In this document: positions 1-64,000 of the stretch, piece by piece
How the letters are laid out: every line of letters begins with the position of its first letter
How positions within the stretch are numbered: position 1 is the stretch's first letter
From: Candidatus Amesbacteria bacterium GW2011_GWB1_47_19
GTDB lineage: Bacteria; Patescibacteriota; Microgenomatia; CAZETR01; Amesbacteraceae
Length of the DNA: 64,000 bases
Assembly: GCA_001002325.1 (NCBI GenBank)
Contig: LCNZ01000005.1
Location: 18,274-82,273, forward strand
Reading direction: 5' to 3'
The notes under the pieces: generated by a model
Seen by the model: only the letters and a program-made list of their open reading frames with translations
Told to the model about the DNA's origin: nothing
Database searches by the model: none
Program-made: the position numbers and the translations under genes

Positions 1-76
1 GCAACCGAACCTGTTGGCTTTGAATTTGCTGGTTGGTGCGGTAGTAGGGTTGACTCACTTAATTACGGGAATTATA

Positions 77-1852
77 TCAACTTAAACTTCTGCTGGCAAT
101 TTCCTCTTTAATGTCAGCAATAAATTTATTAGTTTTTATTTCACCGTAATTTTTTCCGGAACGTCCCCGCTCCGAAACCGTAGAATTTTTTATTTCGTTA
201 TCACCAACTACCAACATGTAGGGTATTTTTTGCAGTTGGGCGTCGCGGATGCGGGCATTCAGGGGTTCGTTTCTGGAATCCAGCTCACTGCGAATCCCCT
301 TCCCCATGAGTTGTTCTTGAACTTTTTTGGCGTAACCGGAATGTTTATCGGAAATGGGAAGAACCACTACCTGTACGGGTGACAGCCAGACCGGAAATAC
401 CCCGGCAAAATGCTCGATAAGAATGCCGATGAATCTTTCCAATGAGCCGTAAACCACCCGGTGAATACAAATGGGAGTTTTACCCTGTCCGTCTTTGTCA
501 ATATATTCCAGCTTGAAACGCAGCGGTTGTTGGAAATCCAGTTGAACGGTGCCCATCTGCCACTCACGGCCTAAAACATCTTTCATCAAAATGTCCACTT
601 TGGGTCCGTAAAACGCGCCATCTCCCTCCAGAACGAAATATTCCACCCCGCTTTTTTCCAGAATTTCTTTGAGCGAAGCCTCAGCTTTGTCCCAGGTGGA
701 TATTTCACCCATAAAGTTGTCGGGATTTCTGGTACCCAAGCGGAAAGAATAAGGGATATTGAATATGGAATAAAAGCGTTTTATTATTTCGAAAACCTCA
801 AGATATTCAGAGACAATCTGGTCTTCGGTGACATAAATGTGGGCATCGTCCTGGCGGAATTCACGCACTCGCAGCAACCCGTTTAATGTTCCGGAAAGTT
901 CGTAGCGGTGGAGAGTGTCGGTATCTGATAATCTGAGCGGCAGATCCCGGTAACTTCTGGTTTTTGAACCGAAAACTACATGGGCATTGGGGCAATTCAT
1001 GGCTTTGATACCATATTCACCTTCATCGGCGGTTTTGGAAATAAACATATTTTCCCAATAATGTTCAAAATGCCCGGATGTCACATACAATTCCTTTTTA
1101 TTGATCAGAGGGGAGGCAATTTCCTTGTAGCCCCGTTTGACGTGATCTTCACGCCAAAATTTAACAAGTTCGTTGTAGATAATCAGTCCGTTCGGAAGCC
1201 AATAAGGCATCCCCGGCGAAGTCTGATGGAACATAAATAACTCCAGTGCCGGTCCGATTTTGCGGTGATCGCGCTTTTTTGCCTCTTCAAGCATATTCAG
1301 ATGATCTTCCAACTCTTTTTTAGTAGGAAATACGGTACCGTAGATGCGAGTCAGCATTTTGTTTTTTTCATTGCCGCGCCAATACGCTCCGGCCAGGGAG
1401 AGCAGTTTGAAATGCTTTAATTCCCTATCCGGATGTTCGACGTGTCCACCGCGGCATAAATCCCAATACTGACCTGATTTATAGAACGTCAATTTCTGAC
1501 CCTCTGCGGCAAACTCGTCTATAAGCTCATATTTGTAGACATTTCCCGGATATTTTTTTTTGGCAGCGTCGGTATCAAGCTCATGACGCTCGAAATTTTT
1601 CCACCCGGGCAGTATTTCGTGCATTTTGGCTTCGATATGTGGTAAATCGCCATCGGTGATTTTGGAGTCGCCGAAGTCAAAATCAAAATAGAAGCCATTT
1701 TCGATTGAAGGACCAATGGTACGGCGAGCATGAGGCCAAAGCTCCATAACCGCCGCGGCCATCAAATGGGCACAGGAATGACGGAGGTTGGTTAATCGTT
1801 CATCGTTCATAGTTGATAGTAGTTTACCCCAAAATGTAATAAAAAAATCCAC
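77..1852 (-). CDS. thrS: Threonyl-tRNA synthetase
   Basis: 591 aa ORF. The N-terminal editing-domain motif HSCAHLMAAAV and class II aaRS core motifs are recognisable along the full length. GTG start. Confidence 0.93.
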   Translation of the reverse strand: MDFFITFWGKLLSTMNDERLTNLRHSCAHLMAAAVMELWPHARRTIGPSIENGFYFDFDFGDSKITDGDLPHIEAKMHEILPGWKNFERHELDTDAAKKKYPGNVYKYELIDEFAAEGQKLTFYKSGQYWDLCRGGHVEHPDRELKHFKLLSLAGAYWRGNEKNKMLTRIYGTVFPTKKELEDHLNMLEEAKKRDHRKIGPALELFMFHQTSPGMPYWLPNGLIIYNELVKFWREDHVKRGYKEIASPLINKKELYVTSGHFEHYWENMFISKTADEGEYGIKAMNCPNAHVVFGSKTRSYRDLPLRLSDTDTLHRYELSGTLNGLLRVREFRQDDAHIYVTEDQIVSEYLEVFEIIKRFYSIFNIPYSFRLGTRNPDNFMGEISTWDKAEASLKEILEKSGVEYFVLEGDGAFYGPKVDILMKDVLGREWQMGTVQLDFQQPLRFKLEYIDKDGQGKTPICIHRVVYGSLERFIGILIEHFAGVFPVWLSPVQVVVLPISDKHSGYAKKVQEQLMGKGIRSELDSRNEPLNARIRDAQLQKIPYMLVVGDNEIKNSTVSERGRSGKNYGEIKTNKFIADIKEEIASRSLS

Positions 1853-1955
1853 TTCTTCGTCAGAACCGGGGTTCCATCTGACTACTATGGTGGCTTAATT
1901 TGTCCGATTTAGCCCGGACAGCTTCCGGCTTTAATGTCAAGAATTTGTATGCGAC

Positions 1956-2342
1956 TTACTTTTCAGACCTGTTGTTAATAAGATTTAATATGAATTCAGG
2001 AGTTTGAAGGATACCACTAAAAGTATAAATACTAATGGCCCATAGCATGGCGTTTGCCACCTCAGGTGACTTTTCACTAAAAACTAAAGAGAGTATCCCT
2101 ATACCCGCTGCCCTCCCGAAATCCCATCCAATTGAAGTAGCATCGCTTCTGGCACTAAATCCTAATTCGCTGTTTTTTTGATCTATATATTGACTTTTTT
2201 CCGGAAAATAATATTTGCCAACCTCCACGATTGTTCCTGAAAGAGGTCTGTGGAAAAAACCGGGTAAGATTGCGGCTAACGGTGCGAATACACAACAAGC
2301 GCAACCCGCAATCTTTAAAGACTTCTGTTCCGTGGAATTCAT
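1956..2342 (-). CDS. hypothetical small membrane protein
   Basis: 128 aa ORF with hydrophobic segments. No recognisable family. Confidence 0.35.
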   Translation of the reverse strand: MNSTEQKSLKIAGCACCVFAPLAAILPGFFHRPLSGTIVEVGKYYFPEKSQYIDQKNSELGFSARSDATSIGWDFGRAAGIGILSLVFSEKSPEVANAMLWAISIYTFSGILQTPEFILNLINNRSEK

Positions 2343-2391
2343 CTGGGCAGCATTGTACTATAGGTTTATTAATAAATCAATCTGATGAAAT

Positions 2392-3318
2392 TCAATTCGC
2401 CAGGGATTTCAGGATGTCTAGATCTGTTTTCCGTGGACCGGTGTGGTTGTCGCCCGGGACTTCCAAAATCAGAGGGGGGCAAATCTTGGTAGCCGATTTA
2501 CATTTATCTATGAAATCCCTGAGATTTTCCAGGCCGATTTTGCCTTCACCCAGATTTGCATGACGGTCCCGACGGGAGGCGAAGTCTGTAGCGGAATCAT
2601 TGAGATGGATGACTGATAGAAATTTAAGTCCGATCTGACGGTCGAATCTTTCCAGGGCGGTTCCCAATTGGTACCCGGAGGCAAAAGCGTGTTGGGTGTC
2701 AAGGCAAATGCCGATTTTTGACCTGTCACCTACCCTTTTTATAATTTCTGACAGTTCCTCGAATGTTACACCGACAGTTCCTCCTTGGCCTGCGGTATTT
2801 TCCAGTATGAGCTTGATGCCTTTGGGACTGCTGTCTAAAATGTAGTTTACCGAAGCGACTATCTGGTTAATGGTGGCGGTTAAACCTTGACCTTTATGAC
2901 TGCCGATGTGCAGAATTGTTCCTTGGGCATTTATTGTGCCAGCCAGCCGTTGATAATAGATTACCGAAGCGATGCTGGCTTTGACATATGCGGAACTTTC
3001 CGAAGCCAGGTTGATCAGATAAGAAGCATGGAAAAAATGAGGACCGAGTTTGTATTCCGCTTTTTTGCGAAGGTAGTCCGCAATTTCTGCAGCAGAGAAA
3101 TTTTTTGTTTTGAGAGTGCGCGGCGGTGAGGCAAATGTCATCAGACAATTACCTCCCAGGTTGACTATCCGGTCCAGACATTTGTCAAAACCACCGCTTA
3201 TTGAGACATGAGCACCGAGGTACACAGATGAGCGCAGTTTAGCAGAAGTCGGGCTCAAGAGATAGTATAATATTCGAAATCGGGCACTTAGCTCAGGAGT
3301 AGAGCGCTTCTTTGACAT
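2392..3318 (-). CDS. nfo: Endonuclease IV (AP endonuclease family 2)
   Basis: Xylose-isomerase-like TIM barrel with the Nfo metal-site motifs (HxSY, ENTAG, DTQHAFASG, HLNDS). The ORF-track ORF extends to 3555. I chose the Met at 3318 (MSKKRS), which gives about 308 aa, typical for Nfo. Confidence 0.85.
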   Translation of the reverse strand: MSKKRSTPELSARFRILYYLLSPTSAKLRSSVYLGAHVSISGGFDKCLDRIVNLGGNCLMTFASPPRTLKTKNFSAAEIADYLRKKAEYKLGPHFFHASYLINLASESSAYVKASIASVIYYQRLAGTINAQGTILHIGSHKGQGLTATINQIVASVNYILDSSPKGIKLILENTAGQGGTVGVTFEELSEIIKRVGDRSKIGICLDTQHAFASGYQLGTALERFDRQIGLKFLSVIHLNDSATDFASRRDRHANLGEGKIGLENLRDFIDKCKSATKICPPLILEVPGDNHTGPRKTDLDILKSLAN

Positions 3319-3402
3319 AGAAGAGGTCAGGGGTGCGAAGCCCTTAGTGCCCACCATAAGGTGGGGTTGCGTGATATGTTGCGGGATATTGGCGTGATAT
3401 AA

Positions 3403-4425
3403 TTGGGTGTGTTCAGTCCTAAATACACCATAAACGACAGGATTGTCAGTCGGCTGACGGCGATTGCGGAGATCCGGGCGATGACTGAAGCTTCGAAGTT
3501 GTTGCCGGCGAGGGAGGCGTTCCTGCGACGGGTAGCGGTAGTGAAAATGGCCCATACTTCTACCTCAATTGAAGGCAATCAACTGGCCGAATATCAGGTA
3601 AAAGAGCTAGCTGAAGGCAAACAGGTCCGGGCTCAGGCGGACCAGATCAGGGAGGTGGAAAATTATCTGGTAGCGCTGCGGAAAGTGGATGAATTGTCGG
3701 AAAAAGGGGCTTTCACTCAGAAAGATGTGTTGTCGTTACACCGGACAGTGACGTCGGGATTGGTAGAATACGAAAAGTCTGGAAATTACAGGACAGGCCT
3801 GGTATATCCGGCATATACTCTCCCGCCATCTGCACAAGTACAGAAATTGGTTGAATATCTGATTAACTGGCTGGACCGGCATGGTGAGATTCATCCGATA
3901 ATCAGAGCTGGACTGTTTCATTACCAGTTTGAGACGATTTACCCTTTTACCGACGGTAACGGCAGGACCGGCAGACTCCTAACTCTGCTGCATTTATATC
4001 AGTCGGGATGGGATTTCAGAAAAGTTCTGGTGCTGGAAGATTTTTATAACCGGAACAGGAAACGATATTATCAGGCGTTACAGACCGGGGATACTTTCGA
4101 GTCCAGATCGGGGGTTGACCTGACGGGGTGGTTGGAGTATTTTGTGGAAGGTTTTGCAGATGAGACGACCCGGGTAAAAGAACAGATCCTGGCATTGCAG
4201 GTTGTGGGAGAAACGGGATTGACCAGAAATGTGCTGGACCATGACGAGCTAAAAATAGTTGATTTTGTGGTGACAGTAGGACGGATAACATCCGCGGATG
4301 TGGTAGACATTCTCAGGGTCCCGAAACGCACTGCACAAGGGAAACTTAAGAGACTGGAAGATATCAGAGTTCTTACAAAACAGGGTGCGGGACCGAATAC
4401 TTATTACGTGATTCCCAAAGTTTGA
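3403..4425 (+). CDS. Fic family protein with intrinsic inhibitory motif and C-terminal wHTH
   Basis: Fic active-site motif HPFTDGNGRTGR. An N-terminal (S/T)xxxE(G/N) inhibitory motif TSTSIEGN lies upstream of it (class II arrangement). TTG/GTG start. Confidence 0.85.
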   Translation: MGVFSPKYTINDRIVSRLTAIAEIRAMTEASKLLPAREAFLRRVAVVKMAHTSTSIEGNQLAEYQVKELAEGKQVRAQADQIREVENYLVALRKVDELSEKGAFTQKDVLSLHRTVTSGLVEYEKSGNYRTGLVYPAYTLPPSAQVQKLVEYLINWLDRHGEIHPIIRAGLFHYQFETIYPFTDGNGRTGRLLTLLHLYQSGWDFRKVLVLEDFYNRNRKRYYQALQTGDTFESRSGVDLTGWLEYFVEGFADETTRVKEQILALQVVGETGLTRNVLDHDELKIVDFVVTVGRITSADVVDILRVPKRTAQGKLKRLEDIRVLTKQGAGPNTYYVIPKV

Positions 4426-4540
4426 TTAATCATTGGGTTGCGGGTTATATAGCGCGATTATGGCGTGGTGTTTGGCAGGAAGGAAGGCGGGAGTAAATCC
4501 GGGTCGGTACCGACCGACGGGATACGCAACAGCTCGAGAC

Positions 4541-5161
4541 TTAACCGGTGGAAGTTACCATGTAGCGCTCGGAAGAGAGCATGTATTTCGCACCGGATTT
4601 ACCTACCTGGCCCCAATAATAACCCCGCTTGGAAGCTCGGGTATTGGCAGCGGCCAGCCATTGACGGGACGATTCAACTTTCTGACGCAGTCCTGATATA
4701 ACGCTTTTAAGGTGAATGTAAAAGTTTTTATGATAAACACCCGGCGAAGAGGGCATTTGAGAGGTGGCTTTCTGGACCTCGGAGGCAAAATCTCCGGCGG
4801 TTTTGGCAAATGCCAAAATTTCCTGCTTCAGAAGCTGAATTTGCTGGCGGATTTCAGCCTGTTTTTGGCGGGAGTAAGTTTCCTGTTGCTGGCGGAGTCC
4901 TTCCAGCTGGCGGGTGAAAGCCGCTTCAGCCTGTTGTTTACCCCGGTTTTCAGCCTGTTCAATTTGTGACAGGGAAAGAGACTCATTGGGATTTAAAGTA
5001 CCTGATAAACCAAAAGACTGCGGGAGGTCGGCCGAAAAAGCCTGTTTTACCTGGGTGGTGGCGTCGGACGCGAAATCTTTGCCCAGATCGCGCAGAGCTT
5101 CCAGGAAGTTGTCGTGAACCGGACCCTGCCGGCGGGATTTATGGGGTGTATTTGAGGCCAT
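4541..5161 (-). CDS. hypothetical protein, Q-rich coiled coil
   Basis: 206 aa ORF with a long Q/E/R-rich heptad-like region. No family recognised. Confidence 0.4.
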   Translation of the reverse strand: MASNTPHKSRRQGPVHDNFLEALRDLGKDFASDATTQVKQAFSADLPQSFGLSGTLNPNESLSLSQIEQAENRGKQQAEAAFTRQLEGLRQQQETYSRQKQAEIRQQIQLLKQEILAFAKTAGDFASEVQKATSQMPSSPGVYHKNFYIHLKSVISGLRQKVESSRQWLAAANTRASKRGYYWGQVGKSGAKYMLSSERYMVTSTG

Positions 5162-5187
5162 ACTATAGGGTAGCTAACGAAGCTATA

Positions 5188-5883
5188 TTATAGCATTCCT
5201 GTCAAAAAGTCCAGTGTGGCTTTGCGATCGGCCAATTGTTGCTGTTTTTGAATGTGCTGAAGAATGAATTCCACTTCCAGATCCGCCCGGGATTGAGAGG
5301 CTAATTGGCTTTTGAGAGTTTCGGGAGATAATTTTTTTGTCTGGAGATACTGGTCGATAGTCAGTCCCAGCCGGGTGATGTTTTCCGCCAGATTACTGAG
5401 CCGGTGGTTGGCTTCCTCCTCTACCAGCATATCGGGAATTTTGACTGATGAGTTATGGCGGAGAAGTTCGAGTTTGGCGGAAACATCCTTAATATCAGGA
5501 GGAAATTTGAGCGGGAATGACAGAGTAACAGCAGGAGATTCGCAGGTGAGGGCGGTGAATTGCCAATCCTGATCCTGTACCCCCTTATCGATATGAATGT
5601 GGGGATAAAGAATGGGTTTGAGCTGATGTTCGGCGACAGTCCGGGCATATATTTGGGGTAATAATTCTCTGACAGCTTCATTTAAGAGGCGGGATTTGTC
5701 GATAAGGGGTTCGACTAATTTCTTGGGAGCCGTGCCTTTTCTGAAACCGGGGACTTGGGCTGAACCGGCTGCTTTCTTTTCCTGATCCGAGATTCCTTTG
5801 GAAATATCGACCCAGGGGAGGATAAGCGTGATCTCGATGTTGCCATTTTCTAGTCGCCGGAGCTGTGAATCCGAATCGGGCAT
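5188..5883 (-). CDS. tig: Trigger factor (short form lacking PPIase domain)
   Basis: N-terminal ribosome-binding signature GFRKGTAPKK (canonical GFRxGxxP) plus a C-terminal helical arm. Only 231 aa, so the central FKBP domain is absent. Confidence 0.7.
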   Translation of the reverse strand: MPDSDSQLRRLENGNIEITLILPWVDISKGISDQEKKAAGSAQVPGFRKGTAPKKLVEPLIDKSRLLNEAVRELLPQIYARTVAEHQLKPILYPHIHIDKGVQDQDWQFTALTCESPAVTLSFPLKFPPDIKDVSAKLELLRHNSSVKIPDMLVEEEANHRLSNLAENITRLGLTIDQYLQTKKLSPETLKSQLASQSRADLEVEFILQHIQKQQQLADRKATLDFLTGML

Positions 5884-5885
5884 GT

Positions 5886-6479
5886 TTATTTGGTGAGAAT
5901 CTGGGTGGAGGTGATAGTGTCCCCGATTGAAATAGCGTTCACCACATCCATACCTGACAGTATGCGTCCAAAGTAAGTATACTCTCCATCGAGAAATTGA
6001 GCGTCTTTTTTGAGTATAAAGAATTGGGAGTCATTGGAAAAATCCCGAGGGGTGTTTTTTCGGGCGACGCCCAAGCTACCCGCGGAAAACTGCTCGGCTG
6101 AGAATTCCGTCGGCAGGTTGGTTTGCCCACCGGTGCCGTCCCCCGCGGGGTCGCAACCCTGGACTACCCAATCTTCCACCCGGTGAAATGTTTTGCCATT
6201 GCAGTAGCCGTTGGCCCATTTGGTGAGGAAATTGAGGACAGTTTTTGGTGAGATATCGGGGCGTAACTCAAGAGTGAATATACCCCGGGAGGTAGTCACT
6301 TCAACTTGAGGTTTGCCGGTAATGGGAGTGCTGGGAGCCGGACTGGGAAATGCCAGCTGTTCTGAAGTAGATAATTTACCCGGAGGAAGTATTCGGGATC
6401 CGTTGCGGCCGATGACAAATATGATAACCAACAGAATCCCCAAACCGATAAGCAGGGGACGACGATCCAGTTTCATCAA
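5886..6479 (-). CDS. Peptidyl-prolyl cis-trans isomerase, cyclophilin type, N-terminal TM anchor
   Basis: Cyclophilin motifs (FHRV, GGxSIYG-like region, FFI, DGxHxVFG) with an N-terminal hydrophobic helix. Confidence 0.85.
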   Translation of the reverse strand: MMKLDRRPLLIGLGILLVIIFVIGRNGSRILPPGKLSTSEQLAFPSPAPSTPITGKPQVEVTTSRGIFTLELRPDISPKTVLNFLTKWANGYCNGKTFHRVEDWVVQGCDPAGDGTGGQTNLPTEFSAEQFSAGSLGVARKNTPRDFSNDSQFFILKKDAQFLDGEYTYFGRILSGMDVVNAISIGDTITSTQILTK

Positions 6480-6520
6480 CGCCGATAATACACGATATAA
6501 AGAGAAAATTCAAAGTGCTG

Positions 6521-6925
6521 TCATTTCAATTCCGCCGGGCGGAACTTGTAGCCGTATATTAACATTCCCCGTTCATCGCCGTCCTGTCTGAGGCGGCGGG
6601 TGACCATTTCCACCGGAGTACCTATTTCCACGGGTTCTTTGCCCAAATCAGTAAGTTGGGCCGTCACTAAAGGGCCTTCCGCAAGTTTAATTAGGGCCAC
6701 CACATAGGGGGCGTTCTCCTCAAATCCGACCGGAGCATCATATACAGTGGTAAAAGAATATACTTCTCCCATACCGGAAAACCGGTACGGGGTCTCGGCT
6801 GTGTTTTTACAATAGGGACATATATCCCGGGGAGGAAAAATTTTAGTCTCACAGTGAGGGCAAATTTCACCGATCAGTTTGTACCGCTGGTTTTTCAGGC
6901 GCCAATGGCGGGGGATCTCCATCAT
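6521..6925 (-). CDS. DUF35-like Zn-ribbon plus OB-fold protein
   Basis: CxxC...CxxC zinc ribbon (CPHC, CPYC) followed by an OB-fold segment. This is the pattern of DUF35_N/DUF35 proteins that normally partner thiolase/HMG-CoA synthase. No such partner is present in the window. Confidence 0.65.
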   Translation of the reverse strand: MMEIPRHWRLKNQRYKLIGEICPHCETKIFPPRDICPYCKNTAETPYRFSGMGEVYSFTTVYDAPVGFEENAPYVVALIKLAEGPLVTAQLTDLGKEPVEIGTPVEMVTRRLRQDGDERGMLIYGYKFRPAELK

Positions 6926-7049
6926 CTGTTAGACGAAAAACCGAATATAAACCCACGGCAGGGTTGACAGATAAGACAATCAGAGTTAAGATGTGACCAC
7001 ACTCTTGTAACAGAGAGTGGAGATGACCCGCAAGGGAAATCTCACGAAA

Positions 7050-7078
7050 AGCCCGACCGCAAGGCCGGGTTTTTCAAA
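7050..7078. terminator. GC hairpin with flanking T/A runs, probable terminator downstream of tRNA-Leu(TAG)
   Basis: The sequence aagcccgaccgcaaggccgggttttt forms a stem-loop followed by a U-run. Read on the minus strand it follows the tRNA. Confidence 0.35.
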
Positions 7079-7080
7079 TG

Positions 7081-7161
7081 TGTCGGAGAGAGGAGTCGAA
7101 CCTCCATGGGTTACCCCACAGGTTCCTAAAACCTGCGCGTCTGCCATTTCGCCACTCCGAC
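7081..7161 (-). tRNA. tRNA-Leu (anticodon TAG), type II long variable arm
   Basis: Cloverleaf folded by hand. Acceptor is gtcggag/ctccgac, anticodon stem caggt/acctg with loop tttagga, and T-loop ttcgact. Confidence 0.75.
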
Positions 7162-7244
7162 GCGGATACGCTCATATCGGAAACCTCTTTCCTTTCGCTT
7201 TCGCTCAAGGTTTCTCCGATATATCTCGCTATGCTCGCTATAAA

Positions 7245-7287
7245 GCGCGCGCCTGCCTGCCGGCAGGCAGGTCTGCCAGTTCCGCCA
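7245..7287 (-). repeat. orphan tRNA-Leu 5' fragment interrupted by a 20-bp palindrome
   Basis: gcgcgc + CCTGCCTGCCGGCAGGCAGG (7252-7271) + tctgccagttccgcca. The last segment matches nt 1-23 of tRNA-Leu(CAG) at 9617-9700, not the adjacent tRNA-Leu(TAG). Confidence 0.6.
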
Positions 7288-7316
7288 TCGCCGCCCGTAA
7301 TTTGAGTATATTTTAC

Positions 7317-7358
7317 CAAAAAAAAGCCCCGGCTCCTGCCCGATGCCGAGGCTTTTTG
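7317..7358. terminator. bidirectional rho-independent terminator candidate
   Basis: An A-run, then gccccggctcctgcccgatgccgaggc hairpin, then a T-run. It lies downstream of the minus-strand methyltransferase gene. Confidence 0.4.
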
Positions 7359-7411
7359 GAAATTCCACCGTCCCGATTTTCATCGGAACCGCGGAACCTG
7401 ACGGGATTGTA

Positions 7412-8173
7412 CTATGATAGCGGATTAATGTCAACTCTATGGGATAATATAAACAGACTGGGACCAAAATAAACATGGGAAAGAAGCGGTTGGGAAAAAT
7501 ACTCCAGGATTAACAGCAGATGTCGGGGAAGAAATTTTTTAAGCTTTTGATAACGAAAATTGGATACGGAAAGGACGGTATCGACAAAAAACCCTGACCT
7601 TCGAAGTGATTTGATGACTGCCAGGGGATGATGATTGACAAAAGGTATAGACATCTTTTTGATGTTTTGGAGACTGCGTTTTTCAAGCGGAGTAAGCGGT
7701 ATCCGGGGACCGAAAAACAAACTGCGGAAACGGGATTTGAAGTTTTGGGAGTTGGCAAATTCCAGGATGAACCGACCACCGGGCGTTAGGAGGCGGTGAA
7801 TTTCGGTAAAGGTGGGTACGAGATCGGGCAAATGATGGGCAACCCGGATTAAGAGAGCCAGGTTTACCGATTGGGGATAAAGACGGATTTTCTGGGCAGA
7901 ACCGGACATAATGAAAATATTTTTATTTTTTTTGAGTTTGATGCGTGCCTGACGGCGGTGGTTCGCCGACGGGTCGACCAGAATAATCCGGGTACAGAAT
8001 TTTGTGAGCAGAGGTTCCAAACGGCCAAATCCTCCGCCAATATCGGCACAAACAGGAAAATTGCTGCCGGACAGTAAACGGTTTAAAGCTACGATTTCAG
8101 CCTGATGTTCGTAATCACGATTTTTCCAGTAATCGAGGTAGGAAAAATCCGGATCGTCGTAATGGTGAGTCAT
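7412..8173 (-). CDS. Class I SAM-dependent methyltransferase
   Basis: Motif I VCADIGGGFGR and motif post-II PGGRFIL. Confidence 0.75.
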   Translation of the reverse strand: MTHHYDDPDFSYLDYWKNRDYEHQAEIVALNRLLSGSNFPVCADIGGGFGRLEPLLTKFCTRIILVDPSANHRRQARIKLKKNKNIFIMSGSAQKIRLYPQSVNLALLIRVAHHLPDLVPTFTEIHRLLTPGGRFILEFANSQNFKSRFRSLFFGPRIPLTPLEKRSLQNIKKMSIPFVNHHPLAVIKSLRRSGFFVDTVLSVSNFRYQKLKKFLPRHLLLILEYFSQPLLSHVYFGPSLFILSHRVDINPLS

Positions 8174-8184
8174 GGGGAAAGCGG

Positions 8185-8754
8185 CTATTCCAAATCAGTC
8201 AAAAATTGGTTGATAGCTTTGGCCCAGGCACCGTCTTTTTCCAGGGAGGGAGGGGTATATTTCGCCATTATTTCCTCGGGTGTATCCAGTCCCTGGTCGA
8301 TATATTTACGTTTCAGGGTTTTGGCGACTGTTTCCATGGCTTCGGGGTAATTTCTGAAGCGGATAACCTGGTCGCCGTAGATGCCATATCCCCAGCAATT
8401 GTGTGACTCTTTGGGAATAATTTTACAGAGGTTGGACTCCTGTCGGGCGATGGCCACCAACAACCGATAATCAAGACGATATTTATCCGAAATGGCAATT
8501 ATCTGATCGGAATACGGTTCCAGAGGTGATCCATATCGGTGAAGATACCTGCGGATTGACAAAGCCCGAGCGTCTGAATAAGTAAATGCTGCGGACAAAT
8601 AGGGGGTGAATTCGGGAGATGAAATTCCCAAGACTTCCGGGGAAAAGGGTGAAGCCGGAACAATTGGCAAAGACATAAAAAGCAGCCTGACCGTGCCAAG
8701 AAACAAAAGGGGTAGCCCCAGGAAAAAAGTGCCTAGCCAAAATATACGGCGCAT
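8185..8754 (-). CDS. hypothetical secreted protein, possible peptidoglycan hydrolase-like
   Basis: N-terminal TM/signal. The QESNLC...NCWGYGI segment loosely resembles the SLT-type catalytic-Glu region. Weak call. Confidence 0.3.
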   Translation of the reverse strand: MRRIFWLGTFFLGLPLLFLGTVRLLFMSLPIVPASPFSPEVLGISSPEFTPYLSAAFTYSDARALSIRRYLHRYGSPLEPYSDQIIAISDKYRLDYRLLVAIARQESNLCKIIPKESHNCWGYGIYGDQVIRFRNYPEAMETVAKTLKRKYIDQGLDTPEEIMAKYTPPSLEKDGAWAKAINQFLTDLE

Positions 8755-8760
8755 AATTTT

Positions 8761-8806
8761 GAGCGGCTAAGGGGAATCGAACCCCTGTCACCCCGCCATG
8801 GCGGGG
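8761..8806 (-). repeat. duplicated 3' 30 nt of tRNA-Gly(GCC) followed by 16-bp perfect palindrome
   Basis: 8761-8790 is identical to 9072-9101. It is immediately followed by CCCCGCCATGGCGGGG (8791-8806). Confidence 0.75.
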
Positions 8807-8816
8807 AGTTCAGCTA

Positions 8817-9065
8817 TTAACAAGTATTACCTAGTAACCGCTTCATGGCATTTCCGCCTTTGTAAGATTTTAGCACTTTTTCTCTTTGTTTAGCTTCGAT
8901 GGGGATGGAATATTCTTCTTTATAAATTAGGATCCACTCCCCTCTCCTGCGAGTTGAAATATTTTGACCACGATTGTGTTCGGATAGACGACGGGATATA
9001 TCGTTGGTACTACCTATGTAATGCCGACCTGAGTAAGTATTTCTGAGAATGTATGTATAGAACAT
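8817..9065 (-). CDS. GIY-YIG nuclease family mini-protein
   Basis: YTYIL...GRHYIGST...RRLSEHN, the GIY-YIG core and Arg/Glu-His motif. 82 aa. Confidence 0.8.
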   Translation of the reverse strand: MFYTYILRNTYSGRHYIGSTNDISRRLSEHNRGQNISTRRRGEWILIYKEEYSIPIEAKQREKVLKSYKGGNAMKRLLGNTC

Positions 9066-9072
9066 TCTAATG

Positions 9073-9143
9073 AGCGGCTAAGGGGAATCGAACCCCTGTC
9101 ATCTCCTTGGCAAGGAGAAGTTCTACCATTGAACCATAGCCGC
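9073..9143 (-). tRNA. tRNA-Gly (anticodon GCC)
   Basis: Acceptor gcggcta/tagccgc, anticodon loop ttGCCaa, T-loop ttcgatt. Confidence 0.85.
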
Positions 9144-9147
9144 AGTG

Positions 9148-9220
9148 TGCCGAGAGCTGGAGTCGAACCAGCATCTGACGCTCTTCAGGCGCCCGCCGTA
9201 ACCACCTTGGCTATCTCGGC
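9148..9220 (-). tRNA. tRNA-Phe (anticodon GAA)
   Basis: Acceptor gccgaga/tctcggc, anticodon loop ctGAAga, T-arm gctggttcgactccagc. Confidence 0.85.
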
Positions 9221-9295
9221 GAAGGAATGAAATGACTGAGCTGAGATACAGCGTAAGTCGTATCTCGGCAAGGAACGAGCTTCAGTTGGATTTTA

Positions 9296-9478
9296 CTACA
9301 TCCGGGGAGGGCTTAAACAGTATCCAGTGCGGTCTCTCCCTTTTTTTAAAAATCTAAAATCTGTATTAAATAGTTTATCAACTTGAGCCGCGGATGGTCT
9401 AATACCTGTATTTTTTTCCACCAAATCTTGAAAATTAGATATTATTTCTTCCCGAAGTTGTTCTTGGGAGGTAGCCAT
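9296..9478 (-). CDS. hypothetical small ORF (60 aa)
   Basis: ORF only. Sits between tRNA-Phe and tRNA-Val. No similarity recognised. Confidence 0.2.
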   Translation of the reverse strand: MATSQEQLREEIISNFQDLVEKNTGIRPSAAQVDKLFNTDFRFLKKGRDRTGYCLSPPRM

Positions 9479-9523
9479 TTATTGATTGTATACCTGGGGT
9501 CAATAGTTGCTGACGCTGTCTGG

Positions 9524-9597
9524 TGGACGATGAGGGACTCGAACCCCCGACCCCCGCTGTGTAAAAGCGATGCTCTAACCAGCTGAGCTAATCGTCC
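9524..9597 (-). tRNA. tRNA-Val (anticodon TAC), CCA encoded
   Basis: Acceptor ggacgat/atcgtcc, anticodon loop ttTACac, T-arm gggggttcgagtccctc, followed by cca. Confidence 0.85.
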
Positions 9598-9616
9598 TGA
9601 GATTATATTACAGCTG

Positions 9617-9700
9617 TGGGCAAGAGAGGACTTGAACCTCCACTCCCTTGCGGGAACAGGCTCCTGAAGCCTGCGCGTCTGCCAGTTCCGCCACTTGCCC
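9617..9700 (-). tRNA. tRNA-Leu (anticodon CAG), type II
   Basis: Acceptor gggcaag/cttgccc, anticodon stem caggc/gcctg with loop ttCAGga, long variable arm, T-loop ttcaagt. Confidence 0.85.
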
Positions 9701-9945
9701 TAGAACTGATTCATGAGCTCCGCAATTATCTCACGTCCGAAACCGGATTTGAAGAATTTCTCAAGATTCCTGGCCTGTATTCTGGTATCGCACTCTTCGA
9801 CGTGAATCAATCGCAACGGCAAATGACCTCTTGTGGAGGGCGATTTACCACTTTCGTGTTGATACAGGCGTCTTTGTAAGTTGTTGGTTATCCCTTTGTA
9901 AATGAATTTATCCCCGTAACTTTGAAGGATATAAACAAAATACAT
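9700..9945 (-). CDS. GIY-YIG nuclease family mini-protein
   Basis: MYFVYILQS...KFIYKGITNNLQRRLYQHE. The stop codon overlaps nt 1 of tRNA-Leu(CAG). Confidence 0.8.
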   Translation of the reverse strand: MYFVYILQSYGDKFIYKGITNNLQRRLYQHESGKSPSTRGHLPLRLIHVEECDTRIQARNLEKFFKSGFGREIIAELMNQF

Positions 9946-9948
9946 GTT

Positions 9949-10073
9949 TGAAGCCTGCGCGCCTGCCTGCCGGCAGGCAGGTCTGCCAGTTCCGCCACTT
10001 GCCCTAGAACTGATTCATGAGCTCCGCAATTATCTCACGTCCGAAACCGGATTTGAAGAATTTCTCAAGATTC
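9949..10073 (-). repeat. direct repeat of 9665-9769 (GIY-YIG 3' end plus tRNA-Leu nt 1-36) with inserted 20-bp palindrome
   Basis: 13 + 92 nt are identical to 9665-9677 and 9678-9769. Perfect palindrome CCTGCCTGCCGGCAGGCAGG at 9962-9981 sits between them. Confidence 0.8.
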
Positions 10074-10194
10074 TTATGAGAAAAATGAATCAATCAAACT
10101 GCTTATATTGATGTACCCAAACCAAAATGTCATATGTCTTACGCGAAAAAAATATAAAATTGTCAATTCATTGGGTATAATTAAGAAAGTAGGA

Positions 10195-10278
10195 GCCGGG
10201 ATGCTGAAACTGGTAGACAGGCATGCTTGAGGGGCATGTGTCAGCAATGGCGTGGAGGTTCGAGTCCTCTTCCCGGCA
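10195..10278 (+). tRNA. tRNA-Leu (anticodon GAG), type II
   Basis: Acceptor gccggga/tcccggc, anticodon stem catgc/gcatg with loop ttGAGgg, long variable arm. Confidence 0.8.
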
Positions 10279-10282
10279 CACT

Positions 10283-10366
10283 GCCGGGGTGGCGAAATGG
10301 TAGACGCAAGGGCCTTAAGAGCCCTCGGTCCAAAAGACCATGCGAGTTCGAGTCTCGCCCCCGGCA
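10283..10366 (+). tRNA. tRNA-Leu (anticodon TAA), type II
   Basis: Acceptor gccgggg/ccccggc, anticodon stem agggc/gccct with loop ctTAAga, T-arm gcgagttcgagtctcgc. Confidence 0.85.
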
Positions 10367-10368
10367 CA

Positions 10369-10764
10369 ATGAGTTTTGAGTGTGTTAATTGTCATTACCT
10401 GGTACGGGAAGGTAAAAGATATGCCGGGACGGAAAACAGAAACCATTGCACGAAATGTTTGTGGTCATTGCATGCGGATTTAAGACCTGGTGACAGAAAA
10501 GCATTGTGCGGAGGAAAAATGAATCCCGCGGGGCTTACTTTTAAGCGGGTGAAAAAAGATAAGTACGGGAAAGAAAAGGTTGGAGAATTGATGCTAGTAC
10601 ACCAATGCGTAAAATGCCTAGAAGTATCAATAAACAGGATTGCGGCGGATGACGACCCGGTGGAAATAATGAATCTCGTAAATTCCGGTTTTTCTGTTGA
10701 AGGAATCAGTGTGCTGGATGAGGCTGACAGGTCGGAAGTACGCAGGCAGCTATTCGGGGTGTAA
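10369..10764 (+). CDS. RNHCP-domain zinc-ribbon protein
   Basis: Literal RNHCTKC signature plus additional CxxC pairs. The ATG lies 2 nt after tRNA-Leu(TAA). The ORF-track upstream extension from 10252 covers two tRNAs and is rejected. Confidence 0.6.
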   Translation: MSFECVNCHYLVREGKRYAGTENRNHCTKCLWSLHADLRPGDRKALCGGKMNPAGLTFKRVKKDKYGKEKVGELMLVHQCVKCLEVSINRIAADDDPVEIMNLVNSGFSVEGISVLDEADRSEVRRQLFGV

Positions 10765-10775
10765 AATTATAAACA

Positions 10776-10848
10776 CGGAGAGTGGCGCAGCTGGTAGCGC
10801 GCATCGTTTGGGACGATGAGGCCCCGGGTTCGAGTCCCGGCTCTCCGA
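10776..10848 (+). tRNA. tRNA-Pro (anticodon TGG)
   Basis: Acceptor cggagag/ctctccg, anticodon stem catcg/cgatg with loop ttTGGga, T-arm ccgggttcgagtcccgg. Confidence 0.85.
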
Positions 10849-10904
10849 CAAAGTTGAGGCGAAGTTTATTTTTAGCGTGAAATGGTTTAGGATATTGTCA
10901 GAGT

Positions 10905-11345
10905 ATGTGGAAAAAATCGTGGGGAGTGTTTGTAGGTGCGGGACTGGTAGCCGGTTTGTTGCCGGTGATGGTCTGGGGGGTTAGTTCCGGAACCAGGACA
11001 CTGTTCTCCACCCGGGCTCAGACACATGAACTGAGATTATGGTGGGAGCCGGCGGAAGCGACCCTGCGGATAGATCAGGCGATGAAATTTAAGCTGATGG
11101 CAAATGTTGAAAGTAAAAACGGAATTCCGGCACTGGAAATGGAATTGGATATCCCCAAGGGGATACTTGTAGCCCCGAAGATTGTCAGATACGGTAAACT
11201 TATCGGTACCTCAGTGGTCGGTGAAGTGGATGTAGTGGCGGTAAACCAGGGAGATTTTTTGATTGGTATCATAGAAGACAAAGTAGTTACCGGCTATCCT
11301 GATATCACCATAATAGCCTCTCCGGTAAAAATCAAAGTCAGGTAA
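10905..11345 (+). CDS. hypothetical secreted protein (first gene of pilin-like operon)
   Basis: N-terminal signal/TM. Ends 4 nt before the next gene. Confidence 0.45.
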   Translation: MWKKSWGVFVGAGLVAGLLPVMVWGVSSGTRTLFSTRAQTHELRLWWEPAEATLRIDQAMKFKLMANVESKNGIPALEMELDIPKGILVAPKIVRYGKLIGTSVVGEVDVVAVNQGDFLIGIIEDKVVTGYPDITIIASPVKIKVR

Positions 11346-11348
11346 AGT

Positions 11349-11795
11349 ATGAAGTTCAAGCCTGCCCTGTCCCTGATCGAATTATTGCTGGTAGTATCGC
11401 TGATCGGCATTCTGTCGCTGCCGGGAGTATTGGGAATAATTAATATCAGAGCCCGCCAGTCACTGGATGTATCTACTAACAAGTTTGCCGAGATTATGCG
11501 ACAAGCCCACATTTTTTCGAGGGAAAACAGAGAAAGTTTGAGTTGGGGAGTAAAAGGAACCGATAAGAATAGTTACCAACTGGTGACCCGGGATGCGACC
11601 AAGACAGTGACAGTCAGGGAAAAGCACAGACTGGAATCGCCGACAGTTTTTATAATTTATCCGTTTGAAGTGTGGTTTGACCAGGGAACGGGAAATACCG
11701 AAATCAACCGGATTTTCATGACCTATGCGTCCAAGGGCGGTACCCGAGTGGTGGGTTTGTCCCCGACCGGTTTAGTAGTTATCGGTATCCTATGA
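11349..11795 (+). CDS. Type IV pilin-like protein (prepilin-type N-terminal domain)
   Basis: N-terminus MKFKPA|LSLIELLLVVSLIGIL is a class III signal. Ala, not Gly, sits at position -1. Confidence 0.7.
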   Translation: MKFKPALSLIELLLVVSLIGILSLPGVLGIINIRARQSLDVSTNKFAEIMRQAHIFSRENRESLSWGVKGTDKNSYQLVTRDATKTVTVREKHRLESPTVFIIYPFEVWFDQGTGNTEINRIFMTYASKGGTRVVGLSPTGLVVIGIL

Positions 11796-12283
11796 AACCC
11801 CGGGCGTTTACAATAATTGAAGTTGTACTGGCGATAACTCTTTTAATCATTTTGGTAACCAGCGTATATCCCCTGGTGGGATGGATGAGAACCAAATCGA
11901 TACGTCTGCAATACGACAGCCAGGCAGCGCTGGTACTTCAGGAAGGGATGGAGGCGGCATACAGCGTTATGATGTCCGACTGGAGCGGCTTTCCTCCCGG
12001 ACCGGGTTATTTTTATCCGATAATTGATGCGTCTTCGGGAACACCAGTCTGGAAGCTGACTGCCGGAATACAATCTAATTATCAGGCCAGGTTTGAAAGA
12101 AAAATACTGATATCCCAGGTATGCCGGAGGCTGGTAACCGGTCAGATGGAAAATACTCCGTGCCAGGCCGATTATCCTGCCGATCCATACAGCCGGAAAG
12201 TTACAACCACCGTAAGCTGGAGGGAATCAGGAAAAACCAAGAGTATTAACGCCCAATTATTAACGGTGAGTATAAACCGATGA
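11792..12283 (+). CDS. Type IV pilin-like protein (prepilin-type N-terminal domain)
   Basis: MKPRA|FTIIEVVLAITLLIIL. ATGA overlap with the upstream gene. Confidence 0.7.
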   Translation: MKPRAFTIIEVVLAITLLIILVTSVYPLVGWMRTKSIRLQYDSQAALVLQEGMEAAYSVMMSDWSGFPPGPGYFYPIIDASSGTPVWKLTAGIQSNYQARFERKILISQVCRRLVTGQMENTPCQADYPADPYSRKVTTTVSWRESGKTKSINAQLLTVSINR

Positions 12284-12726
12284 AGAAGGGAATATCTCTA
12301 ATAGAATTGTTAATTGCCATGGCGCTGGCGGTGTTTGTATTTTTGCTGGTGATATCGATGCTGATGACAATACTAACGGCAAATGCCAGAAGCAGCCGGC
12401 AGGAGACGTTTGAGCAGACAAAAAACGATTTGCAGAGCGAGCTGACAAACGCTGTTAAATGGGGTAAGGATATCAGCTGGTCTTCAGGACAGCTGATCGT
12501 AGACGGTGTAGCGTATTCGAGGATCAGCAATGTGATAATAAAAAACGGACAGTTGTTGACGCCACCGCAAGTCAAAATCACCAACTGGACAATAACCGAG
12601 TTGGGGCAGGGAGATCCGAACATCAGTTTGCGCATGGAAATAGCTATGGAAAACGCAGCTAACAGCAGTATTAAAGACAACATGATTTTGACAGTTACAA
12701 AAAGGCAGACGATCATTGTGAAATGA
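12280..12726 (+). CDS. Type IV pilin-like protein (prepilin-type N-terminal domain)
   Basis: MKKG|ISLIELLIAMALAVFVF. ATGA overlap with the upstream gene. Confidence 0.7.
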   Translation: MKKGISLIELLIAMALAVFVFLLVISMLMTILTANARSSRQETFEQTKNDLQSELTNAVKWGKDISWSSGQLIVDGVAYSRISNVIIKNGQLLTPPQVKITNWTITELGQGDPNISLRMEIAMENAANSSIKDNMILTVTKRQTIIVK

Positions 12727-14021
12727 AAACCATGCGAAATACCAACGGTGTTGCTGTGATGATGCTGGTGCTGGTAGTGTCCATGATAGCGGCTTTTATG
12801 GCCATTGCCTGGCAGTCACGGATTTTATTGGGGGTATACAGGAATAAAGCCCTGTCGGACATTATTGCCGTTTCTTACCATGGGGAGTCCAAGGCCAATG
12901 ACATCCTGGGCAAATTCCTGGGAGATTATCCGGGGGCATTTACTTATAATTTTGAAACTCCATGGGAAGATTTGGGAGACGGAACACAATTGAAAGTCGA
13001 GGGAAAACTGATTGATAATAAGGAAACACTAAATATTACAGCCAAGCGAACGTATGCCAGCACCCAATATCAGGTTACCAGGGAGACGGAAACTTTTTCG
13101 GCGGAAGCTTCGGATGCCGAGATAGTATTTTCGCTGGACTGCACGGGATCCATGGCAGCTGCCGCTTGTGCGGATACAAATATTTGCAATTACCAGCCTC
13201 CCGGGAGTCCGTTTTACGCGATTACCAGGATGGACAAACTGAAAGAGGCCTTGATTGTTTTTCTGGACAAGCTGGAAGCGCTTCCAGGGCATGAAAAAAT
13301 AAAGATCGGACTCTCAGTGTTTACATTAAAGAGCGACTGGATGTATACCAGCTACGCTGCGGACGGAACCCCGACCGGACAGGCAATAAAACCCGATAAT
13401 GCGATATCGTCAGATATTCCGGCTATTAAAAGCGCCGTCAATAACTTTCTGGGAAGAAGCGGTGAAGAGCACAGTATGGCTTGTAAAAAAATTCTGACCT
13501 TTACGAATGTAGGAGGGGGACTGATTTTCGCCCATGACTACCTGAAGACCAGAAAACCACTGGGAAAGAAACAGATAGAAATATTGGTTACCGACGGCTG
13601 GTCTAATCAGAGAACTCCACACGCGGGATGCAGCCAAAATATTTTTTGCCCCGGGGATGCGATTTATTGCAGCGGCTATGGTTATACCTGCCCGGTTCCA
13701 TTACCGAACTGTCAGATGCATGGTTGGGAGTTTACAGCCTGTGCGCTGGCAAGTACCCAGCAACAATGGCAACCTATATCTTTTGCGTCCGATCCCTGGC
13801 CTGTCGGAGTACGTGACCCTGAGGTTGATATGTATACGGTGGGTGTATATTCTGATCCGCCTAATTATATAAATTCGGCATTCACCAATTTTTCAAATAA
13901 GTATTTTCAGAATGATGAGGCTTTTCAATTACCGGTTATATTGTCGGATATTTTTGATGAAATATTAGAAAGTTTTACAGTAATTAATGTTCAGCGACTG
14001 GTACCTTCGCCGATAAGATAA
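12723..14021 (+). CDS. von Willebrand factor type A domain protein with N-terminal TM (pilus-associated adhesin-like)
   Basis: MIDAS motif DCTGSM (DxSxS) and downstream TDG. N-terminal hydrophobic helix. ATGA overlap with the last pilin-like gene. Confidence 0.7.
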   Translation: MKTMRNTNGVAVMMLVLVVSMIAAFMAIAWQSRILLGVYRNKALSDIIAVSYHGESKANDILGKFLGDYPGAFTYNFETPWEDLGDGTQLKVEGKLIDNKETLNITAKRTYASTQYQVTRETETFSAEASDAEIVFSLDCTGSMAAAACADTNICNYQPPGSPFYAITRMDKLKEALIVFLDKLEALPGHEKIKIGLSVFTLKSDWMYTSYAADGTPTGQAIKPDNAISSDIPAIKSAVNNFLGRSGEEHSMACKKILTFTNVGGGLIFAHDYLKTRKPLGKKQIEILVTDGWSNQRTPHAGCSQNIFCPGDAIYCSGYGYTCPVPLPNCQMHGWEFTACALASTQQQWQPISFASDPWPVGVRDPEVDMYTVGVYSDPPNYINSAFTNFSNKYFQNDEAFQLPVILSDIFDEILESFTVINVQRLVPSPIR

Positions 14022-14046
14022 AATGGGTTATAATTCTTCGGGAATT

Positions 14047-14088
14047 GCGGGTGTAGCTCAATGGCAGACCTGCCTGTCGGCAGGCAGG
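14047..14088 (+). repeat. 5' 22 nt of tRNA-Gly(TCC) followed by 20-bp near-palindrome
   Basis: 14047-14068 gcgggtgtagctcaatggcaga is identical to 14341-14362. Then CCTGCCTGTCGGCAGGCAGG at 14069-14088. Confidence 0.75.
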
Positions 14089-14108
14089 GAGCCAGAACTT
14101 TGATTTTA

Positions 14109-14327
14109 ATGAAAAGGTATTTTGTATATATCACCCGCAGTAAATCAACCGGCAGATTTTATACCGGTATGACAAACGACTTGCAAAGAAGGTTAAAACA
14201 GCATAACCGACTAACATCAAATACCCTTGCTACAAGGAAATTGACCGACTTTGAAATTGTTTACAAAGAAATGCAACAAAGCAGAGCAGAAGCAAGAAAA
14301 GTAGAGAGTTTCGTGACAAAATTGTAA
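14109..14327 (+). CDS. GIY-YIG nuclease family mini-protein
   Basis: MKRYFVYITRSKSTGRFYTGMTNDLQRRLKQHN. The ORF-track start at 14061 lies inside the tRNA fragment/palindrome. The ATG at 14109 is preferred. Confidence 0.75.
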   Translation: MKRYFVYITRSKSTGRFYTGMTNDLQRRLKQHNRLTSNTLATRKLTDFEIVYKEMQQSRAEARKVESFVTKL

Positions 14328-14340
14328 AATTCGGTAGCAT

Positions 14341-14411
14341 GCGGGTGTAGCTCAATGGCAGAGCGCCAGTTTTCCAAACTGGTGACGAGGGTCCGATTCC
14401 CTTCACCCGCT
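14341..14411 (+). tRNA. tRNA-Gly (anticodon TCC)
   Basis: Acceptor gcgggtg/cacccgc, anticodon stem ccagt/actgg with loop ttTCCaa, T-loop tccgatt. Confidence 0.85.
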
Positions 14412-14561
14412 CAATAGCGAAATGGTTTTGTGTTTTCTCCAATTTTCCTCAAGAAATCGATCTTTTCCCGAGTTCTAGCCACCATTTTTAGCGTTTTATC
14501 TTTGGCCTGGAAAAAATCATACCGGTAACCGGAGTCGGACCTAATTTGTAGAAAAAATGAG

Positions 14562-15377
14562 TCAGTTTATACTGGAAACTCGCATCCAAATCGGATAATG
14601 GTCAGATAGATTTCCGTATTTTTCGTCAGTTATAACCTTGAATTCTTCTAGTTTTATCAGGTTGTTTCCGAAAGCATAATCTAATCTGAGTATAGGCTCA
14701 TTTACGGGAAGCGGAAATAATTTTGCCGGAACTGTGTCACCTTTTCCTTTACCAAGATCAACAAAACCTGCATTTGTAAGTATTTTCGTTACTTCGCCTC
14801 GTTTCATCTCGTTAAGTGATCCCTTCATACTTTTCATAGGTCCGGGGAATTTACGACCTAATGTCTCTAATTGTTTGTCGGTTTCTGCTAAATCATCATT
14901 ATCAAAGGTGTTTAAATCCCCTGTAATTATCGTTGGAGTGTTTGGGTTGACTAATTTTAATACTGCCTCGATTTGTTTAATTCTAGTATCTTCACTGACA
15001 TCGTCTAAATAGACTGAAAATATATCTATTCCACCAACCTTAGTTCTAATCGCATTTCTGGTAGCAAGCCAAATAGTTTGAATTTCCGTTTCGGCGATTT
15101 GAGAGAAAACAGTAATACCATTGTCATGTCCTTTTGTTACTAATCTTTGATCTTCTAGCTTTACTGTGTGCACGTAGGGGTATCCAAATATTTGTTTTAA
15201 CTCATCTGGTGTAAAAACTTCTGTCCATCTATGGGTATCAACTAAACTGACAATATCTGGGTTCAAATCTTTGATGACACTAGCTAAACCATCAATTCGT
15301 TCAGGTCTTTTTTCTGGGCTGCCATAATCTTTAAAACCACCACTTAAAATATTCCAAGACAAAATTTCTGTTGACAT
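14562..15377 (-). CDS. Endonuclease/exonuclease/phosphatase (EEP) family protein
   Basis: N-terminal SWNIL..GG, a D/N-rich core and C-terminal SDHYPI, all typical of the EEP fold. Start chosen at MSTEIL. Confidence 0.7.
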   Translation of the reverse strand: MSTEILSWNILSGGFKDYGSPEKRPERIDGLASVIKDLNPDIVSLVDTHRWTEVFTPDELKQIFGYPYVHTVKLEDQRLVTKGHDNGITVFSQIAETEIQTIWLATRNAIRTKVGGIDIFSVYLDDVSEDTRIKQIEAVLKLVNPNTPTIITGDLNTFDNDDLAETDKQLETLGRKFPGPMKSMKGSLNEMKRGEVTKILTNAGFVDLGKGKGDTVPAKLFPLPVNEPILRLDYAFGNNLIKLEEFKVITDEKYGNLSDHYPIWMRVSSIN

Positions 15378-15476
15378 ATGTTTTATTTCGGTCCTGCGGC
15401 TAAGATGGATCACAATTTGTGCCATCAGCTCCCTTAAAAGGTACTTTCACCGCAGAGATTATTCGGTACCCAAATA

Positions 15477-16154
15477 TTAGCATATTTTTCGATCTTTGTG
15501 ACGTTTGCCAAATACTTCTAAAAACAGAAAAGGATTCATTTTCTCAAGATAGTCTTCGAATACGTTTAGTTGTAAAATAACATCAGCTGTTACGTAATAG
15601 CGAAGAATTATTTTTACCGCTGTTGCAAATGACATATCAGAATGTTCGAGTAGATACGCTCCCAGGAAAGGGGTATAGATTCTGCCGGGGTTAGTTTCGA
15701 TGACTGTTTTTAACTCGCTTACTTTTATCCAATGGCAACCTTTGGTCTCATTGGTTTCACTGGCAGGAGTTCCTGTCGCAGTGCATCTGAAAATGAATCC
15801 AACAAATGGACCTTCCGGCGATTGAGTTACACAAAAGGGATGGAAAATATCTGAAGACATGTCATGTGAGCTTGTGTGTAGCGTTTCATCTTCGCCACCC
15901 ACCAATGTGATCTCCAGCCCAGATTCTTCCAGCACCTCTCTTCTGACCGTCTGGTATATTGACTCACCTGCACGGAATTTACCACCAGGTATTTCAAGCG
16001 TTCCTGAAAATTTAGGGTCGGACTCCTTACTGCGAGTCTGAACGATTATTTCTTTTTCGCCTGAATCCCCGAGTCTTTCGATTATCGCCCCGACAAATGG
16101 AATTGTCAGCGCCTCTGTGCCTATGCGCGGTAATTTATCATAGGGAATGTACAT
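15477..16154 (-). CDS. NUDIX hydrolase
   Basis: Nudix box GGKFRAGESIYQTVRREVLEESGL. Confidence 0.8.
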   Translation of the reverse strand: MYIPYDKLPRIGTEALTIPFVGAIIERLGDSGEKEIIVQTRSKESDPKFSGTLEIPGGKFRAGESIYQTVRREVLEESGLEITLVGGEDETLHTSSHDMSSDIFHPFCVTQSPEGPFVGFIFRCTATGTPASETNETKGCHWIKVSELKTVIETNPGRIYTPFLGAYLLEHSDMSFATAVKIILRYYVTADVILQLNVFEDYLEKMNPFLFLEVFGKRHKDRKIC

Positions 16155-16332
16155 GGGTGTATTTTAGTTTAAAAGTCGCAAAAATAACAGGTCTTGAGAA
16201 AGTTGTTGAATTCCGTGAGTTGGTAATAAAGCGTAATTATTTCTTCCGGGGTGATATTATTGAAAAGGTTATTTAGTTCGATTCCAGTACGGTTACCGGC
16301 TCATTAAAGATATGAGAATTGAGAAATGAGAG

Positions 16333-16884
16333 ATGAGAAATAAAATTGTTTTATTAATAGCGTTGGTGATAATAGCGGGAGGGTTGGGGTGGGGATGGAA
16401 AATGATGAAAAAGGGAAATACCGGTAAGTGGAGAGAATACCGAAGCACTACCGGAGGATTCAGGCTGGATTATCCTGAAAAGTGGGAGGTGAAGGAATAT
16501 CAAACGAATGAAAATTTTGAGCTGAGGGTGGAGTTTGTTCCGACTACCGAGTCCGACCGGATCGGTCAGGTGGGATTGATTTCCGCGACGGTGGTGGCCA
16601 GTCCAGGTGCCGGGCAGATGATGGCAACGCCGGAAGAGTTTGCGGATTGGGAAAAACAGAAGACAGCGACAACTAATTCCGGGATAGCAAAATACGGTGC
16701 CGGGAAGATCGGAGGAGAGAAAGCAGTGATTCTGTCGGACCAGCTGCGGGATTTCTGGGTCCTTACCGCATGGTTCCGTCGGCAGGACAGGAATTACTAT
16801 TTGGGGGTAATGGGTAATGACAGCCGGGGAAAAGCCGATGAGGATATATATAAAAAAATTGCAAACTCCTGGAAATGGCTTTAG
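16333..16884 (+). CDS. hypothetical secreted/membrane-anchored protein
   Basis: N-terminal TM. No family recognised. Confidence 0.4.
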   Translation: MRNKIVLLIALVIIAGGLGWGWKMMKKGNTGKWREYRSTTGGFRLDYPEKWEVKEYQTNENFELRVEFVPTTESDRIGQVGLISATVVASPGAGQMMATPEEFADWEKQKTATTNSGIAKYGAGKIGGEKAVILSDQLRDFWVLTAWFRRQDRNYYLGVMGNDSRGKADEDIYKKIANSWKWL

Positions 16885-17873
16885 CGCAAACGGGATAATA
16901 TGGTGGGGATCATGGATCCGGTGGCGATTTGCGGTTGACCGGCGGTAGAAATATAAACAGGTATAAAACGGGCATCGACTAATTGACGATTAAAGAATTT
17001 ATATTCGCCGACTACACCCTGGCGGGTGGTTTGGGACCAATTCTGGTCGAATACAAAATTTCCGTGTGAATAAACGATAAGTTTGTCTTTGTAAATTTCC
17101 AAGGGTTGAATCCAATGGGGATGATTACCCAATACAAGATCGGCACCCGAATCAATACTTAAATGCGCCAACTCTCTTTGGCGGTCGGTAACTTTGTGAG
17201 TATATTCATTGCCCCAATGAAATTGAACGATCACCTGCCGGGCATTTTTCCGGGCAAGTAGGATTTGAGCTGTTACAGATCCGGCATCTGCAGCAGCAAT
17301 ACCGGTGTAAGGACCACCGATATCATTGAATCCCAAAAAGGCATAAGCCCCTCCCCTTCTCTGAGTATATACCGGTCCGGAAACGCCAGTGGTGAGAATT
17401 TTATTTCGGTTTAACAGGTCCATGGTGGTGGCTAATCCATCGGGACCGAAGTTGGTGGAATGATTATTGGCCAGGTTGGCGATATCAATACCGGATTCGG
17501 ATAAAGACTTTGCGAATTCGGGACGGCCACAAAAGATGGTTCCCTGGGGCAGTACAGGGCAGGCAGGAAGCAGCGGGGATTCAAGATTGATGTATGTTAT
17601 GTCTGCGGAGGCAAGCAGGTTTTTGAGGGCTCTGAAAGGATAACCGAAGTCCCCGGAGTTTACAGCTGAAATATTTACGGATCTGGCGGTCAGAATATCC
17701 CCGGTTGAGAGCAAAGTAACGGTTTGTTCCGGATCAAGAGAAGCAGACCATGAATGGTCAGAGCCCAGAATACTATCTATAGTCGGCGGGGATATGATTG
17801 TGGGAGTGGGAGACGGAATGACCGGCAAGATGACGGAGGCCGGTGGCGGGGTAGGACAAAGGATTCCCCACAA
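16881..17873 (-). CDS. CapA/PGA_cap family metallophosphatase-like protein
   Basis: YINLESP...HWGNEY...GADLVLGNHPHWIQP...YSHGNFVFDQ, the CapA family signature. Confidence 0.75.
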   Translation of the reverse strand: MWGILCPTPPPASVILPVIPSPTPTIISPPTIDSILGSDHSWSASLDPEQTVTLLSTGDILTARSVNISAVNSGDFGYPFRALKNLLASADITYINLESPLLPACPVLPQGTIFCGRPEFAKSLSESGIDIANLANNHSTNFGPDGLATTMDLLNRNKILTTGVSGPVYTQRRGGAYAFLGFNDIGGPYTGIAAADAGSVTAQILLARKNARQVIVQFHWGNEYTHKVTDRQRELAHLSIDSGADLVLGNHPHWIQPLEIYKDKLIVYSHGNFVFDQNWSQTTRQGVVGEYKFFNRQLVDARFIPVYISTAGQPQIATGSMIPTILSRLR

Positions 17874-17982
17874 AGAACAAATGAGCAGACTGACGGCAGA
17901 AATGAATGAGCTGATAGTTAGATTTTAACTTAAAGATGCCGGGGGGTGTAAAATTTGTGTTAGAGCGACAGTCTCAAGTTAA

Positions 17983-18054
17983 GCCCTTGTAGCTCAACGG
18001 ATAGAGTACTTGTCTTCGGAACAAGTGATGGAGGTTCGATTCCTCCCAAGGGCA
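17983..18054 (+). tRNA. tRNA-Arg (anticodon TCG)
   Basis: Acceptor gcccttg/caagggc, anticodon stem cttgt/acaag with loop ctTCGga, T-arm ggaggttcgattcctcc. Confidence 0.85.
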
Positions 18055-18068
18055 CCCTTCGACTTCGC

Positions 18069-19685
18069 TCAGAGCAAGTGCTTTTGCACTATTGGGGAAG
18101 AACGGAGGAAGAGAATTAGAAAAATAATGATAGTGAGAAGAGAAACTAAGTTGGCCAGACGGTGGATAGGGGGTTCAAGAAGGCGGAATTCCAGAAGATG
18201 CGAGCCGGAGGGAATATTTACGGCCAGCAACCCCTGATTTTGTGGTAGCCGGGGGTTCAGGAGAGGAATTTTTTGCCGGTCAAGATAAGCTGTCCAGCCG
18301 GGAAAATAGACAGTGCGGTCGATAAAAACTCCGCCTGAAGATGAAGATATAAGAAATGAGTGGTAATTGGTTTTCCAAGAGGTTTGTGTGACAACAGATG
18401 AATCAGGGGCGATAAATCGGGAAGTTACGGATGTGTCGGCAGACTGCCAGACGGGGGTATGTTCAGCATCTGGAGTGGTCGTGGAAGGAATGGAGGTTTC
18501 AGCTAGCCAGCTGCCTGGGATTTCCAGATATTGATTTACCCGCCAGTGATTGCGGTTGGCATACAACAACAGAAGCGTGAATAGAATGACAGAAAGACGG
18601 GGCAGGGGTATACGTGAGACTACCCAAGCCGCAAGAAATGAGACACTTAGGGATACCAAGCCCAAAAGCCTCCAGGGGAATTGGAGTAAGTGTAGAGGGG
18701 GAATCAGATGCCAAACCGGTAAGCTGATTTTGAGCATCAGAAATACTGACAGGCATGTCGATATCATGAAGAAAAGGGGAAGAAGAGGGATTTTTTGGCG
18801 GTGGATAATGCTGATTAGGATCAGGAACACCGTTGAAATAAATATCAGGATTTGGGGAAGGCCGATTTGAAAAGACATCTCTCCCCTACTGGCACCCACA
18901 TTGGAAAATCCAAATCCCCAGGGAGAATAAATCAGTTGTTTGAGAGTGGCGAAATGTTCGGGATAATATTGCGAAAATGTCTTGTATATGGAGACATAAT
19001 GCAAGTCAAAAAGGGCAGGAATCCAGAAAAATGCGGTCAGGAGAACGGCCATAATCAGGGGAAGGATTTGTTGTTTACGGATTGCCAAAATATAAATAAT
19101 GATTACCGGCAGGAAGACCATCGCTGTGAGATTGTGAGCGAGAATGAGCATGGACAGAAGCAGAGTCACGGGGAATTTCCGTCCGGCAGAGTAAAGGATT
19201 GCGGGAACAAGAGTTAAAGCCAGAGCTTCACCGATATTTCCCCTGACGTAGACATTCAGAAAATGATACGGAATGTATGTATAGAATAAGCCTCCGGCTA
19301 TGGCCGGTAAGCGGGAAAAATGGCGGGATAACCAGAGATAGGTAAAGTATCCGCTTAAAGGGAAAGTCAGCAAAAACAATAATTTGAAGGCGCTGCCATA
19401 ATTTAAACCCAGATAAATCAGGCTGACAGCCAGGTAATAGACCCCGGGGTAATTGAAATTGAAAAAAGGGTAACCTAATCCCCAATTTAGGCGCTTTGCC
19501 CACCGGACAGGGAACTGACCATCTTTAAGCGCCTGGTGGAAATCAACCAGACGGATGATATGGCCTTCCAGATCGTGGGAGGTATAGATTCCGGGATGCA
19601 GGAGAGCCCGGTAAGCCGGGAAGGTGATGAGGAGAAAGAACAGAATAATTCCTACTTCCCTACCCCGGTTTTTGATTGATGACAC
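18069..19685 (-). CDS. polytopic integral membrane protein, possible GT-C-type glycosyltransferase
   Basis: About 12 predicted TM helices with an extracytoplasmic C-terminal domain. The architecture resembles ArnT/PMT-like enzymes. Weak family call. Confidence 0.35.
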   Translation of the reverse strand: MSSIKNRGREVGIILFFLLITFPAYRALLHPGIYTSHDLEGHIIRLVDFHQALKDGQFPVRWAKRLNWGLGYPFFNFNYPGVYYLAVSLIYLGLNYGSAFKLLFLLTFPLSGYFTYLWLSRHFSRLPAIAGGLFYTYIPYHFLNVYVRGNIGEALALTLVPAILYSAGRKFPVTLLLSMLILAHNLTAMVFLPVIIIYILAIRKQQILPLIMAVLLTAFFWIPALFDLHYVSIYKTFSQYYPEHFATLKQLIYSPWGFGFSNVGASRGEMSFQIGLPQILIFISTVFLILISIIHRQKIPLLPLFFMISTCLSVFLMLKISLPVWHLIPPLHLLQFPWRLLGLVSLSVSFLAAWVVSRIPLPRLSVILFTLLLLYANRNHWRVNQYLEIPGSWLAETSIPSTTTPDAEHTPVWQSADTSVTSRFIAPDSSVVTQTSWKTNYHSFLISSSSGGVFIDRTVYFPGWTAYLDRQKIPLLNPRLPQNQGLLAVNIPSGSHLLEFRLLEPPIHRLANLVSLLTIIIFLILFLRSSPIVQKHLL

Positions 19686-19832
19686 CAGTAATAATCATAG
19701 CACGAGCCATACCCAACCTGTGGAATAACCATACACCTATTCCCTCAATCGGTTTCGACGCCAAAGGATTCTTTCTTCGGTATTTCTACCCTGTCAACAG
19801 TATGACTCAAATATTCTAAGAGAATATCGCTT

Positions 19833-20327
19833 ATGATAAATAAAATGACCATAAATTCAACCTTTACTCACAAAGGGCGGGTTCTCAAGGTGAAGTATTA
19901 TGATTTAGACTCTTTTTCTTCTTTGCCTTATGCCAAATGCCAGCAGGTATATGGTGTATGCTTCTACAAAGATAAAATGGTTATTGTTTCAGGGGAAGGG
20001 ACCAGCGGAGGTTGGGGACTGGTCGGCGGCCACATCGAAAAGGGTGAAACCTACGACCAAACCCTGAGAAGAGAAGTCCGGGAAGAAACAAATATGCGGG
20101 TCTTAAAATCGTATCCAATAGGTGTTCAGGAGGTAACAACCCCTGACGGCAAAGTCGTTTTCCAGCTTCGATACTGTGCCATAGTCGAACCTCTGGGAAA
20201 ATTTGAGAAAGATCCCGCTGGTAGTGTAACCGAGATTAAACTTATTAATTCCGAAGACTACAAAAAATATTTCGACTGGGGTGAAATCGGGGAAAGAATT
20301 ATCCAAAGAGCGATAGACCTTAAATGA
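19833..20327 (+). CDS. NUDIX hydrolase
   Basis: Nudix box GGHIEKGETYDQTLRREVREETNM. Confidence 0.8.
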   Translation: MINKMTINSTFTHKGRVLKVKYYDLDSFSSLPYAKCQQVYGVCFYKDKMVIVSGEGTSGGWGLVGGHIEKGETYDQTLRREVREETNMRVLKSYPIGVQEVTTPDGKVVFQLRYCAIVEPLGKFEKDPAGSVTEIKLINSEDYKKYFDWGEIGERIIQRAIDLK

Positions 20328-20466
20328 AAAAGAAAGACGGTGCATTTGTCACACTTTTTAAAGATGAAGGACGGGATTAGATCTTTTTAGTCTTCAGATC
20401 CGACTGGCCAATTTGGGTCCAGCCGGGAGGAGGAATTGAGCCGGGAGAAAATCATAGGTACAATTG
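20324..20466 (+). pseudogene. NUDIX hydrolase relic (in-frame stop and truncation)
   Basis: Reads MKKKDGAFVTLFKDEGRD*IFLVFRSDWPIWVQPGGGIEPGENHRYN*. The start of the Nudix box (PGGGIEPGE) is intact, then the frame ends. Confidence 0.5.
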
Positions 20467-20511
20467 ATTCAAACGGGGAAGCGTTTCACAAGAAGTCATT
20501 CCCAGCCAGGG

Positions 20512-21012
20512 CTAGTCTAGAGCAACTTGGCTAAAAAAAGTTACTTTATGGGACTTGAGCTGGCTGCCGATGGAATAGAATTTGGCAGAAAAGAATTTCT
20601 TGTTTTTGTACACCCAGGGGGTAAATATTTTGTCTTTGTCAAAAATGTCGAGTGAGGAGATTTTCGGGTCGTGAACCCATTTCAGATAACCTTCCGGGGA
20701 GTCGATCAGTCTACCGGTGAATGAAGGGCTTTCGAAAACAAAGGTGTGGCAGGTTTCGAGGTATTTTTCCGGAGTTTCGATTACGAAAGTTATAATCCCC
20801 CGAAAAATTGTCTTTTTAAGTACTAGACCGGTTTCTTCCCGAACTTCCCTTGAGGCACAGTCTATCGGAGACTCTCCGGGTTCAAATTTTCCTCCCGGCA
20901 CGATCCATTTACCATGCAGGGGATCGTTTGGTTTTTTGTCACGATGTAACATTAGGGTTTTTCCACTTCTCCGAATATAGCAAAGCGAGGTGTTGATGGT
21001 GATATTACTCAT
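20512..21012 (-). CDS. NUDIX hydrolase (MutT-like)
   Basis: Nudix box GGKFEPGESPIDCASREVREETGL. Confidence 0.8.
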   Translation of the reverse strand: MSNITINTSLCYIRRSGKTLMLHRDKKPNDPLHGKWIVPGGKFEPGESPIDCASREVREETGLVLKKTIFRGIITFVIETPEKYLETCHTFVFESPSFTGRLIDSPEGYLKWVHDPKISSLDIFDKDKIFTPWVYKNKKFFSAKFYSIGSQLKSHKVTFFSQVALD

Positions 21013-21407
21013 AGATTAATCGTTTGAGATGTTTAATCATTTCAGCGGTTCCATATACCTTTGTCAGTAGATATTGAGAAAACGGTTCGGGGTTTTTAAG
21101 GTATTTTATAACCATTTCAAAGGGATTTTGTGGAAAGGTTTGCGATTGATCCCAACCAAGTAATTATTATGACACAAGGAGTAACCAGCGAAGAGGTGAA
21201 AGAGAATGCTCAAAAAGTGGCTGAGTTGGTTAAACATAGAGGATACAGGCTACTTACCAGATTGCACGTAGACTTGTGGGGAGCTAAAAGACGGGTTTAA
21301 AGATATGAGGCTAACAGGTTCGAATCTCGTCTTGGGGTGCAATAGTTTGATATGGTTGTCTGAAGCTAAATATTTTAGGGTGGTGTACGGAATGGTTCGA
21401 CGGGAGG

Positions 21408-21698
21408 TTAGGACATCTTTAAAGTGTTTTTCAAAATTTGTTTTAGTTGATTGTGACCGTAGCCACTTTTTAGATATATTTCTCTAGCTTCGGCATCTTG
21501 ACGATTTTGAAAATATTCGTAATGAATTAATTTTAAAGGTCGGCGGGTTTTGGTGGAATCGACTTTGCCTAAATTGTGATCTTGTAGGCGACGCTTTAAA
21601 TCGTTGGTGAAGCCAATATAAAGTTTTAAATCTTTTTGAGATTGAAGGACATAGACGTAGTATTTGTTTGTAAAAACGTCGGACGTTTTTGTAGGCAT
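21408..21698 (-). CDS. GIY-YIG nuclease family mini-protein
   Basis: KYYVYVLQS...LKLYIGFTNDLKRRLQDHN. Confidence 0.8.
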   Translation of the reverse strand: MPTKTSDVFTNKYYVYVLQSQKDLKLYIGFTNDLKRRLQDHNLGKVDSTKTRRPLKLIHYEYFQNRQDAEAREIYLKSGYGHNQLKQILKNTLKMS

Positions 21699-21729
21699 AA
21701 GTTCGGATGTCCCGTCAAACGGGACTATG

Positions 21730-21802
21730 GGTGGATGACGGGTGATGCTCCCGCTACCTCCGCATCCACAGTGCGGCGCTCTACTGATGAGCTACATCCA
21801 CC
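21730..21802 (-). tRNA. tRNA-His (anticodon GTG) with encoded G-1
   Basis: Extra 5' G, acceptor gtggatg/catccac, discriminator C, anticodon loop ctGTGga. The T-loop reads agcatca, which is atypical, so moderate confidence. Confidence 0.65.
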
Positions 21803-21841
21803 GTATAATTGATATCAATATTTTACAATATAATATCCCGG

Positions 21842-22807
21842 TTAGCGGAGATAGAAGAAGGATCCGGTAGTGATGAATACCAGGGCTGCCAATCCCAGGA
21901 TAAGTGTGGTCTGCATAGCCCCGGTTTGCGGCAAATTGCCGTCAGGAGTGGTGACAGAGACAGGAGTACGGGTAGGCGTAGGTGTTAAATCATTGCCGGT
22001 GCAGACACAATCGATATTGTAGGGACATGCCGGTGCCCGGCAATAACCCTGGAAACAATAAAGACTTGATTCGCAATTGGTGTTGTTGCCGCAGGAACCG
22101 CCACAGGAGTTGGGGTCACCAGAACCGGGGGAATCTGTAGGAGTAGCTGAGGGAGACGTCGGTGAGGTGGGTTCCGGTGTGGACGAAGGGGCGGCGGAGG
22201 GTGCAGGGGAGATAGAAGAAGAAACAAAAGTATATTCACCGGTGGAGGACGGAGTCAGCAGAACATCCTGGCCGTCAGATTTTCTGGTAACGATACTTTG
22301 CAGAGGATCGAATGTCAGGATAACGGGATTTACGACAGGAATATCACTGGACGTCAGATTGAAAGTGGCCAATGCAACTGCGGTATTTGAACTATATCCT
22401 TCAGTGGCGGTATTTAAGCAGGCTATATCGATTGTTACTATACCATTGGACGAGTTGGGGGATTTGACAGGACATACCCAGTCGTCGGAATTGCGAATGA
22501 CTGAACTGGTCTGGATATTGGATACAACTACTTCAGGCGTTTCACCACTGTATTCGAATTTAATCCGGGCGGAAACACCGGAGATCGGCAGACCGGCCGG
22601 ATCCAGATAGATGGTGACAACCTGGGACAAATTAACAGGAATACTGGCGGTGGCCGGAGAAAGTGAGATAGTGGCCTGACCGGCGGGAGTAGAGGCTTTT
22701 TTGGAGAACAACTGACGCTCACGGATAAGATAAACACCGGCAAAAGTTGCTAGCAGAACCACTAAAACCACGACAAGCGAAATGATGATTTTTACCGAGG
22801 CGCGCAT
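21842..22807 (-). CDS. Cell-surface protein: N-terminal TM, cohesin-like domain, S/T/P linker, Cys-rich module, LPQTG sortase signal
   Basis: C-terminal LPQTG plus a hydrophobic stretch ending ...YLR. N-terminal domain carries ARIKFEYSG...TIDIACLN motifs shared with 22822 and 23418. Confidence 0.55.
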   Translation of the reverse strand: MRASVKIIISLVVVLVVLLATFAGVYLIRERQLFSKKASTPAGQATISLSPATASIPVNLSQVVTIYLDPAGLPISGVSARIKFEYSGETPEVVVSNIQTSSVIRNSDDWVCPVKSPNSSNGIVTIDIACLNTATEGYSSNTAVALATFNLTSSDIPVVNPVILTFDPLQSIVTRKSDGQDVLLTPSSTGEYTFVSSSISPAPSAAPSSTPEPTSPTSPSATPTDSPGSGDPNSCGGSCGNNTNCESSLYCFQGYCRAPACPYNIDCVCTGNDLTPTPTRTPVSVTTPDGNLPQTGAMQTTLILGLAALVFITTGSFFYLR

Positions 22808-22821
22808 AAAGACAGAATAAC

Positions 22822-23421
22822 TTATTTAAGAATCAAAATCTCGGGAAAAGTTGTCAGAGAGATCTCTTCCCCGCGCTTACTGACCACTTTTGTGAGGGCG
22901 GAATCGAGGCTAAGAGAGAGGTTGGGAATGGCGGTAAGAGCAGTAATTTCAAATGTGGCCATATCGACCGGACCTTCGGGGATATAGCCTTCGGGAGTGA
23001 CATTAGCTGCTGCAAAATCAATGTTCACCTGTTTGTTGACTTTATCTATCTCGACCTTGTTGATCGGAAACAACCACCCGGCATCCAAAAGAGACTTATT
23101 GGATTTGGTCTGGACACCAGTTTTTAAGGTATCGGAGTCTGCAATTTTTATGTCCGGTTCATCGCCAGTGTAGTTATATTTAATCCGTGCTGCAAGTGCG
23201 GCCAGTTTAATTCCCTTGGCGTTAAGTGTCAGACTGACAGTGAGCTTATCACCCTTTGAGTTTAGAGATCTGATGAAGGGGGTGGGTGTAGGTTTGGGAA
23301 TTGAGGTAGCCTGAACAACAGCCTGACCTGAAGGGCTAGATGTAGATGGTTTGTAGGTTGATTTAAGAGCATACAAACCAACCAGCGCAGCGACAGCAAA
23401 AACAAGTACAACTATTTTCAT
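22822..23421 (-). CDS. Secreted cohesin-like domain protein
   Basis: Signal/TM plus a single domain with ARIKYNYTG...NIDFAAANV...GY...ATFEI motifs. Confidence 0.5.
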   Translation of the reverse strand: MKIVVLVFAVAALVGLYALKSTYKPSTSSPSGQAVVQATSIPKPTPTPFIRSLNSKGDKLTVSLTLNAKGIKLAALAARIKYNYTGDEPDIKIADSDTLKTGVQTKSNKSLLDAGWLFPINKVEIDKVNKQVNIDFAAANVTPEGYIPEGPVDMATFEITALTAIPNLSLSLDSALTKVVSKRGEEISLTTFPEILILK

Positions 23422-25721
23422 GGATTGTCTCCGAATACTTCTAATTGAGTGTAATTGCTTAATACTATAGCAATATCCGTGATAGTAATAAAGTTGTCGG
23501 CATCTATGTCGTATATCATATTTTCGGAAAAGACTGGAACGGCTAACTCTGTGTAGTTGCTGATCATCAGACCCAGGTCAATAATGTTGAGAATGTTGTT
23601 GTCATCAAAATCACCAGCCATCATTTCCAGTGATGCCCAAGCGGCGGGGCCGACATTGAGGCCGAAGACGAATCTTAGAGTACCCAGCCTTTTTTGCAGG
23701 TATCCGGGACCTTTGGAGTAGACATCATAGTTGGTACCGAGGGAAGAAATAGGAGACTGGGCGATGTCTATGGGAGCATCGGAGTTGAAGACTCCGTTGA
23801 TGGTACTGGTCATGGTGTGGGTATAGGTATAGCCGTCAAAAGCGTTTACCAGGGACGGGTTTACGCTACGGTTTACGAGAGATCTGGTAACCCCTTGCAT
23901 CCTGACCGAGTAGCGGAAAGTGGAAGGAGGAGGTTCGGTGGGGTAAGGAGTGTCTGTAGGATACGGAGTTTCGGTGGGGTAAGGAGTGTCTGTAGGATAC
24001 GGAGTTTCGGTGGGGTAAGGAGTCTCAGTCGGGGCCGTGACAAACGTATAGACAGGATTGGACGGAGGAATGAGAATATTACGTGTAGGACTGGCTTTGG
24101 TCATAACTTTAGTCTGAATCAGATCGTAAGTCAGGCGTACGGGGTTGGTAGGAGGTACGGTGAGCGCGTAAATATAGAACCTGACAATGGGCTGGCTGAC
24201 GTTGCTGGTATAGCCCACCGTGGAGGTATTAGTGGCAGCGAAGTCGATGGTTACCCGGCCATTTGCGCGTGAAACTGAATTGACGGGGAAAGTCCAATAG
24301 GGAGAACTATCAAACGGATCAACGGTGGTAATCTGGTAAACTGGGTTACCGAATTGGTCTGTAATATCCACTTCAACATCACCCGTGGCACTATACGGGT
24401 ATGAAAGCCGGAAACTAAGGGAGGAGATGGCCTGTCCTCCGGTATTGAGGCTGATGGTGATAGGAAACGCTTGGGTGGTTGGTTTGGTAGCGGTGAGCGG
24501 GTTTGTAGTTAGAGTGGCGGATCCAACGACACCAGTCGGAGTAGCTGAGGGAATGGGTGCGACGGTGGCGGTACCTCCAGGTAATGTCGGCACGACGGTG
24601 CCGGTACCCCCTGAGGGTTGTACTATAACGGAATACATACCCACAATGGTCGTGGGGTCATTGGGGCCGAGAGTGACAGTCTGACCAGCCGAAAAATCGC
24701 GTGAAAGCAGACTATATGTGGTAGGTTCACTATTAACCATATTCAGTCCGGTATCGGTATAAGCTGTGGTCCAGGACGGCCGGCCGGTAATACGATCATC
24801 GAACGCCAGATAGACAATTGCATGACTGGCAACGGTAAAAGTAGCCAGAGGGCTAGTGTTGTAGGAGCGGGAAACTTGAGCGGTGCGGATCCATTGCGAG
24901 CCTAAGACCAGAGAAGGAATAGTAGACCAAATATAGGTCCGATCTCCATATTGAGTGGAACCCACTTGAAGATTATTCTGGATGGACCAATTGACAGCAT
25001 TGGCTGAATCGTAAACTACCAGATTGGAAATCAGGGATCCGGGACCCGGGGTGGGTGTGTTGGTGCCCTGAATAGTAACATCAGCGGGAGAGGTAGAAAA
25101 AACGAGGTTAGTGCTAAGGTCGTTAACCAATTGGGAGTTGGGGGCATTGATGACAATTTGGGTAGGAACCGATTGGCCTTGTTGGAGTTTAAATGCCACC
25201 GGGAAACTGGCGGCTTCGATCAGGCCGGATTGGGCAGGGGGTTTGGGATCGCATTGACCCTGAATAGGATCACATAACGCCAGGGCAAAGATAACCCTGC
25301 CTGTGGAGTTGGCATTAGCCATGGTTGTTTTGGAAATAATAGCCGGGAACAAGGAAGTGGTGGTAACATCACCGGTTAACTGGATCAGGCTCTGGTTAAA
25401 GTTTAATTCGACCAGGATAAAACCAATCATGTGGGCTTTGGCATCGACCATCACTTTTACTGTTTGATTCGGAGGAAGAGTAAAAGATGAAGCGCCGGAA
25501 GAGCTGGTAACGTAAATATGCGGATCGGTGGCGGCGGCGCGGGAAGGCAGTTTGATGCCACCGGTCTTGAGGATATAAACGGCAACAGGAAGACTGAGGG
25601 CAAGAATTACCAGGGCGGCGATTTGGAGAAACAGCGGGAGCCGGACAAACTTTCCACGTAAGCGGTCAAAAAAACTTTCTTTAGGCAAAGACGGAGTCTC
25701 TTCCGACAAGTCTTTTTTCAT
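23418..25721 (-). CDS. Large surface protein with cohesin-like domain, (TPYPT[DE]) repeats and C-terminal dockerin-like double Ca-binding repeat
   Basis: C-terminus has DFDDNNILNIIDLGLMISNY followed by DIDADNFITITDIAIVLSNY, two DxDxDN-type repeats. Internal segment carries FRLSYPYSATG...VTIDFAATN. N-terminal TM. Confidence 0.55.
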   Translation of the reverse strand: MKKDLSEETPSLPKESFFDRLRGKFVRLPLFLQIAALVILALSLPVAVYILKTGGIKLPSRAAATDPHIYVTSSSGASSFTLPPNQTVKVMVDAKAHMIGFILVELNFNQSLIQLTGDVTTTSLFPAIISKTTMANANSTGRVIFALALCDPIQGQCDPKPPAQSGLIEAASFPVAFKLQQGQSVPTQIVINAPNSQLVNDLSTNLVFSTSPADVTIQGTNTPTPGPGSLISNLVVYDSANAVNWSIQNNLQVGSTQYGDRTYIWSTIPSLVLGSQWIRTAQVSRSYNTSPLATFTVASHAIVYLAFDDRITGRPSWTTAYTDTGLNMVNSEPTTYSLLSRDFSAGQTVTLGPNDPTTIVGMYSVIVQPSGGTGTVVPTLPGGTATVAPIPSATPTGVVGSATLTTNPLTATKPTTQAFPITISLNTGGQAISSLSFRLSYPYSATGDVEVDITDQFGNPVYQITTVDPFDSSPYWTFPVNSVSRANGRVTIDFAATNTSTVGYTSNVSQPIVRFYIYALTVPPTNPVRLTYDLIQTKVMTKASPTRNILIPPSNPVYTFVTAPTETPYPTETPYPTDTPYPTETPYPTDTPYPTEPPPSTFRYSVRMQGVTRSLVNRSVNPSLVNAFDGYTYTHTMTSTINGVFNSDAPIDIAQSPISSLGTNYDVYSKGPGYLQKRLGTLRFVFGLNVGPAAWASLEMMAGDFDDNNILNIIDLGLMISNYTELAVPVFSENMIYDIDADNFITITDIAIVLSNYTQLEVFGDNP
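23931..24040. repeat. three tandem 36-bp repeats encoding TPYPTETPYPTD
   Basis: ttcggtggggtaaggagtgtctgtaggatacggagt appears three times in tandem, inside CDS 23418-25721. Confidence 0.8.
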
Positions 25722-25783
25722 TGTACGTTTTCATAGTAGAACGATTTGGGAGGAGAAGTCAAGCGGTAATTATTTGATGTACA

Positions 25784-27322
25784 ATGCTTGAAGGTATGCA
25801 AAGTTCAGTGGTGAAACTTCTGGAAAGCTTAAATAAGGACAATCCGGTTCGGACGGACCAGAGGGAAGACGATGAAGGTCCGGTGGAAAAAATAGCCCAG
25901 GCGTATGAATTGGCACGCAACGCCATGGAATACAGGGCGGAGCATCTGGTACGGAGAGCGGCAATTGAAAGAATATTGAAAAGACAATTATTGTTCGGGA
26001 AGGATGCCTCGTCCCTGGCAGGTTTGCTGCTGCGGGAATTGAAATGGGCAAAATATATAGGTCTGGAAGGTGAAAGAGCGGCGAAGAAAGAGGAAGTCAG
26101 GAAAATACTGGAGACTTATACACCCTGGCTGGACGGAAGGCAATGGGAGAGGGAATGGCTGGTGGGGCTGATTTCGGCGGCGATTGAAGAGAGGTTGAGT
26201 CAAAACCGGGATTACCACGCATTTACGGGTTTCGTATTCGGACATTTAAAATCCGTGATAGTACCAGAGTCGGTGGCAGAATTCGACCTGATACTATATG
26301 TGGCTGTAGATAAAGTTTTTTCCCAGTCCGACAATCAACAGATCTCTTACCATTTGTACAATCTGGTGGCCGAACAAGCCGGCCGGGAGGGAGTATGCGA
26401 TACGGGGAAATTGTTGGAAATCACCCGGAAACAATTTCTGACCGGCGTTAACCATCCGTTGTTCAACAGGCTGTCGGTAGTGGTCAGAAAAATAACGGGG
26501 CCGCTGGTATTGGTCAGAGATATATATTTTTCCGACCCAACGGGTTTTGAGTATGTGCTGGCTGACGCGGATATTTTTAAAGACAAAGCGATGAGGGTGC
26601 TGTCGGAACAGTTGAGGTTGCTTCGGGGCAGGATGAGTACGGCCGGTTGGCGAAGCCTGATTTACGTATTTTTGACAAAAATGCTGTTTGCATTAATACT
26701 GGAAATTCCAATAGACAGGTGGTTGAGAGGTAATGTCGCCTGGATGACATTGACGGTAAATACCGTGTTTCCCGTTGGCTTGATGTGGGTATTGACGGCC
26801 AATATTCGGTTACCAGGAGGGCGGGATCAGGAGAAATTGGTGAAAAAAGCCTGGCTGGCGGTATCCGGGGAACCGGGTAAATGGCTGGAAGGAGAAGAAG
26901 TTATATTCCGCAAAGAAACAAAGGGGGTAAGGTTTAACACATTTCTTGTAGTCTATGCGATATTTTCCGCAGTAGTTTTCGGATTGATTTTAGGAGTTTT
27001 GTTTAAAGCGGGGTTCAGCGTAATCAGCGGTCTGATATTCATATTCTTCGTCACGGTAGTGAGCTTTTTTGCATACCGGATCCGGCAGACAGCCCAGATT
27101 TACTCTCAACGGACAGGCCGGGGTTTGGGTTCGTCGGTGGGAGATATGCTGATGCTGCCGATTGTGGCTGTAGGGAGCTGGCTGAGCCTGGGGGTATCGA
27201 AGCTGAATTTTCTGGTATTTGTTTTTGATTTTATTTTGGAGGCACCGTTTAAAATGATACTCCGGGTGCTGGATAACTGGTTTGATTTCCTATCCGGAAA
27301 AAGGGATGAAGTGGTAGGGTGA
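25784..27322 (+). CDS. hypothetical membrane protein (cytosolic helical N-domain plus 6-7 TM)
   Basis: 512 aa ORF with hydrophobic helices in the C-terminal half. No family recognised. Confidence 0.4.
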   Translation: MLEGMQSSVVKLLESLNKDNPVRTDQREDDEGPVEKIAQAYELARNAMEYRAEHLVRRAAIERILKRQLLFGKDASSLAGLLLRELKWAKYIGLEGERAAKKEEVRKILETYTPWLDGRQWEREWLVGLISAAIEERLSQNRDYHAFTGFVFGHLKSVIVPESVAEFDLILYVAVDKVFSQSDNQQISYHLYNLVAEQAGREGVCDTGKLLEITRKQFLTGVNHPLFNRLSVVVRKITGPLVLVRDIYFSDPTGFEYVLADADIFKDKAMRVLSEQLRLLRGRMSTAGWRSLIYVFLTKMLFALILEIPIDRWLRGNVAWMTLTVNTVFPVGLMWVLTANIRLPGGRDQEKLVKKAWLAVSGEPGKWLEGEEVIFRKETKGVRFNTFLVVYAIFSAVVFGLILGVLFKAGFSVISGLIFIFFVTVVSFFAYRIRQTAQIYSQRTGRGLGSSVGDMLMLPIVAVGSWLSLGVSKLNFLVFVFDFILEAPFKMILRVLDNWFDFLSGKRDEVVG

Positions 27323-28017
27323 GTGAAACTGAAACGGTTGTGAATAAAAACCGATAACATTTCAGACGCCTGCTGTAAGAACTGGCGACGTCTGACCTGA
27401 AACTTTTTGCGGCTCCATTCAAAATACATACGGGATCCGGTTTTTTTCATCATCCAGTGATCAAAGTAAAATTTGGCTACAAAGAAGAGACTGGGATTGA
27501 TTTTTTCGATTCCCCCGAGCTTTTCTACGGCCTGCAAAATACGGGGAAACGACCAGAGTTCCAGGGAATCCAGATCGTAAAGGATCCGGGCTTCGAGAGT
27601 GCGTTTGGGAAGGATCTGAAAAGAGGAGTGTTTGCGGATGGCGTATTTAATTTTTGAGGTTTGGGTCAGAGTCAGAGGAAAGCGGGCAGCATATCGGGAA
27701 AAAAGACGCATGGAACCGATACCTTCGGCGACGTTGTGGAAAATGACGGCCCTTTTCTTTGCGGGATTTTTGGTGGATTTCCAGATATCGTGCCAGCAAA
27801 TTGCCGGAAGTAGGGCGTCGAAGTCGATGCGGGAAAGTTTGACTTCAGCATTTTGGTCCAAGAATTCAGAAAGCGAGTCCAGAATGGAGTAAACATGATT
27901 TTGATTGTGGAGCGGATCGAGAGTACCCCGCATCCGCCGGATGGCATGGTCACAGACTGCAACGGTGGCGGGTGAGACCAGAATGCGGTGGCGGAGCAGG
28001 AAATGATGGAGAGTCAT
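27106..28017 (-). CDS. HD-domain-like phosphohydrolase (tentative)
   Basis: His residues followed by ICWHDIWK (HD). The C-terminal 70 aa are low-complexity and overlap the convergent gene 25784-27322. Confidence 0.35.
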   Translation of the reverse strand: MTLHHFLLRHRILVSPATVAVCDHAIRRMRGTLDPLHNQNHVYSILDSLSEFLDQNAEVKLSRIDFDALLPAICWHDIWKSTKNPAKKRAVIFHNVAEGIGSMRLFSRYAARFPLTLTQTSKIKYAIRKHSSFQILPKRTLEARILYDLDSLELWSFPRILQAVEKLGGIEKINPSLFFVAKFYFDHWMMKKTGSRMYFEWSRKKFQVRRRQFLQQASEMLSVFIHNRFSFTHPTTSSLFPDRKSNQLSSTRSIILNGASKIKSKTNTRKFSFDTPRLSQLPTATIGSISISPTDEPKPRPVR

Positions 28018-28484
28018 AGTGTTTGGGGCGCCGGCGTGACAAACCGGCGGTCTACGGCGGGTAAGGTAATGGTATCCCCCGTTCCCAGATGGATATCTAT
28101 TCCGGCCGGGTCCGGTTCCACAATTGCATTTACAACTTCGAATACGGAATCGGTAGGCATAACATCACCAGTGAAGTCCAGATCTTTGGTCCGGCCGAGA
28201 TATTTAACAATTGAACCGCGTTGTATATATATGTAGTGCATAGTTTTCCAATAAGGTTTGACCTCGGGCAGCTTATGAATAACACCCACGTAAACTTTAG
28301 CCAGTGTGCAGCAGACCTGTCCCCGGTACAGATAACCGGGAATTAGCCTGGCTTTGATTTTATCGGCTAAATCGGGATGCAACATAAAAAAAATTACTGC
28401 TGGACAGATTGGTTGGCATAATGATAGCATTGCCGATATGGCGATAAAAAGAGTCAGTAGAGTGACAAAGAGACAAAGTGACAT
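28014..28484 (-). CDS. hypothetical membrane-anchored protein
   Basis: Start trimmed to MSLCLFV... to avoid overlap with the opposite-strand gene. One TM segment. No family recognised. Confidence 0.3.
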   Translation of the reverse strand: MSLCLFVTLLTLFIAISAMLSLCQPICPAVIFFMLHPDLADKIKARLIPGYLYRGQVCCTLAKVYVGVIHKLPEVKPYWKTMHYIYIQRGSIVKYLGRTKDLDFTGDVMPTDSVFEVVNAIVEPDPAGIDIHLGTGDTITLPAVDRRFVTPAPQTL

Positions 28485-28497
28485 AGATAGAGAAGTG

Positions 28498-29118
28498 ATG
28501 CCGGAATCGCCGGTATTTGAGGTAACGTCTCCGGCCAAGCGCAAAAACAAAAAGTACCTATGGATTGCCGGGGTAATTCTGCTTTTGGGATTGTGGTGGT
28601 ATAAAACGAACACCTGGCCGGTGGTAGCGATGGTGGGTTTTACGCCCGTATTCAGGCATCAGGTAAACCAGGCCCTTTTTAAACAGGGAGGAAAGAATGT
28701 AGTAGAAGGAATTGTGACTGAGAGATTGGTAAAGGGGGAGTTGGCCAAGAAAGGAATTTCCGTATCTGATTCTCAGGCAGATGCAAAAATAGAGGAAGTC
28801 AAGAAAAGTCTGGGTGAGGGAGTGGACTTTGATGCTCTGCTGGCTGAAAAAGGGCTGACAGTGGATGAAGTTCGAAGCCAGGTTAAAATCCAGCTGGGGC
28901 TGGAGCAGATTATTGCCAGCCAGGCTACAGTCTCGGCTGAAGAAGTGGACAAATATGTCAAGGACAACGGAGCGTTTTTAAACGGAACAACCGATGCGGA
29001 AAAAAGGGCTAGCGCCGAGAAAATGCTGGCTGACCAGAAGGTGCAAACCGGCATCTCAACCTGGATCGAGGAACTGAAAACCAGGTCAAAAGTGTGGTAT
29101 ATAGGGATAAATCAGTAG
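28498..29118 (+). CDS. SurA N-terminal-domain-like chaperone (no PPIase domain), TM-anchored
   Basis: TM then the helical pattern LVKGELAKKGISVSDSQADAKIEEVKKSLG...FDALLAEKGLTVDEVRSQVKIQLGLEQII...VSAEEVDKY, typical of SurA_N/PpiD/PrsA N-domains. Start chosen at MPESPV. Confidence 0.45.
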   Translation: MPESPVFEVTSPAKRKNKKYLWIAGVILLLGLWWYKTNTWPVVAMVGFTPVFRHQVNQALFKQGGKNVVEGIVTERLVKGELAKKGISVSDSQADAKIEEVKKSLGEGVDFDALLAEKGLTVDEVRSQVKIQLGLEQIIASQATVSAEEVDKYVKDNGAFLNGTTDAEKRASAEKMLADQKVQTGISTWIEELKTRSKVWYIGINQ

Positions 29119-29183
29119 ATGTATAGTAAATAGGTTGTGATTTAGGGGTTGACATAACAGTAGGCCTGTAGTAGTATAAACGA

Positions 29184-30290
29184 ATGCCAAATAGTGAATT
29201 TCAGCCAAGGTTGCGAGAACGCCTGATGCCGAAGAATAACGGCCCGAGGCTCCCGAAACGTCCGGGTAAAGATTTAAATATTCCTGACTACAGAGAAAGA
29301 GCAGGGGTTGAGACGATGGCCATTGGAGGCATTGTAACGGTTGAAGCCATGAGACGACTGATGGATCAGTATTTTGATGCTCAAGATGGAGTAGCAACCC
29401 AAGCACCCGTTACCACTGAGGCGCCGGTTGTAACCCAGGAACCAACCCAGGAAGCAACTGCGACTCAAGTAGCATCTTCACCCACACCGGAAGCTACTAA
29501 CACGCAGGTTCCTGAACCCACTGCTACCCAACAGGGTTGTGGTAAGCAATATGATATTGACGGAATGAAGAGATACAAATTTGGAGGATTGGAGCATACT
29601 GAACAGACAATCAAAGTCGAACAGGAAAGTGATGTAACCGCAAAAATAAGATATGTACAGGATGTAGATAAATCAGGACGCGAATTTTGTGCTGAAAATG
29701 AATTGCAGACACACGAAACTGCTGTAGTTTATATCGATGGTTGTGGAAAAATTGAAATAACAGACGGCGTTAAAGGTGCAAATGAAGGTACTGATAAATT
29801 CAGTTGCGTTCTTCCGAAAGGTGAATATAAACTCCATGTACAATCGACAGCAAGTGATTACAATGACGTCGGAAGTATTAACATTGGAATAGATATAAAT
29901 ATGGAAGCTGTTCCGACCAAAACGCCGGCATCCCCCACTCCTATTCCTACGACCATGACACCGACTCTTGTTGCCCCGACGATTACACCTACACCTTATC
30001 CCACGGGTTTAGTAACACCTGAGAACTCACCTACACCCCCGTATTATACTGGGACTCCTACTCCTACGGGCGAGTTTCCAACTGCTACTCCTACTCGTAC
30101 AAACGATAATCCCCCCGGCCGTAAGCCGACACCTACTGAAACTTATGTACCAGGTGTTCCTGCACAGCAAAGAGCGATGGTGCCAGTAACCGGAGCTGAA
30201 GTAAACGGTGAGGTGACTGGAGCGGCAATTATGGCTCTGGCCTTTATTTTAGGTAGCATAGCGTATTCAAGAAATCACAGGAGAAGATAA
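29184..30290 (+). CDS. Thr/Pro-rich surface protein with small 4-Cys domain and C-terminal TM plus basic tail
   Basis: TP-rich linkers and C-terminus ...MVPVTGAEVNGEVTGAAIMALAFILGSIAYSRNHRRR. Confidence 0.45.
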   Translation: MPNSEFQPRLRERLMPKNNGPRLPKRPGKDLNIPDYRERAGVETMAIGGIVTVEAMRRLMDQYFDAQDGVATQAPVTTEAPVVTQEPTQEATATQVASSPTPEATNTQVPEPTATQQGCGKQYDIDGMKRYKFGGLEHTEQTIKVEQESDVTAKIRYVQDVDKSGREFCAENELQTHETAVVYIDGCGKIEITDGVKGANEGTDKFSCVLPKGEYKLHVQSTASDYNDVGSINIGIDINMEAVPTKTPASPTPIPTTMTPTLVAPTITPTPYPTGLVTPENSPTPPYYTGTPTPTGEFPTATPTRTNDNPPGRKPTPTETYVPGVPAQQRAMVPVTGAEVNGEVTGAAIMALAFILGSIAYSRNHRRR

Positions 30291-30430
30291 CGAAACAGAA
30301 TAAGAAATAATTTATTAGAAAAAAAGCTAGCACATTGATTAAAACCGCATACGGAATATGCGACGGGTTGAGGGCAGACAGGTGATGACTTACGAACGGA
30401 TTTTTGTGCTAGAAAGTCGGTTCGCTCAAA

Positions 30431-31858
30431 ATGTCTGCCTTCGACCGGCCGCATATGATAGAAACAGATAAGAATCAAATTATTGAACCAGGGAGCCAGT
30501 CTGACCTGGGATTTTTGAGGTCCATAAGAAAAACGGATCATCCCTGGCATGCAGTGTGGAAACAATTTACAGGAGAGAGAAAAGCTCTTGGACAAGGGAA
30601 TTGGTGTGAGTTAAATGTGGCCAGGGAAATAAACGGCCTGAGAAGGGAAGTGCAATTTGCCACATTATCAGAATGGGATTTTGATTTTTCAAAAATGCCC
30701 CAGGTGAAGGAACAATCCGACCAGGTGGCGGGGAGAGTAGCCAGGGAACTGATTAAACTGTCCCGGATGGAGAATCTCAAAACGATAAACGTCAGGCAGC
30801 TGGCCAAATCGGAAATAATCGGTGATGAAGAGGATGCCTGGGAAAAATATGTGAGAGAGACAATCAATAACGGGGAAGAGAGCCGGCCCGATCAAAACGG
30901 GAAAAATGTAAAATTGGCATTCGGGCTGGCAGCCATAGCCCTGGTGGTTGCCGGCAGCTGGTGGGGCTGGAATGTAGTGCATCGGCCGGACATCAAAACG
31001 GGAAATGAGCGGCAAAACAACGAATCCACACCGGTTGCCCGTAAGATGATTTTTGTAACCTGGCCGGAGAACCCCGACCTGCCAGTGGTGCAAAAACGGG
31101 TAAATACCGGTCAACCGGCAGTGCAGAAGACCGGGGACGCTGAAGTGTTCCGTCCGCCTGTGCCATGGTACACAATAAATTGGGAAGGAAATACTATTGA
31201 TTGGTCTATAGATGAACATGTAAGCATACAGGTGGCGGATGAAGATAGCAGGCAGATGAGTCTGGAATTGTCGAATTGGAGATCGCAACACGGAAAAGTA
31301 TCTGAGAGATCCGGAAAAGATAAAGGAAGGGGCGGTTTGGTGGATAAATTGATGAAAAAAGTAGGGATGAAGCCGCTGGAAAGAGGCGTGTCGGGAAAAT
31401 TTAAAAAGGTGGTGGATGATGTGAACGCCTGGTGGAAAAAAGAGGACAAAGCGATGCTTTTCAGGACATCTTCACCTGTCCGGATCGGGATGTTAATGCA
31501 TTCAGGTAGAGTGTTTTTACTGGAACAGGATTTATTGGCGGAGTATTTCCGGAAAAGCGGACAAAATGCGCTTGGGGATATCTTGAGATTAAAAAAAGGC
31601 GATAAAGTACTGGTTCTGAAGGTGGTTTGGGTATCGGAAAGTTTTTCGCAGGATGATTTTTTCAAATCCAAACTGGGAACACCCGCGGAGCCTTGGGAAC
31701 CTACCAGTCTGGATGAAAACGCCTTGGGTATACCTGACGAATACAGATCAAAACCGGGAGTAGATATTGTCTATTGTGCCGGGAAGAGCAAGATTAGCGA
31801 ATCCAGACAGGCAGTAGCTACAGAATTGATCGGAATTGAAGATGCCCCGCACAGATAA
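30431..31858 (+). CDS. hypothetical protein with one central TM
   Basis: 475 aa ORF. No family recognised. Confidence 0.4.
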   Translation: MSAFDRPHMIETDKNQIIEPGSQSDLGFLRSIRKTDHPWHAVWKQFTGERKALGQGNWCELNVAREINGLRREVQFATLSEWDFDFSKMPQVKEQSDQVAGRVARELIKLSRMENLKTINVRQLAKSEIIGDEEDAWEKYVRETINNGEESRPDQNGKNVKLAFGLAAIALVVAGSWWGWNVVHRPDIKTGNERQNNESTPVARKMIFVTWPENPDLPVVQKRVNTGQPAVQKTGDAEVFRPPVPWYTINWEGNTIDWSIDEHVSIQVADEDSRQMSLELSNWRSQHGKVSERSGKDKGRGGLVDKLMKKVGMKPLERGVSGKFKKVVDDVNAWWKKEDKAMLFRTSSPVRIGMLMHSGRVFLLEQDLLAEYFRKSGQNALGDILRLKKGDKVLVLKVVWVSESFSQDDFFKSKLGTPAEPWEPTSLDENALGIPDEYRSKPGVDIVYCAGKSKISESRQAVATELIGIEDAPHR

Positions 31859-31901
31859 CGGACGAGCAGATTTGGTGTAAAATTCGATTGGGCATTTAAA
31901 A

Positions 31902-31973
31902 GCCCCCGTAGCTCAACGGACAGAGTAAGTCCCTTCTAAGGACGAGATGGAGGTTCGATTCCTCCCGGGGGCA
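31902..31973 (+). tRNA. tRNA-Arg (anticodon TCT)
   Basis: Acceptor gcccccg/cgggggc, anticodon loop ctTCTaa, T-arm ggaggttcgattcctcc. Confidence 0.8.
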
Positions 31974-31978
31974 CTTGT

Positions 31979-32050
31979 GGGCCCGTAGCTCAGGGGTAGA
32001 GCAGTCGCCTCTTAAGCGAACGGTCGAAGGTTCGAATCCTTCCGGGCTCA
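31979..32050 (+). tRNA. tRNA-Lys (anticodon CTT)
   Basis: Acceptor gggcccg/cgggctc, anticodon loop ctCTTaa, T-arm gaaggttcgaatccttc. Confidence 0.8.
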
Positions 32051-32055
32051 CTTAA

Positions 32056-32126
32056 TGCGAGGTCGTCTAATGGTAGGACAGCAGACTTTGGATCTGCTTA
32101 TCTTGGTCCGAATCCAAGCCTCGCAG
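32056..32126 (+). tRNA. tRNA-Gln (anticodon TTG)
   Basis: U1:A72 acceptor tgcgagg/cctcgca, anticodon stem gcaga/tctgc with loop ctTTGga, T-arm cttggtccgaatccaag, discriminator G, followed by a T-run. Confidence 0.85.
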
Positions 32127-32180
32127 CTTTTTTATGATAGTGTTAGTGGACGATGTAAGAACCACCTATTGAGGTGTTAT

Positions 32181-32501
32181 CTACGAATTTATAGCCTTAA
32201 TTGCTTGTAATGTAAAAAACATTCCAAATATATAACTTAAGAGATGCGGAGCTATTAATAGACCAAAACTCATAATAAGATGTTTTCGTTGAATCAAGTT
32301 TGTTTTATCAAGTTTTTGCAAGTAGATTAAGTAGTATATGTTTACAGCGATAAATGTAAACCACAAAAGACTCGGCCATAAAAATCCAAAACTATACGCT
32401 CGATTACTTATTTGCGAATAACTGTATAACCTTTCAATAGAACCCCAAAGAAAAACTACGTTTATGAGTGTACTTACAGCTATCATTATTTTTGCTACCA
32501 T
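32181..32501 (-). CDS. hypothetical small membrane protein
   Basis: 106 aa with 3 predicted TM. Confidence 0.35.
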   Translation of the reverse strand: MVAKIMIAVSTLINVVFLWGSIERLYSYSQISNRAYSFGFLWPSLLWFTFIAVNIYYLIYLQKLDKTNLIQRKHLIMSFGLLIAPHLLSYIFGMFFTLQAIKAINS

Positions 32502-32541
32502 AATTGAAGTGTAGCATAATAAGTTCCAACATAGTCAACCA

Positions 32542-32898
32542 GTGCCAGCAGAAAAAATGAAAATAATTAATAAGAAAATATCTTTGAAAGAATTGGAGAA
32601 GCTGGCGGCAGGGAAATTCGGAATGCTGGTAAAGGCGGTTGTGGATATTGAACATAAAATCATGGCTGTTGATGGCGAATTGCATTCCGACGAAGAAGGA
32701 TTTCTGATATCGCAAGGATCCAAACAATCAAATTTATGGGGTATAATTCTTTACCCTGAACTTAACGGCGAAGAGTTTGTGGAATTCGATTCCATGATAA
32801 ATATCAGACCTTCGGCGGGGAATAACTCGAGATCAGTTGAAGATCCGAAAGTTAGAAAAATAATTATCGATATAGTGAATGATTTGGTAGAAAAATGA
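32542..32898 (+). CDS. hypothetical protein
   Basis: 118 aa ORF. ATGA overlap with the next gene. Confidence 0.4.
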   Translation: MPAEKMKIINKKISLKELEKLAAGKFGMLVKAVVDIEHKIMAVDGELHSDEEGFLISQGSKQSNLWGIILYPELNGEEFVEFDSMINIRPSAGNNSRSVEDPKVRKIIIDIVNDLVEK

Positions 32899-33236
32899 AT
32901 ACCTGGCACAAGGGATTGACTTCGGAAAGATGGGGGGAAATGTCATTAGCCGAACAGATGGCTAACGTAGCCAGCGAGGTGGGCAGGACAATCAGCTGGA
33001 GGAATAAAGGAAATACGGAGTACAGCAGACTGGCGTTTGAGAGAGCTCTTGAACTATTAACATTGACGAAAACATCTTTTAAAAAGGAGGAATCTATATT
33101 AAAGGAAATAAGCCGGGTTTATGAAGCGTTGGCGGATTATTTCCTGGGAGAAAACAAATTTGGGTCAAGCGATGAATTGTGGGAGAAGTATTTTGCGCCT
33201 TTTGAATACCTGGCAGCCCGGGAACGATTAGAGTAA
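32895..33236 (+). CDS. hypothetical all-alpha protein (MazG/NTP-pyrophosphatase-like pattern, weak)
   Basis: 113 aa ORF. Helical LAEQMANVASEVGRTI segment. Weak call. Confidence 0.35.
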   Translation: MNTWHKGLTSERWGEMSLAEQMANVASEVGRTISWRNKGNTEYSRLAFERALELLTLTKTSFKKEESILKEISRVYEALADYFLGENKFGSSDELWEKYFAPFEYLAARERLE

Positions 33237-33251
33237 TATAAATATTGACTT

Positions 33252-34796
33252 ATGATATCGGCGGAATTAGAGAATTATCTGAAGAATTGCCGGGACAGCG
33301 GAGCCAAGTTTGACGAGGTGGAAAAAGCACTTTCTATACAAGGTTATTCTTCAAACCAGATATCTGAGGCAGGACAGTGGTACAACCCGGTCGTCCCCAA
33401 AACAAAAATCCGGAAACCGCTGGCGGTGGTACTGCTGATGCTGGCGATATTTTTGTTGGCGGGAACGGGGGCGGCTGCATATCTGGTAGCCGCGGAAAAA
33501 ATTAAAATAAACAACCCCGGACTGGTAGTGGGAATCCAGAAGGTGGTATACAGTATCCCCTTTGTCCCCAAAACGCCCAAGATGGTGATTTTGAAGGCAG
33601 TGGAAGCACATAAAAAGATTTCCCGGAATACCTGGGAACTATCAATCTCCGGAAGAGGAATGGGATCGGAATTGGGGGAAATTTTCGGATCCGACACCAC
33701 GGACCTGCTTATTTCCGGTTATTCGGACTTTTCCGATTCGGAAAACGTCAGGTTTAAAATATCAGCAAATCTGGGGAAAGAGGTGCAGGTCGAACTGCGG
33801 AAGAAAGACAAAATACTGTATGCAAATGTATCCAAGATGCCGTTGGCTATATATGCATTTATCGGATTGGAACCGGATAAAGTAAAGCTGATATTGGCCA
33901 ACTGGATAGCGATAGACGTTTCGGGACTGAATACGGAGGCCAGGAATTTATTGTCGGAAATTCCGGAAAGCAGCAGACAGTCACAGACGCAGGAAACGAC
34001 ACAGGAAATATTGGAGAAGTTGCTGAATGAAGAAGTCATTCCCCTGTCAAGCATGACAACCGATAAAAGCCAGGGATATGCGGTCTATAAAATTGTATTT
34101 AGGGCTTCACCGGAACAATTGGACAGAATTGAAGAGGCGGCGGGAACAGATCCGGGCAGGCTGAAATTTTCAGAATGGCTGAAGAACCCGGTGATTACTC
34201 TATTCATAGATAAGGAGAAGAATCTGGTAAGAAGGGCGGAAGCGACCTTCACTATAGATTACGACCAGCCGGAAACGTCGATTCCCCTAATAGGCAGCGG
34301 GGAGGAAAAGGCGGATGTGGCAGTGGTATTAAAATTGGACAATTTCGGGGAAGAGATGATCATTGATGTTCCGGATAAATCACTGACTCCCGATGAATTT
34401 TACCAGATGGTGATGGATGCGGAACCCGGGGGATTATTGACGATTAACCCCGATAGACAGTTAGCCCGGGTACGGGATGCCAAAAGAAGGGCGGATATTT
34501 CCGCCATACTATCCGCAACTTACCAGTTTACGGCCGATAACAGAGGGATATTACCGGTGACGATAGGGACGGAGGCGAAAAAGATATCCGAGTCCGGGGC
34601 GAATCTGTGTAAATACCTGGTACCGGAATACCTGGCTGCATTTCCCATTGATCCGAGACAGGGAGACGGTAAGAATTTTGTGAATTGCCCGAAAGGGTAT
34701 GATACCGGATACACGATTTTTAAGGATAAAAACGACAGGATTACAATTTTGGCACCCATGTCCGAAGGGAATGAAATAGTTACGGTTACCCGGTGA
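33252..34796 (+). CDS. membrane protein with cytosolic N-domain, one TM, large extracytoplasmic region ending in a pilin-like (GspG-like) globular domain
   Basis: C-terminal RVRDAKRRADISAILSATYQFTADNRGILP...DPRQGDG...GYDTGYTIF follows the pseudopilin head-domain pattern. Confidence 0.4.
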   Translation: MISAELENYLKNCRDSGAKFDEVEKALSIQGYSSNQISEAGQWYNPVVPKTKIRKPLAVVLLMLAIFLLAGTGAAAYLVAAEKIKINNPGLVVGIQKVVYSIPFVPKTPKMVILKAVEAHKKISRNTWELSISGRGMGSELGEIFGSDTTDLLISGYSDFSDSENVRFKISANLGKEVQVELRKKDKILYANVSKMPLAIYAFIGLEPDKVKLILANWIAIDVSGLNTEARNLLSEIPESSRQSQTQETTQEILEKLLNEEVIPLSSMTTDKSQGYAVYKIVFRASPEQLDRIEEAAGTDPGRLKFSEWLKNPVITLFIDKEKNLVRRAEATFTIDYDQPETSIPLIGSGEEKADVAVVLKLDNFGEEMIIDVPDKSLTPDEFYQMVMDAEPGGLLTINPDRQLARVRDAKRRADISAILSATYQFTADNRGILPVTIGTEAKKISESGANLCKYLVPEYLAAFPIDPRQGDGKNFVNCPKGYDTGYTIFKDKNDRITILAPMSEGNEIVTVTR

Positions 34797-34797
34797 T

Positions 34798-36498
34798 CTA
34801 CTTCCAAGCTTTTTGGAGATAGTCGCGGACGCAGCGGTGGGTATTGAAGTAAGACCCTAAAGAGATGGACTGCTTCATTTTGGCAATCCAGTCCTGACGG
34901 TGGTCATAGTACATGGGAATTATTTCGTGCTCCAATTTGCTATAGAGATCTTCGGCATCAGCGGCATCAGAGTCTGTCGGGTCAAGAGATCCTTCATCGG
35001 CACCAATGGACCAGCCGGAAGAAGGATTTTGACGCTTGGCCTCTATCCACCAGCCATCCAAAACGGAAAAATTTATGGTACCATTAAGCGCGGCTTTCAT
35101 ACCGGAAGTGCCGGAAGCTTCCAGGGGGCGGCGGGGGGTGTTGAGCCAGACGCTGGAGCCGGAAATGAGAATGCGGGCGATTTTAGGGGAGTAGTTTTCC
35201 AGATACGCAATCTTGATGACATCCCTGAAATTTTTTGAATGGTTGACGATTTCCCGGACTATCCCCTGGGAGATATCGTCATCGGCATGCGATTTGCCGC
35301 ACTGGATGATCTGCAGTTTACCGGAACCGATACGTACAAAACGTTCCAGATCACGGTACAAAAGGAGAGGGCGTTTGTAGGCAACCGGCCGACGGGCCAG
35401 GGAGACAGTCAGGGTGTCGGTGTCGAACAACTCACTTTTTAGGGGATGTTCTTTTTCGTTAAGAGAGGAGATGGAGGTGAGATGGCGATTGACGATGCGC
35501 ACCAGCTTGGTTTTAGCGTCAATGTGATGGTTCCAGAGATCGGCATCCGGTATTTTTTGGGGAGCCTGACTTAGAAGACCGGGGTCTTCCAGCCAACCGG
35601 GGAGATATTTGTCGAACAGATTTTGCATCGTGGGGGCGGTCCAATTGCGGTGATATACCCCATTGGTAACGAAATCGAATTTAAATCCAGGGAAAAGATG
35701 TTCGGATACCAGGCGATGCTTTTCGGAAACGGCAAAAGCCTTGCGTGAGAGGTTTAAAGCCAGGTGAGACATGGAGAGGCAGTCCTGCCCGGCAATTTTT
35801 TTGATGTGCCAGGGAAGATGGGGACCAGCGAAACGGTAAGCCAAACCGTAGTCGAATTTGTCGTGGCCCTCCGGGACGGGAGTGTGGGTGGTAAAAACAC
35901 AAAGTTTCCTGACCGCTTCGTCCTGCCAGTTATTTTCGGCCAGAAGTCCCAGGGTGAGAAATGAACTATGACCTTCATTGAGGTGAAATGTATTGACTTT
36001 GTCGTAACCCAGCGCCCGAAGCATTTTTAAGCCACCTAAACCTAGAACCAGTTCCTGACAAATCCGGGTTTCCGGTTTGGAGCTGTAGAGATTGACAGTA
36101 ATTTCCTTGGCCCAATCGGGGTTGCCCAGAAAATTGGTGTCCAGCATAAAAATCGGCACGATGAAACCGGAAGCACCGATAATGTCATAACGCCAACAGC
36201 CGATTTCAATTCGGGTGCTATCGAGTTCCAGGCTGACCCGAGTCGGCAATTTGACCAACTGATCCAGTTTCTGCCAATCGGAACGGTAGAACGATTGAGA
36301 ACCATCCAGGTTAATGATCTGGCTGAAAGTGTCTCCGGAATAGACCAGGGTAATTCCTACGGCGGGAATTTTGAGATCGGCACAGGAACGAAGCAGATCA
36401 CCGGCCAAGACCCCTAATCCGCCGGCGTAGGTAGGGATATCCGATTCCAACATCATTTCCAGGGAGAAATACGCAACTTTGAGGGCAGGCAAAGCCAT
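34798..36498 (-). CDS. glgP: Alpha-glucan (glycogen/maltodextrin) phosphorylase, GT35
   Basis: PLP-lysine site EASGTSGMKAALNG and overall GT35 core. 566 aa. Confidence 0.85.
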   Translation of the reverse strand: MALPALKVAYFSLEMMLESDIPTYAGGLGVLAGDLLRSCADLKIPAVGITLVYSGDTFSQIINLDGSQSFYRSDWQKLDQLVKLPTRVSLELDSTRIEIGCWRYDIIGASGFIVPIFMLDTNFLGNPDWAKEITVNLYSSKPETRICQELVLGLGGLKMLRALGYDKVNTFHLNEGHSSFLTLGLLAENNWQDEAVRKLCVFTTHTPVPEGHDKFDYGLAYRFAGPHLPWHIKKIAGQDCLSMSHLALNLSRKAFAVSEKHRLVSEHLFPGFKFDFVTNGVYHRNWTAPTMQNLFDKYLPGWLEDPGLLSQAPQKIPDADLWNHHIDAKTKLVRIVNRHLTSISSLNEKEHPLKSELFDTDTLTVSLARRPVAYKRPLLLYRDLERFVRIGSGKLQIIQCGKSHADDDISQGIVREIVNHSKNFRDVIKIAYLENYSPKIARILISGSSVWLNTPRRPLEASGTSGMKAALNGTINFSVLDGWWIEAKRQNPSSGWSIGADEGSLDPTDSDAADAEDLYSKLEHEIIPMYYDHRQDWIAKMKQSISLGSYFNTHRCVRDYLQKAWK

Positions 36499-36521
36499 AA
36501 ATTAATTGTATACTAAAGTCA

Positions 36522-36758
36522 ATGAAATTTTACGAACATTATAAAAGATCGCTGGTAAAGACGGTCACTTACAGGATACTGATTATCATCTCGACTTTGT
36601 TTGTGGTTTATGCGGTAACTCAAAAGACGTGGCCGACCTTGGAAATTACCGGAATTGCTAGTATATCCAGTACCCTGATATATTTTTTACATGAAAGAGT
36701 GTGGAGTGCAGTAAGGTGGGGGAAACAGAACCATGTCAAGGAAGGCCGCAGCCGGTAG
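36522..36758 (+). CDS. DUF2061-like small membrane protein
   Basis: KTVTYRILIIISTLFVVYAVT pattern. 78 aa. Confidence 0.45.
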   Translation: MKFYEHYKRSLVKTVTYRILIIISTLFVVYAVTQKTWPTLEITGIASISSTLIYFLHERVWSAVRWGKQNHVKEGRSR

Positions 36759-37101
36759 CTTCGGAAAGTTTTTTTATCCCCTGCTCCCCCACCAGTTTAG
36801 TGCCGTCATCTAAAATCCAGGTGGGATAACTTTCCACCCCTTTGTCCAGACATTTTTGCGGATCAGCCGGACATTCGAAGTAGGAAACATATTTGAAGGA
36901 ATCACCGAAAGCTTTTTTCTCCCGTTGGCAATGGGAACACCAGGCGGCACCGTACATAACGACATTTTTTGAAGTGAGGCATTTAGCAAAATCATCCAGG
37001 CCGGTGATAACCGGGGCAGTTGACCGGGTAGCAAGGACGATGCCTCCGCCCAGTAGAAGCAAGGAGGCGATTATGAATACAATTATTACCGATTTATTCA
37101 T
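36736..37101 (-). CDS. Secreted thioredoxin-fold thiol:disulfide oxidoreductase (CxxC)
   Basis: Signal/TM plus the WCSHCQ active site. Confidence 0.7.
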   Translation of the reverse strand: MNKSVIIVFIIASLLLLGGGIVLATRSTAPVITGLDDFAKCLTSKNVVMYGAAWCSHCQREKKAFGDSFKYVSYFECPADPQKCLDKGVESYPTWILDDGTKLVGEQGIKKLSEATGCGLP

Positions 37102-37598
37102 TCTTTACAGCAGTCGACCAACTTGTTAACGATTTCCTCATAAGACCAGGCGGAAGACTGAGGAATGGGTTTTTTTTGAACATTATTAAGATCTATCAAT
37201 TTAAGCCGGACTGCCCAGAAAAGGGAGAAGACTTTGTAGGCTTCATGAAACATTTCCTCAGACTCCTTTTTCCGGCCGTCGGTCTGGAGCTTTGTGGCTA
37301 CTTCCATAATGCGCATTGTGGAAGCCAGGAGATGCTTGGAGATACACCACGTCTCTCCTTGGTGTTTGTCAATCATTCGGGCCAGAAGAGATTTCCTGAT
37401 TTCACGGGTTTGGGCCAGTAGTTCGAGGTATGAATTATCATGGGTTTTCTGGGAAGTGAAGAAGAAATGCTCTTCAAGGCTGATCAGGTTCATGACTGCT
37501 AAACTTAAATCCTCTTCAAGAGACAGGTCAAAATCCTTACCGGCTTTGAGCAGGTTTACTTTGTCAATAAGTTTTTGGAAATCGGAATCGGCGGACAT
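37098..37598 (-). CDS. hypothetical cytosolic protein
   Basis: 166 aa ORF between ccdA and the thioredoxin gene. ATGA overlap. Confidence 0.4.
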   Translation of the reverse strand: MSADSDFQKLIDKVNLLKAGKDFDLSLEEDLSLAVMNLISLEEHFFFTSQKTHDNSYLELLAQTREIRKSLLARMIDKHQGETWCISKHLLASTMRIMEVATKLQTDGRKKESEEMFHEAYKVFSLFWAVRLKLIDLNNVQKKPIPQSSAWSYEEIVNKLVDCCKE

Positions 37599-37610
37599 GG
37601 TTTTTGTATA

Positions 37611-38279
37611 TTAAAGCAAAAAAATAATTAATGCCAGAATGATCATGGCCAGTGAGCTGAAAATATCCAGGCTACGGCTGCGGCTTTTGCGCCAGTTTTG
37701 GAACCTGGTCATGACCGGCTGACTGCCGGAAATAAGCAATATCAGGACCAAAGGTGAAATAAAAATGAGGTTGTAATAAATGAGATATAAGGCGCCTGTT
37801 ACAAACGTAGCGGAATCGTGGAGCAGAGTGAGAACGAACAAATATGGCCCTCCGGTGCAGGGGAACTCAAACAGACCGACCAAAACTCCCATAAAAAAAA
37901 CGGCAGGAATAGTTCCCCGCTGAAGAAGCCCAGCCAGACCCGGCTTGGCCGATTGAGGAATCTGCAGTTTGACGGGAAAGTCGGGAATTAACCGGTCCAG
38001 AAGACCCAGAACTCCGGTGCATATCAGGATTAGCGCGCCGAATTTGGTGATTGCCCGGGGAATGCCGAAAAATGACAATGCCTGCAATACCCCCAAACCG
38101 ATGAGGATATATGTGATAAATATACCCAGAATATAGGATCCGGCAATAACTAATACTTCACGGTGGGACTTTTCCAGGCTGATGAGAAAACCCAGGGTTA
38201 AAAGAAGAACGGAGATGGCGCAAGGGTTGATACTATCCAGGAGAGCTCCAGCGGTAATAACGGGCAACTGGTTAAGCAT
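37611..38279 (-). CDS. ccdA: Cytochrome c biogenesis / DsbD-family thiol:disulfide transporter CcdA
   Basis: Two conserved Cys in TM helices (DSINPCAIS and EFPCTGGPY). 6 TM. Confidence 0.8.
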   Translation of the reverse strand: MLNQLPVITAGALLDSINPCAISVLLLTLGFLISLEKSHREVLVIAGSYILGIFITYILIGLGVLQALSFFGIPRAITKFGALILICTGVLGLLDRLIPDFPVKLQIPQSAKPGLAGLLQRGTIPAVFFMGVLVGLFEFPCTGGPYLFVLTLLHDSATFVTGALYLIYYNLIFISPLVLILLISGSQPVMTRFQNWRKSRSRSLDIFSSLAMIILALIIFLL

Positions 38280-38308
38280 CGGAAAATTATATCATCCTCC
38301 CCGGCGAA

Positions 38309-39676
38309 TTATTTACGGGAGATGTTAAAAGAGTTTGGATAGAAAAGAAACACGGCAGGGGCTTCTTCAAGGAGAAACTTCTGGAAATCGGAATAAATAC
38401 CGAATCGGACTGCGTAATCCGAAGTTTTCCGGCCATCTTCCAAAAGTTTGTCTATCCGGGGATTTTTGAGGCGGGAGAGATTTGTAGTGTCCTGGGTTGA
38501 ATGCCAGAGATTGTACTGGTCCGGGTCTGAGGGGATGGCTTGAGCAATCAGTATAATCTGGTACTCCGAGGGTAGTTCGGTGGACACAATTATTTTGGTA
38601 TCCACGCCTATGGCAGACCAGTCTTTTTTGATGTCTTCGGCAATTTCCGAATATGCAGGAACCGTAGATAAGATAACTGATTCCGGAATCTTTTCAACCT
38701 TTTTGAGCAATTCTTTAGCCTTGGCGGGATCCAAATCGTATTTTTTTACCTCCGAATTAAAAGCCCAGGATTCGGGTGAAATCGGTCCCAGAGCCCGGTC
38801 CGACCAACGGGATTTGTCTATAGCATATGTCAGAGCCAGACGCAGGTTTTTACCGGAGGGACCGGATAGCTGGGGGTCCTGAGTGTTGAAAAAGATACCG
38901 ATATATCGATCTTTCTGAGTATGAGAATTGATTTCCAGGTTTGACCAGGATGAAAGATCATTAGGTTCTGTAAGGCCGACAATTTCATGAAGAATACCCA
39001 GCTTCAGAGCGAGCCGAGCCTGATCTCCCGAGGAATAGAAATGATAGATCAGCCCAGGCAGAGCGGAGTTACTGGGGACAGGGACGAGAGTTAGAATTGA
39101 GAGCAGACTGCCGTTTTTGCGATAAGATTTTATGCGGTATGTACCCAGGCCGGAAATCTGCGGGCGGTTAAAACGTGTCAAGAGGCCAGATGTTTTTAGC
39201 ACCGGCCGGGATACCACAGAAGGCAAAGGCGAAAACGGATCGGTAAGTTTTATGAGCAGATGATCTGAATCGGGATACTCGATTGAGGCATCGCGAAAGT
39301 TGTAGCGGATGTCTTGGCTCTTGACAGAGGAACCGTCATGCCAGACCAGGGAGCGGTCAATGGTAAAAATATATGTTTTTCCGCTGTCCGTTGCCTGCCA
39401 GGAGGAAGCAATTCCGGGTGAAGCGACACCGGTAGGATCTAAATTGGTGAGTCCGATGCTGACTTTTTGCATCAAAGATAGCGGCAGGTCGTTGAGAGTG
39501 TACCGGCCTATTATTCCGATGCGGCGGACATTCCCGATACGGTTACCCAAAATAAACAACCTCGGAGCGACAATTGCTGAAATAACCGCCAGTGTTAAAC
39601 CCAAAAGTATCGGTAACCAATGCTTGGCAGTCAGGGCGCGAATAAAGCGGAGGTAAAATCTCAGCTTTTTATACAT
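38309..39676 (-). CDS. ABC transporter substrate-binding protein, family 5 (peptide/nickel type)
   Basis: ASSWQATDSGKTYIFTIDRSLVWHDGSSVKSQDIRYNF matches the SBP_bac_5 N-lobe signature. N-terminal anchor. Confidence 0.65.
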   Translation of the reverse strand: MYKKLRFYLRFIRALTAKHWLPILLGLTLAVISAIVAPRLFILGNRIGNVRRIGIIGRYTLNDLPLSLMQKVSIGLTNLDPTGVASPGIASSWQATDSGKTYIFTIDRSLVWHDGSSVKSQDIRYNFRDASIEYPDSDHLLIKLTDPFSPLPSVVSRPVLKTSGLLTRFNRPQISGLGTYRIKSYRKNGSLLSILTLVPVPSNSALPGLIYHFYSSGDQARLALKLGILHEIVGLTEPNDLSSWSNLEINSHTQKDRYIGIFFNTQDPQLSGPSGKNLRLALTYAIDKSRWSDRALGPISPESWAFNSEVKKYDLDPAKAKELLKKVEKIPESVILSTVPAYSEIAEDIKKDWSAIGVDTKIIVSTELPSEYQIILIAQAIPSDPDQYNLWHSTQDTTNLSRLKNPRIDKLLEDGRKTSDYAVRFGIYSDFQKFLLEEAPAVFLFYPNSFNISRK

Positions 39677-39682
39677 GAAGTG

Positions 39683-39895
39683 TCAGATAAACAACTGACT
39701 GACAACCGAGACAATTACAAAAAGAACAGAAAGAACGATGGTGGAACGGAAAACCAGATTTTCCACTCCCCGTTTGGAATGATATGCCTGGCTGCCGAAA
39801 GCCCGGCCCAGTCCGGTACCTTTGGCTTGAATCAGAATCAAGCCCACTACGGCCAGGGAAAGAATTATCTGAAACAGAAGCAGGACATTTTTCAT
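39683..39895 (-). CDS. secG: Preprotein translocase subunit SecG
   Basis: 70 aa with LILIQAKGTGLGRAFGS motif between two TM helices. Confidence 0.7.
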   Translation of the reverse strand: MKNVLLLFQIILSLAVVGLILIQAKGTGLGRAFGSQAYHSKRGVENLVFRSTIVLSVLFVIVSVVSQLFI

Positions 39896-39922
39896 AGACG
39901 CTGATATTATACCCCAAACAGG

Positions 39923-40333
39923 TCAATCCTGGAGAAGCCAATAGAGAAAGTGAAAGGTCAGAGTCAGCACGAGAGTGGCCACGAGAAAGGCAGCAAACGG
40001 GGAAAAGCTAAGGGGAGGAATGATAACATACTGCAGGTTTAGTCCCGGGAATACGAAGGGCTGGATGCGGAGGTTGGGAACCAACCAGGTGACCAGATAC
40101 AAAGTTATAATGTTTGATATCCAGCGAAAAAGACCGAGGGTTACCAAATGGATAGGCAGCAGAAGCAGATTAACGACAGGGCGGACAAAAAGATTGACGG
40201 CGGCTATGGCCAGTGCGGCCAGCAACAGCGTCTGATAGCCTCCGACATACGTAATAACCGGAGATAAAATTTGGGCTGCCAGGAAAATACCGGCGAGGTT
40301 AATGGCAATTGATCTAAGTAAAAGTCTTAACAA
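39923..40333 (-). CDS. hypothetical 4-TM membrane protein (holin-like/DUF)
   Basis: Hydrophobic profile only. Confidence 0.35.
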   Translation of the reverse strand: MLRLLLRSIAINLAGIFLAAQILSPVITYVGGYQTLLLAALAIAAVNLFVRPVVNLLLLPIHLVTLGLFRWISNIITLYLVTWLVPNLRIQPFVFPGLNLQYVIIPPLSFSPFAAFLVATLVLTLTFHFLYWLLQD

Positions 40334-40365
40334 TAATTTTATTATTTACTTTTAGGAGAAAATTA

Positions 40366-41673
40366 TCAAATTTCAGACAGGAATTCCCGTTTGCGGTGGA
40401 GATGGTGGAGGCGGCGGGAAAAGCGATGGGCTTCGTCCCGCAGGCGAATTAAAAGCTGTAGACCCGGATGATAACGAGGCAGGTTAATTTCGGTAAAGCC
40501 GACGGGTGAAGGAATAATCAGGGTTTCGATGCGTTTAGCGAGGGCGAGGATAGGGATTAGGTTATAGGGGTTAGGGTCCAGATTTTTCAAAATACTTAAC
40601 TGGGGTTTGCCCCCATCCAGGACTATCAGGTCCGGGGCAGGCCAATCGGTCCGTTTGAGACGACGGTTAAGAATACCCAGAAGAGATGCCACATCATCGG
40701 CTGAATCGGGGGTACGAACAGTAAAATGGCGGTAATCCCGGTGAGAAATACGACCGTCTACAGCTACAGCCATGGCGGCAGTAGCTGACCCGCCTCTCAG
40801 ATGCGATACATCGTACATTTCAATCCGTTTCAAGGATTTGAGATAGGGTAAGCAGGGATTCAGAATTTGAATTAGGGAGGCCAGGGCTTCAGATCGCAGG
40901 TCATGAAGTAAATTGGGGTTTTGCAGATAAAGATCCGGTGAAGACGGAGGGTGCTGTAAATAGTTAAGGGCAGTCAGACGGTCACGCAACAGGGCAGCCG
41001 ATTCATAATTCTGATTTTTAGACGCTGTCGACATGGCTGTCTCCAGTTGCCGGTTAACAGAAATGAAATCACCTTTGAGCAGACGGCGCAAACGGGCTAT
41101 GTTTTTTCGGTAATCGAGAATTTGTGGCGGTGACAGGACATCTCCGGGACAAGGACGACAGAGACCTAAATGGGAGTACAGACAGGGACGTTTGACCGGC
41201 CGGGGTAAGCTGCAGAAAGGCGTAACGGTACGGAACCAGCGCAGGATCCGGGAAGGTAAACGGCGGTTGAGGAAGGGACCGGCAACGGCCAGGCGGGATT
41301 GGTGATTGATCAGGGGGCGGGGAAATTTTTCGCGGGTAAGATGTATATGGTACGGTGTTTTGTCATCTTTGGACACCGAGTTGAATCCGGGTTTGAGTTT
41401 TCGGATTAAACTGGATTCCAGGAGCAAAGCTTCGACTTCGGAAATGACCTCAATATATTCCAGGGAAATGATACGGCTAACAAGAAGCGAAGTTTTAGGA
41501 CCCAGGCGTACAGGAGATTGAAAATAGGATTTAACCCGGTTTTTAAGGTTTTTGGCTTTGCCGACGTAGAGGATTTTGCCTGCGGCGTCTTTGAAGAAAT
41601 AGACTCCAGGTGCGGTAGGCAATGAGCGCCACAAAGATGAGCGAGACGGCCGTAAAGATGATAAACGCGACAT
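40366..41673 (-). CDS. uvrC: Excinuclease ABC subunit C (short form)
   Basis: N-terminal GIY-YIG domain PGVYFFKDAAGKILYVGKAKNLKNRVKSYF and the UvrC endonuclease region. The 5' 131 nt overlap the upstream transglutaminase-like ORF, so the true start may be an internal TTG. Confidence 0.85.
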   Translation of the reverse strand: MSRLSSLRPSRSSLWRSLPTAPGVYFFKDAAGKILYVGKAKNLKNRVKSYFQSPVRLGPKTSLLVSRIISLEYIEVISEVEALLLESSLIRKLKPGFNSVSKDDKTPYHIHLTREKFPRPLINHQSRLAVAGPFLNRRLPSRILRWFRTVTPFCSLPRPVKRPCLYSHLGLCRPCPGDVLSPPQILDYRKNIARLRRLLKGDFISVNRQLETAMSTASKNQNYESAALLRDRLTALNYLQHPPSSPDLYLQNPNLLHDLRSEALASLIQILNPCLPYLKSLKRIEMYDVSHLRGGSATAAMAVAVDGRISHRDYRHFTVRTPDSADDVASLLGILNRRLKRTDWPAPDLIVLDGGKPQLSILKNLDPNPYNLIPILALAKRIETLIIPSPVGFTEINLPRYHPGLQLLIRLRDEAHRFSRRLHHLHRKREFLSEI

Positions 41674-43384
41674 ACCAACCCAGGAGCAGCCGGGCAGGGA
41701 TATTATATGTCACACCAGCGCTACCGGCGGAAACTAGAAGAGATTTTGGAGAAATATCAGGAATATATGATGAGAATAATGACAGGGGATAGGTTTGGCT
41801 GGAAAAAGGCGGCATTACACCCAGGTCAGAAGGAGGAACGGGGGAAATATTCAGATTTTCGGGTTTGAGCAACAGCCGGGGATGATTTACTGACTGACCG
41901 GAGGGGTTGGAGATCCTGAGGTCCGAAAAAAATATCGGCAGGGGAAGAATCTGGAAAGGCGGAGTCCAGGAAATTGAAAGGGAGGGAGGTAGATATTCAC
42001 GGAATTTGGACAAAGTAATTTCTACATCCCGGGAACTGGAACCGGTATCGTAGAGACCGGCCGCGACAGGATAGGAAGCGTCGACACCATGAATGGTAAA
42101 TGCGAAGTGATTGAAGTCAAATTTAGAAAAATAATCCAAACCCCCGGTGGTGTTTTCCCAAGTGGGATCAACACTAATCCAAGCCCCAGACTGGCTGTCC
42201 CAGTATTCAGGCCAAGCGTGAAGAATGTCTTGCTGGAGACTGAGGGGACGGAGGCGGCTGTCCGTGGTATATGCGTAACCGTTCAGCTCCCTGGCAGGGA
42301 TACCGGCCGCATGGGCAAGGGTGATGAAAAGATCAGTAAAGTCCTGGCAGCGGCTTTTTGATGGGTCATCGAGGATTGCGGACGATGTACGCCGGGAGGC
42401 TGCGGGCCCGATTTCGGAATAATCGTAATCCAATAGTTTGACTACGTAATCATAAATATCGCGGGGCGTACGATGTTTTTTGACCAGATCTGCAATCCGG
42501 TCATCTGAAACAATCCAGTAATCCGAAGGCTGTGTGTAAACTGACAAATCAGTAGGCGGGTCCGAAACCGCACCGGGTTCAGCCAGCAGATGAACCTGCC
42601 CGGAAGCAGTAACTTTCAGTTCCTGACCGGCGGTCAGTAAATACTGGGCCAACCAGTTACCATCGGCATCAGCCAGGACATTTTGGGGGGCGGGATTTAA
42701 CGAATCGTAAAATACTTTTTGATATGCGGTATCCGGAGGTAAAGCTATCTCGGTAAGAATCGGCTCGGAACGGGTATTGGTAAGCGGGTAAGACAGGCGG
42801 AAATCAAAAACCTGAAAATTGCCAAACGCTGCGGAAATACCTACGGAATCCGCAACTGAGGGGGAGAAGAGATAAACATTGTCAACACTTTCGCGGATTG
42901 ATGACGAAGGCGGAGGGGATATATAAGCCGGATCTCCGAATGATGAAGGAACAATCAGGCGGAAATCATGAGAGATTCGGGGAAGGTTAATTTCCCAAAT
43001 CTGGCCCTTTTTAACTGCGGGCTGGCCTTCGTAACGGATAGTAAAAACGCGGGTCTGGTCTTTACCCACCAGGGGTGTGGGAAATTCGATGGTAATAAGA
43101 TATGTGTCCGATCCCTCGGAAACTGTAGTGGTTTTGAGCGGCCCACCGGTATCGGAGGCGGAAAAGTTTTTTGGCAGCTCGCCGGAAAACTTCAGCTGAT
43201 AAGAAGGAGCGTAAATTTTGGACTGCAGGTTGGTGAGTGTTACCTGCTGGGTAACTGCAGAGATACCGGAGGAGGCGAAACGATAATCCATGGAGACGGT
43301 AGATTCGAAATTCGCTGCATGAGCGGAGGAGAGGGTGAGGGTAAGGAATTGAAAGACAAACAGAGAGAATAATCGATACCGCAT
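41543..43384 (-). CDS. Transglutaminase-like domain protein, secreted with C-terminal TM
   Basis: Cys-His-Asp core CQDFTDLFITLAHAAGIPAR...HAWPEYW...D. Signal peptide and C-terminal TM with basic tail. Confidence 0.7.
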   Translation of the reverse strand: MRYRLFSLFVFQFLTLTLSSAHAANFESTVSMDYRFASSGISAVTQQVTLTNLQSKIYAPSYQLKFSGELPKNFSASDTGGPLKTTTVSEGSDTYLITIEFPTPLVGKDQTRVFTIRYEGQPAVKKGQIWEINLPRISHDFRLIVPSSFGDPAYISPPPSSSIRESVDNVYLFSPSVADSVGISAAFGNFQVFDFRLSYPLTNTRSEPILTEIALPPDTAYQKVFYDSLNPAPQNVLADADGNWLAQYLLTAGQELKVTASGQVHLLAEPGAVSDPPTDLSVYTQPSDYWIVSDDRIADLVKKHRTPRDIYDYVVKLLDYDYSEIGPAASRRTSSAILDDPSKSRCQDFTDLFITLAHAAGIPARELNGYAYTTDSRLRPLSLQQDILHAWPEYWDSQSGAWISVDPTWENTTGGLDYFSKFDFNHFAFTIHGVDASYPVAAGLYDTGSSSRDVEITLSKFREYLPPSLSISWTPPFQILPLPIFFSDLRISNPSGQSVNHPRLLLKPENLNISPVPPSDLGVMPPFSSQTYPLSLFSSYIPDISPKSLLVSAGSAGVTYNIPARLLLGWYVAFIIFTAVSLIFVALIAYRTWSLFLQRRRRQNPLRRQSQKP

Positions 43385-43396
43385 ACGGTAATTTTA

Positions 43397-46237
43397 CTAT
43401 TTCAGGAACCGCCCCGTAGGGGAACCGGAGACGGATGCCAGTTTATGAGGCGGTCCGGCAGCAATCAAACGCCCGCCGTCATCGCCACCTTCGGGACCGA
43501 GCTCTATAATCCAGTCGGCATTTTTTATAACATCCAAATTATGCTCGATGACCACCACGGTGTTACCCGCGGCAACCAAACGGTGAAGGACCAAAAGAAG
43601 TTTTTCCAAATCGGCAAAATGCAGTCCGGTGGTGGGTTCGTCGAGTATATAAAAAGCCCTTTTGCCCGTAGAACGCTTGGATAATTCGGTGGCTAGCTTT
43701 ACCCGCTGGGCTTCACCTCCCGAAAGCGTTGGTGCAGGTTGTCCGAGGCGAATATAATCCAGGCCAACATCCTTTAAAGTCCGCAGTTTTTCCTGAGCCT
43801 GGGGAATGTTGGCAAAAAAATCCAGAGCCTCCTCGACTGTCATTTCTAACACGTCGGCGATGTTTTTATTTTTGAATGAGACTTCCAGAGTTTCGGAATT
43901 GTAGCGTGAACCCCCACAGAGTTCACATTTGACGTAAACATCGGGCAAAAACTGCATTTCTATTTTGATCTGTCCTTCCCCCTGGCAATTTTCGCAGCGG
44001 CCGCCCCTGACGTTAAATGAAAACCTACCGGGCAGATAACCGCGGATACGGGCTTGGGAGGTGAGGGCGAAAATATCGCGGACCGGCGTAAAAAGTCCGG
44101 TGTATGTAGCGGGATTTGAGCGGGGGGTGCGGCCGATGGGAGACTGATCGACCATGATGACCCGGCTAATACTGTCCATTCCTTCCAAACGATCAAACGT
44201 ACCTGGTTTTTCGCGGTGTTCCCGGCTCAAGTGAGATGCCAGGGCATGATATAAAATATCTATCAAAAGAGTAGATTTACCTGAACCGGAAACACCGGCA
44301 ACAACTATGAATTTTCCCAAAGGGAAACTGACGTCAATATGCTGCAAATTGTGTTCGGAAGCACCGTATACAGTCAGTTGATCAGTGGTCAGATGACTGG
44401 TGAGGGGGAGCGGCCGGAGAGTGATCTGTTTTTTACCGGACAGATATTGACCGGTAAGGGAAGCGGGATCGGAAGCGATATGGCGGGGAGTACCTCGGGA
44501 AACAATTTTGCCCCCGTGATCTCCGGCTCCTGGCCCGAAATCGATAATCCAGTCACTCTGATTCATCATATCCCGGTCGTGTTCGACTACAATTACAGAG
44601 TTTCCCAGGTCACGCAGGCGTTTGAGAGTGTCGATCAAGCGTTGATTGTCCCGCTGATGCAGACCAATCGACGGTTCATCCAGAACGTATAAAACCCCTG
44701 ACAGACCGCTGCCAATCTGCGAAGCCAGGCGAATACGCTGGGCTTCTCCGCCGGCCAGGGAGTTAGCCGGGCGGTCCAGTGTCAGATAATCCAAGCCCAC
44801 GGACACAAGAAAATTAAGCCGTTCGGATATTTCCTTGAGTATGGGACGGGAGACAGTCTGATCACGCGAATTCAATGAAGGAAGAGAGCCAAGAACCGAC
44901 AAAGTTCCGGTTATGGACATACGGGTAATTTCAACAATGGATTTTGCGTCAATAGTTACGGAAAGGGCTTCCGGTTTGAGACGAGCTCCACGGCAGGAAG
45001 GGCAAATTTCCTTGCGCATATATTTTTCTATCTCGTTTCTTATGAAGTCGGATTGGGTTTGACGGTGGCGGCGGGAGAGATTGGGAATAATGCCTTCAAA
45101 AGAAATGATTTCATCGGTACCGAATAAAAGGATTTTCTTCTGAGACGGGGTTAATTCCTTAATCGGGATACGCAGGGGGACGATGGCGCCGATTTTTTGG
45201 GAAAACCAGGAATCGTAACTGAAAATATTGGCATAAGGAAGTATTCCCCCCTCACTGATAGTCAGATTGGGATTGAGGATGAGATTTTCGTCAATTTTGA
45301 GAAGTGTTCCCAACCCTGTGCAGGTAGTACAAGCACCATGGGGAGAATTGAAGGAAAACATCCGGGGTTCGATGGGGGGAAGAGATATATTGTCGACGGG
45401 ACAGGAAAATTTTTCAGAAAATAAGTGGTCATCCAGATGTGAAGGACGATCTGGCAGATCGAAAGATTTGTCAAGAATTTCCGTGACTATGCACAGACCC
45501 TCAGACAGTTTTAGTGCCTGTTCGACCGAGTCAAACAGGCGGCTGCGCAACGAGGAAATATCGACCAACTGCGGTTTGGTGACCGAAAGACGATCTATCA
45601 CCACGTCGATGGCGTGCTTGTTGTTTTTCAGAAGAAAAACGTCTTCGTCCAGTCCTACAATCTTGCCGTCGATACGAATCTGAGAATAACCTTTTTGGCG
45701 AAGACTGCCAAAAAGGTCTTTAAATTCTCCTTTTCTATCTCTGATTACGGGAGACAGCAGCAGAAAACGGAATTGCCTGTGAGCAGAAAGTTTTTCGCGG
45801 GTAAGGACAAATATTTGTTCCACGATTTGCTGGGCGGACATTTGAGATATCTCTCGGCCGCATTTCGGACAGTGGGGGTGACCGATCCGGGCGAATAAAA
45901 GACGGAGATAGTCGTAAATTTCGGTGACCGTACCGACCGTGGAACGGGGATTATGGGAAGCACTTTTCTGATCTATGGAAATGGCCGGGGAAAGACCGGT
46001 AATATTGTCTACATCGGGTTTGTCCATGACTCCCAGGAATTGACGGGCATAAGAGGATAATGATTCCACGTAACGCCGCTGGCCTTCGGCATAGATGGTA
46101 TCAAATGCCATTGAGCTTTTGCCGGAACCTGATAGACCGGTAAAGACCACCAACTTATTTTTGGGAATGTCCAAATCGACATTTTTCAGGTTATGTTCAC
46201 GGGCACCCCTGACTTTGATGAAATCGTTCATTTTCAA
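43397..46237 (-). CDS. uvrA: Excinuclease ABC subunit A
   Basis: Two ABC ATPase modules with Walker A (GLSGSGKSS, GVSGSGKST) and zinc-finger CxxC pairs. The better start is probably the ATG at 46231 (MNDFIKVRGAREHNL). Confidence 0.95.
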   Translation of the reverse strand: MKMNDFIKVRGAREHNLKNVDLDIPKNKLVVFTGLSGSGKSSMAFDTIYAEGQRRYVESLSSYARQFLGVMDKPDVDNITGLSPAISIDQKSASHNPRSTVGTVTEIYDYLRLLFARIGHPHCPKCGREISQMSAQQIVEQIFVLTREKLSAHRQFRFLLLSPVIRDRKGEFKDLFGSLRQKGYSQIRIDGKIVGLDEDVFLLKNNKHAIDVVIDRLSVTKPQLVDISSLRSRLFDSVEQALKLSEGLCIVTEILDKSFDLPDRPSHLDDHLFSEKFSCPVDNISLPPIEPRMFSFNSPHGACTTCTGLGTLLKIDENLILNPNLTISEGGILPYANIFSYDSWFSQKIGAIVPLRIPIKELTPSQKKILLFGTDEIISFEGIIPNLSRRHRQTQSDFIRNEIEKYMRKEICPSCRGARLKPEALSVTIDAKSIVEITRMSITGTLSVLGSLPSLNSRDQTVSRPILKEISERLNFLVSVGLDYLTLDRPANSLAGGEAQRIRLASQIGSGLSGVLYVLDEPSIGLHQRDNQRLIDTLKRLRDLGNSVIVVEHDRDMMNQSDWIIDFGPGAGDHGGKIVSRGTPRHIASDPASLTGQYLSGKKQITLRPLPLTSHLTTDQLTVYGASEHNLQHIDVSFPLGKFIVVAGVSGSGKSTLLIDILYHALASHLSREHREKPGTFDRLEGMDSISRVIMVDQSPIGRTPRSNPATYTGLFTPVRDIFALTSQARIRGYLPGRFSFNVRGGRCENCQGEGQIKIEMQFLPDVYVKCELCGGSRYNSETLEVSFKNKNIADVLEMTVEEALDFFANIPQAQEKLRTLKDVGLDYIRLGQPAPTLSGGEAQRVKLATELSKRSTGKRAFYILDEPTTGLHFADLEKLLLVLHRLVAAGNTVVVIEHNLDVIKNADWIIELGPEGGDDGGRLIAAGPPHKLASVSGSPTGRFLK

Positions 46238-46243
46238 ACAATT

Positions 46244-46273
46244 ATTGTACTACGGGTTTCGGGTTTTGTTCAA
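46244..46273 (-). promoter_or_regulatory. candidate sigma70-type promoter of uvrA (TTGAAC-N18-TACAAT), near-leaderless
   Basis: Read on the minus strand, TTGAAC (46273-46268) and TACAAT (46249-46244). The -10 ends 12 nt before the ATG at 46231. Confidence 0.35.
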
Positions 46274-46532
46274 GTATCAGAAGAGGTTATTTGGAAAGAT
46301 GCTTACCATCCTGGGTCACATGTTTTTTTAAGCATTCCGGTTTCCTGGTTTGAGGAGCTTTTTGGGGATTTCCGGGATGATGAAGTTTTTCGGTCCGGGG
46401 CTTGGGTTTCCAACCTTTCATGAATTCCGCCGATACCATGGTATTTTTATAATTAAATGAAGCTGACTATTTGTCAATAAGAGATTTTAGAGAATCCTTT
46501 ATAATATGCTATAGGTTATGATATAATAACGA

Positions 46533-46781
46533 ATGGGAAAAAATGAAACAGAAAGCGATATTCATTGTGAGGTGATAGGCGATGTATGTAAGCATATAGG
46601 TGAAGGAAGGGGGAAATGTATGTTTTGTACGGATGCAACGAGACACTTTATTGATTTGGTAAAAAAACTGGGTATTAAAAAAGGTGAAATTAAAACCGAC
46701 GGGTCTGAGGACGGTAACAGATTTACGGTGTATACAGATAATGGCTGGAGACGGAGTATAAGGAGCGGTAGGATCAGCTAA
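46533..46781 (+). CDS. hypothetical small Cys-rich protein
   Basis: 82 aa with HCEVIGDVCKH and GKCMFC (possible zinc knuckle). Lies between uvrA and uvrB on the opposite strand. Confidence 0.3.
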   Translation: MGKNETESDIHCEVIGDVCKHIGEGRGKCMFCTDATRHFIDLVKKLGIKKGEIKTDGSEDGNRFTVYTDNGWRRSIRSGRIS

Positions 46782-46787
46782 GTTCAG

Positions 46788-48818
46788 TTACTTATCTTTT
46801 AAACCTCGAATCTCGGCTATACGGTCGCGGATTTTGGCGGCAAGTTCGAAATCCAGGTTTTTGGCGGCCCTGATCATGTCACGGTTCATTATTTTTACCA
46901 GTTTGGTGAGGTCCGAAGGGGTAAGCTGGAAAACACGAGACATGTCCACATCGGAAGCGTCAAGTGAACGGCCTTTGAGAATCTGTGCGGGATCGAGTTT
47001 GACCGGAGAGTCTTCGGTTGCTGCCTCGACAATCCTTTCCCGGATGGGCTTGGTAATACTGGCAGGAATAATATGGTGTTTGAGGTTATATTCCAGCTGG
47101 ATCTCTCTCCGGCGTTCGACCTCGGAGATAGCATGGCGCATGGAGTCAGTAATGTGATCAGCATACATAATCACCTGACCGTCTACATGACGGGCAGCTC
47201 TGCCCATGGTCTGAATCAGGGACGTTCGGGATCGCAAAAATCCTTCCTTGTCCGCATCCAAAATTGCCACCAGCGAAACTTCGGGTAAATCCAAACCTTC
47301 GCGCAATAAATTGATGCCTACTACCACATCGTAAGTTCCGGAGCGCAAATCGCTGAGCACATCCAGGCGGGTTAAGGTCTCGATATCCGCATGCAGATAA
47401 TGGACTTTTATGCCGTGTTCCTGAAGGTAGGCGGACAGATCTTCAGCCATCCTTTTGGTAAGGGTGGTAACCAGAACCCGCTGACCGCGGGAGGTGCGAT
47501 CTGAGATATGAGAAACGAGAGATGAAATTTGATTTTTGGTCGGTAGAACCAGGATCTGTGGGTCAACCAGGCCGGTGGGACGGATGAGCTGTTCGACTAT
47601 TTGACCCGATGACAGGGATATTTCCCAGTCGTTGGGAGTAGCAGAGGTGTACATTGTCAACCCCATACGCCTCTGGAATTCGTCAAACTTGAGCGGCCGG
47701 TTGTCCAGAGCAGAAGGCAAGCGGAAACCAAAATCTATAAGTGTCTGCTTGCGGGATCTGTCTCCGTTGTACATTCCGCGGACCTGAGGGACCGTAATGT
47801 GAGACTCGTCGATAATCAATAAGTAATCCTTGGGAAAATAATCAAGAAGACTGTATGGCGGGTCACCGGGATTACGACCGTCAAAATAACGGGAGTAATT
47901 TTCGATGCCGTTGACGTATCCCAATTCGCGGATCATTTCCAAATCGTAGGTGACACGCTGATGTAGCCGATGCGCCTCCAGAATTTTTCCTGATCCGCGC
48001 AGCAACTTTTCCTGTGAGGTCAAGTCGGAAGTGATCTGAGAAAATATTTCATTCTGATTATCGCGTGAAGCGATGTAATGCTTGGCGGGATAGATCACAT
48101 GATTGATGATTGGAGATTCAGGATTGATGATTTCTCCCGTAAAGGAATTAATTTTTTCAATTTTTGTGATTTTTATTCCGTCGTGACGGATGCGGACGGC
48201 CGTATCCTCATAAGCCGGATAGATATCGATTACTTCACCCCTGAGACGGTAAGTTCCCCGGCGGAAGTCAAAATCAGAGCGGGAATATTGAAGATGGTTG
48301 AGGCGCAGCGTGATCTGTTCCCGGGTAACTTTCAAACCGGGAACAAGTTCAAGTACAGATTTGCCATATTCAGCCGGTGAGCCGAGGTTGTAGATACATG
48401 AGACCGAAGCTACAACCAGAGTATCTTTGCGGGTAAGCAGGTTCGTGGTAGCTGCTAAACGAAGCTTGTCGATCTCGGCGTTGATGTCTGTTTCTTTTTC
48501 GATGTAAGTGTCGGTTGAGGGAATATATGCTTCGGGCTGGTAATAATCGTAATAGGACACAAAATATGAGACAGCGTTGTCAGGGAAATATTCTTTGAAT
48601 TCCTGATAAAGCTGGGCAGCTAGAGTCTTGTTATGGGAAATTATCAGAGTGGGTTTCTGATATGCAGCAATAACGTTGGCCATGGTAAAAGTTTTGCCGC
48701 TGCCGGTAACTCCCAGAAGCACCTGATGGGACTGGCCGGACTTCAGACCAGCGATCAATTTTTCAATCGCCTGTGGCTGATCACCGGTGGCATGATATGG
48801 AGAGACTAATTTAAACAT
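46788..48818 (-). CDS. uvrB: Excinuclease ABC subunit B
   Basis: Helicase motifs (GVTGSGKT, DESH) and the C-terminal UvrB/UvrC interaction domain. Confidence 0.95.
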   Translation of the reverse strand: MFKLVSPYHATGDQPQAIEKLIAGLKSGQSHQVLLGVTGSGKTFTMANVIAAYQKPTLIISHNKTLAAQLYQEFKEYFPDNAVSYFVSYYDYYQPEAYIPSTDTYIEKETDINAEIDKLRLAATTNLLTRKDTLVVASVSCIYNLGSPAEYGKSVLELVPGLKVTREQITLRLNHLQYSRSDFDFRRGTYRLRGEVIDIYPAYEDTAVRIRHDGIKITKIEKINSFTGEIINPESPIINHVIYPAKHYIASRDNQNEIFSQITSDLTSQEKLLRGSGKILEAHRLHQRVTYDLEMIRELGYVNGIENYSRYFDGRNPGDPPYSLLDYFPKDYLLIIDESHITVPQVRGMYNGDRSRKQTLIDFGFRLPSALDNRPLKFDEFQRRMGLTMYTSATPNDWEISLSSGQIVEQLIRPTGLVDPQILVLPTKNQISSLVSHISDRTSRGQRVLVTTLTKRMAEDLSAYLQEHGIKVHYLHADIETLTRLDVLSDLRSGTYDVVVGINLLREGLDLPEVSLVAILDADKEGFLRSRTSLIQTMGRAARHVDGQVIMYADHITDSMRHAISEVERRREIQLEYNLKHHIIPASITKPIRERIVEAATEDSPVKLDPAQILKGRSLDASDVDMSRVFQLTPSDLTKLVKIMNRDMIRAAKNLDFELAAKIRDRIAEIRGLKDK

Positions 48819-48830
48819 TTATTATGAGTA

Positions 48831-48860
48831 TTGACATTTGGGTAATGTTCGGTTTATATT
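48831..48860 (+). promoter_or_regulatory. candidate lexA promoter TTGACA-N17-TTATAT with embedded imperfect palindrome (possible SOS operator)
   Basis: TTGACA at 48831-48836 and TTATAT at 48854-48859, 7 nt before the lexA ATG. The spacer contains GACATttgggtaATGTTC. Confidence 0.4.
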
Positions 48861-48866
48861 ATAGAT

Positions 48867-49511
48867 ATGCCGGTGACACTTTACAACAGACAGAGACAAA
48901 TTTTAGATTTTATCGCCCAATTTATCCAGAGGAACGGTTACTCCCCTACTCTTCAGGAAATTGCTGGAGCTTTGGGAGTATCTTCCCTGGCAACGGTTCA
49001 TGAACACTTGGAAGCAATGTCTAAAAAAGGCATCATCAAAAGGTTTGAGGGCACGGTCCGGGGGATAGAAATCCTGGATAAGGAGGTGGCGGCCCGCCAG
49101 GCGGCGGGCCCAGCGGCCGTGGAACTGCCTATCTTAGGATTTATTGCCGCCGGGCAGCCGATTGAGCCGTTTACCGATCCCAACGCCACGTTCGGAGTAC
49201 CGCCACTGATGGTGTCACCGAAAAAGAGATGTTTCGTCCTGCAGGTAAAAGGTGAATCCATGATTGAAGCGGGGATTTTTGACAGGGACTACGTGGTGAT
49301 TGAACAAACAGAAACTGCAAAAGACGGGGAAGTGGTGGTAGCTTTGTTGGATAACGGGTTTGCTACCCTGAAGAGATTCTTTAAGGAGGCTACCAGAATC
49401 CGCCTGGAACCGGCCAATTCCAGCATGTCCCCTATTTTCGTGGCAGGTGATAAGGTCAGGATACAGGGGAAAGTAGTGGGAGTTATCAGAAGGTATAATC
49501 AGGTAAATTAG
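48867..49511 (+). CDS. lexA: LexA repressor
   Basis: N-terminal wHTH (LTxRQxxIL, TLQEIA) and C-terminal S24 peptidase with the Ser...Lys dyad region (VKGESMIEAGI...VVALLDNGFATLKRF). Confidence 0.85.
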   Translation: MPVTLYNRQRQILDFIAQFIQRNGYSPTLQEIAGALGVSSLATVHEHLEAMSKKGIIKRFEGTVRGIEILDKEVAARQAAGPAAVELPILGFIAAGQPIEPFTDPNATFGVPPLMVSPKKRCFVLQVKGESMIEAGIFDRDYVVIEQTETAKDGEVVVALLDNGFATLKRFFKEATRIRLEPANSSMSPIFVAGDKVRIQGKVVGVIRRYNQVN

Positions 49512-49832
49512 ATCCATATGAACGATATTCAGTATGATCAGTTGGTTCGTATATACGGACTTGAAAGAACCGACAAGTACGTAAGTGCAGTAGATGTTGA
49601 AAAATGTAATTATTATAGAATATTGGGATTATTAGCCTAAGCAGTAGAAGAGGTTGCTGCCCCCCCTGAGAATCCAGCCGTAAAAGTCATTATCAGAGAT
49701 GGTTTACGGCCTAATCATAGTCAATTACTAGGAGCGAGGAGGTTCAACCGTCGCGGAGGCAAGATTTTTATAAAGATAGGAAGAGAAGAAGATAATCCGA
49801 CATAGAAATAAGTTAAGAATTAAATCGCAAGA

Positions 49833-50453
49833 CTAACCACGGCGGAGACGGTTGGAAATGAAGTGGTAAATTATGGGAGCGACGGAGAGGAAGATGATGG
49901 CGAGGATGACCAGGGTGAAGTTGTGTTTGACGGTGGGGATATTGCCGAAGAAGTAACCGGTCAGGGTGAAAGCAAATACCCAAACCAGCCCTCCGAAGAT
50001 GTTATAAGAGATAAATTTGGAATATTCCATTTTGCCTATTCCGGCCACAAAGGGGGCAAAAGTTCGCACGATAGGTACAAAACGGGCCAGAAATATGGTT
50101 TTCCCCCCATGTTTGGCAAAAAAAGCATTGGTCTGGTCGATGTGGTGCTTGTTGATCGGGATTTTCGGGTTAGCGATAATTTTTTCACCGAAAAAATGGC
50201 CTATCCAATAATTGGCGGTGTCTCCCAGAACGGCAGCAAAAAAGAGCAGGCCCAATAAAAGATAAAGGTTAAGTGAACCCATGGCGGCAAAAGCACCGGA
50301 TGCGAACAAAAGACTGTCACCGGGAAGAAATGGGGTGATGACAAAGCCGGTTTCCAGAAAAATTATGAAAAACAAGATGGCATATACAAAAACACCGTAA
50401 TTGGCTATCAGCTCTCCCAGATGCACGTCGATATGCAGTATAAAATCGATCAC
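49833..50453 (-). CDS. DedA family membrane protein
   Basis: GFVITPFLPGDSLLFASGAFAA DedA signature. Confidence 0.8.
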   Translation of the reverse strand: MIDFILHIDVHLGELIANYGVFVYAILFFIIFLETGFVITPFLPGDSLLFASGAFAAMGSLNLYLLLGLLFFAAVLGDTANYWIGHFFGEKIIANPKIPINKHHIDQTNAFFAKHGGKTIFLARFVPIVRTFAPFVAGIGKMEYSKFISYNIFGGLVWVFAFTLTGYFFGNIPTVKHNFTLVILAIIFLSVAPIIYHFISNRLRRG

Positions 50454-50478
50454 AGGTTATAATAATAATGGATATATG

Positions 50479-51162
50479 GGTAAGTTGTACATAGTCGCCA
50501 CACCGATTGGTAATCTGGAAGACATTACCATCAGAGCGGTCAGGATTTTGCTGGAGACTGAAGTAATAGTGTGCGAGGATACAAGACGTACCGGGATCTT
50601 GATAAAACTTATTTTTGAAAAGTTCGGTACTTCAATTTTCAATTTTCAATATAAAAATTCCAAAAAAAAGAAATTTATTTCCGTCAGGGATTGGAATGAA
50701 GCGGAAATGTTACCAAAGGTGCTGGAAGAATTGGAGAAGGGGGATGTGGCTGTAGTAAGCGATGCCGGGACTCCCCTGTTATCAGACCCGGGTTTTAAGC
50801 TGGTGAGAGCCGCCAGAAAGGGTGGATTTAACGTCTCCCCTATCCCCGGTCCGTTCGCGGGAGCGGCGGCCCTGAGCGCCGCAGGATTGCCTACCAATAA
50901 ATTTATGTTTTGGGGATTTTTACCCAAAAAATGGGAGCTGTTACCCGGAATGACGCATGTGATTTATGAGTCACCGATAAGACTTAGTAAGACTTTGGAG
51001 ATTATTTCCGGGAGATATCCAAATGCGGAAGTTGTAGTAGCCAGGGAGATGACTAAGATACACGAGAAAATTTACAATTTTAAATTTGAAATTTTAAATC
51101 AAGAACAAAATTCAAAAACAAAGGGAGAGGCGACGATTCTGGTATATTTTCCGGAGATTTAA
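50479..51162 (+). CDS. rsmI: 16S rRNA (cytidine1402-2'-O)-methyltransferase
   Basis: LYIVATPIGNLEDIT...VCEDTRRT...VSDAGTPLLSDPG, the tetrapyrrole-methylase-fold RsmI pattern. Start chosen at MGKLYIV. Confidence 0.85.
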   Translation, partial: GKLYIVATPIGNLEDITIRAVRILLETEVIVCEDTRRTGILIKLIFEKFGTSIFNFQYKNSKKKKFISVRDWNEAEMLPKVLEELEKGDVAVVSDAGTPLLSDPGFKLVRAARKGGFNVSPIPGPFAGAAALSAAGLPTNKFMFWGFLPKKWELLPGMTHVIYESPIRLSKTLEIISGRYPNAEVVVAREMTKIHEKIYNFKFEILNQEQNSKTKGEATILVYFPEI

Positions 51163-51392
51163 AGTTTTGACTTGGTAACACTATTCGGAAAGAATCTTTT
51201 CATAGTTGACCTGGACGTTCGGATTTTAACTATACTAGGTTTGACAGCTGTTGATGCCAATATTTCAAGATCCTCGGCGGTAGGATTTCTTGCTAAAAAA
51301 GCTAGTAAATATCCCCATGCTGTTACCGGACTGGGTATGGTTTGAGGTTCAACTTCTTTGAGGCGGATTGATTCATGTATTGCTTTTGCCAT
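51159..51392 (-). CDS. hypothetical small protein
   Basis: 77 aa ORF only. Confidence 0.25.
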   Translation of the reverse strand: MAKAIHESIRLKEVEPQTIPSPVTAWGYLLAFLARNPTAEDLEILASTAVKPSIVKIRTSRSTMKRFFPNSVTKSKL

Positions 51393-51427
51393 GACTGAAT
51401 TATACTACAAGCCGAAGCATTGTCAAT

Positions 51428-53080
51428 TTAAGTTTGGGGGAGGGTGGAGAGGAGGTTGCGGCCGGTCATATTGATGGGGATGGGAATTTTCATAAGCGAC
51501 AACAGAGTGGGTGCGACATCGGCAAGTATACCCTGGGAAACCTGGGCAGAAAAACGCATGGAATTGCCGGCTACAATAAACGGCACGGGATTGGCATTGT
51601 GCTCGGTATCCACGCCTCCCGTGGCCATATTTATCATTTCTTCAGCATTACCGTGATCTGCGGTTAATACCAGCACACCGTCGCTGCCGATTACCGTGGC
51701 GGCCAAATCGGTGAGACAGCTGTCAACGGTCTGACAAGCTTTGACCGTGGCTTCAATGTTTCCGGTATGTCCGACCATATCGGGGTTGGCATAATTTATG
51801 ACAATCAGGTCATGGTTGGCAGAGCGGATCATGGCAATCACCCTGTCGGTAATTTCCCTGGCTGACATTTCCGGTTTTTTGTCATATGTGGGGACATTGG
51901 GGGATGGAATAATCAGGCGGTCTTCACCAATAAACGCCTCTTCACGAAGTCCGTTAAAATAGTAAGTGACAAACCGCTCTTTTTCGGATTCACAGATACG
52001 CAGCTGACGCAGGCCATGATCAGCAACGACGCGACCCAAAGGGTTTTCCACCACTTGTGGAGGAAAAGCGACATTAACAGGAAGATTTTTTTCATATTCG
52101 GTCATGGTGACAAAAAACAGATTTTTGAGCATTTTGGGACGGGAAAAAGGCTGCTGTTTTGATACCATGGAAGCGTCTATCTCATGCTTTTTGAGGTATT
52201 TGATAGCATAAGGGTCGAACCCGACAATGTTGGCGGTTTTTTCGAAATCGGGCAGGACAAAGGATTTTGCCAGCTGCCGGGGACGGTCAATGCGAAAATT
52301 GACGAAAATTACAGCATCGTTATCTTTTATGAGAGCTGTGGGACGGTTGTCGGAATCGGTAATGATCGTAGGTTCGACAAATTCATCAGTCTGGTTGGCG
52401 GCATAGGACTGAGTGATGACCTGTTCCACGGAAGAAGCGGTTTTACCCCGACCTTCGGTGAGACAAAAATAAGCTTTCGCTGTTCGGTCCCAGCGAAAAT
52501 CTCGGTCCATGGCATAATACCTGCCCATGACAGAGGCGATTTTGCCGATACCCTCGCGAGCAATAACGGTCTGTAATTGTTTGATATAAGTCATAGCGGC
52601 GGAAGGGGGTGAATCCCGCCCGTCAGTAAAAATATGCAAAAATATGTCAGGCAAAAGCTGTTCATGACAAAATCGGAGAAGGGCAAAGAAATGCGACAAA
52701 TCGGAATGGACTCCTCCACCCCCCACCAAACCCAGGAGATGCAGACGGGATTTGTGGGCGGTGAGGTGCTTGGCGGCAGAGATCAGAGCGGTATTCTGAA
52801 AGAAACTGCCGTCGGCGATGGACATGTTAATCCGGGGTAAATCCTGGTAAATAATACGGCCGGCTCCCAGATTTAAGTGGCCGGTTTCGGTATTGCCGGG
52901 TTCACGTTTGGGCAGACCCACGGATTCACCGTGAGCTATCAGCTGGGTGTGGACATAAGCCGAAGACAGAGAAGAAAAAGTTGGGGTATTTGCCTGGGAA
53001 ATGGCGTTTCCCTTTCCGGGAGGGGCAATGCCCCAACCATCCAGTATTGCTAAAACGACTTGTCGGATATTTTTGGCCAT
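51428..53080 (-). CDS. gpmI: 2,3-bisphosphoglycerate-independent phosphoglycerate mutase
   Basis: VLAILDGWG start motif and the iPGM metalloenzyme core. Start chosen at MAKNIRQ (the ORF extends further upstream). Confidence 0.9.
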   Translation of the reverse strand: MAKNIRQVVLAILDGWGIAPPGKGNAISQANTPTFSSLSSAYVHTQLIAHGESVGLPKREPGNTETGHLNLGAGRIIYQDLPRINMSIADGSFFQNTALISAAKHLTAHKSRLHLLGLVGGGGVHSDLSHFFALLRFCHEQLLPDIFLHIFTDGRDSPPSAAMTYIKQLQTVIAREGIGKIASVMGRYYAMDRDFRWDRTAKAYFCLTEGRGKTASSVEQVITQSYAANQTDEFVEPTIITDSDNRPTALIKDNDAVIFVNFRIDRPRQLAKSFVLPDFEKTANIVGFDPYAIKYLKKHEIDASMVSKQQPFSRPKMLKNLFFVTMTEYEKNLPVNVAFPPQVVENPLGRVVADHGLRQLRICESEKERFVTYYFNGLREEAFIGEDRLIIPSPNVPTYDKKPEMSAREITDRVIAMIRSANHDLIVINYANPDMVGHTGNIEATVKACQTVDSCLTDLAATVIGSDGVLVLTADHGNAEEMINMATGGVDTEHNANPVPFIVAGNSMRFSAQVSQGILADVAPTLLSLMKIPIPINMTGRNLLSTLPQT

Positions 53081-53106
53081 ATCGCTATTAATTAAATATA
53101 ACACTT

Positions 53107-54171
53107 GTGATAGCATTAACTCAAAAGCGGATGATAATTGAATTAATTGAACCCAGGAAAATAATTTCGTCGATGGGAAGCGATACGGTGGAGGTGAGGA
53201 TGGTGACTGCGGCCGGGGAATATACGGCATCCGTTCCGGCAGGAATCTCCGCCGGAAAATATGAGGTATCAAAAGTGTCTCCTGAGGAAGCGATAGTCCA
53301 AATAGATGAATTTAAGAAAGAATTAACAGGGAAGGAATTTAATCAGCTGGGGTTGGACGAAATATTAAATAAATCCAATTTGGGGGGAAATGCCAAACTG
53401 GCGGTGTCGGCGGCTTTCTGGAAATCGGAAGTCAGATCAAAACTCAGAAAATATCAAAAATTTCCTAAGCTGTTCACACTAATGTTTGAAGGAGGCAAAC
53501 ACGGAAATCCGGAAATTACCATACAGGAAATTGCAGTGGTGGAAGATACAGTAAATACAGCTGTGATTGATTTTCAGGTGCTGAAAAAATATCTTGAAAA
53601 TCAAGGGACGGAGACGACCGTGGGGGCTGAAGGGGCATTTTCTCCGAAAGACTGGGATAACGAACGAGTTTTACAAACCATAAGCGATGTGTTTGGAGAG
53701 AAAAAAATGGCTTTGGATATGGCCGGAAGTTTTATTCCCGATTCATTGAATATAAAGGAAATTATCGCAAAGTATCCGGTGTTTTCCGTGGAGGATCCGT
53801 TTGACGATGAAAGCTGGAATGAATGGAAAACATTTTATGAAGATTATAAAGACAAAATATTGATAGTAGGTGACGATTTGACAGCGACGAACCCAATCCG
53901 ATTGCAGATGGCAACCAATCCCAGAGTTATTAATGCAATGGTAATTAAGCCAAACCAGAACGGGACGATCAGCGGAACCATAGAAACTGCCAAAATAGCC
54001 AGAGAAAACGGTATAGCAACTGTGGTTTCCCACCGGGGTGAAGAGACGGATGATGACTGGCTGGTAGACCTGGCTTTAGAAATAGAAGCTGATTATGTGA
54101 AGTTCGGCGGATTGGAAAGAGGAGAACGGGTGGCAAAGTATAACAGACTCAGAGAATTGGGAATGACATAA
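53107..54171 (+). CDS. Enolase-like paralog (short, 354 aa) with conserved catalytic and metal residues
   Basis: DTVEVRMVTAAGEYTASVPAGIS...; ALDMAGSF; SVEDPFDDESW; IVGDDLTATN; VIKPNQNGTISGT; SHRGEETDD; VKFGG. Confidence 0.6.
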   Translation: MIALTQKRMIIELIEPRKIISSMGSDTVEVRMVTAAGEYTASVPAGISAGKYEVSKVSPEEAIVQIDEFKKELTGKEFNQLGLDEILNKSNLGGNAKLAVSAAFWKSEVRSKLRKYQKFPKLFTLMFEGGKHGNPEITIQEIAVVEDTVNTAVIDFQVLKKYLENQGTETTVGAEGAFSPKDWDNERVLQTISDVFGEKKMALDMAGSFIPDSLNIKEIIAKYPVFSVEDPFDDESWNEWKTFYEDYKDKILIVGDDLTATNPIRLQMATNPRVINAMVIKPNQNGTISGTIETAKIARENGIATVVSHRGEETDDDWLVDLALEIEADYVKFGGLERGERVAKYNRLRELGMT

Positions 54172-55431
54172 TCAACGAGTGGAAGAAATTTCGGTATCGA
54201 TGGAAAGGAAATGGTTGTACTTGGCTACTCTTTCTCCGCGAGCAGGCGCACCGAATTTGGCATAATCCGCTCCTACCCCGACGGCAAAGTCGGCAATAAA
54301 GGTGTCGTTGGTCTCTCCTGAACGGTGGGTAATGTTAATTTTCCATCCGGCGTCCCTGGCTTTTTTAACCGCTGCGATGGCCTCGGAAACGGTGCCGATT
54401 TGATTTGGTTTGATGATAGCCCCATTGCAGGCTTTTTCGGCGATAGCTTTGGAAATTTTGGTCAGGTTGGTAGCCAGCAAATCGTCGCCGACGATAGTGG
54501 TATTCTGGCCAAGCTCCGAAGTAATCTGAGTCCAACCTTTCCAGTCATTTTCGTGCAGAGGGTCTTCTAAAAGACGTAAATGGTATTGCTTGTTGAGATC
54601 CCGAAGATACTCTATGAATTCGGAAGTATCCATGGGAGAGCTGCGATCCTTGATGGTATATCGGCCATCCTTGTAAAAACTATCGGAAGCTACGTCCAAG
54701 CCAAGTTCCACGTCGATCTGGGGTTGTTTCTTGCACTCAATAATCGCCTCGCTTAATATTTCCAGTGCATCCAGATTGGTAAAAAGATTTGGAGCAAAAC
54801 CGCCTTCGTCACCGACGCTGTGAATCGCACCCCGACGGACAAGCAGATTTTTTATCGAATGGTAAATTTCAGCGCCGGTTTGGAGCATTACTGAGAATGT
54901 GGATTTACGGCTGGGGATGATATGGAACTCCTGAAAATCCAGATTACCGGCGCCATGCTTGCCGCCGTTGATCATATTGAAAACAGGAGTGGGGATAAAC
55001 AGCTGGGAGCTGTTTTCAGCCAGTGTGGCAATATAGCGATAAAGCGGAAGAGAAGCCGCCTGGGCCAGAACTTTTGTGACAGACATAGAGACTCCCAACA
55101 GGGAGTTAGCCCCGAAACGGCTCTTGCTGGGGGTACCGTCCAATTGATTTAATATGTTATCCACCTCTTTGACTGTGGAAAAATCCATGCCCACAAGCTT
55201 GGCAGCAATCTCCCGGTTTACGTGGCCCACTGCCTGCAGAACACCTTTTCCGAAATAACGATTGGGGTCGTTGTCGCGCAGTTCAGACGAGTCCGGTATA
55301 CCGATTGAGGATCCCGAAGGGACTGAAGAAACACCGTATTGGCCGGTGTCAAGTATGGCTATGACTTCAACCGTAGGAGTAGCCCGTGAATCCAGGATTT
55401 CTCTGGCGTAAAGCTGTTTAAGTTTGGCCAT
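54172..55431 (-). CDS. eno: Enolase
   Basis: ILDSRATPTVEV, IKPNQIGTVSEAI, SHRSGETNDTFIADFAV, full-length 419 aa. Confidence 0.92.
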   Translation of the reverse strand: MAKLKQLYAREILDSRATPTVEVIAILDTGQYGVSSVPSGSSIGIPDSSELRDNDPNRYFGKGVLQAVGHVNREIAAKLVGMDFSTVKEVDNILNQLDGTPSKSRFGANSLLGVSMSVTKVLAQAASLPLYRYIATLAENSSQLFIPTPVFNMINGGKHGAGNLDFQEFHIIPSRKSTFSVMLQTGAEIYHSIKNLLVRRGAIHSVGDEGGFAPNLFTNLDALEILSEAIIECKKQPQIDVELGLDVASDSFYKDGRYTIKDRSSPMDTSEFIEYLRDLNKQYHLRLLEDPLHENDWKGWTQITSELGQNTTIVGDDLLATNLTKISKAIAEKACNGAIIKPNQIGTVSEAIAAVKKARDAGWKINITHRSGETNDTFIADFAVGVGADYAKFGAPARGERVAKYNHFLSIDTEISSTR

Positions 55432-57745
55432 AAGGATGATTAGTTTTTAATGAAATAAGCTTTTCCTCACAATGGTATACGATTTCCCGGGTGCGGGCAA
55501 TAGCGTCAGGATTAACAGAGATGCTGGTAATACCCCAGGAAACGAGTTTTTCCACCAGATCCGGATACTGGGAGGGTGCCTGACCGCAAATACTGCAAAG
55601 AATTCCTCTTTTGACACAGGTTTTGATGGTTTTTTCTAATGCCCAGAGCACTGCAGGGTTCAGTTCACTGAACTGGGATGCGACTTCTGAGTTGTCACGG
55701 TCTATTCCCAGAATCAGCATGGTGAGGTCGTTACTGCCGATAGATACGCCGTCGATACCGACATCAATGAAGTCGTCCAGAAGGATGACGTTGGCCGGAA
55801 TTTCCACCATCATGTAAAGCTTGAAAGATGAAGATCGATAGAGACCGGCGGCAGCTACCAATTTTTTTACTTCGGTCAGTTCAAATACGGTAGATACGAA
55901 AGGTATCATCAAATGCAGATTTTTCAGGTCCATTTTGTGACGGACGAGTTTAATGGCTTCCAATTCCAAATTGAATACCTCCGGGGTTTTGATATAACGG
56001 AATGCTCCCCTGAAACCGAGCATAGGATTGGATTCTTCTGGTTCGAACTTCTCCCCTCCCTTAAGAGCCCGGTATTCGTTGGTTTTGAAATCTGTTGCCC
56101 GGTAAATCACAGGGCGGGGGTGGAAGGCTTTGCAAAAGATGCCGATGTCTTGAGCCAACTTATTTATAAATTGAAGGCTTTTACCCTCGGCGATGAGTTT
56201 TTTGGGATGAATGCCGATACCGGCTATCATGAATTCAGCCCGCAGGAGACCAACACCGTCGACGTGGATGGTGGAGATTTTTTCCGCCAGATCAGGCTCG
56301 GCCAAATTGACATAAATTTTGGTTGCGGTTTTTAATAAAGAATCCGGAGGCGGTTTTTTGGGATCGGACTGAGCTACCTGTATGGAAGATCGGGGTAATG
56401 AACCTTTGAAAACTTCCCCCGTGACTCCATTTACGGTGATAATCATACCTTCTTTAAGGAATTTGGTGGCCGTGGTGGTGCCGACTACACAGGGTACACC
56501 TAATTCCCGGGAAACGATGGCAGCATGGGAGGTTAGCCCACCCCGGTTGGTAACTATTGCCGAGGCCCGTTTCATGGCCGGGACAAAGTCTGGTGTGGTC
56601 ATATCGGTTACCAAAATGTCGCCTGTTTTGACTTTGTCCAAATGTTTGGTATCCGGAACCAGGCGGACTGGCCCCGAAGCTATTCCGGGGGATGCGGGGG
56701 CTCCGGTAAGTATTGATTTACCGAGATTTTTTGTCAGATCTGCGGGTACGGCGGACTGTTTTTCACCCAAAGTAGTAATGGGCCGGCTCTGGGTGATAAA
56801 CAAGCGATCCTTATATAAAGCCCATTCTATGTCCTGGGGAAAAAAATAATGATGATGGACCTTTTTTCCGATTTTGGCCAGTTCAATAATATATTTATCC
56901 GATAATTTCTGGTGTTTGCGACGGGAACGGGGAACCGGCAGTTGTTTGACACCCAAGGTTTTCCTGACTTCCATCACTTCCTGATTGCTGATTTGGCGCG
57001 AACGGATTTCCAGATCTGACTTTGAGACTTCATAATGATCGGGAGTAACCACACCCTGAACAATATAATCACCCAGGCCATAAATGGCTTCTATCACCAG
57101 AAGGTTTTTGTCCTGGGTTATGGGGTCGATTGTGAACATGACTCCCGAGACTTCTGATTGAACCATCTGCTGAACAGGAACGGCAATACCGACTTTGAAA
57201 TGGTCGAATTTTTTTTGGACCCGATAGAAAATGCTTCTTTCACCGAAAAGCGACAGCCAACACTCCTTAACTTTTAAAAGGACGTTGGAGTCTCCTGAAA
57301 TGTTGAGATAAGATTCCTGCTGACCGGCAAACGAAGCGTCCGGCAAATCCTCGGCGGTGGCAGATGAACGGACAGCCACGGGAATATTTGACCCCAGATT
57401 CCAGTGATCAATATTGAGTTGATGGTAAGCGGAAAATATTTCTGCGGAAACTGCCGGCGGCATTTCGGCGTGATCCAACAAATGCCTGACTTTTTGTGAA
57501 GCCTGTCTGAGCTGTGCCGGGTCCAGGACGTCGACGGAAGACAACAATTGATGGATTTGAGAGCGAAGGCGGTTGTGTTCCAGAAAATTGAAGTAGGCGT
57601 CGGCAATAACCACAAATCCCGGAGGCACGGGAATTCCGGCCGAGGTTAATTCTCCGAGATTGGCTCCTTTACCACCGGCTATATCGATGTCCTCTTTTCC
57701 CAACTGGTCAAACCAGCGGATATATTTATATTTTTTTAATTTCAT
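55418..57745 (-). CDS. ppsA: Phosphoenolpyruvate synthase (pyruvate, water dikinase)
   Basis: N-terminal ATP-grasp GGKGANLGEL, phospho-His domain TNRGGLTSHAAIVSRELGVPCVVG, C-terminal PEP-utilising TIM barrel. 775 aa. Confidence 0.8.
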   Translation of the reverse strand: MKLKKYKYIRWFDQLGKEDIDIAGGKGANLGELTSAGIPVPPGFVVIADAYFNFLEHNRLRSQIHQLLSSVDVLDPAQLRQASQKVRHLLDHAEMPPAVSAEIFSAYHQLNIDHWNLGSNIPVAVRSSATAEDLPDASFAGQQESYLNISGDSNVLLKVKECWLSLFGERSIFYRVQKKFDHFKVGIAVPVQQMVQSEVSGVMFTIDPITQDKNLLVIEAIYGLGDYIVQGVVTPDHYEVSKSDLEIRSRQISNQEVMEVRKTLGVKQLPVPRSRRKHQKLSDKYIIELAKIGKKVHHHYFFPQDIEWALYKDRLFITQSRPITTLGEKQSAVPADLTKNLGKSILTGAPASPGIASGPVRLVPDTKHLDKVKTGDILVTDMTTPDFVPAMKRASAIVTNRGGLTSHAAIVSRELGVPCVVGTTTATKFLKEGMIITVNGVTGEVFKGSLPRSSIQVAQSDPKKPPPDSLLKTATKIYVNLAEPDLAEKISTIHVDGVGLLRAEFMIAGIGIHPKKLIAEGKSLQFINKLAQDIGIFCKAFHPRPVIYRATDFKTNEYRALKGGEKFEPEESNPMLGFRGAFRYIKTPEVFNLELEAIKLVRHKMDLKNLHLMIPFVSTVFELTEVKKLVAAAGLYRSSSFKLYMMVEIPANVILLDDFIDVGIDGVSIGSNDLTMLILGIDRDNSEVASQFSELNPAVLWALEKTIKTCVKRGILCSICGQAPSQYPDLVEKLVSWGITSISVNPDAIARTREIVYHCEEKLISLKTNHPYGQT

Positions 57746-60122
57746 CCTTGTACCAGTCTACCCAAGGAATAGGTCCGGGGTCAATGTGATTTAACAGAGA
57801 TAAATAATAAGCTATAAAACTACCGGTCTGTACCAAATCCATCGACTCAAAGAAACGGGACGGCCCGACAGGTTTGAGGCTTATGACGGGTAAGTGATGG
57901 CGAGTTACGGCAGAAACTGTGACAGGCAGAGTGCGGTTAATTTCCGGGTTATAAAGATCGGAGCCGATAATAACAAAAACCAGGTTTTGGGGAAGAGTTG
58001 AAGGAAAAGTCAATCCTTCCAACAAGTGGTGGTTGGCTTCGGGAACGTCAAACAGAACCGCAAATGTCTTGGCGTTTTCATTTATCTGATTTTTAAATCC
58101 ATGCGCCGGCCCTTTGAGATGTTCTGAGGCAATGAGGACAGGGATGCGGCCGACCAGCTGTTTGGCCAGATTGAAATATGAGTCGGCTAATTCCTGACGT
58201 TTTTTCAGGAAATCGGGCAAATGGTTTAGGTCCTTTATGGGATGAATCAGGCGGCATCGGGAAAGCAATGTGATCAATGCCAGTATGCTGTAACCTAAAC
58301 CCATACGAGGCTGGGTGGAGGGGTTTGCATCAGTTGAAAAAACATAGTGAGGCAGATTTTGGTCGAGGGCAACTTCGGCCAACTTTCCTCCACTGGTAAG
58401 AATATAAATTTGGGCTCCTCGGCTACGGGCTTCGGCCAGTGAGGTGAGAGTCTCTTCGGTATTACCGGAGTAACTGGATATGACTACCAAAGAATTATTG
58501 TCGACAAAATTCGGTAAATGGTATTCAGTCGAAACTACGATAGGGATTTTCAGCTGCTGGCGCTCCAAACCGGCGATAATCCGCCCACCCAGGGCGGATC
58601 CACCCATTCCGGAAATAACGATGTTTTTGGACAGGAAACATGATTCGGGAATATACTGCTGTACCAGATCTCTGATAACCTGGGAACATTGGTCCGGAAA
58701 GGAGGTAATCGAATCACCTACCCTGAGAGAATCCTGGGACTCAAGTTCGGACAGAGATTGATAACCTGAAGTGGTTGTATTAACGGAGGGATTGATAAGA
58801 CCTTTCAGCCAGGCAAGATTTTCCTGGCCGAGTTTTTCACAGCGGGATTTATCGTTACTTTGAACGTACACTCTGAATTCGGGCGCATTACCGGATCCGC
58901 GGAATAACAGCCAATCATGATTGTTCAGTATTACTTTCAGACCGTCCGTGGCGTCAATATCATGAGAGGAATATTTTTCGCGAACCCGGTCGAGAATGTA
59001 GGCATATTTGGAAAAAGGACAGTCTGATTTTTCGCGGAAAAGATAGAATTTTGGGAGTGTGGCGACAGATCGGGAAAGACTGCCTCCCCGGTGTTTGAGG
59101 TAGTTGAGCATTTTTATAAGAGTAGAGCCTCCGTCCCGGCCGTAAAATATTTCACTGCTGATACCGCCGCCATTGGCTTCGAACCCGAATTTTGAACCAT
59201 AACGTTTCATGGCTTCTATAACAAATGTGGAGCCGACTTTGGTACGGTAAACCTTTTTACCCAGGGCATCCACTACGGAGCTGGTACTGACGGGGGTAAC
59301 AAAAGAAGCAGAGTCACTAACAGATGCCAATAAAGAGCAGGAGTAGTCACCGGGAATATAATTTCCCTGCTCGTCGATAAAAACAATGCGATCACCGTCA
59401 ACATCAAATCCCAACCCCAGATCCGCACCTTTGGCCAATATGAGACGTGAGGCCTCTAAAAAAGAGGTGGAAATTTCCGTGTCACGGGGAACAAAATGAG
59501 GCGCCTGGATATCACATTCTTCGGTAGTGATGAAATCAAGACCCAGATCCGAAAGCAGAGCAGGCATGATTTGCGATTGGGTACCATTGGCAGTGTCCAG
59601 GACAATTTTCCAGGAGGGATAAGGCGTGTCTGCCAAATTCTTTAACATATCCAGATACAAATCCCTGGCTGCGTCGGATCTTGTCACCACCGGAATGACC
59701 TGGTTATCAGATGCAGGTGCGTCGTGTTGTGTAAATAAATTCTCGATTTCAATTTCCTGTTTTTTGTTGACTTCCTCACCGTCAAATAAAAATTTAACCC
59801 CGTTTAAATTCGCGGTAATATGGCTGCCGGTAATCATAACCGCTCCACCCAGGTAACCGGTTTGCTTTAAAAAGTAGGTGAGGCAGGGTGTGGGAATCAC
59901 ACCCTGGTCGGATATTTCCCAACCACATGCTGATAAACCTCTGATAACGTCAGTTTTAATGCGGGGGCTGCTGTCGCGGGGATCCATAGCAACAGCGATT
60001 TGGCCGGTTTTCCCTTTGGAAATGAGCCATGAACCGTAGGTATATCCCAGGCGAAAACAGAATTGGGGAGTGAAAAGCTGATCTGCTGGGCCACGAACAC
60101 CGCTGGTACCGAAAAGTTTCAT
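57726..60122 (-). CDS. Fusion protein: alpha-D-phosphohexomutase (PMM/PGM) N-terminal half plus bifunctional phosphoglucose/phosphomannose isomerase (SIS) C-terminal half
   Basis: N-terminal GTSGVRG and the TGSHITANLNG phosphoserine loop. C-terminal GMGGSALGGR plus the PGI/PMI C-domain. Confidence 0.7.
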   Translation of the reverse strand: MKLFGTSGVRGPADQLFTPQFCFRLGYTYGSWLISKGKTGQIAVAMDPRDSSPRIKTDVIRGLSACGWEISDQGVIPTPCLTYFLKQTGYLGGAVMITGSHITANLNGVKFLFDGEEVNKKQEIEIENLFTQHDAPASDNQVIPVVTRSDAARDLYLDMLKNLADTPYPSWKIVLDTANGTQSQIMPALLSDLGLDFITTEECDIQAPHFVPRDTEISTSFLEASRLILAKGADLGLGFDVDGDRIVFIDEQGNYIPGDYSCSLLASVSDSASFVTPVSTSSVVDALGKKVYRTKVGSTFVIEAMKRYGSKFGFEANGGGISSEIFYGRDGGSTLIKMLNYLKHRGGSLSRSVATLPKFYLFREKSDCPFSKYAYILDRVREKYSSHDIDATDGLKVILNNHDWLLFRGSGNAPEFRVYVQSNDKSRCEKLGQENLAWLKGLINPSVNTTTSGYQSLSELESQDSLRVGDSITSFPDQCSQVIRDLVQQYIPESCFLSKNIVISGMGGSALGGRIIAGLERQQLKIPIVVSTEYHLPNFVDNNSLVVISSYSGNTEETLTSLAEARSRGAQIYILTSGGKLAEVALDQNLPHYVFSTDANPSTQPRMGLGYSILALITLLSRCRLIHPIKDLNHLPDFLKKRQELADSYFNLAKQLVGRIPVLIASEHLKGPAHGFKNQINENAKTFAVLFDVPEANHHLLEGLTFPSTLPQNLVFVIIGSDLYNPEINRTLPVTVSAVTRHHLPVISLKPVGPSRFFESMDLVQTGSFIAYYLSLLNHIDPGPIPWVDWYKDEIKKI

Positions 60123-60135
60123 AGGCAGGACAAAA

Positions 60136-60852
60136 TTATCCTACATTTTTTAGGACCCAAAGTTCAAGAGCAGAAGCCAAATCGAAAGGGGAAGAAGATG
60201 TTTTTTGGGCATAATCCAGAGACAACAAACGGTCATTGGCCATAATCAATCCTTCAAGAGTAAAGCGGTCAGACAGAGATTTTAGTGATGACAATTGCCA
60301 GGCCGGGAAATTTCCTGTACCGTCTTTGACCATAATGAGTTTGTGTAACTGACCGGCCAACAGGGAAAAAACCAATTCGGGAGGTGAAACCTCCAATGCT
60401 CTGTGCAATGCCGGAAGGTTTAATGTATCCAGAAAACGGAAAACATATTTGGGATACTCAAATTTTCGGATATGAGATGAAGGAAAATCCCTGATCTGGG
60501 AGGATACATCCTTCGGTTCCCAAATTGAAACGGGAGAGGAGAGATGTGAAAGGAAATATTTAATTAGTTCACTCTTTTCAGAAGAAGGGCGGCGGGAAAA
60601 GATTTCTTCGACAAATATAGCTTTTGAATCGTTAAAAAGCGAATCCGATTCAAAGGAAAATGTCAGGTCGGGAAGTGTCAGGGTATGACCTGACAGAGTA
60701 ATAAGATGTTTATCTTCGGCGACAGCTGTAGATTTAAGCTTGAGGAAAAGTTCCCTGGAAGACAATTGGTTGTCGCCGTGGATGATGATTAATCCGGGAG
60801 ACGGGTTACTCATATGATTTGACGGAAAGTGAGTAATAAAGCTGATCGACAA
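60136..60852 (-). CDS. DNA polymerase III delta subunit-like (tentative)
   Basis: LIIIHGDN N-terminal motif and helical C-terminal part. Short. Weak call. Confidence 0.3.
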   Translation of the reverse strand: MSISFITHFPSNHMSNPSPGLIIIHGDNQLSSRELFLKLKSTAVAEDKHLITLSGHTLTLPDLTFSFESDSLFNDSKAIFVEEIFSRRPSSEKSELIKYFLSHLSSPVSIWEPKDVSSQIRDFPSSHIRKFEYPKYVFRFLDTLNLPALHRALEVSPPELVFSLLAGQLHKLIMVKDGTGNFPAWQLSSLKSLSDRFTLEGLIMANDRLLSLDYAQKTSSSPFDLASALELWVLKNVG

Positions 60853-61204
60853 GATCGTGATAGTGGCGGAAAGTCCTGCGTCCAGCGAGCCGCGAACGGT
60901 GCGGGACTAGAGCGCCGGAAAAAGTTTTTGGTACGTGTATTAATTCGTGTATAAGAACTTTTTCCTGGTCGGAAAGAGAAAGACGGTCAAATTTTTCGGC
61001 GATCACCTCCAGGCAATAATGAGGAGGGGTGTCCAGGGCAATCTGCCAAATTCGGGGAAGACTCCAAATTCTGGCAGTCGACCGTCCCTGAGAACCTTGG
61101 CTTCTGAAGCATATAATTCTTTCAGCGCGGATATGAGTCAATCGCAGTTGACTCACCAGAAAACTTATACGACTGGCAATGTCCGGAGCCGGTTTCCACT
61201 GCAT
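60806..61204 (-). CDS. putative HExxH metal-dependent hydrolase (DUF45/YgjP-like)
   Basis: LIHELIHVP motif. Confidence 0.4.
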   Translation of the reverse strand: MQWKPAPDIASRISFLVSQLRLTHIRAERIICFRSQGSQGRSTARIWSLPRIWQIALDTPPHYCLEVIAEKFDRLSLSDQEKVLIHELIHVPKTFSGALVPHRSRLAGRRTFRHYHDLVDQLYYSLSVKSYE

Positions 61205-61234
61205 AGGATGTAATGATACAGCAGAGGTGATAAT

Positions 61235-61492
61235 TTATCCGATTTTGACGATTTCATCCCCCGGTTTAACTGCCTGAGCGACTTTGAGTCCGATAGTGTC
61301 ACCCTTTTTGGCTGAAGTGACCTGCTGGTGTTCTACCTGCATAGAGTCAACTTTTTGAGAAAATTCGGCAGAACCGGAGACTCGGATATTTTCGCCCAGA
61401 GTCAGCCCGGCCGTGAGATCTACAACGGCTACTCCGATGTGATCGTAGTAGTGGGTGACATTACCTGCTTTGATGTCTGACGTGGAAATCAC
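61235..61492 (-). CDS. hypothetical small beta-barrel protein (EF-Tu domain-2-like)
   Basis: 85 aa ORF. Pattern only. Confidence 0.3.
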   Translation of the reverse strand: MISTSDIKAGNVTHYYDHIGVAVVDLTAGLTLGENIRVSGSAEFSQKVDSMQVEHQQVTSAKKGDTIGLKVAQAVKPGDEIVKIG

Positions 61493-61527
61493 CCCCTTTC
61501 TTTCAGGTGAGTATAGGATGAAGATCC

Positions 61528-62991
61528 TCAGAGGGCAAGAGAAACATTGTCATTGACCTTGATCCCATGGGTAGCAATGAAACCGGCGTTGACTTCCAGA
61601 ACCTGGCTTACCGGGACATCAGGTAAAATAATCAGTGGCTGGCCAGAAGTAGCAGACGGCGGTAAAACGTCCGGAGTGAGTCCGACTACCCGGTCTCCGT
61701 TGATCCAGATAAAGTCCAGGGGGAAGATCATATCCTTCATCCAAAACTGATGCAGGCCGGGTTGGGGAAAATTAAAAAGCATACCGTGATCAGGCGAAAG
61801 ATTTTCCCGGTTTGACAAACCGACAGATCTTTCAATTTGAGAATCCGCAATCTCGACCTTTATCAGGGTGTTACCAATAGTTAACAGAGATGCGGTACCA
61901 GTTAACTGGCGGAAAAATCGGCGCAACCGGCCGAGGATATCTTTTCCTGATATTAAGGGAACCGGGGAAACACTGACGACTGGAGCAACAGAAGGAACCG
62001 GCTGGATTGACAGGAGAGGACTTCCCGGTGTTTTGGGGAAAGAGAATATGTCACGGTAAGATGCAGTAGGCTGACCCTGTTTATCCATCAAAGAAAATCC
62101 GGCAAAATCCCCGGCAGCGGCATTTAATAGAAAGGGAGTTATAGCTACAATATTCTTTTCGGTCCATACGGAGGTAAGAGCAGTTGAAAAAAATGACGGA
62201 TCGCCGGGTTTGCCGGTTTCGGTTATAAATACCGGTTTATCCGGGAAACCCAGAGATTTCAAGAAGGACAGCTCATAACGGTAGCTGGTGATGCCGTAGC
62301 GGGAAGTAGAAAATACTGAAGCGGTGTAACCGGGATTGGGATATGCATGAACCGAAAGGCCGTCTAGACTTCCGTACCAGTCAGGTTGAAAAGATGTAAG
62401 CAACCGGTAATATTTTAAGGCGTCAAGGGAAGTATGGTTTGACGGAGCGGACATATCAAGGCCGGAACTGAGAAGAAAATAATCCTCGGAACGGCTTTTG
62501 AAGATTGTATGAGCATCCAGGATAATATTTGAGTATTCCGGAGGAGATACATAACCCCCCCATTCAGCCGCATGATTAGGCTCGTTGAAGAGGATAATAT
62601 AGCGGTTTTTAACCGGCCAGGAAAGGTTATTCAGAAAGTTGGCAAAATCCAACAGATCAGAAGCGGCAGGTGTAACCCACCGGCCAGAACCGGCATAAGT
62701 AGCCAGACGAATAACCGGGATTACGTGCAAAGTCCGGCACTGATTAAAGAAGAGAGACCATTTTTCCAAATCCCGGTCGTCAATACGAATGGGAATTGTG
62801 ACATAGCCCCAATCTCCACCGGAACTGTTTACCAGCTTAGATGCTTCAACTATTTCAGAAGGCTCGAGAATATGAACCCCGATACGATTGTTGGGTACGG
62901 ATAACGGATTATATATTGCTGCCGAAGTGACCGGCCACAAAATTAACACAGAGATATAAACCACGAGAGATAAAAAAATTAATCGCAGCAT
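61528..62991 (-). CDS. Secreted glycoside hydrolase (clan GH-A TIM barrel) fused to C-terminal DUF192 domain
   Basis: ILFNEPNH (acid/base Glu) and FITETG (nucleophile Glu) motifs. C-terminal DHGMLFNF...FWMKDMIFPLDFIWI...VLEVNAGF matches DUF192. Confidence 0.6.
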   Translation of the reverse strand: MLRLIFLSLVVYISVLILWPVTSAAIYNPLSVPNNRIGVHILEPSEIVEASKLVNSSGGDWGYVTIPIRIDDRDLEKWSLFFNQCRTLHVIPVIRLATYAGSGRWVTPAASDLLDFANFLNNLSWPVKNRYIILFNEPNHAAEWGGYVSPPEYSNIILDAHTIFKSRSEDYFLLSSGLDMSAPSNHTSLDALKYYRLLTSFQPDWYGSLDGLSVHAYPNPGYTASVFSTSRYGITSYRYELSFLKSLGFPDKPVFITETGKPGDPSFFSTALTSVWTEKNIVAITPFLLNAAAGDFAGFSLMDKQGQPTASYRDIFSFPKTPGSPLLSIQPVPSVAPVVSVSPVPLISGKDILGRLRRFFRQLTGTASLLTIGNTLIKVEIADSQIERSVGLSNRENLSPDHGMLFNFPQPGLHQFWMKDMIFPLDFIWINGDRVVGLTPDVLPPSATSGQPLIILPDVPVSQVLEVNAGFIATHGIKVNDNVSLAL

Positions 62992-62999
62992 GAGGTTAA

Positions 63000-63500
63000 T
63001 TATACCCGGCAGGGAAGATCGGTTTTGCGGATGTGACAGATGGCCAGTGCCAAGGCGTCGGCCATATCATCGAAGTGGGACTTGGTGCCCTTTTTTTCGC
63101 GGAATTTAAGCAGTTGTTTAACTTTTTTTTTCATCACTTTTTTATCAGCTTTGCCTGATCCCCCAACATAGAGTTTTACCTGCATCGGAGTGTAGTCAAA
63201 TACCGGTAAGCCGTGGTGGTGAATTGCCAGCTTGATAACACCTATTGCCTGGCCGACTGAAATGGCAGTCAGGGCGTTGGTGGCAAAAAATAGCCGTTCG
63301 ATGGAAACCACATCGGGAGAATGTTTGTCAATGATTTCCGAAATACCCCGGTAGATTATATCCAGTCTCTGACCGTGCGGCAATTCCTTGGAGGTGGAGA
63401 CCAGACCGAAATCAAGCAGTGTATAATTTTCACCGCCCAGGTGATCTATGACTCCGAAACCAGTAGTTGCAGTGCCCGGATCAATTCCTAAAATACGCAT
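63000..63500 (-). CDS. ruvC: Holliday junction resolvase RuvC
   Basis: MRILGIDPGTATTGFGVI... with catalytic Asp/Glu positions. 166 aa. Confidence 0.9.
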   Translation of the reverse strand: MRILGIDPGTATTGFGVIDHLGGENYTLLDFGLVSTSKELPHGQRLDIIYRGISEIIDKHSPDVVSIERLFFATNALTAISVGQAIGVIKLAIHHHGLPVFDYTPMQVKLYVGGSGKADKKVMKKKVKQLLKFREKKGTKSHFDDMADALALAICHIRKTDLPCRV

Positions 63501-63540
63501 ATATCAGGTTTATATACCCATTTAGATTAATATAGTAATT

Positions 63541-64000
63541 ATGAGAAAGCTAGTGATACTTCTGGTAATTGCGTTGGGAGTAGTGATGATTTTATGGAAA
63601 AGTGATATGTCACGGGAAACGGAATTTGTTGCAATATCCCCTACCCCTAATAAAGAGACTGAAGTAAAAGTCACTATAGATATATATGAAGCAGGTGACA
63701 AGGCAATAACTCTGGTTCCCAATTTTCAGGAAAAATTAAAAATCAGCGAACTAGTAGCAAAGCACGGTTGTGTAGCCGGCATAAATGGCGGTTTTTATGA
63801 CACAGACAACCAACCGTTGGGTTGGATGGCGGCCGGAGGAAAAATAATTTCCGGGGAAAAATCCAGCAATTTATTTAACGGATTTTTATGGCAAGAAAAA
63901 CAACCGGAAGTGCACATTTCGCGTGATTTACCCCTGAGGGATGTATTGTGGGGTCTCCAATCGGGTCCGCTAATAATGGAATCAGGCAGAGCGTTGACAT
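63541..64000 (+). CDS. partial CDS (runs off window end): TM-anchored phosphodiester-glycosidase-like protein
   Basis: MRKLVILLVIALGVVMIL...AGINGGFYDTDNQPLGWMAAGG. No stop before 64000. Confidence 0.4.
   Translation, partial: MRKLVILLVIALGVVMILWKSDMSRETEFVAISPTPNKETEVKVTIDIYEAGDKAITLVPNFQEKLKISELVAKHGCVAGINGGFYDTDNQPLGWMAAGGKIISGEKSSNLFNGFLWQEKQPEVHISRDLPLRDVLWGLQSGPLIMESGRALT

Follow-up and report, generated by a model that had tools for sequence, protein, structure and literature searches.

The DNA analysed here is a 64,000-nt stretch from Candidatus Amesbacteria bacterium GW2011_GWB1_47_19 (GCA_001002325.1 LCNZ01000005.1:18274-82273), referred to below as the window. Within these 64 kb a 20-nt palindrome, CCTGCCTG[C/T]CGGCAGGCAGG (PAL), occurs three times, compared with a mean of 0.01 in shuffled sequences, and the earlier note's description of two perfect copies and one single-base variant was reproduced, coordinates included. 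No further copy with three or fewer mismatches is present elsewhere in the 64 kb. PAL is composed of two 10-nt arms that adjoin directly, with no spacer, and forms a hairpin with an 8-bp stem and a 4-nt loop (-13.9 kcal/mol as RNA), which fits a short GC-rich palindrome of the REP type; the C9->T change in copy 3 makes a G.U pair on the ORF-encoding strand. The features of the PAL sites and of the neighbouring cassettes are as follows.

7080-7161, minus strand: site 1, intact tRNA-Leu(TAG), an isoacceptor other than Leu(CAG)
7162-7251, minus strand: site 1, dead-tRNA continuation (cgcgcgc, 7245-7251), then a spacer of about 85 nt with an internal inverted repeat
7252-7271, no strand: PAL copy 1, perfect 20-nt palindrome
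7272-7296, minus strand: site 1, dead tRNA-Leu-type 5' piece, about nt 1-23 plus 2 extra bases, with a differing acceptor stem
8760-9143, minus strand: 3'-type sister cassette with tRNA-Gly(GCC) (9072-9143), GIY-YIG ORF (8817-9065) and dead tRNA 3' end (8760-8790)
9616-9700, minus strand: site 2, intact tRNA-Leu(CAG)
9700-9945, minus strand: site 2, GIY-YIG mini-gene, 81 aa, its stop codon overlapping the first tRNA base
9949-9961, minus strand: site 2, tRNA-Leu(CAG) nt 24-36 in the dead copy, directly past PAL
9962-9981, no strand: PAL copy 2, perfect 20-nt palindrome
9982-10004, minus strand: site 2, dead tRNA-Leu(CAG) nt 1-23
9982-10073, minus strand: site 2, upstream copy of a 93-nt repeat, 100% identical to 9677-9769
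14047-14068, plus strand: site 3, dead tRNA-Gly(TCC) nt 1-22
14069-14088, no strand: PAL copy 3, one-base variant C9->T
14109-14327, plus strand: site 3, GIY-YIG mini-gene, 72 aa from ATG 14109
14341-14412, plus strand: site 3, intact tRNA-Gly(TCC)
21408-21801, minus strand: fourth GIY-YIG gene (21408-21698), directly after tRNA-His (21729-21801)

All three PAL copies are exact 20-nt additions in the D-loop of truncated tRNA 5' copies, with an intact tRNA downstream and no target duplication. The earlier note had the palindrome following a tRNA 5' fragment; a fragment does precede PAL, but tRNA sequence resumes beyond it, and PAL is therefore an insertion within a longer dead tRNA copy and not the end of a fragment. 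The intact tRNAs do lack the insert, as had been claimed (9616-9700, 14341-14412 and 7080-7161), and two of the three fragments are indeed paired with a GIY-YIG gene and an intact tRNA, the ORFs lying between them at sites 2 and 3. The assignment of the fragments as Leu(CAG)-like twice and Gly(TCC) once holds for sites 2 and 3, whereas at site 1 the acceptor stem differs and the neighbour is tRNA-Leu(TAG).

At site 2 the 93-nt repeat comprises the GIY-YIG gene's final 70 nt and nt 1-23 of tRNA-Leu(CAG), with a promoter-like TTCAAA-17-(TG)GATAAT in the 70-nt GIY-YIG part of the upstream copy, and on removal of PAL a 36-nt tRNA match spans the junction; the continuation past PAL is shorter and diverged at sites 1 and 3 compared with site 2. 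The dead piece at site 1 reads gggcggcgatggcggaactggcaga on the minus strand, its last base being the D-loop A directly before PAL, and the 41 nt around PAL are the same at sites 1 and 2. The spacer (7162-7251) contains no GIY-YIG ORF, and site 1 is read as a decayed cassette, similar to those at three loci from elsewhere (L086, which retains a 7-codon GIY-YIG remnant, L016 and L032). Site 3 is base-for-base the same in three independent assemblies, NCBI GCA_003488165.1 among them. An in-frame ATG upstream of the site 3 gene, at 14061, would translate through PAL.

Three of the window ORFs match Pfam PF01541 (GIY-YIG) with E values of 1e-12 to 1e-14, while the fourth matches only a GIY-YIG profile made for this analysis; the GIY-YIG ORFs show an additional weak match to a group I intron endonuclease model. 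The encoded proteins (72-96 aa) consist of the catalytic domain only, so that of the features of a Seg-like homing endonuclease the GIY-YIG catalytic domain is present and a separate DNA-binding domain for a long site is absent. These mini-genes tightly adjoin tRNA genes. In the 5'-side cassettes the original 5' part of the tRNA is displaced upstream as a dead copy, PAL lies 8-39 nt upstream of the ORF, and the intact tRNA follows the ORF. The dead copy of the 3'-type sister cassette instead has its anticodon arm replaced by another palindrome, of 16 nt (CCCCGCCATGGCGGGG, 8791-8806), and the fourth locus has a small hairpin between tRNA-His and the gene and no PAL.

Several known classes of element were considered and rejected. 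What is inserted at the PAL sites is a 220-250 bp ORF, and it is the 5' end of the tRNA that is duplicated, which together with the lack of an att-type 3' tRNA duplication speaks against a tRNA-att integrative element; no integrase was found among the window ORFs listed, six of which were scanned against Pfam. A MITE would not fit the lack of an internal region between the arms and of a target-site duplication, nor a tRNA intron (group I or bulge-helix-bulge) the position of window PAL in truncated tRNA pieces with no Rfam intron match. An intrinsic terminator was discarded, since the terminator-like sites do not include PAL and neither strand has a T-run after it.

The arrangement of fragment, PAL, GIY-YIG gene and tRNA, which the earlier note had suggested looking for in relatives, recurs in L039 (WWE3), L105 (Giovannonibacteria), L112, L154 (a viral contig), L161-L165 and L174. 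We also compared 80 metagenomic loci chosen only for carrying a relative of the window GIY-YIG gene. Nearly all of these relatives adjoin tRNA genes on the same strand, and those 5' of the tRNA nearly always have PAL or another GC-rich hairpin in the dead copy; exact PAL stands just upstream of the ORF in 8 of the 80 loci and variants in 5, with proteins there 44-69% identical. PAL is absent from cassettes on the tRNA 3' side among the GIY-YIG loci compared. At L170, PAL-bearing fragments are found on both sides of the ORF.

The exact 20-mer was found in at least 120 genome stretches, including, among the matches listed, 37 from CPR, 37 from Bacteroidota and 18 from PVC; the hosts are mainly CPR, Bacteroidota (cultured isolates too) and Omnitrophota/Planctomycetota. 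It is also present in 39 viral stretches, compared with 0 and 1 for two control palindromes, and some viral contigs have 4-8 copies or variants between genes, with no GIY-YIG gene in the parts examined. About 85-90% of the roughly 170 PAL copies listed from other genomes and viral contigs lie away from tRNA fragments and GIY-YIG genes, and a GIY-YIG gene or remnant is within 100 nt of only about 10 of them. A repeat found mostly away from such sequences, the pattern that the earlier note had set against its own reading, is thus what is seen across genomes, but not within the window, where PAL is no high-copy REP-type repeat and the dead tRNA sequence that contains all 3 copies amounts to about 150 nt. 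The earlier note had not recognised PAL as a described element; the 20-mer is likewise absent from the literature searched, where a half-site search returned an unrelated match only, and no Rfam family matches it. As a cross-phylum 20-nt insertion, PAL seems not to have been described before.

Approximately 10% of the listed copies are in or beside tRNA genes. Eight copies share one D-loop position (21/22-23/24), namely the three window sites and L016, L039, L089, L105 and L154, and this position is struck in Leu, Gly, Lys, Arg, Met-type and other tRNAs of several phyla. The insertion is non-random and its D-loop position recurrent, as the earlier note had argued. PAL is also observed at tRNA positions of about 10, 11, 13, 17/18, 31/32 and 45 and in the T-loop; L147 is the one locus among those listed where PAL lies in what looks like a complete tRNA, and there it resembles a long variable arm. 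Outside tRNA genes the sites include intergenic DNA, other hairpin-like sequences, older PAL copies and protein genes, with PAL in frame in FtsK, GatB, RfbB and ribosomal protein S6 (ftsK, gatB, rfbB, rpsF). Because 20 is not a multiple of 3, the in-frame state needs a second change: the gatB genes of L248 and L249, 97.9% identical, differ by 20 nt after CAAA and a frame-restoring +1 T, with no duplication. FtsK orthologues up to 82% identical are without the LPAGRQ insert.

Filled and empty paralogous pairs with identical flanks were identified for window site 2 (93+13 nt), L039, L112, L154, L174 and L179, and no target-site duplication is seen in these 6 paralogous pairs or in 1 orthologous pair. 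Where PAL is nested in PAL (L019, L044 and L022), it always lies one base off the dyad, equal to a 2-nt stagger between strands, and PAL is also found within degenerate PAL-like palindromes (L126/L149 and L145). Hairpin loops are clearly preferred in the best-resolved cases, but only modestly over all sites. The proposal of a site-specific mobile process recognising the D-loop, made in the earlier note, thus survives in part: PAL is linked to GIY-YIG mini-genes and acts like a mobile element's hairpin, but it is not specific to the tRNA D-loop and other targets are used.

Our preferred reading, held tentatively and with a probability of about 0.45, is that PAL is a discrete 20-nt GC-rich hairpin insertion element that spreads across phyla with tRNA-parasitising GIY-YIG cassettes and also lands alone; it is best read as the shortest of the small palindromic mobile repeats. 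The three window copies would be products of this insertion process, and they would be found in dead tRNA because only there is a D-loop hit harmless. At site 2 the promoter-like sequence accompanies the dead copy. The cassette nuclease is the most likely opener of the target, or at least the probable carrier of PAL between genomes, with the solo copies as its putative non-autonomous passengers. For the joining step, a hairpin strand might be captured at a nick, or short-patch copying from another PAL copy might take place; to our knowledge GIY-YIG nucleases do not join DNA, and we know of no enzymology for the insertion step. More doubtful is a stronger form, which would make PAL the smallest mobile DNA element observed so far, a bare 20-nt hairpin cut out or copied and put into DNA hairpin loops by the catalytic-only GIY-YIG proteins acting as structure-specific transposase-like enzymes.

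An unlikely alternative is that PAL is a REP- or PATE-like hairpin moved by an unlinked enzyme (an IS200/IS605- or RAYT-type single-strand transposase, or another), with an indirect GIY-YIG link in which the cassettes create dead tRNA copies, the sole places where hits on a D-arm target are tolerated. The distance of most copies from GIY-YIG genes and the multi-copy viral contigs are consistent with this, as is the gathering of several different hairpins in the dead fragments of L167, and a hairpin-forming insertion with no target duplication is expected of IS200/IS605-type (PATE) single-strand elements. However, the IS200/IS605 type inserts 3' of a fixed 4-5 nt target, and beside PAL there is neither such a target, a fixed tetranucleotide included, nor a GTAG/CGTC head; the flanks are variable, the sole bias being an A at -1 in 41% of them, and no transposase was seen near PAL. 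Moreover, GIY-YIG blocks that are shared or inserted have PAL as their left edge: L167 and L168 have one identical block in common, which on its left side stops 3 nt from PAL, and at L063 an HsdS gene carries an in-frame insertion of a GIY-YIG domain with PAL as its 5' edge. PAL is also kept 100% identical in cassettes whose proteins are only 61-69% identical.

This conservation across diverged cassettes would also suit a selected cis part, in which PAL and the other hairpins are RNA hairpins in the GIY-YIG 5' leader, expressed from the captured tRNA promoter, that stabilise, process or throttle the message or prevent misfolding between the dead tRNA piece and the live one, the solo copies being spill-over. 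We consider this improbable. Other cassettes carry unrelated hairpins, some built of local sequence (L232), so the hairpin may be selected for a cassette role and not be a mobile passenger; 5'-type cassettes as a rule have a hairpin upstream of their ORF, a family NCCTCCGAWTCGGAGGN with three outer pairs (T-A, A-T, C-G) is found in L171, L176 and L193, and promoter-like sequences lie just upstream of dead fragments. Where the orientation of the cassette is known, PAL variants show 7 transitions, and 6 of these lead to G.U on the ORF strand, though the count is small (p ~0.06). A cis part, however, leaves the 20-nt insertions in gatB, ftsK, rpsF, rfbB and PAL itself unexplained, and the spacing to the start codon ranges over 8-39 nt, there is no U-tract, and the surrounding leader folds no better than shuffles (z = +0.3 to -1.5).

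The narrow form of the earlier note, a tRNA-specific element marking a D-loop homing or integration site, is very unlikely: tRNA-linked sites, at about 10% of the copies listed, do exceed the roughly 1% or less of genome length that we estimate for tRNA, and one D-loop position recurs across tRNA types and phyla, but about 90% of the copies listed are outside tRNA sequence, those within it occupy several other positions as well, neither an integrase nor an att-type 3' tRNA duplication accompanies PAL sites, and non-tRNA copies with verified empty sites contradict it. A perfect palindrome of some 20 nt is what one typically sees with linker artefacts, and most PAL records are metagenome assemblies, yet an adaptor, linker or assembly error is hardly credible given flanks of contiguous tRNA or gene sequence, kept reading frames, the same structure in three independent assemblies, degenerate copies, and PAL in cultured isolates, long-read complete chromosomes and one curated complete CPR genome.

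If PAL is a cassette-borne insertion element, one identical 20-nt sequence has been written into the genomes of unrelated phyla, in tRNA and essential genes (ftsK, gatB, rpsF), and since such genes are among the targets, PAL would be an unnoticed source of insertions, with loops of 4-8 aa (about 7 aa) in conserved proteins. Abundant, uncharacterised small GIY-YIG proteins would gain a testable activity on tRNA genes, and the tRNA-gene debris common in CPR genomes would be accounted for. Should these proteins move PAL, a common family without assigned function would acquire a role, and CPR, Bacteroidota, PVC and phages a new mode of moving DNA. PAL may also serve as a sequence tag for finding cassettes and recent insertion events in metagenomes.

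Among known systems, T4 SegB offers a precedent for the preferred reading: it is a free-standing GIY-YIG endonuclease in a tRNA cluster that recognises a conserved tRNA-gene motif, leaves 2-nt 3' ends and takes adjacent tRNA sequence with it as it spreads (PMC2330249). The window cassettes similarly have a GIY-YIG gene lodged among tRNA genes, but they encode catalytic-only proteins of 72-96 aa, adjoin a single tRNA and include dead pieces with a hairpin insert, an insert that the abstract of the SegB paper does not report. Group I introns, some with homing endonuclease genes, are found in Patescibacteria tRNA genes, where they are self-splicing and interrupt live tRNAs within or beside the anticodon loop (PMC13011429); palindromes, hairpins and GIY-YIG do not turn up in a term search of that paper. 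PAL shares with them insertion in CPR tRNA genes, but has no intron features and sits in dead copies. Fungal mitochondrial GC clusters and palindromic repeats are short GC-rich mobile palindromes of AT-rich genomes, sometimes within genes, that coexist with GIY-YIG homing endonuclease genes; the GC clusters usually have short target duplications. They differ from PAL in compartment and in sequence, and no bacterial cross-phylum counterpart of them was found in the literature searched. Each species has REPs of its own sequence, in tens to hundreds of copies; they have a GTAG or CGTC head and seldom occur within genes. REP/REPIN sequences associated with RAYT are dispersed, GC-rich, extragenic hairpin palindromes of 20-40 nt with presumed single-strand movement (overview in PMC3733652). 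PAL is likewise a short, GC-rich, dispersed hairpin palindrome; unlike REPs it is the same across phyla, has 3 copies in 64 kb, is headless, and lies in tRNA arms and in frame in genes. Finally, the Rickettsia palindromic elements (RPEs) of Ogata et al. in 2000 are reportedly selfish sequences found in frame in conserved protein genes and in RNA genes and tolerated in surface loops. RPEs measure about 100-150 bp and are known only from Rickettsia. PAL resembles them as a palindrome found in RNA genes and in frame inside conserved protein genes, and differs in being 20 nt, in its distribution over many phyla, and in keeping frame only with a second change.

The 20-bp palindrome (PAL) occurs three times in the window, as the earlier note had stated, against 0.01 matches expected in shuffled window sequence, and no fourth copy was found within the 64 kb at up to three mismatches. 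A chance or microsatellite origin is ruled out by the shuffles together with control palindromes. The three copies and the features around them are as follows.

PAL copies and adjoining features (window positions; for PAL and tRNA genes, the method of detection is in brackets)
7252-7271, PAL copy 1, CCTGCCTGCCGGCAGGCAGG (sequence search)
9962-9981, PAL copy 2, CCTGCCTGCCGGCAGGCAGG (sequence search)
14069-14088, PAL copy 3, CCTGCCTGTCGGCAGGCAGG (sequence search)
7080-7161, minus strand, intact tRNA-Leu(TAG), adjoins site 1 (ARAGORN, Rfam)
9616-9700, minus strand, intact tRNA-Leu(CAG), adjoins site 2 (ARAGORN, Rfam)
14341-14412, plus strand, intact tRNA-Gly(TCC), adjoins site 3 (ARAGORN, Rfam)
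9945-9700, minus strand, site 2 GIY-YIG ORF, 81 aa, its stop codon overlapping the first tRNA base
14109-14327, plus strand, site 3 GIY-YIG ORF, 72 aa

All three copies lie directly after a tRNA 5' piece ending in ...TGGCAGA (tRNA orientation), as previously described. What had been missed is that the tRNA sequence resumes past PAL: at site 2, tRNA nt 24-36 (cgcgcaggcttca, 9949-9961) follow immediately, and when PAL is removed a perfect 36-nt match to the intact tRNA is restored. PAL is thus a precise insertion of 20 nt that duplicates no target bases, positioned between D-loop A21 and the 3' strand of the D-stem in a dead tRNA copy (a truncated duplicate of part of a tRNA gene). The window contains several kb of non-coding DNA, yet all three PALs are confined to ~150 nt of dead tRNA sequence, which excludes random accumulation in neutral DNA.

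Site 2 is composed of a 93-nt repeat, PAL, tRNA nt 24-36, aac, the GIY-YIG ORF, the 93 nt again and the rest of the intact tRNA. The repeat comprises the last 70 nt of a GIY-YIG gene plus tRNA nt 1-23, and includes a promoter-like TTCAAA-17-(TG)GATAAT, identified by consensus match only, ~18 nt upstream of both the dead and the live tRNA starts. Site 3, which is base-identical in three independent assemblies, consists of tRNA-Gly nt 1-22, PAL, ~7 diverged tRNA bases, the GIY-YIG ORF and intact tRNA-Gly. At site 1 a Leu-type fragment is followed by PAL, cgcgcgc, ~85 nt without an ORF and tRNA-Leu(TAG), a layout resembling decayed cassettes elsewhere (a cassette being a small GIY-YIG gene abutting a tRNA gene, plus a dead tRNA copy). 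One example is L086 (L-numbers denote other genome, metagenome or viral stretches), where a PAL-bearing dead tRNA-Ser piece has seven codons of a GIY-YIG gene between it and the intact tRNA. Between the tRNA cluster and site 3 (10905-14021), several consecutive genes have prepilin-type N-termini (e.g. KGISLIELLIAMALAVF) and are followed by a 432-aa protein that has no Pfam match.

Of the four window GIY-YIG ORFs, three show the catalytic domain by Pfam; the fourth matched only a GIY-YIG profile built in this analysis. Besides those at sites 2 and 3, GIY-YIG genes are found on the 3' side of tRNA-Gly(GCC) and tRNA-His. Downstream of the former lies a dead tRNA 3'-end copy whose anticodon arm is replaced by a different palindrome, CCCCGCCATGGCGGGG (8791-8806). 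This is a second palindrome family, with a related CCCCGCCATAGCGGG... in a dead tRNA-Gln piece of L232 (~1440-1470). Upstream of the ORF, the otherwise near-identical loci L232 and L237 are distinguished by an indel of 28 nt flanked by 8-nt direct repeats (gcgggatc). Its inner palindrome, gcgggatcccgc, consists of the 5' end of the tRNA itself joined to the reverse complement of that end, so some hairpins derive from local sequence. Additionally, GGCCCGCCAGGCGGCGGGCC (49091-49110), with an 8-bp GC stem and an AGGC loop, sits in frame (AARQAAG) in the LexA hinge (gene 48867-49511) and resembles a further hairpin insert within a conserved gene; its distribution is narrow, with one match in IMG/VR. 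Named Amesbacteria proteins match this LexA at every residue, which assigns the genome to Candidatus Amesbacteria (CPR).

Among loci selected for PAL, a GIY-YIG gene or remnant lies within ~100 nt of the palindrome in ~10 cases (two in the window, L039, L063, L080 as a variant, L086, L089, L105, L112 and L154). In L063, an HsdS gene contains an in-frame GIY-YIG domain insertion, and PAL forms its 5' boundary. Stronger evidence comes from the reverse test, in which the sole criterion for choosing 80 metagenomic loci was that they encode a relative (37-100% identity) of the window 81-aa protein, the single query used. Nearly all of these relatives abut a same-strand tRNA gene. Where the gene lies 5' of the tRNA, a dead 5' tRNA piece is present together with a GC-rich hairpin 8-39 nt upstream of the ATG; this hairpin is the exact PAL in L160-L165, L170 (twice) and L174, a PAL variant in L166-L169 and L179, and an unrelated hairpin in the equivalent place in L171-L176, L193, L201 and L232. 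PAL is 100% identical across cassettes with protein identities of 61-69%. A block of PAL variant, ORF and tRNA is identical between L167 and L168, and its left edge is 3 nt from the palindrome. No PAL is found in cassettes located 3' of a tRNA; these are followed by 17-45-nt copies of the tRNA 3' end. Viral scans for additional cassettes gave four loci only.

Several features of individual cassettes were also observed. In L167 (~1410-1440), one dead tRNA-Leu fragment bears two different GC-rich hairpin inserts: its D-loop holds the PAL variant, and cccgcctccggcggg is inserted at position 9/10. At window position 9700 and in L160, L161, L169 and L179, the stop codon of the GIY-YIG gene either shares the first base of the tRNA or is 0-3 nt away from that base; if the two were transcribed together, RNase P would therefore cleave at the stop codon or within it. 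A small GIY-YIG ORF inside the 23S rRNA gene of a Saccharibacteria MAG (L097, ~4750-5050) has no adjoining PAL.

With PAL removed, 11 junctions map to the interior of tRNA sequence, and several others are no more than 60 nt from a tRNA. Eight are at tRNA position 21/22-23/24 (the three window sites, L016, L039, L089, L105 and L154); other positions are ~10-13, 17/18, 31/32, 45 and the T-loop. At position 45, in a viral tRNA-Met (L147, 2239-2330), PAL separates the variable region from the T-stem, yet the locus is recognized as a tRNA by ARAGORN, which reads PAL as a long variable arm; the related contig L122 has PAL at 8616 and a T-arm deletion. In L019, L022 and L044, PAL is nested in an older PAL. 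The insertion point is in each case offset by one base from the dyad, following position 11 of either strand, which amounts to a 2-nt stagger. Degenerate PAL-like palindromes enclose PAL in L126/L149 and L145. At about one-tenth of sites, PAL occupies the apex of a longer inverted repeat (14/124 sites have exact arms of ≥6 nt, vs 2.2 expected). An MFE-based test was weaker (stems ≥8, 4.7% vs 1.9%, p = 0.02), and a rule that PAL is always in a hairpin loop has modest support over all sites. Among folded flanks, the adjoining base is A in 41% of cases and T in 9%. At low-GC loci 28% of copies are inside ORFs vs 76% for random positions; PAL is simply depleted in coding DNA, with no fixed position relative to gene starts or stops. 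Many solo PALs lie between degenerate 7-8-nt tandem repeats (aattacg..., gagtgatc..., cctcacc..., gtgagag/cctctaa...; L107, L053, L061, L047, L083, L085, L121/L152 and L146), in some of which the two sides are complementary. Half-sites outside PAL are mostly degenerate PAL and not the ends of a 1-2 kb element, so PAL as the footprint of a larger transposon bounded by PAL halves was rejected.

PAL has no stop codon in any frame and forms part of the open reading frame, mostly as LPAGRQ, in FtsK (L014), GatB (L110), RfbB (L022), ribosomal protein S6 (L049), a GT39-family protein (L074) and several others. FtsK orthologues at ≤82% identity lack the insert. The decisive comparison is a gatB pair with 97.9% DNA identity, L249 being empty (...GATGACGGT-CAAA-CCGTCTAT...) and L248 filled (...GATGATGGT-T-CAAA-[CCTGCCTGACGGCAGGCAGG]-CCGTCTAT...). 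The insert is exactly 20 nt, without duplication, directly after an A and within a small hairpin (GACGGT-CAA-ACCGTC); four bases upstream, a separate +1 T brings back the reading frame (G-Q-T to G-SN-LPDGRQ-A). The third gatB (L110), with 89-90% DNA identity to the other two, has a perfect PAL near the same spot and a net +12 nt. Together these genes indicate that the unit is 20 nt and that second-site changes bring it into frame. A search for genes disrupted by a bare 20-nt PAL, and perhaps repaired at the RNA level, gave no convincing case, the candidates being spurious ORFs in GC-rich DNA. These genic copies also bear on the proposal that PAL and the other hairpins are selected RNA hairpins of the cassette leader. 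Compensatory outer pairs in one hairpin family and the G.U pairs produced on the ORF strand by 6/7 PAL transitions favor a leader hairpin, but it cannot account for PAL in genes, and we consider it unlikely.

The exact 20-mer was found in at least 120 stretches of a one-genome-per-species collection, the record taxonomy labels of those listed including CPR (37), Bacteroidota (37) and Omnitrophota/Planctomycetota/Verrucomicrobia (18), with Bdellovibrionota, Desulfobacterota, Nitrospirota and others also among the matches listed. Some "Gammaproteobacteria" labels are unreliable; the L022 RfbB is Levybacteria at NCBI. Cultured Bacteroidota with PAL include Winogradskyella, Flagellimonas, Longitalea, Flavivirga, Aquiflexum, Agriterribacter and Aestuariivivens; Winogradskyella echinorum KCTC 22026 is one such isolate. 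PAL is present in 39 IMG/VR stretches, as compared with 0 for an arm-swapped palindrome and 1 for the window LexA hairpin, controls of like make-up. Some viral contigs have 3-8 copies or variants; in one with ≥6 copies a search for enzymes recognized only a terminase. At the end of viral contig L157 (3926-4142), a 21-nt unit, ccatgcctaccggcaggcagg, is repeated in tandem at least 10 times; this unit is a PAL variant with one extra base. The exact PAL is absent from 50,697 GenBank phage records, and plasmid matches, among those listed, are only short (~20-nt) or imperfect. PAL has a G+C content of 80%, against host averages of 40-48%. The earlier suggestion of a site-specific process at the tRNA D-loop, to be checked in related genomes, is upheld in that the same D-arm position recurs at eight junctions; it does not extend to the other tRNA positions, the nested and genic copies, or the copies outside tRNA sequence in many phyla and viruses.

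The data show the cassette structure, an exact duplication-free 20-nt insertion, repeated use of one D-arm position, insertion into PAL itself and into genes, and spread across phyla. As an explanation we favor, at a probability of roughly 0.45, a mobile hairpin that travels with GIY-YIG cassettes. The cassettes would spread as free-standing homing endonuclease genes aimed at tRNA genes, restoring the tRNA with their own carried copy and leaving the displaced 5' part and promoter upstream. T4 SegB is reported to spread in this way, with recognition of a conserved tRNA-gene motif and cleavage leaving 2-nt 3' ends (PMC2330249); by resemblance, the 2-nt stagger of the nested insertion points may fit a symmetric GIY-YIG cut. 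PAL would be inserted at nuclease-opened or hairpin-prone sites, with hits in live tRNA genes lost and hits in dead copies persisting. Movement of PAL by an unlinked single-strand transposase, with dead tRNA copies as merely tolerant targets, appears improbable, about as much so as the leader hairpin.

The earlier note did not recognize PAL as a described element, and our searches agree: no paper found and no Rfam family covers it. Rfam gave no match at PAL in the window or at 17 other loci, which led us to reject a known RNA family. The 20-mer was not found in the literature, and the half-site matched a single, unrelated paper; for GIY-YIG, tRNA, palindromes and CPR, the nearest reports concern fungal mitochondria, T4 SegB and CPR introns only. 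PAL differs from REP elements in the absence of the head motif, from MITEs in having no target duplication or internal region, and from IS200/IS605-type elements in having no fixed target. It is far shorter than Rickettsia palindromic elements and is common to unrelated phyla. The window GIY-YIG genes are similar to Seg-type homing endonuclease genes, but have no DNA-binding domain. In its mode of working, PAL nevertheless resembles REP elements, Rickettsia palindromic elements and mitochondrial GC clusters.

Follow-up and report, generated by a model that had tools for sequence, protein, structure and literature searches.

A tRNA-Leu-like gene fragment interrupted by a perfect 20-bp palindrome is located upstream of an intact tRNA-Leu(TAG) gene in the 64,000-nt stretch of Candidatus Amesbacteria DNA that we analyzed (hereafter, the window). 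A larger module that includes such a stub is found complete twice in the window: a tRNA 5′ stub containing the palindrome, a gene encoding a single-domain GIY-YIG protein and an intact tRNA. A first-pass annotation of the fragment (hereafter, the orphan) proposed that it is a relic left after the loss of the nuclease gene or, alternatively, a solo hairpin. This raises the question of what the orphan is and whether its site ever held a nuclease gene. The main point that emerged from our analysis is a hairpin repeat that is precisely inserted, present across phyla and statistically tied to minimal GIY-YIG nucleases, and for whose spread a mechanism can be suggested.

Anatomy of the orphan locus

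Read on the minus strand, the orphan consists of GCGGCGA-TG-GCGGAACTGGCAGA, the palindrome CCTGCCTGCCGGCAGGCAGG and CGCGCGC. In order, these correspond to the 5′ strand of the acceptor stem plus the D-arm of a Leu-like (type-II) tRNA, the palindrome and the 3′ strand of the D-stem (Table 1). The stub is separated from the intact tRNA-Leu(TAG) by a 90-nt spacer (7162-7251), and a terminator-like hairpin (7052-7069) was identified downstream of this tRNA by a terminator scan. The palindrome is perfect and the rest of the stub has diverged. We found three copies of the palindrome in the 64-kb window, relative to zero expected by chance (shuffled windows). As first annotated, the orphan copy is identical to the copy of the Leu module, and a third copy differs by one base. 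All three are located inside tRNA 5′ stubs and two of them adjoin GIY-YIG ORFs.

Table 1. Coordinates of the features at the orphan locus and in both complete modules of the window.
Feature	Position	Strand	Remarks
Intact tRNA-Leu(TAG)	7080-7161	-	ARAGORN; Rfam tRNA, 54 bits
Spacer with imperfect inverted repeat ATATCGGAGAAACCT ... AGGTTTCCGATAT	7174-7223	-	Coding remnant absent
Stub part B′: CGCGCGC (D-stem 3′ strand, start of anticodon arm), then TTTATAG	7238-7251	-	Local alignment
tRNA-Leu-like 5′ stub, overall	7272-7294 + 7245-7251	-	Split by the palindrome at 7252-7271
Palindrome CCTGCCTGCCGGCAGGCAGG	7252-7271	.	At the D-loop/D-stem junction (3′ end of the D-loop)
Stub part A: GCGGCGA, TG, D-stem/D-loop GCGGAACTGGCAGA	7272-7294	-	D-arm identical to tRNA-Leu(CAG) and to stub 9982-9997
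Extended -10-like motif TGGTAAAAT	7310-7318	-	15-18 nt upstream of the stub 5′ end; pattern match only
Sister module 1, 81-aa single-domain GIY-YIG ORF	9700-9945	-	PF01541, E = 7e-14
Sister module 1, upstream part	9949-10073	-	93-nt exact direct repeat, 9677-9769 / 9981-10073
Sister module 1, palindrome, then tRNA nt 24-36	9962-9981, then 9949-9961	-	
Sister module 1, tRNA-Leu(CAG) nt 1-23	9982-10004	-	
Sister module 1, 69-nt copy of the ORF 3′ end	10005-10073	-	
Sister module 2, upstream part: tRNA-Gly(TCC) nt 1-22, palindrome variant, GAGCCAG	14047-14095	+	Palindrome variant at 14069-14088 (one mismatch)
Sister module 2, 72-aa GIY-YIG ORF, then intact tRNA-Gly(TCC)	14109-14412	+	ORF 14109-14327; tRNA 14341-14412

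Based on its pattern, the motif TGGTAAAAT is a putative tRNA-type promoter, which may now drive the stub, the spacer and tRNA-Leu(TAG). This motif (7310-7318) was not flagged by a two-hexamer promoter scan. The same geometry is repeated in the Gly module, with TATAAT ~15 nt upstream of the stub (14021-14031), and likewise in a related Microgenomates contig (L298).

The orphan was originally described as matching the 5′ part of tRNA-Leu(CAG) and not the adjacent tRNA-Leu(TAG). This description applies to the D-arm, which is identical to that of tRNA-Leu(CAG), and to a tract of 41 nt (7247-7287) that is exactly shared with the stub of the Leu module (9957-9997) and that comprises 16 nt of the D-arm, the palindrome and 5 nt. 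However, it does not apply to the acceptor part GCGGCGA (7288-7294), which matches none of the four tRNA-Leu genes of the window (0/4) nor any other window tRNA. Moreover, the sequence CGCGCGC TTTATAG that follows the palindrome resembles the anticodon-arm region of tRNA-Leu(TAG) as much as that of tRNA-Leu(CAG): in a local alignment, TTTATAG is similar to TTTTAG(G) in the anticodon region of tRNA-Leu(TAG). The 41-nt tract is bordered by unrelated sequence on both sides and may reflect a short gene-conversion tract or a recent common origin.

We then searched the locus for traces of a nuclease gene. In agreement with the first-pass annotation, no GIY-YIG ORF was found near the orphan: the nearest one (8817-9065) is ~1.5 kb away, and a profile that we derived from the GIY-YIG ORFs of the window recovered four ORFs in the window and none at the orphan. 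Alignment to the complete GIY-YIG loci yielded the 41-nt identity only and no decayed ORF. No ORF remnant was detected in the 90-nt spacer when we compared it to the four GIY-YIG loci using blastn-short and searched its six frames using hmmsearch without filters, and blastn of the spacer against all fetched loci gave no match. When compared to the ~90-nt D-loop insert of another locus (L289), the spacer reached a score of 13, which was equaled or beaten by 11 of 500 shuffles, a marginal and unconvincing resemblance.

At least seven independent assemblies, among them two NCBI MAGs and JGI, ENA and Logan contigs, contain the orphan locus with 100% identity, which excludes an assembly artefact. 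No presence/absence polymorphism was seen, the locus being invariant in all seven assemblies examined. We also rejected a sequencing adaptor or mate-pair junction artefact, because the flanks are contiguous and in frame and the same contexts are found in independent JGI, ENA, NCBI and Logan assemblies. A cryptic or intron-bearing tRNA was rejected as well: ARAGORN yielded only tRNA-Leu(TAG), with or without the palindrome, and a low-threshold "tRNA-Tyr with a 99-nt intron" on the opposite strand vanished when the palindrome was removed, which identifies it as an artefact. An Rfam scan of positions 6500-15000 with E-values up to 1 returned tRNAs and chance matches only. Finally, the locus does not correspond to the tRNA-gene attachment-site remnant of an integrase island: it is the 5′ end of the tRNA that is duplicated, not the 3′ end, the interval is a 90-nt stretch free of ORFs and the neighbors are housekeeping genes.

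Complete modules and GIY-YIG genes of the window

In the Leu module, the stop codon of the ORF at 9700-9945 overlaps the first base of the intact tRNA-Leu(CAG) (9616-9700, minus strand), and a promoter-like site is located within the 3′ end of this ORF (9725-9753). The palindrome is located 16-20 nt upstream of the ORFs that start at 9945 and 14109. The 9700-9945 protein is recorded as an endonuclease of Candidatus Amesbacteria and its best PDB matches are the UPF0213 proteins EF2693 and BH0048. Two other GIY-YIG ORFs (8817-9065 and 21408-21698) come after tRNA-Gly(GCC) and tRNA-His, each with a different hairpin. The four ORFs (72-96 aa) present PF01541 alone (E = 1e-12 to 1e-16) and no additional domain in NCBIfam. 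The group I intron endonuclease model TIGR01453 matched only their first 40 residues, with 23-26 bits for a cut-off of 56.

Genes of the GIY-YIG type situated in tRNA clusters are reminiscent of the SegB gene of phage T4, which lies among tRNA genes and is present or absent between relatives (PMC2330249). Were the window genes classical free-standing homing endonucleases of the SegB kind that cut tRNA genes, the palindrome would be a protective insert disrupting the target and the orphan would be the remnant of a protected target. The element after tRNA-Gly(GCC) may agree with this scenario: a second relative (L003), 100% identical to the window over the preceding 964 bp and ~82% identical beyond, lacks the ORF, its palindrome and a 31-nt repeat at this position, on a contig that is possibly chimeric. 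The palindrome is also found in the D-arm and precedes the ORF junction by 13-25 nt. Such spacing recalls the distance between the cleavage and insertion sites of I-TevI. However, endonucleases of the SegB/I-TevI type combine the GIY-YIG domain with a separate DNA-binding domain in ~200 aa or more, whereas the 72-96 aa proteins of the window consist of the catalytic domain only. SegB itself is a multi-domain, sequence-tolerant dsDNA endonuclease with neither tRNA stub duplication nor palindrome (PMC2330249). In addition, the intact tRNA beside each element has an uninterrupted D-arm and would stay cleavable, and the palindrome is found at hundreds of non-tRNA sites. We consider homing of this kind to be improbable.

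Related loci and the history of the orphan

The related contig L298 presents, in order, a -10-like TATAAT, a tRNA-Leu stub with the palindrome, a GIY-YIG ORF, tRNA-Leu(TAG), the trigger factor gene (tig) and DUF5660. Its palindrome is placed after the GG of the D-loop and its ORF is 62% identical to the 9700-9945 protein. This gene order is common to L298 and the surroundings of the orphan, the latter with two additional genes in between. At the same intergenic position, L003 presents a different GIY-YIG ORF, which comes after three other palindromes, and a different tRNA-Leu(TAG). Between the window, L003 and L298, the tRNA-Leu(TAG) genes of the corresponding position diverge strongly, which suggests repeated replacement.

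The orphan is not a unique case. ORF-less palindrome stubs directly upstream of a full tRNA recur in four other loci (L079, L087, L140 and L157), one of which (L079) retains ~10 nt resembling the 3′ end of the ORF. In two of them (L079 and L087) as well as in the window orphan, the acceptor stem of the stub differs from that of the adjacent tRNA and the D- and anticodon arms agree. The layout of the orphan (promoter-like -10, palindrome stub and full tRNA of the same amino acid) is that of the window's two complete modules minus the ORF.

These observations on related loci favor the orphan being the ORF-less state of the module, and the foreign acceptor stem stays outside that account. On balance, we think that the region 7238-7294 (minus strand) is a non-functional tRNA-Leu 5′ stub with an inserted hairpin repeat, corresponding to the nuclease-less form of a composite selfish module whose repeat is mostly solo; we regard this as slightly more likely than not. 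The orphan may once have carried an ORF. However, the acceptor part of the stub fits neither neighboring tRNA and, therefore, a simple history of duplication followed by deletion of the ORF is insufficient. The idea of a relic left after the loss of the nuclease is backed by the module layout, by L298 and L003 and by the other orphans, but the locus contains no ORF remnant and its flank similarity ends after 41 nt. Comparison across genomes revealed an ORF-bearing module before tRNA-Leu(TAG) in L298; the orphan itself is invariant in at least seven assemblies. Since no ORF remnant is present and the palindrome is mostly solo at hundreds of sites, the solo hairpin is at least as good an interpretation as the relic. 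The first-pass annotation did not foresee that the palindrome itself is a separate insertion with a wide dispersal. We conclude that the orphan is one copy, ORF-less or solo, of a hairpin repeat that is widespread, and that a relic history of the orphan is plausible but unproven.

Alternatively, a nuclease gene might never have been present at the site. In this scenario, a tRNA-Leu pseudogene or stub that was already there—for example, a leftover from the replacement of the resident gene by an incoming tRNA-Leu(TAG)—would have been struck independently by the mobile palindrome, or would have received it by short gene conversion from 9957-9997. The spacer without ORF remnant and the 41-nt tract between unrelated flanks are both compatible with this scenario, as are the predominance of solo palindromes, the repeated replacement suggested by the divergent tRNA-Leu(TAG) genes of the window, L003 and L298, and an acceptor stem that is foreign to the neighboring tRNA, as in the orphans L079 and L087. 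In contrast, all three palindromes of the 64-kb window (3/3) are within tRNA 5′ stubs, two of which adjoin GIY-YIG ORFs; a duplicated 5′ stub upstream of a tRNA of the same family is the product of ORF-bearing modules; and L298 displays the ORF-bearing state before tRNA-Leu(TAG). We view a site that never held a nuclease gene as rather unlikely.

Insertion of the palindrome

Sequence comparisons show the palindrome to be a discrete insertion of 20 bp that does not duplicate its target. When stubs were compared to the full tRNA that they adjoin, the difference was exactly 20 bases, with nothing duplicated or lost (Leu(CAG) module, L298, L157 and L102). Several loci contain more than one copy. 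A 39-nt tRNA-Arg stub (L102) presents two palindromes, at positions 12/13 and 22/23, three tandem and progressively degenerate copies are found at one site in L287, and the nested copies of L143 and L169 are both split at CCG^G.

Within tRNA stubs, insertion took place at, or within two bases of, the stem/loop junctions of the D-arm, with single exceptions in the T-arm (L039) and in the anticodon arm (L237). Some solo copies are centered in a larger inverted repeat (e.g., L021 and L207), and other sites include other hairpins and AT-rich spacers. The flanks are unrelated from site to site. Our search for a target-site consensus revealed weak preferences only: A is found at position -1 in 37% of the cases and T in 12%, and A^T and G^G/C^C flanks are over-represented. 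About one sixth of the tested solo copies present short imperfect direct repeats on both sides, which belong to local tandem repeats. We propose that the palindrome is a hairpin repeat in its own right rather than a by-product of the stub, and that it is copied precisely, often to the stem/loop junctions of DNA hairpins.

Dispersal across phyla, phages and coding genes

Scans for the exact palindrome returned at least 120 metagenome contigs, at least 120 contigs from a set with one genome per species and 39 viral contigs. Among the matches listed, the hosts belong to at least eight bacterial phyla. These include many Patescibacteria, Omnitrophota, Planctomycetota, Thermodesulfovibrionales, Ignavibacteria and Chloroflexi, as well as Gamma- and Deltaproteobacteria and Bdellovibrionales. 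The Bacteroidota hosts include the cultured genera Winogradskyella, Flagellimonas, Longitalea and Flavivirga. The palindrome is present at hundreds of sites that are unrelated to one another or to tRNA. The first-pass annotation named the fragment's presence at many unrelated sites as counter-evidence, and this is true of the palindrome but not of the tRNA stub. In the literature that we searched, we found no paper containing the palindrome sequence, and no paper linking GIY-YIG genes, tRNA stubs and palindromes in Patescibacteria.

On low-GC contigs, the palindrome is found within long ORFs and is nearly always read as LPAGRQ. Based on conserved motifs, these ORFs were recognized as atpA, secA, a P-type ATPase, pheS, ligA, uvrC, purH and a class II aminoacyl-tRNA synthetase. 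For atpA, the filled allele reads KK-DLPAGRQG-NI and the empty allele KKE-NV: exactly seven residues are missing from the closest relatives, which are 94-98% identical where they align. In the DNA of the filled allele, this corresponds to the 20-mer and one extra A in a neighboring A-run. For secA, seven residues are absent from 11 relatives at the same place. In both genes, one compensating base keeps the palindrome in frame (xLPAGRQx).

This distribution bears on whether the stub and its hairpin could be selected rather than selfish, either as a leader with a function at the 5′ end of the tRNA-Leu(TAG) precursor or as the operator of a dimeric regulator. The location between a promoter-like -10 and the tRNA would suit such a role, and so would a perfect palindrome in an otherwise diverged stub and a locus that is invariant in at least seven assemblies. 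However, the invariance comes without compensatory changes, the region 7150-7330 does not fold with unusual stability (z = -1.4) and no Rfam family was matched. Furthermore, the same 20-mer is found in frame in atpA, secA, ligA, uvrC, pheS and purH, and also in AT-rich spacers and phages. A locus-specific regulatory role fails to explain the presence of the 20-mer in unrelated genes, spacers and phages across phyla, and we regard it as very improbable.

Association with GIY-YIG genes

The palindrome is statistically tied to minimal GIY-YIG nucleases. Among the GIY-YIG ORFs of the fetched loci, 12 of 20 are located within 500 bp of a palindrome for 5.4 expected (P about 4e-4), and 8 of 20 are located within 100 bp. 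We further clustered, all against all, the ORFs found within 1.5 kb of ~300 palindromes. GIY-YIG proteins constitute the largest cluster of neighbors and no other family was enriched near these ~300 palindromes. The next-largest cluster, found in viral contigs, is one that we take, by eye, to be ParB-like. Conversely, fewer than 10% of the palindrome copies (~300 copies fetched) present a GIY-YIG ORF within 500 bp. With more than 90% of the copies lacking a GIY-YIG gene within this distance, the link to the nuclease could be indirect.

The search with the 9700-9945 protein yielded 59 matches, itself included, and the homologues show 48-70% identity. Of 26 homologues that we inspected, at least 14 have a gene call that extends upstream through the palindrome (MVDLPAGRQAR, WQTCLPAGRRA and PACRQAG), and several calls continue downstream into the 5′ end of tRNA-Leu. 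Thus, the layout of stub, palindrome, ORF and tRNA-Leu is conserved in this clade. The DNA loci of the clade that were read closely (L287, L289 and L298) all present a stub with a perfect or degenerate palindrome, and L287 presents copies on both sides of the GIY-YIG gene. In another locus (L188), the palindrome and a GIY-YIG domain are in frame in an ORF that resembles HsdS (the specificity subunit of type I restriction systems), judged by its motifs.

The GIY-YIG proteins that adjoin the palindrome are no closer to each other than to paralogues located beside other hairpins. Their mutual identity is only 34-62%; thus, we did not observe a one-to-one pairing (tight co-variation) of protein clades and hairpins.

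Comparison with known systems and proposed mechanism

The closest known system is the Ssn single-domain GIY-YIG nucleases with their dispersed hairpin repeats. The Ssn proteins are single-domain GIY-YIG proteins of ~94 aa that bind NTS/dRS3 hairpin repeats ("SRM") in ssDNA and cut beside them (Chenal 2025, PMC11893778). The ssn genes are usually flanked by repeats and hundreds of further repeats are solo (PMC11893778). The authors likened NTS-ssnA-NTS to an insertion sequence and to REP/RAYT (PMC11893778). Neither tRNA nor Patescibacteria are mentioned in the main text of this study (PMC11893778).

Both systems share a single-domain GIY-YIG protein (~80-95 aa is given as the shared size; the window ORFs are 72-96 aa) and a gene flanked by a 20-50-nt inverted repeat that forms a hairpin, as are the window ORFs. 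The repeat is also dispersed away from the gene, the orphan copy at 7252-7271 being one such copy here. However, the palindrome is a perfect 20-bp sequence outside the published SRM motif: the pattern HGTCWYN(0-2)YYVSBRHN(0-5)WNVSBRGN(0-2)RNCYNB retrieved the NTS control and none of the three palindrome sites on either strand. The hairpin is embedded in tRNA 5′ stubs here and is invariant across phyla, whereas Ssn repeats are lineage-specific. It is in frame within essential genes, whereas the NTS of Neisseria are rarely intragenic (2%; PMC11893778), and its copy number is low (three in 64 kb). The best PDB matches (UPF0213) neither confirm nor exclude membership of the Ssn subfamily cd10448 (GIY-YIG_unchar_3).

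These UPF0213/Slx1-like stand-alone GIY-YIG proteins (EF2693, PDB 1YWL, E = 1.6e-4; BH0048, PDB 1ZG2, E = 4.4e-4) are the best matches of solved structure. To our knowledge, UPF0213 proteins have not been linked to tRNA stubs or palindromes. Like the window proteins, they consist of a minimal GIY-YIG domain without extensions (PMC1564403).

Other mobile repeats are similar in part. As with Rickettsia palindromic elements (RPE) and MITEs, we observed palindromic and presumably selfish DNA that housekeeping proteins tolerate as a peptide insert read in frame (PMC10969869), with many dispersed copies, genic ones included. However, RPE are ~100-150 bp long and encode a conserved peptide module, whereas the unit described here is 20 bp, uses one extra base to maintain the frame and crosses phyla. 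MITEs and RPE also present terminal inverted repeats and a target-site duplication, whereas exactly 20 bases are inserted here with duplication absent. The REP sequences with RAYT and the IS200-IS605 Y1 systems are short GC-rich hairpins that are recognized as ssDNA and inserted without target duplication, with solo copies and an enzyme gene flanked by repeats. In our case, the enriched enzyme is of the GIY-YIG type, and a single perfect palindrome is found instead of an imperfect hairpin with a guide tetranucleotide.

Following the Ssn precedent, the small GIY-YIG proteins may recognize the hairpin of the palindrome in single-stranded DNA and nick beside it. Most copies, including the orphan, would then be solo repeats that need no nuclease gene in cis. 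Going further, we tentatively suggest, as a possibility about which we remain doubtful, that the 20-bp palindrome is a minimal mobile DNA unit spread horizontally by single-domain GIY-YIG ssDNA nucleases through at least eight phyla and phages, with the composite as the autonomous form and the orphan as a non-autonomous form. The nucleases would copy or paste the palindrome precisely into hairpin loops or stem/loop junctions, without target duplication. Its landing sites would include the arms of tRNA genes, terminators and the center of another palindrome copy. In essential genes, a compensating base would keep the insert readable as LPAGRQ, and the autonomous composite would be expressed from a captured tRNA promoter.

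If this is true, the orphan marks a larger phenomenon, in which one invariant 20-base hairpin is common to Patescibacteria, Bacteroidota, Planctomycetota, Proteobacteria and phages, and in which its insertion is precise to the base pair, even in the case of atpA and secA. The recently described partnership of Ssn nuclease and hairpin would then include a new class of hairpin, reach into the candidate phyla radiation and count tRNA genes among its landing sites. It would also provide a concrete, testable candidate for how such repeats multiply and a defined pair of enzyme and sequence for single-stranded-DNA tools.

The palindrome also affects genome annotation. It misleads gene callers, with many GIY-YIG calls extended through it (e.g., MVDLPAGRQAR), and it adds a seven-residue insert to annotated housekeeping proteins.

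tRNA-associated GIY-YIG modules and a putative empty site

A GIY-YIG module in mirror-image order, with the intact tRNA first, was observed on the minus strand of the window (8760-9143), where tRNA-Gly(GCC) is followed by an ORF, a palindrome and a terminal repeat (see table). We compared this region with L003, a contig from a relative. L003 possesses tRNA-Gly(GCC) and lacks the 82-aa ORF, the CCCCGCCATGGCGGGG palindrome and the 31-nt repeat, so the stretch after this tRNA in L003 would be an empty site for the three elements. L003 (1-964) is 100% identical to window 10035-9072, which covers the tRNA-Leu(CAG) module and the Val, Phe and Gly tRNAs. Directly after tRNA-Gly(GCC) the two sequences are too divergent for alignment, and identity is ~82% further downstream. 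This break would reflect either a chimeric assembly or the recent passage of the entire tRNA block from one diverged strain to another.

Another module was found on the minus strand at 21408-21801, with tRNA-His(GTG) followed by a hairpin and a GIY-YIG ORF; the stretch past the stop codon of this ORF loosely resembles the 3' end of tRNA-His. The 96-aa protein shares 62% identity with the product of the L003 GIY-YIG ORF, which is itself preceded by GGGACGCTCAGCGTCCC-type palindromes. This pattern hints at a clade-specific hairpin.

Positions of module components, promoter-like and terminator-like sites and a tandem array in the window
Feature	Position	Strand
Strong promoter-like site TTGACA-17-TACAAT, overlapping methyltransferase gene end	7434-7406	minus
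Terminator-like hairpin with T-run, ~40 nt downstream of TTGACA-17-TACAAT	7363-7325	minus
tRNA-Gly(GCC), intact	9143-9072	minus
GIY-YIG ORF, 82 aa, after tRNA-Gly(GCC)	9065-8817	minus
16-bp palindrome CCCCGCCATGGCGGGG, differing from main palindrome, after 82-aa ORF	8791-8806	minus (module)
31-nt exact repeat of tRNA-Gly(GCC) 3' end, last part of module	8760-8790	minus
Promoter-like TTCAAA-17-GATAAT with upstream TG	9725-9753 and 10029-10057	minus
Hairpin GTCCCGTTTGACGGGAC, between tRNA-His(GTG) and GIY-YIG ORF	21709-21725	minus
GIY-YIG ORF, 96 aa, tRNA-His(GTG) module	21698-21408	minus
Tandem array, 18-nt period, 36-nt double units GGAGGTTCGGTGGGGTAAGGAGTGTCTGTAGGATAC	23929-24036	

Promoter-like and terminator-like sites

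The TTCAAA-17-GATAAT site sits within the DNA encoding FKSGFGREII, the conserved C-terminal motif of the GIY-YIG ORF, so each copy of the 93-nt repeat of the tRNA-Leu(CAG) module carries it. This putative promoter could serve the downstream tRNA, and its upstream copy could serve the GIY-YIG ORF itself. The minus-strand segment 7325-7434, bounded by the TTGACA-17-TACAAT site and the terminator-like hairpin, is 82% conserved in L003 and represents a candidate small RNA or leader; an Rfam scan covering this segment returned no significant match.

Palindromes and hairpin inserts in other contigs

Further perfect palindromes, TCCCGATAGCTATCGGGA, TCCGCCAGCTGGCGGA, GGGACAGGTCGCGACCTGTCCC and CCTTGTCCGCCGCGGCGGACAAGG, are repeated in unrelated contigs that carry the main 20-bp palindrome (L098, L109, L180, L190; L140, L141, L159; L243; L267). 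This recurrence suggests that such palindromes form a repeat family.

In contig L289 (~1000-1700), tRNA-Leu stubs surround a GIY-YIG ORF. Their D-loop contains a hairpin-bearing insert of ~90 nt, unlike the main palindrome, between GGAATG and GCAGAC, and the 20-bp main palindrome replaces this insert in one stub. Hairpin inserts of several kinds thus seem to favour the D-loop of these stubs as a hot spot.

In a Thermodesulfobacteriota MAG contig (L188, 3861-4160), the main palindrome, translated as PACRQAG, and a GIY-YIG domain form an in-frame insert between ...LAVMGRLVP and ASELLKEIEAEK... of an ORF resembling the specificity subunit of a type I restriction system.

Allelic variation in a NUDIX gene

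Two public contigs (JGI Ga0209518_1000178 and NCBI DNMO01000005.1) contain 144 extra bases at window 15657/15658, within a NUDIX gene. The window allele is shorter and in-frame, with a longer fused ORF at 15477-16154.

Follow-up and report, generated by a model that had tools for sequence, protein, structure and literature searches.

Single-domain GIY-YIG genes with a terminal hairpin and a partial tRNA copy inside bacterial tRNA genes: a candidate class of minimal, tRNA-restoring mobile elements

Introduction

tRNA genes are classic landing sites of integrase-bearing islands. In Candidatus Amesbacteria bacterium GW2011_GWB1_47_19, the tRNA-Gly(GCC) gene is followed by a very small open reading frame for a GIY-YIG domain, a perfect palindrome and a second copy of its own 3' end. 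What has inserted here, how is the tRNA gene kept intact, and is the insert mobile? We analysed this locus within a window of 64,000 nucleotides (contig LCNZ01000005.1 of assembly GCA_001002325.1, positions 18,274 to 82,273), together with related loci. In the element, a single-domain GIY-YIG gene is bounded on one side by a GC-rich conserved hairpin and on the opposite side by a copied portion of the target tRNA. We favour, with moderate confidence, the view that it is a minimal selfish element living inside tRNA genes, which restores the tRNA that it interrupts and would move in a nuclease-driven, homing-like manner.

Results and Discussion

An insertion inside tRNA-Gly(GCC)

An earlier note on this DNA had reported a 30-nt identity to the 3' end of tRNA-Gly(GCC), adjoined by a palindrome, with an 82-aa GIY-YIG ORF in between. 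All three are found in the sequence, and the identity extends to 31 nt. The locus is organised as follows.

8791-9101, minus strand: whole insertion, 311 nt (repeat spacing; empty orthologous sites L092-L097 and L100-L106)
9072-9143, minus strand: functional tRNA-Gly(GCC) (ARAGORN; Rfam tRNA model, 72.6 bits; synteny with the empty sites)
9071-9101, minus strand: direct repeat copy 1 (repeat family D8), the tRNA 3' part plus one base, within the functional tRNA
8817-9065, minus strand: ORF1, 82 aa, predicted GIY-YIG-only nuclease (Pfam PF01541, E = 1.2e-14; no other domain)
8807-8841, minus strand: putative tRNA 5'-half copy, diverged (GCGGTTACTAGGTAATACTTGTTAATAGCTGAACT), which overlaps the last ORF codons (fold and partial matches)
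8791-8806, no strand assigned: hairpin (palindrome) CCCCGCCATGGCGGGG, abutting the repeat, a member of the YCCCGCC-N-GGCGGGR motif
8760-8790, minus strand: direct repeat copy 2 (D8), the displaced ancestral tRNA-Gly 3' end (a tRNA 3' end lies at the same position in the empty sites)

The direct repeat (8760-8790 = 9071-9101, 100% identity), delimited by reading of the sequence and by a repeat finder, comprises the 3' 30 nt of the tRNA (variable loop, T arm and 3' acceptor strand) and the next base. By our own arithmetic, an exact 31-mer is expected to recur by chance about 4e-10 times in 64 kb. The two copies are 311 nt apart. In the empty orthologous loci of related genomes, tRNA-Phe, tRNA-Gly and a gene for a 189-aa protein are contiguous and the ORF is absent; the window thus carries a true 311-nt insertion inside the tRNA. 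An equivalent way of drawing this insertion is 8760-9070. The 5' 42 nt of tRNA-Gly(GCC) are in their ancestral place, 3 nt after tRNA-Phe, and the insertion point lies where the anticodon arm meets the variable loop. The functional tRNA is completed by the element-side copy of the 3' 30 nt, and the original 3' end remains as a dead, hairpin-capped fragment, 6 nt upstream of the start of the 189-aa gene (8754). On the minus strand, the insertion begins with the 31-nt tRNA 3' copy, continues with the GIY-YIG ORF and the putative, diverged tRNA 5' half, and ends with the hairpin. The empty sites agree with the earlier proposal of an att-like duplication made by an integrase-free GIY-YIG insertion, but the site is internal to the tRNA and does not coincide with its 3' end.

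In the displaced tRNA copy, the palindrome stands in place of the anticodon arm, with GAACT (tRNA positions 21-25) right before it and positions 43 onward after it. Within 8807-8841, which includes this GAACT, GCGGTTA is able to pair with TAGCCGC, and the predicted fold of the displaced region (-31.4 kcal/mol, z = -2.2) contains a T arm and the hairpin together with a stem resembling that of the acceptor. Taken alone, the resemblance of 8807-8850 to the 5' half of the tRNA falls short of significance (690 of 5000 shuffles score as well, p ~0.1). Rfam does not recognise a pseudo-tRNA at 8759-8846, and the T arm alone gives a weak match to the tmRNA clan. Further loci in which the tRNA precedes the ORF have a layout like that of 8807-8841.

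Sister elements and relics in the window

All four GIY-YIG mini-ORFs of the window abut tRNAs. Besides ORF1, the following features were delimited.

9616-10073, minus strand: sister element at tRNA-Leu(CAG) (repeat family D1, a 93-nt exact repeat; Pfam; palindromes)
9616-9700, minus strand: tRNA-Leu(CAG), part of this element
9700-9945, minus strand: ORF2 (81 aa), part of this element
9949-9960: copy of tRNA positions 25-36
9962-9981: hairpin CCTGCCTGCCGGCAGGCAGG
9981-10004: copy of the tRNA 5' 24 nt
10005-10073: 69-nt copy of the ORF 3' end
14046-14412, plus strand: sister element at tRNA-Gly(TCC) (repeat families D3 and D6; Pfam)
14046-14068, plus strand: tRNA 5' 22-nt copy
14069-14088: hairpin CCTGCCTGTCGGCAGGCAGG
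14089-14095: GAGCCAG, close to tRNA positions 23-29
14109-14327, plus strand: ORF3 (72 aa), without the C-terminal helix
14341-14412, plus strand: tRNA-Gly(TCC)
21408-21801, minus strand: element of the fourth GIY-YIG mini-ORF at tRNA-His (palindrome; Pfam)
21408-21698, minus strand: ORF4 (96 aa), 30 nt downstream of tRNA-His (21729-21801)
21711-21727: hairpin GTCCCGTTTGACGGGAC, between tRNA-His and ORF4
7247-7287, minus strand: decayed ORF-less copy (repeat family D4), 41 nt identical to 9957-9997

The 304-nt unit of the tRNA-Leu element is missing in the population contigs L003 and L005, which are otherwise 100% identical. This polymorphism could be a simple loss via recombination between the 93-nt repeats. 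The decayed copy consists of the 20-nt hairpin CCTGCCTGCCGGCAGGCAGG (7252-7271) and a tRNA-Leu 5' fragment (7272-7287), and lies 86 nt upstream of tRNA-Leu(TAG) (7080-7161); at the orthologous position in L120 the ORF is still intact. The tRNA-His element is atypical, no tRNA repeat of at least 12 nt being found there.

A predicted nuclease reduced to its catalytic domain

Against the PF01541 model (cut-off 22.6 bits), ORF1 scores 54.8 bits and the other three mini-ORFs 52.4, 47.5 and 60.9 bits. In an alignment of 29 sequences, Y5, Y16, G18, R26, H30 and E62 are invariant, and these are the conserved catalytic residues of GIY-YIG proteins. The AlphaFold2 model of the 82-aa protein (pLDDT 86) adopts the GIY-YIG alpha/beta fold, with UPF0213 BH0048, Slx1 and the I-TevI catalytic domain as top PDB matches (probability 0.57-1.0, with weak E-values of 3e-3 to 0.25). 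On the basis of profile, residues and model, ORF1 is a member of the GIY-YIG superfamily and a predicted nuclease. The window proteins (72-96 aa) are made of the catalytic domain only, a separate DNA-binding domain being absent, and nearly all family members are below 130 aa. Identity among the four copies of this genome is only 35-40%; the element lineages look old and largely vertical, with no sign of a recent burst.

The closest relatives in sequence and fold, UPF0213 (BH0048, 1zg2; EF2693, 1ywl) and the nuclease domain of Slx1, are also single GIY-YIG domains. Slx1 cuts branched and stem-loop DNA by structure and not by sequence, and needs Slx4 and a RING domain. To our knowledge, UPF0213 proteins have no assigned function, and we know of no reported tRNA linkage for either UPF0213 or Slx1. 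NCBIfam and PADLOC gave no specific family or defence assignment for the mini-proteins. ORF1 is co-oriented with its tRNA and abuts it, the ATG lying 6 nt past the tRNA 3' end. No promoter-like site was found on the ORF1 strand in 8600-9700, and a promoter and terminator scan gave counts not above chance.

The family across bacteria

The related loci compared here are those of the best 80 relatives, searched from the close clade only, so that mainly the ORF1 clade is sampled. Their hosts belong to Patescibacteria, Omnitrophota, Bacteroidota, Ignavibacteria and other groups. A tRNA on the same strand lies within 90 nt of the ORF in 72 of the 80, where about 1% would be expected by chance according to our own rough estimate, and more distant relatives show a similar association. 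Most of the 72 loci have a partial copy of the same tRNA beyond the ORF, the target duplication being 22-36 nt long. In 57 of the 72, the nearest-neighbour protein is encoded beside a tRNA for the same amino acid (permutation mean 14.4, maximum 27): protein relatedness tracks tRNA identity. A tandem array is found in L085, where pseudo-tRNAs are called by ARAGORN, and L120 also carries an ORF-less relic. Overall, the architecture recurs at many tRNA species and in many phyla, the duplicated segment of the tRNA being its 5' part at some loci and its 3' part at others, and it shows presence/absence variation, decay and tandem arrays. The 2.9 million viral contigs searched contain distant partial matches only and no close relatives, so there is no evident vehicle for cell-to-cell transfer.

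These data bear on whether the locus is what is left of an island or prophage integrated at a tRNA 3' end, reduced to one gene, with the palindrome an unrelated terminator or dispersed repeat. The direct repeat of a tRNA 3' end does have the attL/attR geometry, and the resemblance to integrase att sites noted earlier holds for geometry alone. At the scale of the family, however, the 5' part is duplicated more often than the 3' part (53 versus 19 of the 72 loci), and the crossover falls on an arm boundary, the arm itself being replaced by a hairpin. The same architecture of about 300 nt with one gene and no integrase is repeated at all 72 loci, and the hairpin lacks a T-run, is not dispersed and occurs once in the window. 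This origin is most improbable and close to refuted.

Could the small nuclease instead be a resident host gene, not mobile, retained beside tRNA genes because it serves the cell, for instance by maintaining these genes, by processing transcripts or by protecting tRNA genes from phages that integrate there? On this view, the tRNA fragment with the hairpin would be its leader, terminator or decoy. The family is old and very widespread (14,315 clusters; paralogues within a single genome are as diverged as stated above), the ORFs are strictly co-oriented with the tRNA and tightly abut it, and at some loci the pseudo-tRNA can fold in a tRNA-like manner, as judged from fold prediction and from the ARAGORN calls in L085. 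A resident function fits poorly, however, with orthologous loci that lack the element, with its presence or absence inside one population, with decayed ORF-less and truncated copies and tandem arrays, and with occupied tRNAs that differ between genomes; moreover, no known defence family is matched. We consider such a role improbable.

A hairpin that follows the protein clade

A YCCCGCC-N-GGCGGGR hairpin is present at 65 of the 72 loci, often in the exact place of the 17-nt anticodon arm, as in Gly, Ile, Thr and Glu elements. We counted 103 such hairpins in 28 kb of ORF flanks versus 23 in 165 kb elsewhere in the related loci, corresponding to densities of 3.7 per kb up to 200 nt from the ORFs and 0.14 per kb further away, a difference of about 26-fold. 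The outer base pair co-varies (C-G, n=50; T-A, n=37). A dispersed palindrome of the REP or MITE type is rejected on these densities and on the single occurrence of CCCCGCCATGGCGGGG in the 64-kb window. A fixed strand for the hairpin, read from its C-rich 5' arm, was likewise discarded, and orientation cannot be inferred because a perfect stem reads alike on either strand.

The earlier note had also described 20-bp palindromes at the Leu and Gly(TCC) loci, and these are real (CCTGCCTGCCGGCAGGCAGG at 7252 and 9962; CCTGCCTGTCGGCAGGCAGG at 14069). Its suggestion of a family with different hairpin/target pairs is borne out: relatives of ORF1 carry YCCCGCC..GGCGGGR, relatives of ORF2 at tRNA-Leu carry CCTGCCTGCCGGCAGGCAGG, and relatives of ORF4 carry GTCCCGATA..TATCGGGAT. 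It had named a generic repeat as the competing possibility, which finds no support in the enrichment near ORFs and in ORF-less copies that are rare and look decayed. The hairpin, which follows the protein clade and not the target tRNA, is probably the cis-site of the element.

This behaviour also suits a mobile element whose nuclease acts on its own hairpin, and not on the target tRNA, the target being picked by homology. An excised or copied form would carry a contiguous pseudo-tRNA (5' part, hairpin, 3' part), comparable to attP. Recombination 5' of the hairpin would place the ORF upstream of the tRNA, and recombination 3' of it would place the tRNA upstream of the ORF, as in the window. One and the same hairpin is indeed found in elements of tRNA-Gly, Ile, Thr, Tyr, Ser, Pro, Glu and Lys, at varied tRNA positions, and changes only with the clade. 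Within a single protein clade, at 65-70% identity, both types of insertion are found, tRNA homology exists on either side of the hairpin, and the host-tRNA side is near-identical to the host tRNA while the other side is diverged or resembles the tRNA of another host. The asymmetry is clear at loci with the tRNA upstream of the ORF (11.1 versus 9.0 of 12) and weak in the opposite type (9.5 versus 9.1), partly blurred by loci with several hairpins; in L029, L028 and L022, the element-side tRNA piece is closer to the tRNA of another host than to that of its own. The fold nearest to structure-specific Slx1 and the loss of a unit between direct repeats in a population also fit. Nevertheless, no circular junction or free form was seen, a homology of 22-36 nt is marginal for RecA-type recombination, and many elements have just 7-12 nt of homology on the far side. 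In addition, standard break repair after a cut at the hairpin would lose the hairpin or delete the element, not spread it. Cleavage of the element's own hairpin is a possible explanation that we hold as doubtful.

A proposed homing-like, tRNA-restoring cycle

In the homing-like reading that we favour, the ORF would be transcribed together with the tRNA, as part of its transcription unit. The nuclease, with a fold nearest to the structure-specific Slx1/UPF0213 branch, would cut at the stem-loop-forming arm of the cognate tRNA gene, and the break would be mended by copying from an allele that bears the element, the two tRNA halves providing the homology. As cis-site, the hairpin would most likely dock the nuclease and may also disable the displaced copy. 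Insertion into a single-copy essential gene would be tolerated because the intact tRNA is rebuilt.

Several points stand against homing. The four copies of this genome are strongly diverged and look largely vertical, the tRNA-Leu polymorphism may be a simple loss, the proposed 5'-half remnant lacks statistical support on its own, and the viral contigs offer no evident vehicle. Proteins of this size devoid of a DNA-binding domain make recognition of a long site in a tRNA gene hard to picture. Furthermore, the filled allele keeps an intact tRNA and would not be immune to a tRNA-targeting nuclease, unlike in classical homing: the displaced tRNA copy has its arm swapped for the hairpin, while the intact tRNA gene stays beside the element. 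A bolder proposal is that the single-domain GIY-YIG protein and its cognate hairpin form a complete, previously unrecognised transposition system. What the nuclease recognises would be a stem-loop, as DNA (or RNA), at the end of the element, and the choice of target would fall to the neighbouring sequence of tRNA origin; in the extreme version of this proposal, the transcribed hairpin and tRNA fragment would act as a guide RNA, as in TnpB/IscB systems. This we regard as unlikely.

Comparison with known systems

Full-text searches of the literature available without subscription yielded no account of an association between GIY-YIG genes and bacterial tRNA genes that involves tRNA fragments or hairpins. 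A precedent is T4 SegB, a free-standing homing endonuclease of the GIY-YIG type encoded within a cluster of tRNA genes (PMC2330249). Like T4 Seg genes, the genes studied here lie among tRNA genes, outside any intron or intein, and are present or absent at homologous loci, as seen from the empty sites and the tRNA-Leu polymorphism; they would also share inheritance as a selfish cassette, presumably via break repair. Seg proteins have about 200 aa or more and possess DNA-binding domains, whereas the elements described here encode the catalytic domain alone. They also differ in lying inside the tRNA gene, which is rebuilt by the carried copy, in their conserved terminal hairpin, and in being chromosomal in many bacterial phyla, without close relatives in viral contigs.

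As in tRNA-targeting prophages, genomic islands and ICEs, the displaced tRNA segment is supplied by a copy on the element and a direct repeat is left. Unlike these, the elements have no tyrosine or serine recombinase: the sole ORF of the 311-nt insert is the GIY-YIG gene, and the 72 related loci are alike. Duplication of the 5' part, as frequent or more, and a junction at an arm boundary where the hairpin replaces the arm also set them apart. With IS200/IS605 elements and TnpB/OMEGA, they share a very small size, ends defined by DNA hairpins and a target read from flanking sequence, and their homing-by-nuclease logic resembles TnpB-assisted retention. Elements of the IS200/IS605 type encode an HUH (Y1) transposase, carry a hairpin at each end and do not duplicate their target. 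Here there is neither an HUH (Y1) transposase nor TnpB, the hairpin is at one end only, and part of the target, a structured RNA gene, is duplicated; an IS605-type element is therefore rejected. Group I introns with homing endonuclease genes in the anticodon loops of bacterial tRNAs are likewise selfish nuclease inserts that leave the tRNA functional, but in the present elements function is kept by DNA duplication and not by RNA splicing. An Rfam scan of 6900-14600 at E <= 1 returned tRNAs and chance-level matches, with no ribozyme, and a group I intron is rejected.

Conclusions

The trick of carrying a spare tRNA piece is used here by an element of about 300 nt whose sole gene encodes an 80-aa nuclease domain. 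This raises the question of how a domain-only nuclease locates a specific tRNA gene, and the very small protein/hairpin pair makes its specificity directly testable. The elements account for many tRNA gene fragments and odd annotation calls, such as the hairpin pseudo-tRNAs that ARAGORN calls tRNA-Pro or tRNA-Ser, and they offer a specific idea of what some of the small, uncharacterised GIY-YIG proteins (UPF0213-like) may be. If the protein and its hairpin were a transposition system, they would constitute a new class of DNA transposon with the smallest known mobility enzyme, its target read by homology or structure without a protein DNA-binding domain. If the homing-like cycle that we infer is true, these genes would represent a widespread class of minimal mobile elements that counts 14,315 protein clusters and spans Patescibacteria, Bacteroidota, Omnitrophota and further phyla.

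Structure of the tRNA-Gly(GCC) locus

ARAGORN detects 15 tRNA genes in the 64-kb window. At tRNA-Gly(GCC), the earlier note had described a GIY-YIG mini-gene between the tRNA and an exact copy of its 3' end, next to a palindrome, in an att-like geometry. The locus is composed as follows.

9072-9143, minus strand: tRNA-Gly(GCC) (ARAGORN; Rfam, 72.6 bits)
8760-8790 and 9071-9101: exact direct repeat of 31 nt (repeat finder)
8791-8806: perfect 16-nt palindrome CCCCGCCATGGCGGGG, abutting the 31-nt repeat
8817-9065, minus strand: ORF1, 82 aa, between the repeat copies; GIY-YIG catalytic domain alone (profile search, E = 1.2e-14)

All three components were thus recovered, the repeat comprising the 3' 30 nt of tRNA-Gly(GCC) plus one base. 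The palindrome CCCCGCCATGGCGGGG occurs only once in the window. Relatives were collected from metagenomes with the 189-aa gene (8185-8754), the downstream neighbour of the insertion site, as query. In more than 12 of them (loci L092-L097 and L100-L106, 50-60% protein identity), a tRNA-Gly(GCC) nearly identical to that of the window lies 0-8 nt before the start codon of this gene, in most cases with tRNA-Phe(GAA) directly upstream, and neither a GIY-YIG ORF nor a hairpin is present at the junction of tRNA-Gly(GCC) and the 189-aa gene. In the window, the gap between tRNA-Phe and the intact tRNA-Gly is 3 nt at the latter's 5' end, and that between the orphan 3' tRNA fragment and the start codon of the 189-aa gene is 6 nt. 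Both outer junctions are thus the ancestral ones. On this sequence comparison, 311 nt are inserted between positions 42 and 43 of tRNA-Gly(GCC), and the insertion with duplication proposed in the earlier note is supported by orthologous loci that have neither ORF nor hairpin.

Read on the minus strand, the locus consists of the intact tRNA, a 6-nt spacer, ORF1, a possible diverged tRNA 5' half ending in GAACT (tRNA positions 21-25), the 16-nt hairpin and the original 3' part. The hairpin stands where the displaced copy would have its 17-nt anticodon arm. For this displaced pseudo-tRNA, a fold with an acceptor-like stem, the hairpin and a T arm is possible (z = -2.2). Taken alone, the 5' half of the pseudo-tRNA shows no significant homology with that of the tRNA. 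The insertion target is an essential, probably single-copy tRNA gene; the duplicated segment restores the tRNA-Gly(GCC) gene.

Sister elements in the window

A GIY-YIG profile search over all six reading frames revealed four mini-ORFs in the window, each of them adjoining a tRNA with which it shares the strand. Besides ORF1, these and a fifth copy are:

9700-9945: ORF2, ending at the first base of tRNA-Leu(CAG); upstream, a copy of tRNA-Leu(CAG) positions 1-24, the 20-nt hairpin CCTGCCTGCCGGCAGGCAGG, then tRNA positions 25-36
14109-14327: ORF3, preceding tRNA-Gly(TCC); a 22-nt 5' tRNA copy, a hairpin near-identical to CCTGCCTGCCGGCAGGCAGG, then GAGCCAG resembling tRNA positions 23-29
21408-21698: ORF4, following tRNA-His, with a different hairpin in between; no tRNA repeat detectable at this locus
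7247-7287: fifth copy, without ORF; 20-nt hairpin and a tRNA-Leu(CAG)-like 5' fragment

These loci form a family with different hairpin/target pairs, as the earlier note had suggested: CCCCGCCATGGCGGGG at Gly(GCC), CCTGCCTGCCGGCAGGCAGG at Leu(CAG) and nearly the latter at Gly(TCC). Additional copies of tRNA segments in the window are confined to the element and relic loci. ORF3 is truncated to only 72 aa by a stop just past the catalytic Glu region; the C-terminal K-S-x-x-G helix present in its relatives is missing, and the ORF3 product may be inactive. The relic at 7247-7287 lies 86 nt upstream of tRNA-Leu(TAG), and its 41 nt are identical to 9957-9997. In the related contig L120, the equivalent position is occupied by an intact ORF; a similar relic is also found in the related locus L103. 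Ten of the 15 tRNA genes are clustered within 7.4 kb (7080-14412), with GIY-YIG elements at three tRNAs of this cluster and a relic at one. Downstream of ORF4, the plus-strand segment 21316-21343 (ACAGGTTCGAATCTCGTCTTGGGGTGCA) looks like the T arm plus 3' acceptor end of a tRNA on that strand. No tRNA is called by ARAGORN at this place, and the segment may be a further tRNA fragment.

Distribution and target specificity

With the ORF1 clade as query and one genome per species, the best 80 of 489 relatives were kept. Their hosts belong to Patescibacteria, Omnitrophota, Bacteroidota, Ignavibacteria, Zixibacteria, Acidobacteria and others. Within this set, a same-strand tRNA lies at most 90 nt from the ORF, and usually at most 15 nt, in 72 of the 80 loci; by our estimate, about 1% would be expected by chance where a genome has one tRNA per 20 kb. 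Of these 72 loci, 53 have the ORF stop directly at the tRNA 5' end, and 19 have the tRNA first, as at ORF1. In most loci the same tRNA is partly copied on the far side of the ORF, the copy being of the 5' part in the ORF-first type and of the 3' part in the tRNA-first type. Protein relatedness tracks tRNA identity, a comparison that the earlier note had called for: in 57/72 cases, the tRNA beside the nearest-neighbour protein has the same amino acid specificity (permutation mean 14.4, maximum 27). Distant relatives (38-51% identity) are tRNA-linked too. Among 1.84 billion representatives, 14,315 clusters (50% identity) match the clade profile, nearly all of them small proteins; no close relative was found among 2.9 million viral contigs.

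A hairpin YCCCGCC, 2-5 nt, GGCGGGR lies within the partial tRNA copy in 65 of the 72 tRNA-linked loci. Its outer base pair co-varies (C-G, n = 50; T-A, n = 37). The earlier note had considered that palindrome and repeat might be generic and occur away from GIY-YIG genes; we counted 103 hairpins in 28 kb of ORF flanks versus 23 in the remaining 165 kb. In Gly, Ile, Thr and Glu elements, a hairpin of 15-18 nt stands exactly in place of the 17-nt anticodon stem-loop, past which the homology with the tRNA resumes. In other clades, the hairpin is located in the D loop (Tyr and Leu elements), replaces the D arm (Pro elements of Bacteroidales), is present as a tandem pair in the anticodon loop (Ser-GGA elements), or lies within the T arm. 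ORF2-like proteins from other genomes are accompanied by a CCTGCC..GGCAGG hairpin and ORF4-like proteins by GTCCCGATA..TATCGGGAT. Judging from these associations, the hairpin sequence goes with the protein clade.

Signs of mobility and decay

A 304-nt unit containing the hairpin, most of ORF2 and one repeat copy is delimited by a 93-nt perfect direct repeat (9677-9769 and 9981-10073), which consists of the 5' 24 nt of tRNA-Leu and the final 69 nt of ORF2. This unit is absent from two independent assemblies (L003 and L005), otherwise 100% identical to the window, and present in three others. As the repeat is shorter than assembly k-mers, the polymorphism is real, and its direction may be gain or loss. 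The "empty" allele is not a naive site, since the 69-nt ORF2 tail is still there. Promoter-like sites (TTCAAA, 17 nt, TG-GATAAT) were noted at 9725-9753 and 10029-10057 on the minus strand; the site falls within the 3'-terminal part of ORF2, with tRNA-Leu(CAG) some 25 nt downstream, and is doubled along with the repeat. The number of promoter-like sites in that region is not above chance.

At about 1290-1360, L120 has a 5' copy of tRNA-Gly(GCC), the hairpin CTCCGCCATCGGCGGGG and 7 nt of the 3' part; the intact tRNA begins 5 nt further on, with no ORF in the arrangement. We read this as a minimal or fully decayed element. In L085, a Prolixibacteraceae contig, a real tRNA-Pro within the region 1021-1970 is followed by 2.3 identical 359-nt tandem units, each closing with a pseudo-tRNA that has the hairpin as D arm. 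In several tRNA-Gly elements, the copy on the host-flank side is identical to the host tRNA at 22-25 of 25 positions, and the short piece past the hairpin is more diverged. In three of the related loci (L029, L028 and L022) this piece is closer to the tRNA-Gly of another host than to that of its own, which suggests that it travels with the element. In L174/L175 (Candidatus Yanofskybacteria, 1120-1690), a real tRNA-Ser(CGA) lies between 13-bp inverted repeats (GTCAACAGCACAG / CTGTGCTGTTGAC) with hairpin-bearing pseudo-copies on both sides, the downstream one being called a second tRNA-Ser by ARAGORN.

The nuclease and its possible mode of action

Y5, Y16, G18, R26, H30 and E62 are invariant among the aligned relatives; by analogy with I-TevI, we take them to be the expected GIY-YIG active-site positions. 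The nearest structural match of the AlphaFold2 model (pLDDT 86) is UPF0213 BH0048, followed by the Slx1 nuclease domain and the I-TevI catalytic domain, and a PDB sequence search returned the same relatives. None of the curated family models and defence models fits better than GIY-YIG. In the related proteins P0027, P0038, P0039 and P0016, database gene calls run upstream through the hairpin, giving N-terminal "CPAKGGE"-like extensions. Read-through of tandem units may account for the two matched stretches in each of P0108 and P0109 (205-214 aa).

The ORF lies next to the tRNA in the same orientation, and a conserved, clade-specific hairpin marks the junction with the displaced tRNA fragment. 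We consider it rather probable that these are nuclease-driven, homology-dependent tRNA-gene elements. The first interpretation of the tRNA-Gly(GCC) locus is supported and extended. The ORF would be transcribed as part of the tRNA unit. Spread of the element would proceed by homology-dependent copying that the nuclease initiates, the two tRNA parts acting as homology arms. Two variants can be envisaged. In classical homing, the nuclease would cut an unoccupied tRNA gene, the break falling at the arm whose counterpart in the element's own copy is replaced. Tandem arrays and arm-precise junctions are accounted for in this way, but not the recognition of different tRNAs by a domain of 80 aa, nor the sparing of the element's intact neighbouring tRNA. 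Alternatively, the nuclease could recognise its own hairpin, the target being picked by homology. It is consistent with a hairpin that stays the same across targets and co-varies with the protein, with the presence of both types of insertion inside one clade and with the predicted Slx1-like fold. However, this variant has no worked-out route to spreading, and we regard it as tentative and rather unlikely.

Relation to known systems

In its working, the nuclease-driven element resembles a cross between a free-standing homing endonuclease gene and a tRNA-targeting integrative element; unlike the former it has no DNA-binding domain, and unlike the latter no integrase. The nearest precedent among free-standing homing endonucleases is T4 SegB, located in the phage tRNA cluster (PMC2330249). 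An IS200/IS605 element, a group I intron and a REP-type repeat were considered and rejected for the GIY-YIG tRNA element. A full-text search of the literature outside subscription journals yielded no description of such elements, and there is a real chance that they will constitute a new class once their chemistry is known. ARAGORN calls the hairpin-bearing pseudo-tRNAs of L085 and of the related loci L083, L084 and L088 extra tRNA-Pro(CGG) genes; loci of this kind will inflate annotated tRNA counts.
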